In this document: one piece after another, positions 1 through 64,000 of the stretch
Numbering within the stretch: position 1 is the stretch's first letter
Layout of the letters: each line of letters begins with the position of its first letter
NCBI GenBank assembly: GCA_964016885.1
Contig: OZ024760.1
Span: 34,968,001 to 35,032,000 of the forward strand
Length of the DNA: 64,000 nucleotides
Origin: Eledone cirrhosa
Taxonomy: Eukaryota
Reading direction: 5' to 3'
Program-made: the position numbers and the translations under genes
The notes under the pieces: model-generated
Seen by the model: only the letters and a program-made list of their open reading frames with translations
The model's database searches: none
What the model was told of the DNA's origin: nothing

Positions 1-26425: not shown

Positions 26426-28388
26426 AATTCCATATATGGTAAAAGTGATTGTCACAAGGATTGGTCAAAAGTTTGTTATTTCTATCATGGCATTTTGTGG
26501 AAGGTAGGGGTAGCTGAACTTGCCAGTAGAAGAAAGAGGGAGAGGGAGTGGAGGAAACCTAGTCGAGCGTTGAAAGTGACAACTACAGCAGATTCTAAGG
26601 ATAGGAGGTTGAAAAAAAGTATACTAGAGAAGGGGAGGGGGGAGGAAGTCGAAACAATAAGTAAATCTATATGGAGTAAATATATAGAAAAATATAAAAA
26701 ATATAAAAAATATTAAAAAAACATAATTTCTGGTTACTATTCCCCTTCCACAATCATCAAATCTCTCACTGGTACTGCCAAGCTATAGAAAAGTTTAATA
26801 GGTGGGACGGAATACTAAATACGAGATTGTAGTGAAAGAATTTTATGAGTTATTAGTAATCGGCCAAATCTATCTTACAATGACAGGTCAACAAGTAGGG
26901 GGCCAAAATACTAAAAAAAAAAAAAAAAAATAGTACGAAATAATTAATCAGGGCCCGAAACTAATACAAAATATTAATTCAGATTCCCGAAACATGAATA
27001 CTAATACGAAATATTAATTCAGATTCCCGAAACATGAATACTAATACGATATATATGAGTACTGCTACAATACATAAATTCTAATACAAACTACATAAGT
27101 GCTCGTACGATATATATGAAAAACTAATACGAAAAATTAATTCAGAATCCCCCCCCCCCTCTCCCCCACACACACACCAAAAAAAAAAAAATAAATACTG
27201 ATATACGAGAAACTAAAGCAGAAATACCACAAAGAAATCTAGAAATCACGGAAAAGGGGCAGCAATCAGAGAAGAAAGCAAGTATCTGGGGTCTAGCACA
27301 TCTGCTATAAAAAGCGGAATCGGCTAATTCTATCATAGAATAAGGGGGGGGGTTACTGAGGCTACAGAGGACCGAAGGGCTGCCTCGGGGTGGGCGAGAA
27401 GGTGAAAAGAACGACGACAAAGAAGGAGATCTGAGGTGGAAGGACTAGGATGGGATGGGGGAAGAAGGAAATATAGATGTCGTCGTTCTTTTCACCTTCT
27501 CGCCCTCCCCGAGGCAGCCCTTCGGTCCTCTGTAGCCTCAGTACCCCCACCCCCCTTATTCTATGATAGAATTGGTCGATTCCGCTTTTTATAGCAGATG
27601 TGCTAGACCCCAGATACTTGCTTTCTTCTCTGATTGCTGCCCCATTTCCGTGATTTCTAGATTTCTTAGTGGTATTTCTGCTTTAGTTTCTCGTATATCA
27701 GTATTTTTTTTTGTGGGGGGGGGGGATTCTGAATTAATTTTTCGTATTAGTTTTTCATATATATCGTACGAGCACTTATGTAGTTTGTATTAGAATTTAT
27801 GTATTGTAGCAGTACTCATATATATCGTATTAGTATTCATGTTTCGGGAATCTGAATTAATATTTCGTATTAGTTTCGGGACCCTGATTAATTATTTCGT
27901 ACCAGTTTTTTTTGTTTTTTTTAAGTATTTTGGCCCCTACCTGTCATTGTAAGATAGATTTGGCCGATTACTACTAACTCATAAAATTCTTTCCCTACAA
28001 TCTCGTATTTAGTATTCCGTCCCACCTATTAAACTTTTCTGTAGAGATTTGATGATTGTGGAAGGGGAATAGTAACCAGAAATTGTGTTTTTTTTATATT
28101 TTTTATATTTTTTATATTTTTCTATATATTTACTCCATATAGATTTACTTATTGTTTCGATTCCCCCCCCCTTCTCTAGTATACTTTTTTCAACCTCCTT
28201 TTCTTAGAATCTGCTGTAGTTGTCACTTTCAACGCTCGACTGGGTTTCTTCCACTCCCTCTCCCTCTTTCTTCTACTGGCAAGTTCAGCTACCCCTACCT
28301 TCCATAAAATGCCATGATAGAATCATGTGTCTCAATAACAAACTTTTGACCAATCCTTGTGACAATCACTTTTACCATATATGGGATT

Positions 28389-28484
28389 ACCCCCTGAGAA
28401 GTTCGGCTATTCATTTACCAGGATAAAAATGTTCATTTAGTCCAGAATTAGCTGTCGAAACGGCTTGAGCTCAGCCGTCGGGGT
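28389..28484 (+). ncRNA. Hammerhead variant with CUGAGAA core (family H)
   Basis: Same architecture; 5-bp stem I, extended stem III, GUC cleavage triplet at 28477-28479. Confidence 0.72.
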
Positions 28485-28575
28485 CCTACTCGTTCCTATT
28501 ACCCTCTCTACTACCCTAAGTATTGAGTACTTTGGTGCGTTATGGTCCATCTGGTTCCTTACCACATTTCCTTCG

Positions 28576-28609
<34 letters not shown>

Positions 28610-28614
28610 GAGAT

Positions 28615-30387
28615 GTAGGTCCATATCTTCCCCGGATTCTTCATAAACCTTAGGTTGGTCGCTATTAAGTTCGCCTCCAGCAGGGTGTCTCTCAGTAGTC
28701 TTCCATTTCGGTTGGTGTTATTATGGAAGTACCAGCAAGGATCTTCACTGCCCTCGTTACTCAGATGTGCATTGAAGGTCACCCTCAACACTCACGGGGA
28801 GACAGGCATTATTTCCCTCACCAATAGACTGGTTTTTGTGCTGAAAACAAGACCCACTCCTCCCACTGCAGCATTGGTCATGTTCCTCACTGCCAATGTG
28901 GTGATGAGCTGGCTCCTCTTCCCAATCATCACACTCCCCACGGGCTCATCGTGTAGGATCCTGTGTTCTTGGATCGCAAGTATCTGTATACCACTCTCCT
29001 CGAACACATGTCCCAATCCTCTCTCTTCTCCAGCGTCCGAATAGTCCTCACATTCAAAGTGCCCATTTTGATGGCTCTTCTGTAGGACAAAACTGCATTC
29101 TTTATATTTGTCTCAGAGACAGCTGATCCATCATCCGCTAGCCTTCTCTGTGGCTCTAAGCCAGCAGTGTCATAACGACCAGACTGCTCCTTGACAGTGT
29201 AATTAGGGGCTCTAACCCTAGTGCTGTTAAATCGACTCTCCATATTTCTTTTCAATGCTGGCAATACCTTACCAGAACGGCTTCGGAGAGGGAAGATCAA
29301 CCACCACTCACATCCTGATGCTGGGGAGGATATTAGAGGGAGCTAGAGCAAAGTGCCTTCCTGTGGTCATGGTTTTCATTGACTTTAGGAAGGCCTTTGA
29401 TTCTGTGGACCGTCACTGCCTGATGAAGATCTTACAGGCTTATGAAATCCCCAAGAAGATAGTGGACCTGATATCACTGCTCTACACCAACACCAAAGTC
29501 CAAGTCATTACACCTGATGGGATGACAGAGTTCTTTGACATACTGGCTGGAGTGCGCCAGGGAGATACATTGGCTCCCTACCTTTTTATCCTCGTAGTGG
29601 ACTATTGTATGCGCCTTGCACTTGAGAAACACCAGGACTCTGGCTTTACTGTAGCACCGGCTCAGAGCAGGAGAGTTAAGGCGAAAAAGGTATCAGATGC
29701 TGAATTTGCCGACGACATGGTTTTGGTGACAAATACAGTGAAAGAGGCAGAGGATTTGATGCGGGAGGTTGAGACTGTGTCGATGAGTGTGGGGCTGAGA
29801 ATGAATGAGACTAAAACAAAATATCTGGTAGAGAATGTTGAGAAGCTAGAGGGGATTACTAATGTAGGCGGGAAGCCGCTGGAATTGGTTGATTTGGGAG
29901 CAAAGATTGGGAATACAGAAGATGATGTGGTTGAGAGGAAGAGCAAAGCCTGGGCGGCGTGCCACTTGAGATCGGTGTGGAAGTCTGTGCTGCTGTACGG
30001 GTCTGAGACTTGGACACTGACCAAGAAACTCACCCAGATGGTGGATGAGTGCTACACGAGAATGCTGAGGATGGCTCTGAACATTAATCAGTATACACTG
30101 AGGATGAAAAACTCAGAGCTGTATGGGAGCCTCCCAAAGGTCAGCTCAAAAGTGACACAGAGGAGACTGAGGTTAGCTGGACATGCTCACCGACATCCAG
30201 AGTTGACATTGCACTCAGTGCTCCTGTGGGAGCCCCTACATGGACACACTGGAAGAGGAAGACCAAGGTTAACGTATGTTGATGCCCTAAGGACAGACAC
30301 TGGTCTGTTGGAGACGCAGGACATGGCAGCGATAATGAGGGACAGGGACCGCTGTAGAGAACTCGCTGGAATTTTACCCGCTCTAGA
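28615..30387. mobile_element. RTE-like LINE with inverted 5' (APE) segment joined to a sense RT/3' segment
   Basis: 28615-29270 (-): KMGTLNVRT, ILAIQEHR, GGVGL, FNAH, NRNG.LL. 29270-30387 (+): QNGF, FIDFRKAFD, GVRQGDTLAP, FADD, LLYGSETW, RRLRLAGH. Confidence 0.85.
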
Positions 30388-30422
30388 ATATATATATACA
30401 CTTATGTATATAAATATGCACT

Positions 30423-30483
<61 letters not shown>

Positions 30484-30551
30484 GTAGAACACTGGAAGGT
30501 AATATCCGTAGTGGTAGAGCACTCAGTCCATGGGACGAGTTAGGTGGAAGT

Positions 30552-30650
30552 GGTTACACAACAGTTAGTTCACCTTAGCGGATCCTCAGCTCGTAATCGC
30601 TAAAGTGAAACAATTGTTCTCGGTATGGTGAATTAACTGTTGTGTAACCT
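30552..30650 (+). repeat. Small fold-back pLTR remnant carrying the 3' half of an HHR
   Basis: GGTTACACAACAGTTAGTTCACC..GGTGAATTAACTGTTGTGTAACC arms enclose TTAGCG..CGCTAA-AGT-GAAA-CAATTG-TT; no CUGANGA. Confidence 0.55.
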
Positions 30651-30686
30651 ATATATATATATATATTTATTAAAATAACAGATTAA

Positions 30687-30737
30687 AGTTGAAGCAAATA
30701 ATCGCTGCTTTCACCCTTAACGAGATCTTCTGAAACT
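30687..30737 (-). ncRNA. Hammerhead variant with CAGAAGA core (family I, 3' pLTR)
   Basis: AGTTT-CAGAAGA-TCTC-GTTAA-GGGT-GAAA-GCAGCGATTATTTGC-TT-CAACT. Confidence 0.7.
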
Positions 30738-31739
30738 AACAAAGTCAATCTGTGAACGCAGAAGTGAATATTTCAAAAAACGTTGCAACCGAAGGAAGAC
30801 AGGAAGACGATACTTTGGTCCGTGGAAACGTTCCCTGGCAAAGAACGTGAAAAAACGAATATAATACGTCATTATTTGGAGCGGTGAAAAACAATTACAC
30901 GCAAAGACAAAACCACGTTTGTGGTATAAAAGAAGTCGTAGACTAATATTCTATTAGGTGGTTCATAGAGACGTTCTCTGGCAATGAACGGAAAAAACGA
31001 AGATAATACGTCATATGTGGATCGAGGAGAACAATTACACGCAAAGACAAAACCACGTAAATGGTATAACTGAAGTCGTAGACTAAAATTCTAACTAGGA
31101 AACCGAATGATTCTCGGCTTCAGAGTTAAGAATAACGTAAATAAAATACAGAGGTAATTGAAATTAAATAAATACATACACGCATCCATATACGTACATA
31201 CACAAGCATACGCGAAAACACTCGCCATAGGTATACAAATACACGCATGTACACAAAAAAAACCCGCACGCACATACAGAACCCACGCAACGCCTGTACC
31301 CGCCCGCATACGGATGTATACACCAAATACACATAAAAATATATATTAAAAAAAAATATATATATGTGTGTGTGTGCGTGTATACATATAATTAAATAAA
31401 CGTATATAAATAAATACGTATATAACAAGCGCACACACATACCTACATGTAAATACACATATGTTTGGAGACGTACGTCAACCAAAACACAAAATACACA
31501 TATACACACACCCTACATACGTATGAACCCGCATACTCACACAGACGCAAAACTCTCGTATACACATAACCAAAAGCATATGTACCAGAATATATAATAT
31601 ATATGCCATAACATATACAATCAAATAAACGTACGAGAAGGCATACGTACCTTCACAAAACATACAACACATCAACACGTAAAATATCCGCGTATAGTTC
31701 GTACTATCCGTTAGGGTTAAATGTGGGGCTGTAATACAG

Positions 31740-33832
31740 GAAAGTTTTGTGGATTTATGTTTACAAGCCGAAATTGCCTCAGATTTTTTGTTTAAGATGT
31801 GGTGTTTGGCGTAGAGTATTTCCACGGCCTCAGCGGCGCAGAGGTCACATGGTCTTTTATTTCCGTTATATAATCTAGCCCTAGCTAGGATCTCCCAGTG
31901 TAACTTATATTGGGTGTGGTTGTCTTTTAGACTCCAGATATGAGCTGAAAGTGACGTCATATTCCTTCTTAAAGGGTTACGAAAAGAATGGGCATGCATG
32001 TAAAGACGCTGCTTGAATCTATTGGCGGTTAACCCTATGTAGGCCCTACGGGATGTGGGTGTTTCAACCTTACATTTGTAGACAAAGTTACTAGAGAGGC
32101 ATTTCCCGGATATGGGCAGTCAACCAGATTCCTACAATTACAGTTAGTACTAACTACAGGGTGGTACGTGTTCCTACGGCTAGGTAGTTAAGCTAAATTT
32201 GAAGCTGTGATGTTATGTGCAAGGTTAGGAGTCGTAGAGTAAGAAATTTTAATAGTATTTCTATTAAAAATGTTACTATATTTATGTGTAGGGGGAAAAT
32301 GCTTCATAGTAAGGGAGAGAACGATCTTAGCTAATGGTGTGGCCACCTCCATATTATATGGTGAGTTATACCATATAATGCGTCGGGATCTATTTCTTCT
32401 AGGTCTATTCTCGTACTCTGTATATGCTACCTTATCGACAAATCCACTCCGAGCAAGAGCTTCATTGTAATATGTGGAATGGTCGTTGAAAATATGCTCG
32501 TTAGTAGATAGACGAGAAGGCCTCAAAGAAACGTTTCTTACCAGGTTCTTGGTTATGCTGGCAGGATGGTTAGAATGCTTACTTATGTAATTAAGCGTAT
32601 CATTCGGGTTTTTATACGGGTAATGCAAGCCATTCGATAAATTGAGAGTAACGTCGAGGTAATTAACGACCGAGAGGTTGACTTCAACCTGTATGGAGAA
32701 GTTGAAGCCTTTAAAGAAGGCCGTGAGTTCTTTTCTGAACCTGTCGCAAGCACGTGGGCCGCACTTAGTCATGGTCAAAAGACCATCATCACGGTACAAA
32801 CCACCGCCCACGTTGGGGAATTCGTCCTTGATAGAGAAAAGAAGGAAAAGGCCGATAAGATCAGTAACCTCCGCAGAATCGCTGGCGCCCATACTCACGT
32901 CGAATGGGGTACTATTGGATTTTTTAATCCAAATAGAGTCGTCGAAATTAATCACCAACTTACGGGCATTGAGGATGACATCAACTTCGAAATTCTTAAC
33001 CACTGTGAGTGTTTTAGCGAAATTGATAGCTCTAAGGAGAAGTGGTAAAGTGATGGAGGAGTAATTATTATTGATGTCGAATTGGATAAAACGGCAATGT
33101 TCCTTGTTGCATATGCCGTTGAACCAATCAATCACCGCGAAAGAATTGTTCCACAGTGCAAGAGGGGCCAAACTTCTAATTTCAGGTATAATTCTATCAA
33201 GAATCCTTTTACTAAGTCTACCTAAATCGAACTTCATAGGGTTAATAAGCCGAATAGAGGGGTTGTTCGGAAAATTGGATTTGTGATCCTTCAGGGTAAA
33301 GTGGGGAGAAATAGGGTCCAGAGGTTCAGTCCGATCCAGGATGTTGAGATCAGAGGTGATTTTAAATCCAGCATCGTTGATTTCATTAATGACGCTCCGA
33401 TTAGTTTTACGGTAATCCTTAGTTACAGCATTATGTAGCAGTTGATGGTAAGTACTGCGCTCCACTTGATATAGATTGCCAGTTTTGTCGGAATGGACGT
33501 GCACGGCATTAGAATCCTTAATAGAACGAATTCTATTCTTCAGGTCCTGCTGGAACGAATTGCTCCTATTCCGAAATTTGATACTCCGTATGAGTTCCAA
33601 GACATCATTTTCGAAGGGTATCAATGCTGTGTTACTCGGAGGGTATTTTATAGGTTTTAAACCCAAATTTATCCTGTTTGTTGTCTGCTTTTCCCTGATT
33701 ATCGAAATAAAAGGCACGCCAACGCAACCTTTTAATGAACGCGTCTGTTTTCTGTATCAGGAGTTTTAGGTATGTTTTCCTGCTTGGTACGGGTATGTTC
33801 TTTGTAGAAATATTCACATGTTGTTTCTGCAT
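31740..33832 (-). pseudogene. PLE RT + GIY-YIG ORF with a few frameshifts/stops (CxCx5C type)
   Basis: STKNIP..FIKRLRWRA; SDKTGN; RLINP; FIQFDI; FDVSMG; GLYRDDGL; NYLDVTLNL; SNHP; IIWYN; CNCRNLVDC; FVY..YIG; CDLC. Confidence 0.92.
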
Positions 33833-33986
33833 GATGAATATAAGTAAATGGAGTGCTCAACCAAGGGAGCCAAATAGTAATAATAATAAATTTGAAGACT
33901 AAAATCCAAAGAGGGCTCGATAAGGATAAATATATATCAAATATATAAGAACCGTAGAGCAAATATTTATTAAAATAACAGATTAA

Positions 33987-34037
33987 AGTTTAAGCAAAGA
34001 ATCGCTGCTTTCACCCTTAACGGGATCTTCTGAAACT
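33987..34037 (-). ncRNA. Hammerhead variant with CAGAAGA core (family I, 5' pLTR)
   Basis: AGTTT-CAGAAGA-TCCC-GTTAA-GGGT-GAAA-GCAG..TTGC-TT-AAACT; perfect stem I. Confidence 0.78.
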
Positions 34038-34214
34038 AACAAAGTCAATCTGTGAACGCAGAAGTGAATATGTCAAAAAACGTTGCAACCGGGGGAAGAC
34101 AGGAAGACGATACTTTGGTTCGTGGAAACGTTCCCTGACAAAGAACGGGAAAAAACGAATATAATACGTCATTAATAGGAGCGGTGAAAAACAATTACGC
34201 GCAAAGATAAAACC

Positions 34215-34582
34215 GGGACCAATTCAGGTGAAATAATTGTGCCGTATTGTTGTTATAAGCTGCGAGTGTGATTTTTGTCATGGGTGGATAAGCACGAGGC
34301 TCAAGCCTTGGGTGTACCTTAAAGGTGATGCCAACATCATTTGGGCAAAGCTGATGGAATATTTTCCACATCATGCAGATAATGTAGCGCTCACGGCGAC
34401 GTTGGAGAGAATAAAGGTTGAGCTTTTCTAATCGACTCCAATAGTCAAGGCCTGTCATGCTATCTATCTTTTTTGTAATTGACCTTTGGGGTGCTTCAAC
34501 TTTCATGATACTTTGTTTCGTGTGGGGTGACCACAGTGGACAACAGTATTCAAGGTGGGGCCAGGTAAAAGTGGAGAAGAGA
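34215..34582 (-). mobile_element. CR1-clade LINE fragment (post-RT region)
   Basis: PHLEYCCPLWSPH..KVE..QR..TK.I....LDYW.RL.KL.LYSLQRRRERY.I...WKI. Confidence 0.85.
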
Positions 34583-34583
34583 A

Positions 34584-34646
<63 letters not shown>

Positions 34647-34745
34647 GTAGGAGGTGAGTTTTATTGTAGTACAATAAAGCAATGCAGATATCGGATAAGA
34701 AGCACTCTACAGTTTGTAGGACTGGAGTATACATAATATATATAT

Positions 34746-36430
34746 AAGAACAAAAGATGGTTAAAGGAGTTCCATGTATTTTATTATGCGCATTTCAAAA
34801 ACAAACATCATCATGCAATAATATTTGTGTTTTCATCAGATAAAACAGGAGGACATGATATGAAGGCTAAAAAACACTTGTGGATAGTACAGTTTTAAAT
34901 CAACATATGAGAAGTAGTTTTAGATTGATGTGTGATATTGGGAAAAATATTTTATTTAGAGGGGGGTGGGTGGAAAGGATGAAAAAAAAAGAGGAGGAGA
35001 TGAGAGTGAAGGTGGAGAGGGAGGAATATAATGAGGAAGGATGAGATAGGAGGAGAGATGGGTGATAGAGAGAGAGAGATAGTTTTTATAACTGAGAAAG
35101 TTATATTGTTTTACATAGAGAGGTTGAAAACCGTTGGAAGATAATGTATAAATTAAAAGAATTTGAAAATTAACGAAGGGAAAAATATGTACGAAGAAGG
35201 AGAGGGAGTTAATATGTATTGAGAATAAAAAGTTTGATGATAGAGAGAAGAGAATAATGAATTGCGGATGAATATTCTAACGTCAAAAAAAGTGTGTATG
35301 TTTACAAGTATTATGGAAATTTGAAAATTAACGAAGAGAAAAAATGTAAAGTTAAGGTTTGTATATTGAAGGATTTGAGAAAAATAATGTGAAGTTGAGG
35401 TTTGTATATTGAAGGAATTGATAATATGTGCGAAGAAAAAGTTAATATGTATTGAGAATGAGTTAGATGATAGGGGAAAAAAATATGTATTGTGAATGAG
35501 TTAGATGATAGGGAGAAAAAAATGAATTAAGGATGAATAATCTGGCGTCAAAACAAATGTATATGTTTACGAAGGATTTTACAAGGTGAAAATAGAGTAA
35601 GGGTAATGAGTAAACAAGTGTTATAGAGTGTATAATACCCTTTGAAATAAGGTAGGAAGATGGGTATATTTTAAAAGAGGTGTATGTATATGTGCCTTTG
35701 AGAAAAAGATTCTAAATTGATAAAGAATTGAATATTTTACAAGGTGAAAATAGAGTAAGGGTAATGAGTAAACAAGTATTATAGAGTGTATAATACCCTT
35801 TGAAATAAGGTAGGAAGATGGGTATATTTTAAAAGAGGTGTATGTATATGTGCCTTTGAGAAAAGATTCTAAATTGATAAAGAATTGAATATTAGCTGTA
35901 TACTTTGTGAAATGTTTTATGGAATTTATGCAAGCAGATAGAAAACAAGTCAGTTCGTCTATTTATTATAGAATCTAGATTAGAGATAATGGTAAATTTT
36001 TCATTTAGGCAGAGATTGCAGATTTTAGATAGAGAGCTGTTCAAGTATGAAGACGCAGAAGAAACCTTCTTCCAAAAGATGGTATATTTAATGTTTTTGT
36101 CTTTCAAGGACCATGTGAGTTCTGAGAGAGCCGTGTTGGTTCTTTTAAGTTTGTATTTAAAAGATGAATGATGATTATAGAGACGAGCTTTAAAAGAGGT
36201 GGAAGTGGAGCCAAAATAGGTGAAGGAATTGGTGCTAGTTATAACTTTACATTCATAAATTAAGTTTTTATCAAGACAATGGTTGTTGAGAGGACATTTA
36301 TTTTTAATAGGGCAATTGCAATTAGAGAGATTATTAATGAGTGACCTAGTGTTATCTATAGAAGGAATTGGATTGGAGAAGTTGTTTGCGATAGGAATAA
36401 TAGTTTCTTGATTTAGAGTTGATTTAGAGT
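34746..36430 (-). mobile_element. 5'-truncated PLE: GIY-YIG (35892-~36330), long CT-rich 3' UTR with a ~158-bp tandem duplication (35577-35892), and HHR pLTR
   Basis: CNCPIKNKCPL..NLIY..YFGST..FK.R..NH..SF..TALS..W.LK..CNLCL.EK..INRR..LFS.C.H. Confidence 0.88.
34779..34845 (-). ncRNA. Canonical minimal type I hammerhead motif (family J)
   Basis: TTTTAT-CTGATGA-AAACACAAATATTAT..ATGATGTTTGTTTT-GAAA-TGCGCA-TA-ATAAAA; perfect stem I; palindromic loop III. Confidence 0.85.
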
Positions 36431-36454
36431 TCTTATATATTATATATATATATA

Positions 36455-36681
36455 TTAAAATACCAGATTAAAGTTTAAGCAAAGAATCGCTGCTTTCAGC
36501 CTTAACGGGATCTTCTGAAAGTTTCAGAATATCCCGTAAATGGTGAAAGCAGCGTTTCTTTGCTTAAATTTAATCTGTTATTTTAATAAATATTTGCTCT
36601 AGAGTTCTTATATATTTGATATATATTTATCCTTATCGAGCCCTCTTTGGATTTTAGTCTTCACATTTATTATTATTACTA
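36455..36681. repeat. Fold-back solo pLTR of the family I PLE with two back-to-back HHR motifs (36472-36520 minus; 36520-36570 plus)
   Basis: TCTTCTGAAA-G-TTTCAGAATA centred on 36521; 36520-36681 matches the reverse complement of 33875-34037. Confidence 0.85.
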
Positions 36682-36884
36682 TACCACGTTCCAACCATCC
36701 ATCCATATCTTCCAGGTATCTCTCTATTTCCCAATTGCAAATGTTCCGCTCACACTATTATTGTTGTATTTATCATTTCACTAGCCTCCACAACACATCT
36801 ATTTTTTTACCCTCGTTTTCTTTCCCGTGCTGTCTCTCTACGAAGTCATCTACTCCCTTCCTCTCTCTTACATTATTATTAGTG

Positions 36885-37080
36885 CGGTGGATTGGCAGTA
36901 TTAGTAGAGGTCGGACGCCATGCTTTGCAGCAAAGAGTTACGTCCCTTTATGGTCTGAGTTCAAATCCCGCGGAGTTTAACTTCGCCTTTCATCCTTACG
37001 GGGTCGACAAAATAAAGCACCAGTAATTACCACTGGGGTAATTACTGGCCTTGTGCCAAATGTAGAAACAATTATTATTA
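36885..37080 (+). mobile_element. tRNA-derived SINE (Meta-type central domain), near full length
   Basis: A-box-like TGGCAGTATTAG; B-box GAGTTCAAATC; GCCTTTCATCCTTACGGGGTCGA core; GGCCTTGTGCCAAA..GAAACAATTATT tail. Confidence 0.8.
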
Positions 37081-37199
37081 GTGTTGTATTTATCATTTCG
37101 CTGTCTCTACGAAGTCATCTACTCCCTTCGAAATCCTAACATTAACATTTCACCTTGCCTAATATAGGTACTCCTATCGGTCTATTTTGCCCTGAGATG

Positions 37200-40100
37200 C
37201 TATAGGCCATGATGGCTACCTATCTCACAATTTCCATCCCGCCCACCCCCTCACACCATCATAGCCTATTCGACCAATCAAACCTCAGCATGTCCACCAT
37301 TACCAACCCCAACAAACTCTGAAGCTTCAATTCAGAGACAGGAAGCATACACACACCCCTGCAAAAATCGACCATTTCCCACGAATGTTGACAAATGCCC
37401 AAAACTCCGAGTTGGTACCATCAATGTAAGCACAATGAAAGGAAGAGCAGGAGAAATCGTAGAGATGCTAGAGCGAAAGGAAATTGATGTGTGTTGTGTG
37501 CAAGAGACTAGATGGAGAGGAGAGTCTGCTCGAGTCCTTGTAGGAAAAAGTCAGTGCTACAAATTTTTCTGGGTGGGAAATGACGATGGGATGGGTGGTG
37601 TAGATATCCTACTACCTGATAAGTGGGTAGGGTGAACGCAAGAATCATTAAACTCAGACTAGTCCTGAATAAAACAATTACAACAATAATATCAGCTTAC
37701 GCACCCCAATCGGGGTTGCCAGACGAACTTAAGGATAGGTTTTACGAGTCCTTAATGCACACTACTGCTCTAACAAACGACAATGACTTCCTAATCATTG
37801 CGGGAGATTTTAACAGACACGTAGGTAAACACCGTGGCGGCTTCTATAGAGTCCATGGAGGCCATGAGGATGGCACAAGAAATGAAGAAGGATTCAGGCT
37901 TCTAGAATTCTGCGACGCCAATGACATGTTGATATGTAACACAAACTTAAAAAAACCCGACAACCACCTGATCACCTATAGATCAGGGGAGCATTCTAGT
38001 CAGATAGATTTTATCCTCATTGGAGGACGTGACAGATGGATGGTTGTAAACACAAAAGCCTTCCCTAGGGAGGAATGTACCTCCCAACATAGCTTAGTTG
38101 TCAGCGACCTCACGGTCAGAACTAGACGAACGTGGAAACAGAAGCCAACCTGGAGAAGAAAGATCTGGAAGCTGAAAGACCCCTCAGCCAGTAACAGATT
38201 TAAAGATATTTTACTCAACGCCTATGACAGTAAAGAAGAACATTCAATGTAGAAGAGCACAGGGAGTTCCTAAAAAATAACTTACTAAAGGCGACGGTTC
38301 AGATCTGTGGCTGGAGTAAGACCACAGGCAGGTGGAACAATAAGGTAGATGAGGCAGTTAAGGCCAAGAGACAGGCATGGAAAGAATGGAAGAACGGGGG
38401 AAGCAGGGTACATTACATAGAGACCAAGAGGGAAGCTAGGCGACAAATATACTTAGCTAGGAGAGAAGCAGAGGATAGAAAATTCAAGCATGTTTTGCAA
38501 CGTGAGGACCAGAAACAGGAGGTGTTCAAGATTGCGAGGCAGTGTGTCAGAGAGAATTGTGATGTCATTGGAAAGAAGTGTATCCGGAGTGATAAAGGTG
38601 AGCTTGCCCTCACAAGTGCTGAGAAGAAAGATGCGTGGAAGAGCCATTATGATAGATTACTAAATGAGGAGAATGCATGGGAAGAAGAGACCCTACCCTA
38701 AGTAGACCATATAGAGGGGTCAGAAACAGTGTAGTAAGTAAGGCAATCAAAGATATGAAGACGGGGAAGGCAACCGGTCCATCGGGTATAGCTGCCGAGA
38801 TGCTGAAGGCATCTAGATCAGTAGGTCACACCATAACCACACGTATTGTTAACCAGGTAATATTAGAAGGTGTCGTACCAAAGGATTGGTGCAGTAGCAT
38901 CATTGTCAACTGCTACAAAGGTAGAGGTGATGCAGTAGATAGAGGAAACTACAGAGGTATAAAGCTGATGGACCAGATCATGAAAATAACAGAAAGAGTT
39001 ATAGCACAGTTGATTAGGGACCGGGTGAAACTAGATGAGATGCAATTTGGGTTTGTGCCAGGAAGAGGCACCACTGATGCCCACTTCCTTGTGAAGCAGT
39101 TACAGGAAAAGTACCTAGCTAAAAGTAAGCCACTCTACCTAGCATTCGTCAATCTCGAGAAAGCCTTTGACAGAGTTCCCCGTGCTATAATCTGGTGGGC
39201 TCTTAGAAAATTAGTAGATGAATGGCTTGTGAAAGCTGTACAAGCCATGTATAGGGGAGCAGTCAGCAAAGTTAGGATTAGCAATGAGTATAGCGAGGAA
39301 TTTAGCGTACAGGTCGGTGTCTACCAGGGCTCTGCTCTTAGCCCTCTCCTGTTCATCATAGTCCTGCAGGCAATAACGGAGGAGTTTAAGACCGGATGCC
39401 CATGGGAACTCCTGTATGCAGATTACCTCGCACTTATAGCTGAATCTATGGTAGAACTAGAGAAGAAATTCCAAACTTGGAAGCAGGGTCTAGAAAGAAA
39501 GGGTTTCAAAGTCAACCTGACAAAGACTAAGGTCCTTGTAAGTAGACGAGAAAACAGAACCAGATCCCCTCAGGGAAATGGCCTTGCTCAGTATATAGGA
39601 AAGGTGTATGTAGGAACTCCATTCTCTGCCCCAAATGCAAACAATGGGTACACAAAAGATGTAGCGGGATCTCAGGAAGCTTAACTAAGAATGTAGGCTT
39701 CACATGTAGCAGCTGTGCTGGGACAGCAAGCAGCAAACAGCCACAGGAAACAAGTACCACCAAACTCTGGGAGGGCTCTGTAGAAACAGTAGACAGCTTC
39801 TGCTACCTAGGTGACCGAATTAGCAGCGGAGGTGGGTGTTCGGAAAGTACAATAACTAGGGTAAGAACGAGATGGAAGAAGTTGCTAGCTGAAAAAGGCT
39901 TCTCCCTCAAAATGAAAGGCAGACTTTATGATGAGTGTATACGAACAGCAATGTTACATGGTAGTGAGACCTGGGCGCTGAAGGTGGAAGACTTGCATAG
40001 ATTAAAACGAAACGAAGCCTGCATGCTCCGATGGATGTGTAATAGTAATATACGTGAACGGCAAAGCATAAATGAATTGAGAGAGAGACTGAGCATAAGA

Positions 40101-40675
40101 AGAATCAAATACTGTGTGCAGGAGAGGCGGTTGCGTTGGTATGGACATGTGATGCGTATGAAGGATGACAGCTGCATAAAAAGGTGCAGAGCACTAGAAG
40201 TCGATGGAAACTGCAGAGCGGGGAGGCCCAAGAAGACCTGGGATGAGGTGATAAAAGCCGACCTTACCCAATTACACCTCTCAAAGGCGATGACACACGA
40301 CCGTGACCTCTGGCGTCACACAGTAATACAGAAGACCCAACCCCCCACGGGTACAAACTGAAGCATATAGACAATATACCCCCACACCCTCCCATGCAAA
40401 ATGGTCGTGGAGGTGCCACAGCAAAAAAGCACCCAGCCCACACTGTAAAGTGGACATATAGGCGCCACAGAAATAAAGCACCCAGCACTCACAGTAAATG
40501 AGGTTGGTGTTAGGAAGAGCATCCAGCTGTAGAAATCAATCCAGAATCAGTTACCGATGAACAAGACATGGTCAGCCGACCGGACACTGCCCACAACAGG
40601 ACAACCCGTCTAACCCATGCTAGCGTGGAAGAACGGACGTAAAACGTTGATGATGATGATGATGATGATGATGAT
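37200..40675 (+). mobile_element. Degraded near full-length RTE LINE, related to 7218-11280
   Basis: Fragmented APE/RT ORFs 37400-40361 closely similar to the first RTE; (GAT)n tail at 40648-40675. Confidence 0.92.
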
Positions 40676-40804
40676 ATAAATTATTTATATACATATATAT
40701 CTATGTATATATATGTATGTAAATATACATATATATATATATTTATATATATATGTATGTATACCAACACACACACACAGACACATATATATATATATGT
40801 ATAT

Positions 40805-41530
40805 ATCACAGAAGGCCTGGTTTCAACCCTACAACTACCAAAATGTATTTAAAGGAATTTAAAGATAATTTAGCTGCTATTTCTAGTTAAACTAGATACT
40901 CTTAGTTATATAACCTCCCAGGCCGACTGCGCTGTCACAGTTCCTATTTATGGTGACTTTGACAGGAATATAAAGCTACTTTAGCATAAACTAGATACTC
41001 TTTGTTACATTACCTCCCAACTGAAGAAAATATATTTTTGTAGTAGTACGTGTTAACCTCTCTGTGATGTCACAGCTGCTATTTCTGGTGGCTTCAATAA
41101 GGAATTTCAAATATGGATTAGCTGCTATTTCTAGCATAAACTAGATACTCTTTATTATATTACCTCCTCCAAAACAAAATATATATTTAGGTAGTAGTAG
41201 ATGTGAAACCAGGCCTCATGTGATGTCACAGCTGCCATTATGGCAGCTTGTACAAACATTTTAAGATAATTTAGCTGCTATTTCTACAATAAACTAGATA
41301 CTCTTTGTTATATTACCTCGCAACTCAAGAATATATATCTCGGTAGTAGTAGGTGTTAAACAAGGCCCTCAGTGATGTTACAGCTGCTATTTGTTTGTTG
41401 CTTGCACAGCAATTTAAAAGGGTATTTACCTGCTATTTCTAGCATAATGTAGATACTCTCTGTTACATTACCTCGCACCTCAATTATTTATATTTTGGTA
41501 GTAGTAGGTATTAAACAAGCCCCTCAGTAA
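40805..41530. repeat. Tandem repeat with ~154-bp unit (~5 degenerate copies)
   Basis: AGATACTC recurs at ~40894, 40993, 41143, 41297, 41451, together with GCTGCTATTTCTAG. Confidence 0.8.
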
Positions 41531-42399
41531 TAAAAAAACTTACGTCTACAACTTTGCATTTTCCTCTTTTTAGATATACTCCGTCATCCTTATTTTAATG
41601 AATTAATCTGATAACGATTGTTTGAAGTCTATTGCATACTTGTATACCGAATATATATACATACATACATGATGATGGCTGCCCCCTCGTTATCGAGTAT
41701 GGCCATTGCACGATATACCATTATTAGTAATTATTAATTAATTCTATTGTGCAATGCCTGTGCATAAAGATTTTTTTAAAGTGAAGAAAGACTGAGCCAA
41801 TCTCACTCTCTGAGCGACAGTAGCTATAACCCGAAAAGAAGAAAAGATCAACATCATCAGTAACTACTGAGCCGCAGGTATTATGTCGGAGTTATACCAG
41901 TTTCCTGACTTGCCTTCTCTTGAGAAGAATGTCCTGACAAAGGCTAGGGGTCATTCACTCCCAGTTGTTTAACCGCGCGATTGGGTATCCAGCCCGACTA
42001 TTTCCTTGTCCTCACGCATATACATACATATGTACATATGTATATACATATTTACACATTTTGGGATGAACGTTGACTCTTATGATATATTTCAGATATA
42101 TCGTCATTTCTACGGTACATCTAAACATGTAACTGGAGCTAAGAAAACCCCGCCACGAAAAGAGGCCCGACCCAGTGGTGCCAAACCAAAAGGTATGCAT
42201 AATTTCTCTCTCTCTCTCTCTCTATCTATCTCCCTCTCTCTCCCATACACTTACATAAGGTCATATAATTCAGCATTGTGGCTCTCTCTAAAATGGGAAA
42301 AGAAAGGCAAGGTTGACATATAATTAGATAGATACATAGATACAACGCCGCTCACTCATATTTGTCTGTATGGCTGACTTTCTAAATAAAACACAATTC

Positions 42400-42620
42400 A
42401 AAGAAAAAAGTCAAGGTGAGGGAAGTAACTCATGAAAAAGAGATAACTGAAGTTAAAAAAAAAAAGAGGTCAGGTTTAGGGAGTTAACTCATGAAAAAGG
42501 AGATAATTGAAGTCAAAGAAAAATGTCAAGGTAAGGGAGGTAACTGATGACGAAGGAGATAACTGAAGTCAAACAAAATAGTCAAGTCAGGATAAAGGAG
42601 ATAAGAGAAGTCAATGAAAA
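42400..42620. repeat. ~57-bp minisatellite (~3.5 copies)
   Basis: GTCAAGGT.AGGGA.GTAACT.ATGA.AAAGGAGATAACTGAAGT recurs. Confidence 0.7.
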
Positions 42621-43992
42621 AAGTCATTTCTGTATTAAATATTGCATAAATACTATTTACTACAAATTAAAGAGTTCTTGTCCTTTAGAAGCCATTTCTG
42701 TATTAAATATGACATATAATGTACTATTTCCTTCGAATTAATAAGCTTTAGACATTTAGAAGCCATTTCTGTATTAAATATGGCGTATACCCGACTATTT
42801 CCCTCGAATTAATGAGTTCTAGCACTGTAGAAGCTATTTCTGTATTAAATATTGCATATACACTACTATTTCCTTCGAATTAATGTGTCCTAGCCCCGTG
42901 GAAGCTATTTACATATTAAATATTGCATATACACTACTATTTCCTTTGAGTTAATGTGTCCTAGCCCTGTGGAAGCTATTTACATATTAAATATTGAATA
43001 TAATCTATTAATATCCTTCAAAGAAAGAGCCCTAGTGCTTTAGAAGCCTTTTCTGTATTAAATATACTACTATTTCCTACAAATATATTAGATTTAGTCC
43101 TTTAGAAGCCATTTCTGTATTAAATATTGCATAGAGTCTACTATTTTCTTCGAATTTAGGAGTCTATTAATATGGCCTTGTGACAAAAGTAGAAATAATT
43201 ATTAATATCCTTCAGATTAAAGAGTTATAGTGCTTTAGAAGCCATCCCAGTGCATATATACCACTATTTCCTCCAAATATATTAGTTCTAGTCATGTTGA
43301 AGCCATTTCTGTATTAAATATGGTATATACACTACTATTTCCTTCGAATTAATGAGTTCGAGACTTGTAGAAGCTATTTATATGTTAAATATTGCATATA
43401 ATCTACTAATATCCTTCAAATAAAAAAGTTCTAGTCCTTTAGAAGCAATTTCTTCATTAAATATTGCATTTACACTACTATTTCCTTCAAATTAATTAGT
43501 GAGACTTGCAGAACCTATTTATGTATTTAATATTGCATATAATCAAATTAAAGAGTTGTAATGCTTCAGAAGCCATTTACAGAAATATTGCATATACTTC
43601 ACTATTTCCTCGAAATATATTAGTTTTAGTCCCATAGAAGCCATTTCTGTAATAAATATTGCATATACTCTATTTCCTTTGAATTGAAGAGTTCTAATCC
43701 TTTAAAAGCCATTTCTGTATTAAATATTGAATATACACTACTATTTCCTTCGAATTAATGTTTGAGATTTGTAGAAGCTATTGATATATTAAATATTGCA
43801 TATAATTACTAATATCCTTCAAATTAAAGAATTCTATTCCTTTACAAGCCTTTTCTGTATTAATTATAGCAAATATACTACTATTTCCTCCAAATATATT
43901 AGTTTTAGTCCTTTAGAAGCCATTTCTGTATCAAATATTGCATATAGTCTACTATTTTCTTTGAATTGAGGAGTCTATTAATATAATATTAT

Positions 43993-44095
43993 TCGAGGTT
44001 AACTTTGCCTTTCATCCTTATGGGGTCGATAAAATAAAGTACCAGTAATGTACTGGATAATTGCTGGCCTTGTGCCAAAAGTAGAAACAATTATT
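43993..44095 (+). mobile_element. SINE 3' half inserted in the satellite
   Basis: GAGGTTAACTTTGCCTTTCATCCTTATGGGGTCGAT...GTAGAAACAATTATT. Confidence 0.8.
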
Positions 44096-45671
44096 AATAT
44101 CCTTCAAATTAAAGAGTTCTAGCGCTTTAGAAGCCATCTCAGTATTAAATATTGCATATACACCACTATTTCCTCAAAATATATTAGTTCCAGTCATGTC
44201 GAAGCCATTTCTGTATTAAATATGACATATAATCTACCAATACCCTTCAAATTAAAGAGTTCTTGTCTTTTAGAAGCCATTTCCGTATTAATAGGACATA
44301 TAATGTACTATTTCCTTCGAATTAATGAGCTTTAGCCCTTTAGAAGCCATTTCTGTATTAAATATTGCATATACGATACTACTTCCTTCAAATTGAAGAG
44401 TTCTAGTCCTTTAGAAGCCATTTTTCTATTAAATATTGGATATAATCTACTAATACCCTTCAAATTAATGCGTTTTAGTCCTGTAGAAGCCATTTCTGTA
44501 TTAAATATTGCATATACTTTACTATTTCCTTCGAATTGAAGAATTCAAGCCCTGTGAAAATTATTTCTGTATTAAATATTACATATATACTACTATTTCC
44601 TCCAAATATATTAGTTTTAGTTCTGTGGAAGCCATTTTTGTATTAACTATTGCATACACTGTACTATTTCCTTCGGTTGAAGAGTTCTAGCCCTGTAGAA
44701 GCCATTTCTGTATTTAATATGGTATATACACTACTATTTCCTTCAAATTAATGAGTTGGAGACTTGTAGAAGCTATTTATATAAAGAGAGATGATATATC
44801 GTCCAGGTATGTGAATGACATCTCATCTCTCTTAAGATTATTAATTAAAACAGAAGGGCTTTAACGATAACAAGGCTAATCTTTTATTAAATGATTCATT
44901 TAATAAGACACAACATAATAATTACATTCATAGGACATACCCTGCAAGCTAAACGGCAATGGCTTAATTCTTACATTCAAGAAGAGATATGAAAATCTCT
45001 TGGTCAAAAACAGGCGTTTGTACAAAGTACGTCCACGTGGCAGGACAAAGGCGACTGGAATTTAAAACCAAATCTCTTGAGTTTTACATTGGCGTCTCTT
45101 CTTTTAGAGAACGCCGAGATAAGGGAAGTAATTCGCTCTTTTTTTGTGTTACCCACAGGTGGCGACACTGCGTTGCTATAGTCAACACACTGTCGCCATA
45201 GTTACCACAATCACCTCCGACCAGATTTTTAATAAAAATCGTAAAACAAACGATAGCATGGAGGAAATAGAAGTTGTAAATTGGTGCAAGAAAAATTCCT
45301 GTAGTAGATAACAATGAAGCCAAAGCCTTACAAGGTACTCTTTACAAGTTGTTGAAACCGGTTTCAAAACGAACAATATAGAGGTGAAATAGGTTAATGC
45401 ATGCAAGCATTACACAAAAAATATACAACAAATGCAATAATTATAGACATGCAGCAATAAATGCAAAATGCATTAAAAATACCATTCGCAGTAAGGGTCC
45501 CAAATGCGATAAAAAAAAACGATAGGCATTGAAAATGCCATAGGCAGTAAGGTTACAAAATGCAATGAAAAATTATAATATGCCTTAAAAATACCAAAGG
45601 CAGTCAGGGTACAAAATGCAACAACAAATTCAATATACAGTAAAAATAACTGCAAGAAAAAAGAATACAAT

Positions 45672-48600
45672 TCAGAAGTTTATAGTACTGCATAGCTTAC
45701 GGGGCCAATGCACCCTTCGACCTGAACGGGTCGTATTTCTGTATGTTGGTGGTGGTCGTGGGGGGGGCGAAGAAACAAGTGTATGTGGCGAAGAAAAAGA
45801 AGGGGGCATTTGTGGTTCAAGTGTCACCGTGTCAGTGTCCAGATTGGCTCGTTTGAGGCGATCAACGAAAATAGTTTCCCTGGACCCCCTAATGTCCACT
45901 GTGAAATGTTTCTCTGTACGAGCAAGCACACGATAGGGTACAGAGTACGGCCGTGTGAGAAGGGGTCTCACAGCGTCGTCTCTAACGAACACACATGTCC
46001 ACAAGGCAATATCCCTTGGGACGGCAGTTTTTACAGTTTGCTTCCTAGTGTCCATCGGTGGTAAATCCTGGAAGTAAGAATGAAGCCGGGACACGTAGGA
46101 AGCGGGATCCTGCGAAGCAAGATCAACAGGAGCAAGCATTTGCCCCGGTAACGCAAGAGGAGTACCATTAATCAATTCGGCTGGGGAGAACCCAAGGTCC
46201 ACCTTTATTGTCGACCGAATACCTAACAACACAATAGGTAGGTACTCACTCCAACGTGTAGAGTCCATTGAAGCCCTTAAAGAGGCTTTAAGCTGTCTGT
46301 GAAATCTTTCCACCATTCCGTTTGATGCTGGATGATATGCCGTGGTTCTTATGCGAGTAGCGCCAATAATTTGTGTTAATTCACGGAAGAGGTTCGATTC
46401 AAATTGACGACCGCTGTCCGTTGTTATTGTGGTTGGTACTCCAAAACGAGCGATCCATGCAGATACGAGGGTACGCGCTGTCGTTTCAGCAGTGATATCT
46501 GTCATAGGGATGGCTTCAGGCCAACGATCGTCAAAATATACGAATAACCACGACTAATCGGCCACGGGCCGACGATGTCCACATGAATGTGACGAAATCT
46601 GGCATCAGGACAGGTGAAAGTTCCGAGAGGAGTTTTAACGTGCTTATGAACTTTTGACTTTTGGCAAGCGACACAGGAACGGCACCAAGCAGCAATGTCA
46701 CGTCTCATATCAGGCCAGAAAAATCTGGCTGTTATGAGTTTTACCGAGGCTGTAGCTCCTGGGTGAGAAATGCCATGCAAAGCGAGAAATACAGTTCGTC
46801 GATGACCAACTGGGACGAGAGGTCGTGGTGAGTCCAACGAGATATCACAAAGTATCTGTCCGTCAGTGGTTGATAAAGGAAGGTATTTCATATTGCAGTT
46901 AATGAACTCCGGCGATGTGCAATCCAATGATTCAAGCGAGGATTGGTCAATGGCCATTTGACGCAAATCTATATCGTTAGACGACGAGATCGAAGCTATC
47001 GGGAGGCGTGACAAGGCGTCTGCCGCAGTGTTCAAAGCACCCGGAATATGTTGAATATCATTGGTGTATTGGGAAACAAAATCCAGATGTCTAGTTTCCC
47101 TATGCGAATATTTGTCAGATTTTGATCTTAAAGCGAAAATCAACGGTTTGTGATCTGTGAAAATAGTGAACGCTCTCCCGTCCAGAACATGGGAGAAATG
47201 TTTCACAGATAAATAAATTGCTAAAAGCTCACGCCCGAACGTACTATAACGATTTTCGGCAGGCTTTAGCTTTCTCGAAAAAGATTCCAGTGGTTGTTGT
47301 AAACCATCGCACTTCTGTTGCAAGACTGCGCCCACGACGGTATCCGACGCATCAACACAGAGCGATAGCTCGGCGTTGGGTACTGGGTGGGCGAGCAAAG
47401 ACGCGCTCGCTAACCCCTTTTTCACTTTTTTAAAATCCTCAAGCTGCGTTTTATTTAAGGAAATGTTCATATTCTTATGCCGGCAATTTTTAAAAATTTC
47501 TGTCAACGAGAACAGCAAGTTGGAACAATTAGGTACGAATCGCCTATACAAATTTACAAGGCCCAGGAATTGACGCAATTGTCGCAGTGAACTTGGCGGA
47601 GGCAAATCCGATACTGCCTTAACCTTCTCAGGAAGAGGTCGAATACCATCGGCGTCAATCAGATGGCCTAAAAATGTTAGTGAAGTCGAGCCGAAAACAC
47701 ACTTGGAAGCATTAATACGAACATTATATCTCTGTAAACGATGAAATAAGAGATCCAGATGCTTTGAATGCTGATGAGGGGAAGAACTAGCAATCAACAC
47801 ATCATCGATATACGTGTACACAAAATCCAGGCCCCGAGTAACATCATCCATAAATCGTTGGAAGGTACTAGCCGCATTTCTTAACCCGAAAGGCATAGTA
47901 AGGAACTCGAAAGATCCAAAAGGAGTGGCAATAGCAGTCTTCGGAATATCCTCCTTTTTAACCGGAATCTGATTATAAGCACGAATCAAATCGAGCTTAG
48001 AAAAAAATTGTGCAACCTTGTAATGAAGCGAAATCCTGCAAATGCGGGATTGGATAACGGTCAGGCACAGTAATCGCGTTTAAGCGTCGGTAGTCACCCG
48101 TCGGTCTCCAATCACCAGAAGATTTAAGTACCATATGTAGAGGCGATGCCCAAGGACTTGTGGAACGCCGAATTATTCCTAATTCCAGCATGTGGTCGAA
48201 TTCAGACCGTGCAGCTTTCAACTTCTCTGCAGATAATCTTCGAGGACGTGGGAAAACAGGTGGACCTGTAGTGGATATAAAGTGTTCAATCACATGATCC
48301 GGACTAGCAATTCGTAATCTTCCTTGCGTCAGCTGTGGGAATGATTTTAACAAACTGTGATACTGGTTGCCCACTTCAGCCAAGAAAAAAGCAGGGCTTA
48401 CTGTGGCGATCTCCGGCTTTGTACCCTCGAACGATAGGCCTGTATTAGCATCAAAAAGTCGTTGTCTGCTGATGTCAATCGACAAGGAAAAATGGTGGAG
48501 AAAATCCGCTCCCAAAATGGCGTATGGCAAGTCGGCGATAGTAAACTTCCACTTCAATTCACGACGCAAATTTTTTAACCGAAGAGGAAGCGAAATTTGC

Positions 48601-48818
48601 CCGTACGTTCGAATGGCCGCGTGGTTGACTGCTCGTAAATTTATATTTGATTCAGATGGGTTTTTTTTGAGATAACCGACTGGCCAAATACTCAGCGACG
48701 CGCCAGTATCGACAAGGAAAAATTTTTTCGACCGCAGGTCGTAAACGAAAAGATGGCGGTTCGGTCGATTTTCCCAGAGTTCACTAGCCGCCCCTAGTGG
48801 CTCTGCTTTGCGTTTTCC
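45672..48818 (-). pseudogene. pol: Gypsy 2 Pol (PR-RT-RNaseH-IN), two frameshifts
   Basis: FLVDTGA; [11 protein letters not shown]; TYIDD; VDAS; TDHKPL; HVDIVGP; TDSGRQF; NGMVERFHR; [10 protein letters not shown]. Confidence 0.93.
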
Positions 48819-49631
48819 GATCTCTTGTAATTACAGGGCGTGCGACAACGTTGTGCCCTACTGCCGAAGTTAGCATGATACCAACAAAACGAAGAATTAT
48901 TGTTGTCTGCGTTGTAGTGCTGGCGATGAATAGAAGACGGCGGCGAACGGTACTCGTAGCGGTTTCGAGGAATAGCAGACGGAGGCGAACGGTACCTCAA
49001 ACGTTGAGAAGGCTCTCTGTGTTGTACGGTCAAATCCTCCACTTTTTGGGTGAGCGCTTCGATCATCTCCAACAGTTTGCTGTCGGCCACAGAAGAATTG
49101 CGTGGGGGAACAGAAGAAGAAGCCACACAAGGATTATGCCGACTGCTGTTAGAGTCCACCTCTAGTATTCTATCCGCGGATGCGGCAAGTTGATCAAAAC
49201 GATTCCCTCTCCAAATTATTGACCAAGACCATTTGCGCACTTGGCGGTAAACGAGAGAAAAATAGTTGTTTGAGGAATGGGGTGTCCATCCCCTGGGAGT
49301 CGCTCAACTCCCGCAGATGTCACAAATAGGAGCTTGGCGTCCTGTCACCCATTTGCGTATCATCTATCAATTCCCCAAAGCGACTTTCCGCTGACGTGGT
49401 ATTCCTCCGAATAATTTCCCCTTTCAACGAGCCATAAGTAACGTCTGCGGCTAAATTGGTTATCACATCCTTCACGGAATATGCCAACGACACAGGCAAG
49501 CCACTAACTCGTACCTTCAGTTTATGCTGTTCTTTGGTTTTGGTTAAATCAAAATAGCATTCAAGCTGCAAAAACCATAACTTGATGTCGCCTGCGAAGG
49601 ACGGCAAATGATGTTGATTCATGATGCCCAA
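48794..49631 (-). pseudogene. gag: Gypsy 2 Gag (broken)
   Basis: LWFLQLECYF; MGDRTPS; CWYHANFGSRAQRCRTPC. Confidence 0.85.
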
Positions 49632-50989
49632 AGATTTGATGAATTTTTAAGGCCAAATTATTTCTTCGAAGCAGCTATGCGACCAAAAAATGACACTGGA
49701 ATCCAAAATCTTATTCACGCGAATTCAACTGAAATTCTTTTTGAAAATTCTCGCCGGCCAAAATAAAATTTGCATAATAAAAAAAATTATTATCCATGAA
49801 AATTATTTGGTAAGAAAATCCCAAGATGGCTGATTGAAAAATGTGTTTGTGATGAAGAAGCCGTCATGTGGCACGATGCAGCCAATCAGATGGCTGGGAT
49901 TGAAGAAGACAAGCTGTACGCGGGAAAACAACATTTTTGTTATTTTAACAGAAGGTTAAAAGCAAAATTTTATATCCAGAGAAATCCTTTTTTTTTTTTT
50001 TTTCTTTTTTTTTTTGAAAGAGAGAAGTTGATGCAAAAGGAAAAGTATTGTTCACTCAAAGACAAGATACCAAACAACAACGGGCCTGAATTCCATATAT
50101 ATATGTGCAGCGTCGCACACTTTGTACATAAAATAAATATCATTGTTGATAAAACGCTGGATGAGTTGTGATAATTTTTTTTTGTTTTTATCTAACTATG
50201 CTTGCAAGGCAGGTCAGAAGGAGATACAATTCAGCAATACAGAAGAATTTTAAAAGTTGTTCTTAGTCGGGGTCACCAATAAAAAGAAATGATATATATG
50301 TCCAGGTGTGTGAACGACATCTCATCTCTCTAAGATTATTAATTAAAACAGAACAGCTTTAACGATAACAAGGCTAATCTTTTATTAAATGATTCATTTA
50401 ATAAGACACAACATAATAATTACATTCATAGGACATACCCTGCAAGCTAAACGGCAATGGCTTAATTCTTACATTCAAGAAGAGGCGTTTGTACAAAGTA
50501 CGTCCACGTGGCAGGACAAAGGCGACTGGAATTTAAAACCAAATCTCTTGAGTTTTACATTGGCGTCTCTTCTTTTAGAGAACGCCGAGATAAGGGAAGT
50601 AATTCGCTCTTTTTTTGTGTTACCCACAGGTGGCGACACTGCATTGCTATAGTCAACACACTGTCGCCATAGTTACTATATATATGTTAAATATTGCATA
50701 TAATCTACTAATATCCTTCGAATTAATTTGTGAGACTTGCAGAACCTATTTATGTATTTAATATTGTATATAATCTACTAATATCCTTCAAATTAAAAAT
50801 TTGTAATGTTTAGGAAGCCATTTCTGGATTAAATATTGCATATACTTCACTATTTCCTCCAAATATATTAGTTTTAGCCCCATAGAAGCCATTTCTGTAT
50901 TAAATATTGCATATACTCTACTATTTCCTTTGAATTGAAGAGTTCTAATCCTTTAAAAGCCATTTCTGTATTAAATATTGTATATTCTC

Positions 50990-51265
50990 AGACCGGGTGA
51001 TGTGTTGTTTCCTTGAGCAAGACACTTTATTTCACATTGCTCCAGTTTACTCAGCTGTAGAAATGAGATGATAGGGACTGGGGTCCCTATCATTCCACTG
51101 CAAAGTGGTCGTGTAGGTGCCACAGAAAAAAAAGCACCCAGCACTCACTGTAAATGAGGTTGGTGTTAGGAAGGGCATCCAACTGTAGAAATCAAGCCAG
51201 AATCAGTTCACGTCCCACCCTTGCAAGCAGGGAAAAGCGGACGTAAAATGATGATGATGATGATA
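50990..51265 (+). mobile_element. CORE-type SINE with RTE-derived 3' tail
   Basis: CCTTGAGCAAGACACTTTATTTCACATTGCTCCAG..CTCAGCTG core, then GGTTGGTGTTAGGAAGGGCATCC..GGACGTAAAATGATGATG. Confidence 0.75.
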
Positions 51266-52469
51266 TACACTACTATTTCCTTCAAATTAATGTGTTTGAG
51301 ATTTGTAGAAGCTATTGATATATTAAATATTGCATATAATCTACTAATATCCTCCAAATTAAAGAGTTCAATTCCTTTACAAGCCTTTTCTGTATTAATT
51401 ATAGCAAATATACTACTATTTCCTCCAAATATATTAGTTTTAGTTCTTTAGAAGCCATTTCTGTATTAAATATTTCATATAGTCTACTATTTTCTTCGAA
51501 TTGAGGATTCTATTAATATAATATTATTAATATCCTTCAAATTAAAGAGTTCTAATGCTTTATAAGCCATCTCTGTGTTAAATATTGCATATATACTACT
51601 ATTTCCTCCAAATATATTAGTTCTAGTTATGTCAAAACCATTCCTGTTTTAAATATGACATAATCTACCAATACCCTTCAAATTAAAGAGTTTTAGTGCT
51701 TCAGAATCCATTTCTGTATTAAATATCGCATATATACTATTATTTCCTCCAAATATTTTACTCCTTTAGAAACCATTTCTTTATTAAATATTGTATATTC
51801 TCTATTATTTCCGTTGAATGAGGCAGTTCTAGTACTGTAGAGGCCATTTGTATATTAAATATTGTATATACTTTACTATTTGCTTCGAATAAGGCAGTTC
51901 TTGAGTTTTAGTAGCAATTTCTATATTAAATATTGTATATACTCTACTAATTCACTCGAAAAAGAGAAGCCATTTCTATATTAATTACTGTATATACTCA
52001 ACTCTTTCATTCGAATGAGAGAATTATAGTCCTGTAGAAGCATTATCTACATTAAATAACTATATATAGAGCAGATTTAGATCTTTAGAAGCCATTTCTA
52101 TATTAAATATTGTATCTACTAATCCACTCGAATGAGACAGTTCTAAGCTTGTAGAAGCCATTTCTTTATTATATATTGTATATAATCTATAATTTACTTT
52201 TGCATGATAAAATTCTAGTACTGTAGAAGCCATTTCGATAATAAATATTGTATGTACCCTGGCAGTAGTAGTAGTATGGTATGGATCTGTAACTATTGAG
52301 TGAATCGTTAGGGTGCAATATTGACATACAGCATTTTTGGGGTGTTTTTAAACCTAGCGGAGCCTATCCCCTCTCCAGGCCAATGTACAGCAGATTTCCT
52401 CCAGAGAAGGATAGAGAAAGTAAGAGAACAGAAGTGAGAAAGAGATACAGAGGAAGAATCGACCACAGT

Positions 52470-53790
52470 ACTAGATTTGTACTGTTTTTAGTGACCTCGA
52501 ATGGATGAAAGGCCAAGTTGACCTCGGTAGAATTTGAACTAAGAGAGCAGACAGCCAAATCGAAGTACTGCCAAGTTCTGCCACGTACTTTATCAGATCT
52601 TGTAACAACTCAGCAGTAGTAGTATAAATATAAAAATTACAAGAACAACAATAACAATTTCATTTTTATTTTAAATAAGGCAGTTACCTAAATAAGTAAC
52701 AATAAAAACAACAATGGCAAAATAATAATTGTTTCTACTTTTGGCACAAGGCCAGCAATTATCTCAGTGCATTACTGGTACTTTATTTAATCGACCCCGT
52801 AAGGATGAAAGGCAAAGTTAACCTCAGCGGGATTTAAACTCAGATCGTAAAGGGCATTACTCTATGCTGCAAAGCATGTCATCTGACCCTCTACCAATAC
52901 TGCCAATCCAAAAATAATAATTGACACAAAGCTTTCTATTTGAAGAGAAAGGGAGAAAGCTGATTAAATTAACCCCAGTGCATTACTGGTACTTTATTTC
53001 ATCGGCCCCAGTGCTTACGGGGTCGATAAAATAAAGTACCAGTAATGTACTGGGATAATTGCTGGCCTTGTGCCAAAAGAAGAAATAATTATTTATATTA
53101 ACATCATAATGGAGCGCATTGTTTTTTGTTTTTTTTAAAGATTGAAATAGGGTGAAGGACAAAAATGGTTAAGAATCATTGGCACATACTCTGTTGTGTG
53201 TTCCAGTTGAGGCCATGCTGGGGCATTGCCATACTAAATAACATTTTTTTTATATTCACAACTCATATGGTTTGATGCTCCACCCATTTTGCCAAACCAA
53301 TAATAATTAGAATTTCTCATAATTTTTTTTTAAATAAAATTTATTTCTAATATCAATATAACAAAAATAACAATGTTAATAATTGAAAGAATATTAATGA
53401 TTATGATTATAATTTGTTTCCAGTTATCTCAAAAGACACAAATGGTCACGAAAAGGGTTAAGATGTTGAAACAGTCCCTTGAATCTTAACGGTATTTACA
53501 CGGCAACAACACTTCCTTCATGGGTATACAGTAAGAACCCACATGCCTGTCGGAAATATTCATTTTATAAAACCTGAAAGTAAGAGAAATAAAAATTACA
53601 ACAGCAATAGTAGCTGGCAATAATAATATTTTTTTCTGATTTGGCAACAAGACCAAAAACCTTTGGGGAAAGGGAAAGTCAATTTAATCAACCCCAGTGC
53701 ATTACTGGTACTTCATTTTATTGACCCCCTAACTAACTTTGGCAGAATTTGAAACATGAAGGGTTGTAACAAAATACTGCAATGCTTTTC
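52470..53790. mobile_element. Cluster of Meta-type SINE copies: 52470-52620 (-), 52728-52910 (-), 52920-53010 (-), 53015-53090 (+), 53630-53790 (-)
   Basis: TACTGGTACTTTATT..ATCGACCCC..GGATGAAAGGCAAAGTT.ACCTC motif recurs. Confidence 0.8.
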
Positions 53791-54718
53791 ATCTAACATT
53801 ACAGAGTGTACTTGGTGCATTTTATCGTAGCACCACCACTACCATTTTACAGAGTGGGCTGGGTGTATTTCTGGATGAGCACTCTAATCCAACATAATTC
53901 TAAAGCAGAGTTTTTGAATAAGTATATCACTGGAAATGTTTCTAAATCTGAAGGTTTACCTTTGAAAAGTAGGAGGGCTGATGTATCATCCAGCGCTTCT
54001 CTCTCCCACTCCTTTCCTTGGTGAAAGACCCATTTTGGGGTAATGATAACACTTGAAAGACTTTAGTGGATGGAGTTTAGCTGTGCTGTGTATAGAGCTT
54101 ATAACATATCCAGAGACTTATCTCATGAGATTCAGGAATTTACCTCAGAGAACTGGAGATAGCAATGTAGAGGAATGTCTGGATTGTGGAGGAATTGTTG
54201 AGTGTTCCAACCAACAACAGGTTGAAGGATGGTGATGAGGGTGATGATGTTATAACTTTGTTCCCCACCCCCACCACCATCTCAGAAGCCTTGAAGACAG
54301 TGGCATGTGCTGCCTGTTTTTCTCTGACTAAACCATAAAAAAATATCAACTTACTTATTGTTAGATAAGAAATACAACTTATCATTTACACCTAACACTG
54401 AATCAATGCGTTTTGGGATATTTATAAAAAAAGTGCAAAGGCGGGTAACCTCTGCCATCTGTAATGTGTTTTGGCATCAATTCCCCAAAATATCCGTCCT
54501 GTTGAATAGAAATTGAAGAAAAAACAAGGTGGTTATGAAAGCTTAATTATTCTTTGAAATTACTGGTATCCCACAGACTTTCTTAAAAATTGCAAAATAT
54601 GTGTTTTGGACCTAATCAATAACAAGAACTAGGATGGTTAAAAAGGTTCACTACCTGATTATGGTAAAAATCACTAACCAATAACTATTAATTAATTCAT
54701 TGTATATATATATATATA

Positions 54719-55140
54719 TCATCATCATCATCATCACCGTTTTACGTCCGTTCTTCCACGCTAGCATGGGTTAGACGGGTTGTTCTGATATGGGCAGTGT
54801 CCGGTCGGCTGACCTTATCTTGCTCATACGGGAACTGACTTGATTTCTACAGCTGGATGCCCTTCCTAACACCAACCTAATTTACAGTGAGTGCTGGGTG
54901 CTTTTTTGCCGTGGCACCTACACGACCACTTTACAGTGTGGGCTGGGTGCTTTTTTGCTGTGGCACCTCCACGACCACTTTGCAGTGTAAGGGTGTCTAT
55001 ATGTTTCAGCTTCAGCTTGTACCCATGGGGGGTCGGGTCTTCTGTATTACTGCGTGACGCCAGAGGTCACGGTCCTGTGTCATTGCCTTTGAGAGGTGTA
55101 ATTGGATAAGGTCGGTTTTTATCACCTCATCCCAGGTCTT
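54719..55140 (-). mobile_element. 5'-truncated RTE 3' end, same subfamily as 40236-40675
   Basis: KTWDEVIK.DL..LHL coding end plus near-identical 3' UTR and (GAT)n tail. Confidence 0.88.
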
Positions 55141-55272
55141 ATTTCAAGTAAAATACATTGGTTGATCAATTAATCAACCAACTGTTATGTAAACAGACAT
55201 AAGCACTCCACGTCATGGGTACCTCAAGGTATTACCTCTAAGGTATCAGACGGAATGTCAATATTATATACA

Positions 55273-55714
55273 CAGTGGAACCTCAGTTCACAAATTTAAT
55301 TCGTTCTTAAAGGCTGTTTGTCACCTGAAATGTTCATAGTGTGTGTGTGCATGCTCATATGTGTGTGTGTGTGTGTATGTGCAAGCATGTGTATGAGTCT
55401 CTTCATGCGGAATATATAAAAAAGTGAATTCCAGATGCATGTTATCATTTTTACAAGTATAGTTCATGCCCCTACCAAACTGAAACTATGTTTCTCATAT
55501 GAAATGTTGAGAGAAATATAGTAGAGGGAAAGACTGTATGTGAAAGACAGATAGATATCACCATAGTAACTAACTATACAGCAAGTGATGCTTTTCTGCT
55601 TATAATCCCAGTTTGTCACCAACCATTGTTGCCAGCTGGTGGGTTCGTTACTTAAGACACTGTGAACCGAGATGTTTTATCTTCAGAAAAATTGTTTATG
55701 AACCGAAGTTCCAC

Positions 55715-55716
<2 letters not shown>
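55273..55716. mobile_element. Non-autonomous Tc1/mariner (Tigger/pogo-like) MITE
   Basis: TIRs CAGTGGAACCTCAGTTCA / TGAACCGAAGTTCCACTG; no ORF. Confidence 0.65.
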
Positions 55717-55768
<52 letters not shown>

Positions 55769-55968
55769 TATATGAATATGCTTTAACGCCTCTTGACAAA
55801 ATATGATTAAATATTCACTTTGCGCAAATAACACGCTATAATGCATGTGGGTTTTAATTTTTTTAAATTACACTTGAAATACGCAAATTTGCTTTATGCA
55901 CCGCATGCACAAATGCATCTTCGTGTAAAAAGCAAACGTCCCTTCAATCTTTCTAATTTCTTATTCTT

Positions 55969-56004
55969 TCTTCTGATGAAGGACTAGCCTCCGAAACGTT
56001 AAGA
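55969..56004 (+). ncRNA. Ultra-minimal hammerhead motif (family K)
   Basis: TCTT-CTGATGA-A-GGA-CTAGCC-TCC-GAAA-CG-TT-AAGA; palindromic AACGTT across stem III. Confidence 0.68.
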
Positions 56005-56452
56005 CTCTCTTCCTGCTATTTCAAGCATTAAACTAATATATTCCTTCCATATACTGTACTGGTTGTGTTGTTATTTATGTTTACTTTTTACTTACATATA
56101 TGTATATATATGATTTGTATGTATGTGTATATATGTGTGTGTGTGTATGTGTGTGTATGTATGTATGTATATATGTCATGTCTTTAACTCATATTTATTA
56201 CAAAACTCCTGACAGATTTATAATAGCCATACGCCATGGTCAGGCCCATCATGGCCTCCATATGTGCAGCATTACTGTTTGACAGTGTTATTGAGTAATC
56301 ATATTCAAGTGTGAAAGCTGTGCCAGCATTTTGAACTCTAAAGGCTACAATATTTTACCTAAACAAATGAAATAAAATAAATTTACATATTTACTATAAT
56401 GGAGCTAATTGGCATATATATATATATATAAGTCAGACATCTTGAAATATAT

Positions 56453-56737
56453 ATCATCATCATCGTTTAACGTCCATCTTCCACGCTTGCATGGGTTTGG
56501 ACAGGAGTTTTCCCACTTGAGGCAAGATTGGTTGTCCTGCTCGTATAGGACTGTCTGGCGGGTTTTCTACGGCTGGATGCCCTTCCTAACACCAACCACG
56601 TTTACAGTGTGGACTGGGAGGTTTTTACCGTGTTACTTACACGGCCACATTACAGCGTGGACTGTGTGTTTTTTTGTTGTGACACCTACACGGCCTCATT
56701 TGTTTCGGACTGGATGTTGTGGTACCAACATAACTTC

Positions 56738-56740
<3 letters not shown>
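56453..56740 (-). mobile_element. RTE 3' UTR fragment
   Basis: Matches 7219-7520. Confidence 0.88.
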
Positions 56741-56820
<80 letters not shown>

Positions 56821-56823
<3 letters not shown>

Positions 56824-56980
56824 AGGTTTAGCAAATAATGAAAAAGTTTCAAAATAAATTTTAAAAAATTGACTTTACCTACTATAGTTACCTTTACCGA
56901 TCGGTAAAGGTAACTATAGTAGGTAAAGTCAATTTTTAAAAATTTATTTTGAAACTTTTTCATTATTTGCTAAACCTTGT
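56821..56980. repeat. 160-bp spacerless palindrome; right arm continues to ~57095
   Basis: Centre ACCGA|TCGGT at 56900/56901; one mismatch seen; flanked by (TA)n. Confidence 0.95.
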
Positions 56981-57091
56981 TTATATTTGTTCTGGTTCGT
57001 TAATTTATTAACCTGCCATTGAACCACACTGGCATTTGGTTGGACAATACATGCGTACATTAGCGCCTTGTGCATGAAGGAACACATATCC

Positions 57092-57129
<38 letters not shown>

Positions 57130-57411
57130 CATAAGCTAAATATTAACATACATACCATAAGCTAAATAGACTTTATTTGTTTCCTCAGAATAGATATGGC
57201 AGCTTCTACACGGCCAGAACCATGTTTAAAGACAGTGTTAATAGAGAGCTTGCGGCTAGTTACACTGCTGATCACATATTTCTGGTCAATAAACACATTG
57301 TCAACTCTAAGACTAAAACTATAAGAGGAGGAAGGAAACAATTTAAAACAATTTCAAACATGGTGGATCATTGAAGAAGAATATCACTGAGCTATTTAGG
57401 CAACTTTGAAA

Positions 57412-58075
57412 TGAAGGAGATGATGGTGGTGATGGTGATGATGATGGTAATGGTGATGATGGTGATGGCGATAGTGATGGTGATGATGATGGTGGTGATG
57501 ATGATGATGATGGTGATGATAGTGATGATGATGATGGTGATGAGGAGGAGGAAGGAGGAAGGAGGAAGAAGGCAAGTGTGAGGTGGGGAGTTCAATATGA
57601 GGTGGGGACAAAGGTTTGAGAGGGGAGGGAAGAAAGTATGGGGGTGTAAGAAGTAAGGGCAAGGTAAATACGAAAAGAGGAGGGTGAAGGGGTGAGTAAA
57701 AGGTGGAGGAAGGGATGAGTAAGAGGGTAGGTGAGTAAAAGATTGGGGGCAAGGCAAAGCAAGAGTGGGAGTAGTGTGAGTAAAAGGGGAGTAAGAAATT
57801 AATTAGATGTGGTGGGGCTGAGTACGAAGGGAGGAAGGTAAAAGGTAGGGGGGCAGTAAGATGGGGGGTGAGAGGGCAGTAAAATGGGGTGAGGGAGGAA
57901 GAGGCAGTAAGATCAGGGGGGAGTAAGATCGGGGGGGTGAGGGGAGGAACAGTAAGATCAGTGGTGAGGGGGGCAGTAAGATAGGGGGTGAGGGGAGGGG
58001 CTGTAAGACGGGGTGAGGGGAAATGCAGTAAGATGGGGTAAGGGAGAGGCAGTAAGATGGGGGGTGAGTAGATAA
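57412..58075. repeat. (GAT/GGT)n triplet repeat plus G-rich minisatellite (GGCAGTAAGATGGGGGGTGAGG-like)
   Basis: Direct inspection. Confidence 0.85.
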
Positions 58076-58221
58076 GGAAATATTCTGTAAAAACACAATG
58101 TCTGACCTCTCATTGTAGCAACAACTTTCCTATATTGTTGGTTTCAATATCCATTTCCCATTGGCCGGCGGGTTGTTGAATCTGGTCGAGATGTCTGTCT
58201 CCTATTACCTATAATAATAAT

Positions 58222-58368
58222 AATTGTTTCTACTTTAGGCTCAAGGCCAGCAATTTCGTGGGAGAGGAAAGTCGATTAAATCGACCCCAATGCGTTACTG
58301 GTACTTTACTTTATTGACCCCGTGAGGACGAAAGGCAAAGTTAACCTTGGCGGGATTTGAACTCAGAA
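58222..58368 (-). mobile_element. Meta-type SINE copy
   Basis: Same core and tail as 36885-37080. Confidence 0.8.
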
Positions 58369-58369
58369 A

Positions 58370-58812
58370 TTCTGAGAAGTGGTATGATTATAAGCCAGAG
58401 TTGGTGATACAGACAGACAAGAAATTAGAACACAATAGGCCTGACCTGGTGGTTTGTGACAATGAAAAAAGATCGTGCCTGATTGTAGATGTAGCCTGTC
58501 CCTTTGAGTGCAAGACAAGGAGAAGGAGAAAATTGACCGATACCAGGATTTAAATTGGAAACTAAAAAGGATTTGGGACTGTCATAGGAGCTCTAGGTAC
58601 TATCGCAAAGTGTTTTCAAGCATGGCTAAAGAACATTAGTCCATCCCCCTTTTTTGGAACACTTTCAAAAGGCATGCTTGCTGGGTTCAGCAAGAGCCCT
58701 CCGATATGTCCTGAATATCTGAGGCTGCAGTACGCGACTTGATATTCATTTCAGAACAAAATTTCCAGTTAGATAACATCAATGACTGAGACTCAAAGAA
58801 TAATAAGAATAA
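58370..58812 (+). mobile_element. R4/Dong-type non-LTR 3' fragment (restriction-like endonuclease)
   Basis: WY.YKPE..IQTDK.LEHNRPDLVV......C.IVDVACP..EK..RY.DL...IGALG..KA.LLGSA..LR.VL; TAATAAGAATAA tail. Confidence 0.8.
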
Positions 58813-59117
58813 CTTGTTCGGGTTTGTTCATTTTCTATGAAAAGTTACATATAGGTAAACGTGGCTTGGAAGCGAATAAGCTTATCAATTAAGTGCATAA
58901 AGCAGTTGAACCGGTTATTAAAAATTACGAACCAATTAGCATTTTGGACAATCAATGATGGGTTAATAATCTTCCAATAGCGAATTTAGCAGACCAAAGT
59001 TGCAAGATGGTGGCCCTGATGCCGCTGGGTGTCAGATCTGTCCGCCATGGGTGACCCTGCCAGGAAATAATTTTCCAGGCGCCATAGCTCTAACACCTCC
59101 AACACCTGCACCAACAT

Positions 59118-59380
59118 CTATAGCACCTCTTTGTAGGCGATATTGCGTGTCATCCCTTGAGGAGTGTAAGCAAAAAGTCCATTCCTGCTCCCTACGCGGG
59201 AACAGGCAACATAAAGTTGGCCATGGGAGAAGCATGGCTTCCCCAAATGGATGCCCGCCACCGACAATGTTTGCCCTTGTGACTTGTTAATGGACATGGC
59301 AAAACATGGTCTCACCGGTAATTGGGATCGCCGGAAATCGAACAGGATATCTGACGCCGAGGGGAAAAGGTTCATCCTTG
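59118..59380 (-). pseudogene. Helitron PIF1-like helicase C-terminal remnant
   Basis: RRSQLPVRPCFAMSINKSQGQTL..AGI.L..PCFSHGQLYVACSRV..T.NI.YKEVL. Confidence 0.88.
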
Positions 59381-59934
59381 GCAGTGTATTCGGCAGAATT
59401 GCCAGAAGTACAACACTATGGGTGTTGTCATATTAATATTTAACCAATGAAAGTTGTAAAAAATAAATAATTTAAACATTCCGATTCATATGTCTATAGC
59501 ATTAATCTGTTATATGAAGTGTTATTTTGCGGGTTGTTATTTGCAATAAGCCGATTTAAAATACCACAGAAAAGTCTATTATAAAGAGAGGGAAGAGCGA
59601 CGGGAGAGCGTTATGACTATGTTTGTTGTTGTATAAAATGATGTGTTGCTTAGTTTTCAAAGTTTATGTTGCGTTCCTGAACGAAGTTTTGTCGCTGTTG
59701 GGTAGTAGAGAGAGTGAATAAGCGTGTAAGAGAGAGGGTTACAGCATGTATTTAGTTTTATCGATTTTTTTTCATAGAAACAGGAAATGTTTGGCAAAGT
59801 TTATTACGCGTTGACCATCGTTGGTAAATTTGGAGCACATTAGAAAAAAATCATCAAAATCGGTAGAGAAATGTGGAAATGTATAAAAATCATACACACA
59901 CACAGACAGACATCTTCCGTTTTATATATATAGA

Positions 59935-62900
59935 GAGATAATAATAATAATAATAATAATGATAATAATAATAATAATGTTTTCTTTATTAACCACAAGG
60001 GTTTACATAAAGTAGACATTAAGGACAGTACAGGACAATACAGGACGGTACACATGGGCATTTCTGCGTGTAAAAAACAGAGGATGTAATAAAATAACAA
60101 AGAAAAATTCCCCAATAGGGGGGGGGAGACTTCCGAGGGACATTTGTGGAGAAAGCCCATTAAAAGACCACAGTGACCCTGACCACCAGGGCAAGTGCCC
60201 TCTCCCAGTTTTCCACCTTTAATTTACAGACACATACTCATTCGGGCCATACTTGCTTTTCCACCTTTAATTTACAGACACATACTCATTCGGGCCATAC
60301 TTGCTTCTCTCACCCATATTTCAACAAAATGCTGGGAAGAGAGCACTTCCCCCGCTACCCTGATTTTCATTTTCAAATGAAATTTGAAAAAGTTAATCAG
60401 GGCATCACCGAAGAGGTAAGTGCTCGTCTTCAGCCCTTTCAAACGTGTCCACCATACTATCTCTTTCACCATGGCCACCAGACAGATAAAAACTGCCTGC
60501 CCTTCCCGGCTAAAGGAAGAGGGCGGGGCAATCCTCACGATGGACTCAGCTGATAGCTGGATCCGTCCTACACGTGACAGCAGGTGTTCGACATAAACCC
60601 ACAAGTCAGCAATGCTCGGACACTGGACGAGTGCGTGCAGGACGGTTTCGTCGCCCTGTGCGCATCTCGGACAAGCCCGGCTGACGGCACCTCCATGCCT
60701 GTAGAGTTTATCCCGAACTGGCAAGGCACCCCGGTAGCACTGCCAGGCCAGGGATTTCTGGAAGTTGTCCATAGGCCCCGGAAGAGGTGGAGATGTCGTA
60801 GCCTGAGCGCGTTCCTGCGCATCATCAGCCACGGCATGCCCAGCCCTCCACGTAGCGGGTGTTGACAGCAGATGGACCGCCTGACCATCGGAGCGCGTCC
60901 CTTCCACAAGAAGCGAAAGAGCAAACGCTCCAGCGCAGTCAGGCGAGGCTTAGGACAAGGTACGACGGTCAGGCGGTAGTAGATGACGGACGCGATGTAC
61001 GCGCTAGCCACCTCCGCTCGACCTTTCAGAGATAGCTTCCTCTCCGCCCATTTCTGGGTGAGAGAAGCCACCCTGCTCGTCACCTCGTCCCAGTTTTTGT
61101 CCGTCTGGAGGTCTGGACCGAATCAGACCCCTAGCAATTTAACCGGTCCGTCCGTCCAGCGCCCGACGACGCTGTTGGACGGCATGGACCTGCCTCTCCA
61201 GGTGTCGAGCTGCAGGCCCACTGACTTTTCCTGGTTGATCATTGCTCCTGTCACCGCTTCGTATTCTCTTAGTGTAGTGCCGATCGCCTCGATGTGTTTG
61301 GCGTTCGACACCACTACGGTGACATCGTCCGCATATGCTGACACGGATCTTCCGCATCCTAGTTCGCGCGGGACCCCCCTCAACGCCTCTAGTTTGTGCA
61401 GTAATGGCTCGAGAGTCAATACGTACAATAGGGACGAGAGGGGACATCCTTGGCGGACCGAGCGCATGATGTTGAACGGTTCCGAAAGGTGACCGTTCAC
61501 TCTCACTACAGTGCAGATGTCGCTGTGCATGGCAGCGATCCAGCCTCTGAAGACGGGCCCAAAGCAAGCCGCCCTCAGGACTGCCGCTAGGTAACGATGG
61601 TCGACCCTATCGAAGGCTTTCGACTGATCTAAATTGATCAAGGACCCACCCGTGCCAGGTTCCCTAGCTACCCTCTCTACGATGTATCGCATGAGGTGGA
61701 GGTTGTCGTGGATGGATCTGTCGGGAATGGCGCATGACTGTGCCTCTCCCACCAGACCACCAACGACAAGCGCCAACCTCTTTGCTAGCACCTTGGCCAA
61801 AATCTTGAACTCTGTGTTTAGCAGAGTTATGGGCCTAAAATTATCTATGTTATCCCCCTTGTTCGTAACCTTTCTCAGCAGTGCCACCGCTCCTCGGCTC
61901 ACAGAGCTGGGAATTTTCCCGTTCTGTTGCCAGTTGCAGTAGACGTCCGCCAAGAGGCCTCCGAACAAGTCTGGCATTTGTACGTAAAGTTCACAGGGCA
62001 GACCATCTAAACCAGGCGATTTACCCCTTGTGCAGCCAGTCATTGCCTCCCGTACTTCAGCGGTTGTTATCGACTTTTCGCAACAATCCGCCTCAGTGGC
62101 CGAAAGCCGCGGCAGTCCGTCGTCGAGGTAGACACTAAAGTCCATCCCTCGATCCGGCCCGCCACTGCCCCGAACAGTTGAGCGAAGTGTCGCTGAAAAG
62201 CTTCACACATTTGCCCGGGATCGAGTAGCATGCGCCCGTCGTGGTCCACCAAAAACCGGATCGTGGCTTTATTGCCACGACGCGCCTCTGCCACTCGGGC
62301 CCATTGAACGGATTTCGTCCCCTCGTGTCTGAGAGCACGCACCCTAGCTCTGACAACGCAGCCTTCGTGCTTTGCATTGAAGAATTGGTCAAGGGTCAAT
62401 TTCGCCGCAAGTACGTCGGTCGCGATGCCTTTGCTAAGCGCCTCGTCTAATTTTCTAACTAATTCTCCTTCTGCTCTATTTTTCTCTATTGCTAAAGCCT
62501 TACTAAACCTAATGGACTCTATTCTAATTGCTCTTTTCAGAGCAAACCACCACTTGTTGTTGACGATGGCCCCCGTCAACTAGTTCGCTAATCCGGTCTC
62601 TGTAGGCCTTGCGCGCTGGTAAGGACGCGTTTAGCTTCCAGTAGCCGGGTCCTCGTCTATGAAGCCTATCTAAGTCAAGCACACAGATAACGAATTTGTG
62701 GTCCGTGTAGCTGACTATCTTGAATTGTGGACAGCCTATGCTAGACCTATCTATTTCCCTACAAAATACTCTATCTAGATATGATCTGGATGACCCTATG
62801 CGATTTGTTCAAGTCCACATTGGTACATTCGGGAAATCCATTCGGTACCTGTCAGACAGTTCAAAACGCCTGAGCAGGTTGGTGAGACTCTTGCACCCTC

Positions 62901-64000
62901 CTTCCCTATCCACTAATCCCACACAATCCCAGCGTGCATCTAAGATCCCGTTCCAGTCGCCCACTAACACTAAAGAGCGGGACGTTCCAAGAAAGGTCTC
63001 CAGACGCCGGAAGAAATCAGGTCGCCCTGCTCCTGTCGGGGCATAGACGGCCACTAACCTGAAAGCTTGCCCTTCTCCGCTGGTCACGTCCTGCACCACC
63101 AACTTACCTTCTGGGTCCAGGAAGATGGCCCGTATGGCAAGATCCAAACCTCTCCGAAAAAGCACAGCAACTCCTCCCCCGATCCCGGACGGCTGGGAGA
63201 TGCGTACACATCGTAGCCGCCGAAGATCGGTGCGAAGGCCCGTGCTTCGGAGATTCTGGTCTCGCTGATGGCCACTACATCTATGTTTAGTGACCTGAGG
63301 TCGTTGGCCCTGCTTCCATGACGACCCGAAGCCACGCACATTTATGCTGCCTATTCTGAGTGAGGTCATGTTGAAAAGGAATGGAAAAGATGGGAAAGAC
63401 CACTTACCTTACTTCTCGTAGGGGAAGGACGGTTTTTCCATCCTTTTCACTGCTTGTGGCCTCCTCAGGAAGGATGTCCTTATAAATCCTCCTGGAGAGT
63501 GCTTGTCGGAAGTCTCCGATGTCTTTGGGGAATTTTTGTTTTAGTGTCATGTACGTTTTCTGTGTGATGCGAGTGATTTGTATGTGTGGAGGTGGTGTGA
63601 ATTTTTGGGTTGTTGTGTAGTCTTTTCTGTGATGCTGGTGTTGTGTTGGATGTAGTGTAATAATTGCTTGTTGTTCAAATTTAATGCTGTGTAGTGTGTA
63701 TCGTTTTGGTTGTTTTGTTTTGTTTGCGTTTGTTGTGGGTTTGTTTGTTTCGCATTTTGGTGACTTTTGTGGTGTAGGTGATGGTGGTGTTGGGGTTAAT
63801 GATGGTGATGGTGTTGGTGTTTGGGTTGATGGGGTTGGTGATGCTGGTGTGGATGGTGGCATATCTGTCCTAACATTTTTGTTTGTTAATTTATTTGTTT
63901 CCCTCTGTATTTTGTTTTTGGAGGGGGAAGGAAGAGAATTTTTTCTTTTTTTGGTTTCTTTTTTTTTTTCCTGATACCGTTTCCCACTCCTCGTCGTCAC
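59935..64000 (-). mobile_element. L1/Tx1-clade LINE: degraded ORF2 (~60272-63369) and upstream ORF1 end (63404-64000)
   Basis: IGSINVRG, AISET, AVYAP, GDWN, DHK; KSPGLDG, RPITLLN, LDQSKAFDRVDH, VRQGCPLS, AYADD; CPRC..ET..HAL..C; (TAA)n tail; 49-bp tandem duplication near 60209-60306. Confidence 0.9.

Follow-up and report, generated by a model that had tools for sequence, protein, structure and literature searches.

The window, 64,000 nt of Eledone cirrhosa DNA on contig OZ024760.1, contains a Penelope-like element (PLE) whose hammerhead motif has A in place of U at position 4 of the catalytic core (A4). The locus raises the question of whether such a hammerhead still cuts, and what it means for an abundant family to carry it. 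An earlier note on this DNA held that the change is fixed in a whole family, that it is older than the insertions, and that a family able to transpose makes it a candidate natural core variant. The role of hammerheads in PLEs is described as an open question in PMC8557442 and PMC11167929.

The element and its hammerhead copies

The features of the locus are as follows.
30663 to 30914, minus strand: 3' pseudo-LTR, ending in the (TA)n target 29 nt beyond the predicted cut
30678 to 30753, minus strand: copy 1, hammerhead of the 3' pseudo-LTR (A4 at 30731; core 30732-30726)
31700 to 32187, minus strand: linker with CxCX5C (frame shifted here) and a GIY-YIG endonuclease domain at the C-terminus that lacks CCHH
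32188 to 33756, minus strand: reverse-transcriptase (RT) reading frame, 522 aa from stop to stop, with a DKT motif; both ends are broken in this copy
33874 to 34214, minus strand: 5' pseudo-LTR with a tail of 89 nt (33962-33874) separating the two favored 3' ends
33978 to 34053, minus strand: copy 2, intact A4 hammerhead by anatomy and homology
34037, minus strand: putative capped transcription start, the first base of proximal stem I
34730 to 36447 (ends approximate), minus strand: 5'-truncated member of a younger Hydra-type family, not the A4 family, in the TA tract behind copy 3
36448 to 36520, minus strand: copy 3, short and 5'-truncated (A4 at 36516; core 36517-36511)
36520 to 36683, plus strand: copy 4, lying head to head with copy 3 in inverted orientation (A4 at 36526; CAGAATA at 36525-36531)

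Copy 2 has a type I layout, with three helices round the core and both ends in stem I. The distal part of stem I has 9 bp (34053-34045/33986-33978; pairing probability 0.99) and is separated by a 7-nt bulge (34044-34038) from a proximal part of 5 bp (34037-34033/33991-33987). The core is at 34032-34026 with A4 at 34031, followed by a U10.1·U11.1 mismatch (34025/34013), a stem II of 3 bp, GAAA at 34012-34009, and a stem III of 5 bp which is able to form within a single copy. The predicted cut is after 33992, at a U17 site. The mismatch and the distal extension of stem I are absent from the earlier note.

All four copies have A4, and the three minus-strand CAGAAGA cores and the plus-strand CAGAATA are present as that note described. 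Its statement that the stems are otherwise present is true of copy 2, but the other three copies each have stem defects. Copy 1 has private decay: stem II contains a G·U, loop 3 is changed and stem I is mismatched at its base. Copy 3 extends from the inversion junction, where the 5' arm of stem I is partly gone, to the usual 3' end (+69), and its stem II is altered. Copy 4 extends from the putative transcription start (-5) to the far 3' end (+158) and has G8U, a stem II change and the loss of one base in stem I. Across the family, C3, G5, A6, G8, A9, G12, A13, A14, A15.1-U16.1 and H17 are the majority state in all groups with no subfamily change, and the U4 of the CUGA turn is replaced by A.

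On the basis of this anatomy and of homology to published Hydra-clade hammerheads, the motif is a hammerhead. An Rfam search of the window gave no hammerhead hit, but this is a weak test since the canonical U4 hammerheads of the same window were also missed. The younger Hydra-type copy, which has an endonuclease frame at 36467-35892, carries a canonical U4 hammerhead with its core at 34839.

The coding region has the hallmarks of the Hydra clade, including DKT, the CxCX5C linker, the lack of CCHH, and CxxC and CxH near the end of the endonuclease. The RT and the C-terminal GIY-YIG domain occur in a single frame, read from motifs as a continuous 665-aa stretch in locus L072. A Pfam search of the element's reading frames gave no hit, and the RT assignment is based on motifs and on similarity among copies. 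The element inserts into (TA)n, as is typical of the clade. The two hammerheads are 3,300 nt apart, compared to "generally" under 3 kb in the clade, due to a long 3' UTR. Judged by its protein hallmarks the element is Hydra-like, and the hammerhead core, homologous in form but with A4, is the sole exception.

Derivation of A4 from U4

Among the type I hammerheads of the Hydra clade (PMC8557442, File S2), the closest layout is that of Hydra-1_aJap. The A4 family resembles these hammerheads in its position on the sense strand near the 3' end, its short proximal stem I and short stem II, and in having A7, U10.1·U11.1 and a U17 site; the (TA)n targets and a protein with DKT and CxCX5C are also shared (PMC8557442). 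It differs from them in the A at position 4 and a longer loop 3, and it was not found in the files of PMC8557442.

The published Hydra rows have CUGA in 26 of 26 cases, although these were found with a canonical descriptor, and U4 is present in all four metagenome relatives with a hammerhead (five loci examined). Therefore, A4 is derived from U4. A7 occurs together with U4 in 4 of the 26 rows and U·U together with U4 in 14, and by this comparison A7, U10.1·U11.1 and U17 are ordinary within the clade. The stem sequences vary between Hydra families yet still pair.

Fixation of A4

The genome was searched with a 31-nt pattern in which position 4 was left free; the reversed pattern gave 0 matches. 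A4 is present in 17,572 of 17,750 exact matches (99.0%), so the genome-wide consensus at position 4 is A. Fixation is wider than had been claimed. The remaining 178 matches (1.0%) are scattered over G, T and C, fewer than the 301 (1.7%) with decay at G5. T4 copies are over-represented at junctions close to the core (14/19, versus 13/82 for A4 and 2/10 for G4/C4). All 35 copies retrieved without using the motif have A4. A second subfamily with 2,583 matches has A4 in 97 of 100 among the matches listed. In contigs of four other organisms (J, M, O and P), from four of the 20 runs containing matches, no change is listed at 34031; one of the four is weakly covered. A4 is common to at least two subfamily groups and is fixed in the source elements of the family; it is older than the insertions, as the earlier note had proposed.

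A sister subfamily that has U4 and shares the stem ends was considered and rejected. The relaxed pattern gave 279 matches against 96 for its control, and among the matches listed most are A4-family point mutants or chance. A low-power search for an A4 family with different stems gave 781 matches against 435 for the control, with no recurring family among 100 listed.

Other core variants

A separate family in the genome carries U4C, with 4,932 matches and C4 in 99 of 100 among the matches listed. In nine selected variants, whose flanks have diverged, the core and stems of this family are kept and 98.5% of cells are paired; a pair within the palindrome is seen as AU, GU or GC. However, 166 of 500 shuffles reach the covariation observed in the C4 alignment, and in the consensus fold, which has no compensatory pair, the core preferentially pairs with conserved sequence downstream instead of forming the hammerhead. 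In a protein tree of the loci collected in this analysis, the C4 family clusters with U4 families, apart from the A4 family (FastTree support 0.947). Protein identity is at most 46% among non-C4 families and at most 49% overall, with no close sister sampled. Both the A4 and C4 families have A7 and lack G10.1-C11.1.

The earlier note took U4 as nearly invariant; in nature position 4 is not strictly so, as U4C is a known working variant. Natural U4C (CCGA) hammerheads occur in peach latent mosaic viroid and other viroid-like RNAs (PMC3088659, PMC9608096, bioRxiv 10.64898/2026.09.16.752053), where, as in the A4 family, position 4 is changed and the remaining core is intact. Their activity is reduced in vitro but sufficient in vivo (PMC3088659, PMC9608096). 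However, U4C exchanges a pyrimidine for a pyrimidine with demonstrated activity, whereas A4 is a candidate variant with a purine, fixed across a family of chromosomal retrotransposons. A search for literature on hammerheads with U4A or spelled-out A4 cores found only U4C, and an earlier report of natural U4A may exist.

Minimal PLE hammerheads, including a U3-A8 core variant (PMC4209133), are similar to the A4 family in lying in the pseudo-LTR, in having inverted and truncated copies and core variants carried family-wide, and in their expected low activity. They differ in that the stem III of the A4 family can form within one copy, and the U3-A8 variant is a compensatory pair, whereas no compensation is visible for U4A. 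Within the Hydra clade, several abundant families of this genome appear to have spread without a recognizable hammerhead or with a collapsed core. In L164, L193, L236 and L172 stem I, GAAA and the palindrome are present and the CUGANGA strand is collapsed; no hammerhead motif was seen in L190, L192 and L239.

Constraint and folding

There are no subfamily-diagnostic sites among the 76 positions of the motif compared to 19 of 279 upstream (Fisher p=0.018). For paired and core positions alone, in the set retrieved without the motif, p=0.052. The only two subfamily changes inside the motif are both in the unpaired bulge. For the 13 core bases alone, the probability of seeing zero changes is 0.09-0.40. 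It is possible that the motif is a dead passenger inherited from one successful founder, with conservation reflecting a short history. The borderline p value in the unbiased set and the lack of a sampled sister family would be compatible with this. However, the upstream sequence of at least four subfamily groups has diverged at about 7-17% of sites, while their paired and core positions do not differ, and organism O has the same pattern; neutral inheritance is very improbable.

The constraint need not stem from catalysis, since no compensatory pair was seen within the A4 family and the loops are conserved as much as the stems (0/21 changes in loops). The stems are invariant and so cannot supply covariation. 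Downstream bases are also conserved as much as the core. The hammerhead is not the predicted minimum fold (-13.6 versus -15.7 kcal/mol, z=-0.72). In the predicted minimum A4 pairs with U11.1, which lengthens a helix that buries GAAA, and in RNA from the putative cap the probability of proximal stem I is at most 0.01.

Putative transcription start and insertion from uncut RNA

A sharp 5' end is seen at 34037, where 1,478 genome matches begin with one extra G, and we infer that this is the capped transcription start. The 3' ends of copies lie 29 and 118 nt beyond the cut site, which shows that the RNA used for insertion has not been cut. The motif thus overlaps the likely transcription start and adjoins the reverse-transcription starts. 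Anolis Poseidon PAc (PMC11167929), which has a protein-assisted hammerhead, shares insertion from uncut RNA and two preferred 3' ends bounding a tail downstream of the ribozyme. It belongs to another clade, and cleavage was measured in PAc whereas the A4 hammerhead is read from its sequence. Ribozyme-dead PLE mutants insert normally in vitro, so that cleavage is dispensable there, and cleavage by one PLE hammerhead requires the element's protein (PMC11167929). Since cleavage is dispensable in vitro, uncut RNA is the template and some sister families apparently have no ribozyme, transposition of the family does not by itself imply that its hammerhead cuts.

Two other signs of activity or its loss were considered. 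The 5' starts of the A4 family show no cleavage footprint, with 633 at the cut site versus 663 and 550 in neighboring windows, but the canonical U4 family used as a positive control also has no peak (50 versus 184 and 52), which makes the test uninformative. That capped uncut templates might point to a dead ribozyme was rejected, since an extra-G start hot spot occurs in the U4 family too (4/6 copies starting at -69). None of the runs listed as containing the sequence is an RNA run, which bears on expression in neither direction.

These observations bear on the possibility that A4 abolished catalysis and that the sequence is kept because it coincides with an internal promoter and transcription start and with a 3'-terminal RNA structure bound by the element protein to start reverse transcription; this would be an early stage of the loss observed in other families. 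The coincidence of the putative start with the first base of stem I, the conservation of loops and downstream bases, the burial of GAAA in the minimum fold, the families with a collapsed or missing core, insertion in vitro independent of cleavage (PMC11167929), and the weak activity of CUGA mutants (PMC9901934) all agree with it. Nevertheless, subfamilies and organisms alike retain the remaining catalytic bases intact, and the independent C4 family retains its full core over deeper divergence with a substitution that is known to be tolerated. Loss of catalysis is therefore a serious possibility, but probably not the correct explanation.

Predicted activity and possible origin

The best reading, held tentatively, is that A4 gives a slowed, perhaps protein-assisted hammerhead. 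U4 would have changed to A once in the family ancestor and then been fixed. The change would likely lower self-cleavage at least tenfold, leaving a slow ribozyme that is probably assisted by protein. A cut in the 5' copy would remove the cap, if 34037 is the capped start, and a cut in the 3' copy would remove the reverse-transcription start sites. A slow ribozyme may therefore have little cost to the element and possibly a benefit. This would account for the two changes of position 4 seen here, to A in one family and to C in another. The odd palindrome TTC-N-GAA, centered on position 4, adjoins an inversion hot spot, and the change may have arisen through a template switch, which could swap T and A at this position. 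In a viroid hammerhead, U4A reportedly had no significant self-cleavage while U4C did self-cleave.

It is also possible that A4 is compensated and near fully active, with the rate restored by A7, the U·U pair, a contact between the bulge and loop 2, or a bound protein. A7 without G10.1-C11.1 is found in both non-U4 families, the extended stem I has a bulge rich in U, through which it could dock with loop 2, and tertiary contacts have been proposed to offset core changes (PMC3088659). However, A7 and U·U are not specific to A4, as both occur with U4 in the published Hydra hammerheads. In a pairwise mutational scan, CUGA-turn mutants were low except for a C3-G8 swap, and none was rescued (PMC9901934). 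A purine at position 4 must also substitute for the uridine that contacts the A6-N7 phosphate. Full compensation is thus quite unlikely.

The slowed hammerhead could be extended to a stronger proposal, which is possible but unlikely. A4 would be a working core in which, for the first time, a purine occupies the uridine turn, and it would act as a brake tuned by selection. Position 4 would be a dial used repeatedly (U, C, A, then loss), which trades self-cutting against retention of the cap and the reverse-transcription start, with the element protein switching cleavage on.

One genome with large U4, C4, A4 and apparently core-less families would offer a natural test of whether the speed of cleavage matters, and whether the ribozyme is needed. 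Should A4 cleave, real ribozymes are being overlooked by the accepted core consensus and by the search descriptors built on it. If it does not, a family can exceed 17,000 copies with a dead ribozyme whose fold is kept, which would point to a non-catalytic job for the RNA.

Hammerhead copies in the window

The A4 family is a Penelope-like element (PLE) family whose pseudo-LTR hammerhead has A at core position 4 (U4A). The earlier note placed four such cores, and the sequence bears out each placement.

Features of the window (positions, strand, description)
30732-30726, minus, CAGAAGA core of copy 1 (sequence)
34032-34026, minus, CAGAAGA core of copy 2 (sequence)
36517-36511, minus, CAGAAGA core of copy 3 (sequence)
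36525-36531, plus, CAGAATA core of copy 4 (sequence)
34730-36447, minus, copy of a very young Hydra-type family with canonical U4 (U4 family, or family B); the endonuclease beside copies 3 and 4 belongs here, not to the A4 family
11439 (minus) and 13593 (plus), two inverted copies of another PLE; their hammerhead has canonical U4 and shares the layout of the A4 motif (A7, U·U, U17, palindromic stem III), which makes it a natural comparator
19269 (plus), 16955 (minus) and 55973 (plus), further canonical hammerhead-like cores, probably of other retroelement families
28792-30481 and 37213-40361, disrupted LINE-like reading frames (endonuclease, RT) flanking the A4 locus on both sides
24531-25343, minus, 270-aa frame that by eye looks retrotransposon gag-type
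27367-27530, near-perfect long hairpin that scores weakly on a plant microRNA model and is probably an inverted repeat element

The hammerhead was also said to be otherwise complete, which holds for copy 2 only; copies 1, 3 and 4 have each decayed in their own way. In copy 2, proximal stem I has 5 bp, and stem II has 3 bp and is bounded by a U10.1·U11.1 mismatch; GAAA, a stem III of 5 bp and a U16.1-U17 site are present as well. Beyond proximal stem I, across a U-rich bulge of 7 nt, lies a distal stem I of 9 bp (pairing probability 0.99) that had been overlooked. The A4 motif had no match in Rfam, and one such search also missed the canonical hammerheads of the window. Copies 3 and 4 form a short head-to-head pair; the U4 family copy has inserted into the TA tract that follows copy 3. 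The U4 family has 8,563 genome matches (U4 in 99 of the 100 listed) and a long stem II, and many of its copies carry open frames some 821 aa long.

Fixation and origin of A4

A4 is fixed family-wide in the genome, as the earlier note had proposed. A 31-nt pattern with position 4 left free gave 17,750 exact matches (control, 0), with a non-A letter in only 178. Since the G5-changed version of this pattern has 301 matches, position 4 decays no faster than its neighbor. All 35 copies collected independently of the motif (by way of the endonuclease, or as passengers) have A4, as do 97 of the 100 listed matches to a subfamily with a different bulge (2,583 matches). A relaxed-pattern genome search found no U4 sister subfamily. 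Matching DNA is present in sequencing runs of 16 studies. No other letter is listed at position 34031 in contigs of coded organisms J, M, O and P, which may not all be distinct species; three are covered by several contigs and P by a single contig near its end.

A Pfam search with the A4 family element found no match. In its better-preserved copies DKT, a CxCX5C linker and (TA)n targets are present and CCHH is absent. These are hallmarks of the Hydra clade (PMC8557442), of which the element is a candidate member. The family is absent from the published files of that study. CUGA occurs in 26/26 Hydra rows of its hammerhead table (supplement File S2, counted by eye), which was obtained with a canonical descriptor and is thus biased towards U4. 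A hammerhead was found in four of five metagenome relatives, all four with U4, and most other Hydra-type families here with a hammerhead have a CUGAUGA-type core. U4 in published, metagenome and most other Hydra-type hammerheads makes A4 the derived state, judged from these sequences. By the same comparison A4 is the sole unusual letter of the motif; the Hydra rows include the U·U pair in 14, U17 in 10 and A7 in 4 (by eye), and U10.1·U11.1 is on record in natural hammerheads (PMC3088659).

The linker pattern (11,123 genome matches, from many other families) leads to further Hydra-type families. One of these, the C4 family, has a fixed U4C core (CCGAAGA; 4,932 matches, C4 in 99 of the 100 listed) and several subfamilies (L195, L224, L215 and others; G000). 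Among nine variants hand-picked to span its subfamilies, core and stems are kept while the flanks diverge. In this alignment 98.5% of cells are paired and the stem III palindrome center alternates AU/GU/GC; the observed covariation was equalled by 166/500 shuffles. An invariant downstream stretch can pair with the core strand and is possibly an off-switch. A FastTree was built from 31 loci, after 3 of 34 had been left out for short coverage, on an alignment with the A4 protein as its anchor. It puts the C4 family among U4 families (support 0.947) and leaves the A4 family without a close sister, by which U4C and U4A appear to have arisen independently. U4C lowers activity in vitro but still supports viroid infection (PMC3088659), and recurs among viroid-like RNAs (PMC9608096; bioRxiv 10.64898/2026.09.16.752053). 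The hammerhead is always present in published accounts of the Hydra clade, whereas here L190, L192 and L239 have 3' ends without the motif, and in L164, L193, L236 and L172 stem I, GAAA and the palindrome persist but the first core strand (CUGANGA) has collapsed; both groups were judged by eye on few copies.

Constraint and folding

Subfamily-diagnostic sites in an unbiased set fall at 0/55 paired or core and 0/21 loop positions versus 19/279 upstream (p=0.052 for paired plus core; p=0.018 for all 76 positions). The larger, motif-selected set has only two in-motif subfamily differences, both in the bulge and both fixed in organism O. By this depletion the A4 motif stretch is under constraint, beside which a pure passenger is a very improbable explanation. 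For the 13 core bases alone, zero changes are expected with probability 0.09-0.40, which is no proof. Loops are as constrained as stems, and there is no compensatory pair.

Nearest-neighbor folding, which is blind to tertiary contacts, gives the hammerhead -13.6 versus a minimum of -15.7 kcal/mol (z=-0.72). In the predicted minimum, A4 is base-paired to U11.1 within a helix that hides GAAA, and a U4 version folds no better in silico.

Copy ends

Counted from core base C3, 68 of 168 scored 3' ends lie at +69, 46 at +158 and 2 at the predicted cut (+41). Since they lie chiefly past the cut, the insertions derive from uncut RNA. This two-site tail resembles that known in another PLE clade (PMC11167929).

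The 5' ends cluster most strongly at the base that opens proximal stem I (34037, minus), where 1,478 matches carry an extra G; all 30 examined G-marked starts have unrelated DNA upstream. Such sharp ends are seen at 34037 (minus) and in L276-L305, and for family B at -69 in L341, L354, L356 and L370. Cap copying is known and is the basis for reading the extra G as a copied cap; we infer that the G-marked end reflects the copying of a capped transcription start by RT. Read in this way, G-marked 5' ends would let PLE promoters be mapped on the basis of genome sequence only. A literature search found no paper on cap copying in PLEs. A start inside the motif would place promoter and motif on overlapping sequence, giving the motif a second reason to be conserved. 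The 5' ends at the cut site number 633, against 663 and 550 in neighboring intervals, and are thus not in excess. The U4 family likewise lacks such an excess and has a G-marked start; therefore, neither feature informs on activity.

T4 copies are overrepresented among copies with a junction near the core: 14/19 have one, against 13/82 A4 copies and 2/10 G4/C4 copies (pattern-selected, ungapped classification). Position 4 lies at the center of an odd palindrome, so the rare T4 copies, like the original change, could plausibly have come from template switching.

Possible cleavage by the A4 core

The earlier step from a family able to transpose to a candidate core variant is countered by several observations. 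Ribozyme-dead mutants of a PLE insert normally in vitro, and cleavage by the hammerhead of that PLE needs the element's protein (PMC11167929). Naiad elements lack canonical hammerheads yet spread (PMC8557442), as do the Hydra-type families of this genome with no motif or a collapsed core. CUGA mutants in a pairwise scan are low in activity and unrescued, except for a C3-G8 swap (PMC9901934; no U4A value in the supplements searched). In vitro, PLE hammerheads cut slowly even when the core is canonical (PMC4209133). Among the papers that a literature search covered, none describes a natural U4A hammerhead. In a viroid, U4A was reportedly inactive where U4C worked.

The most likely reading, held at somewhat under an even chance, is that U4A acts as a brake. 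The contact of U4 to the A6-N7 phosphate (PMC3088659) would be weakened, leaving residual cutting that is slow and probably protein-assisted. The element could afford this because cutting the 5' copy would strip the cap and cutting the 3' copy would strip the RT start sites. Nearly as likely, at about one chance in three, is a dead fold retained for promoter and protein-binding roles. Full compensation of A4 seems improbable.
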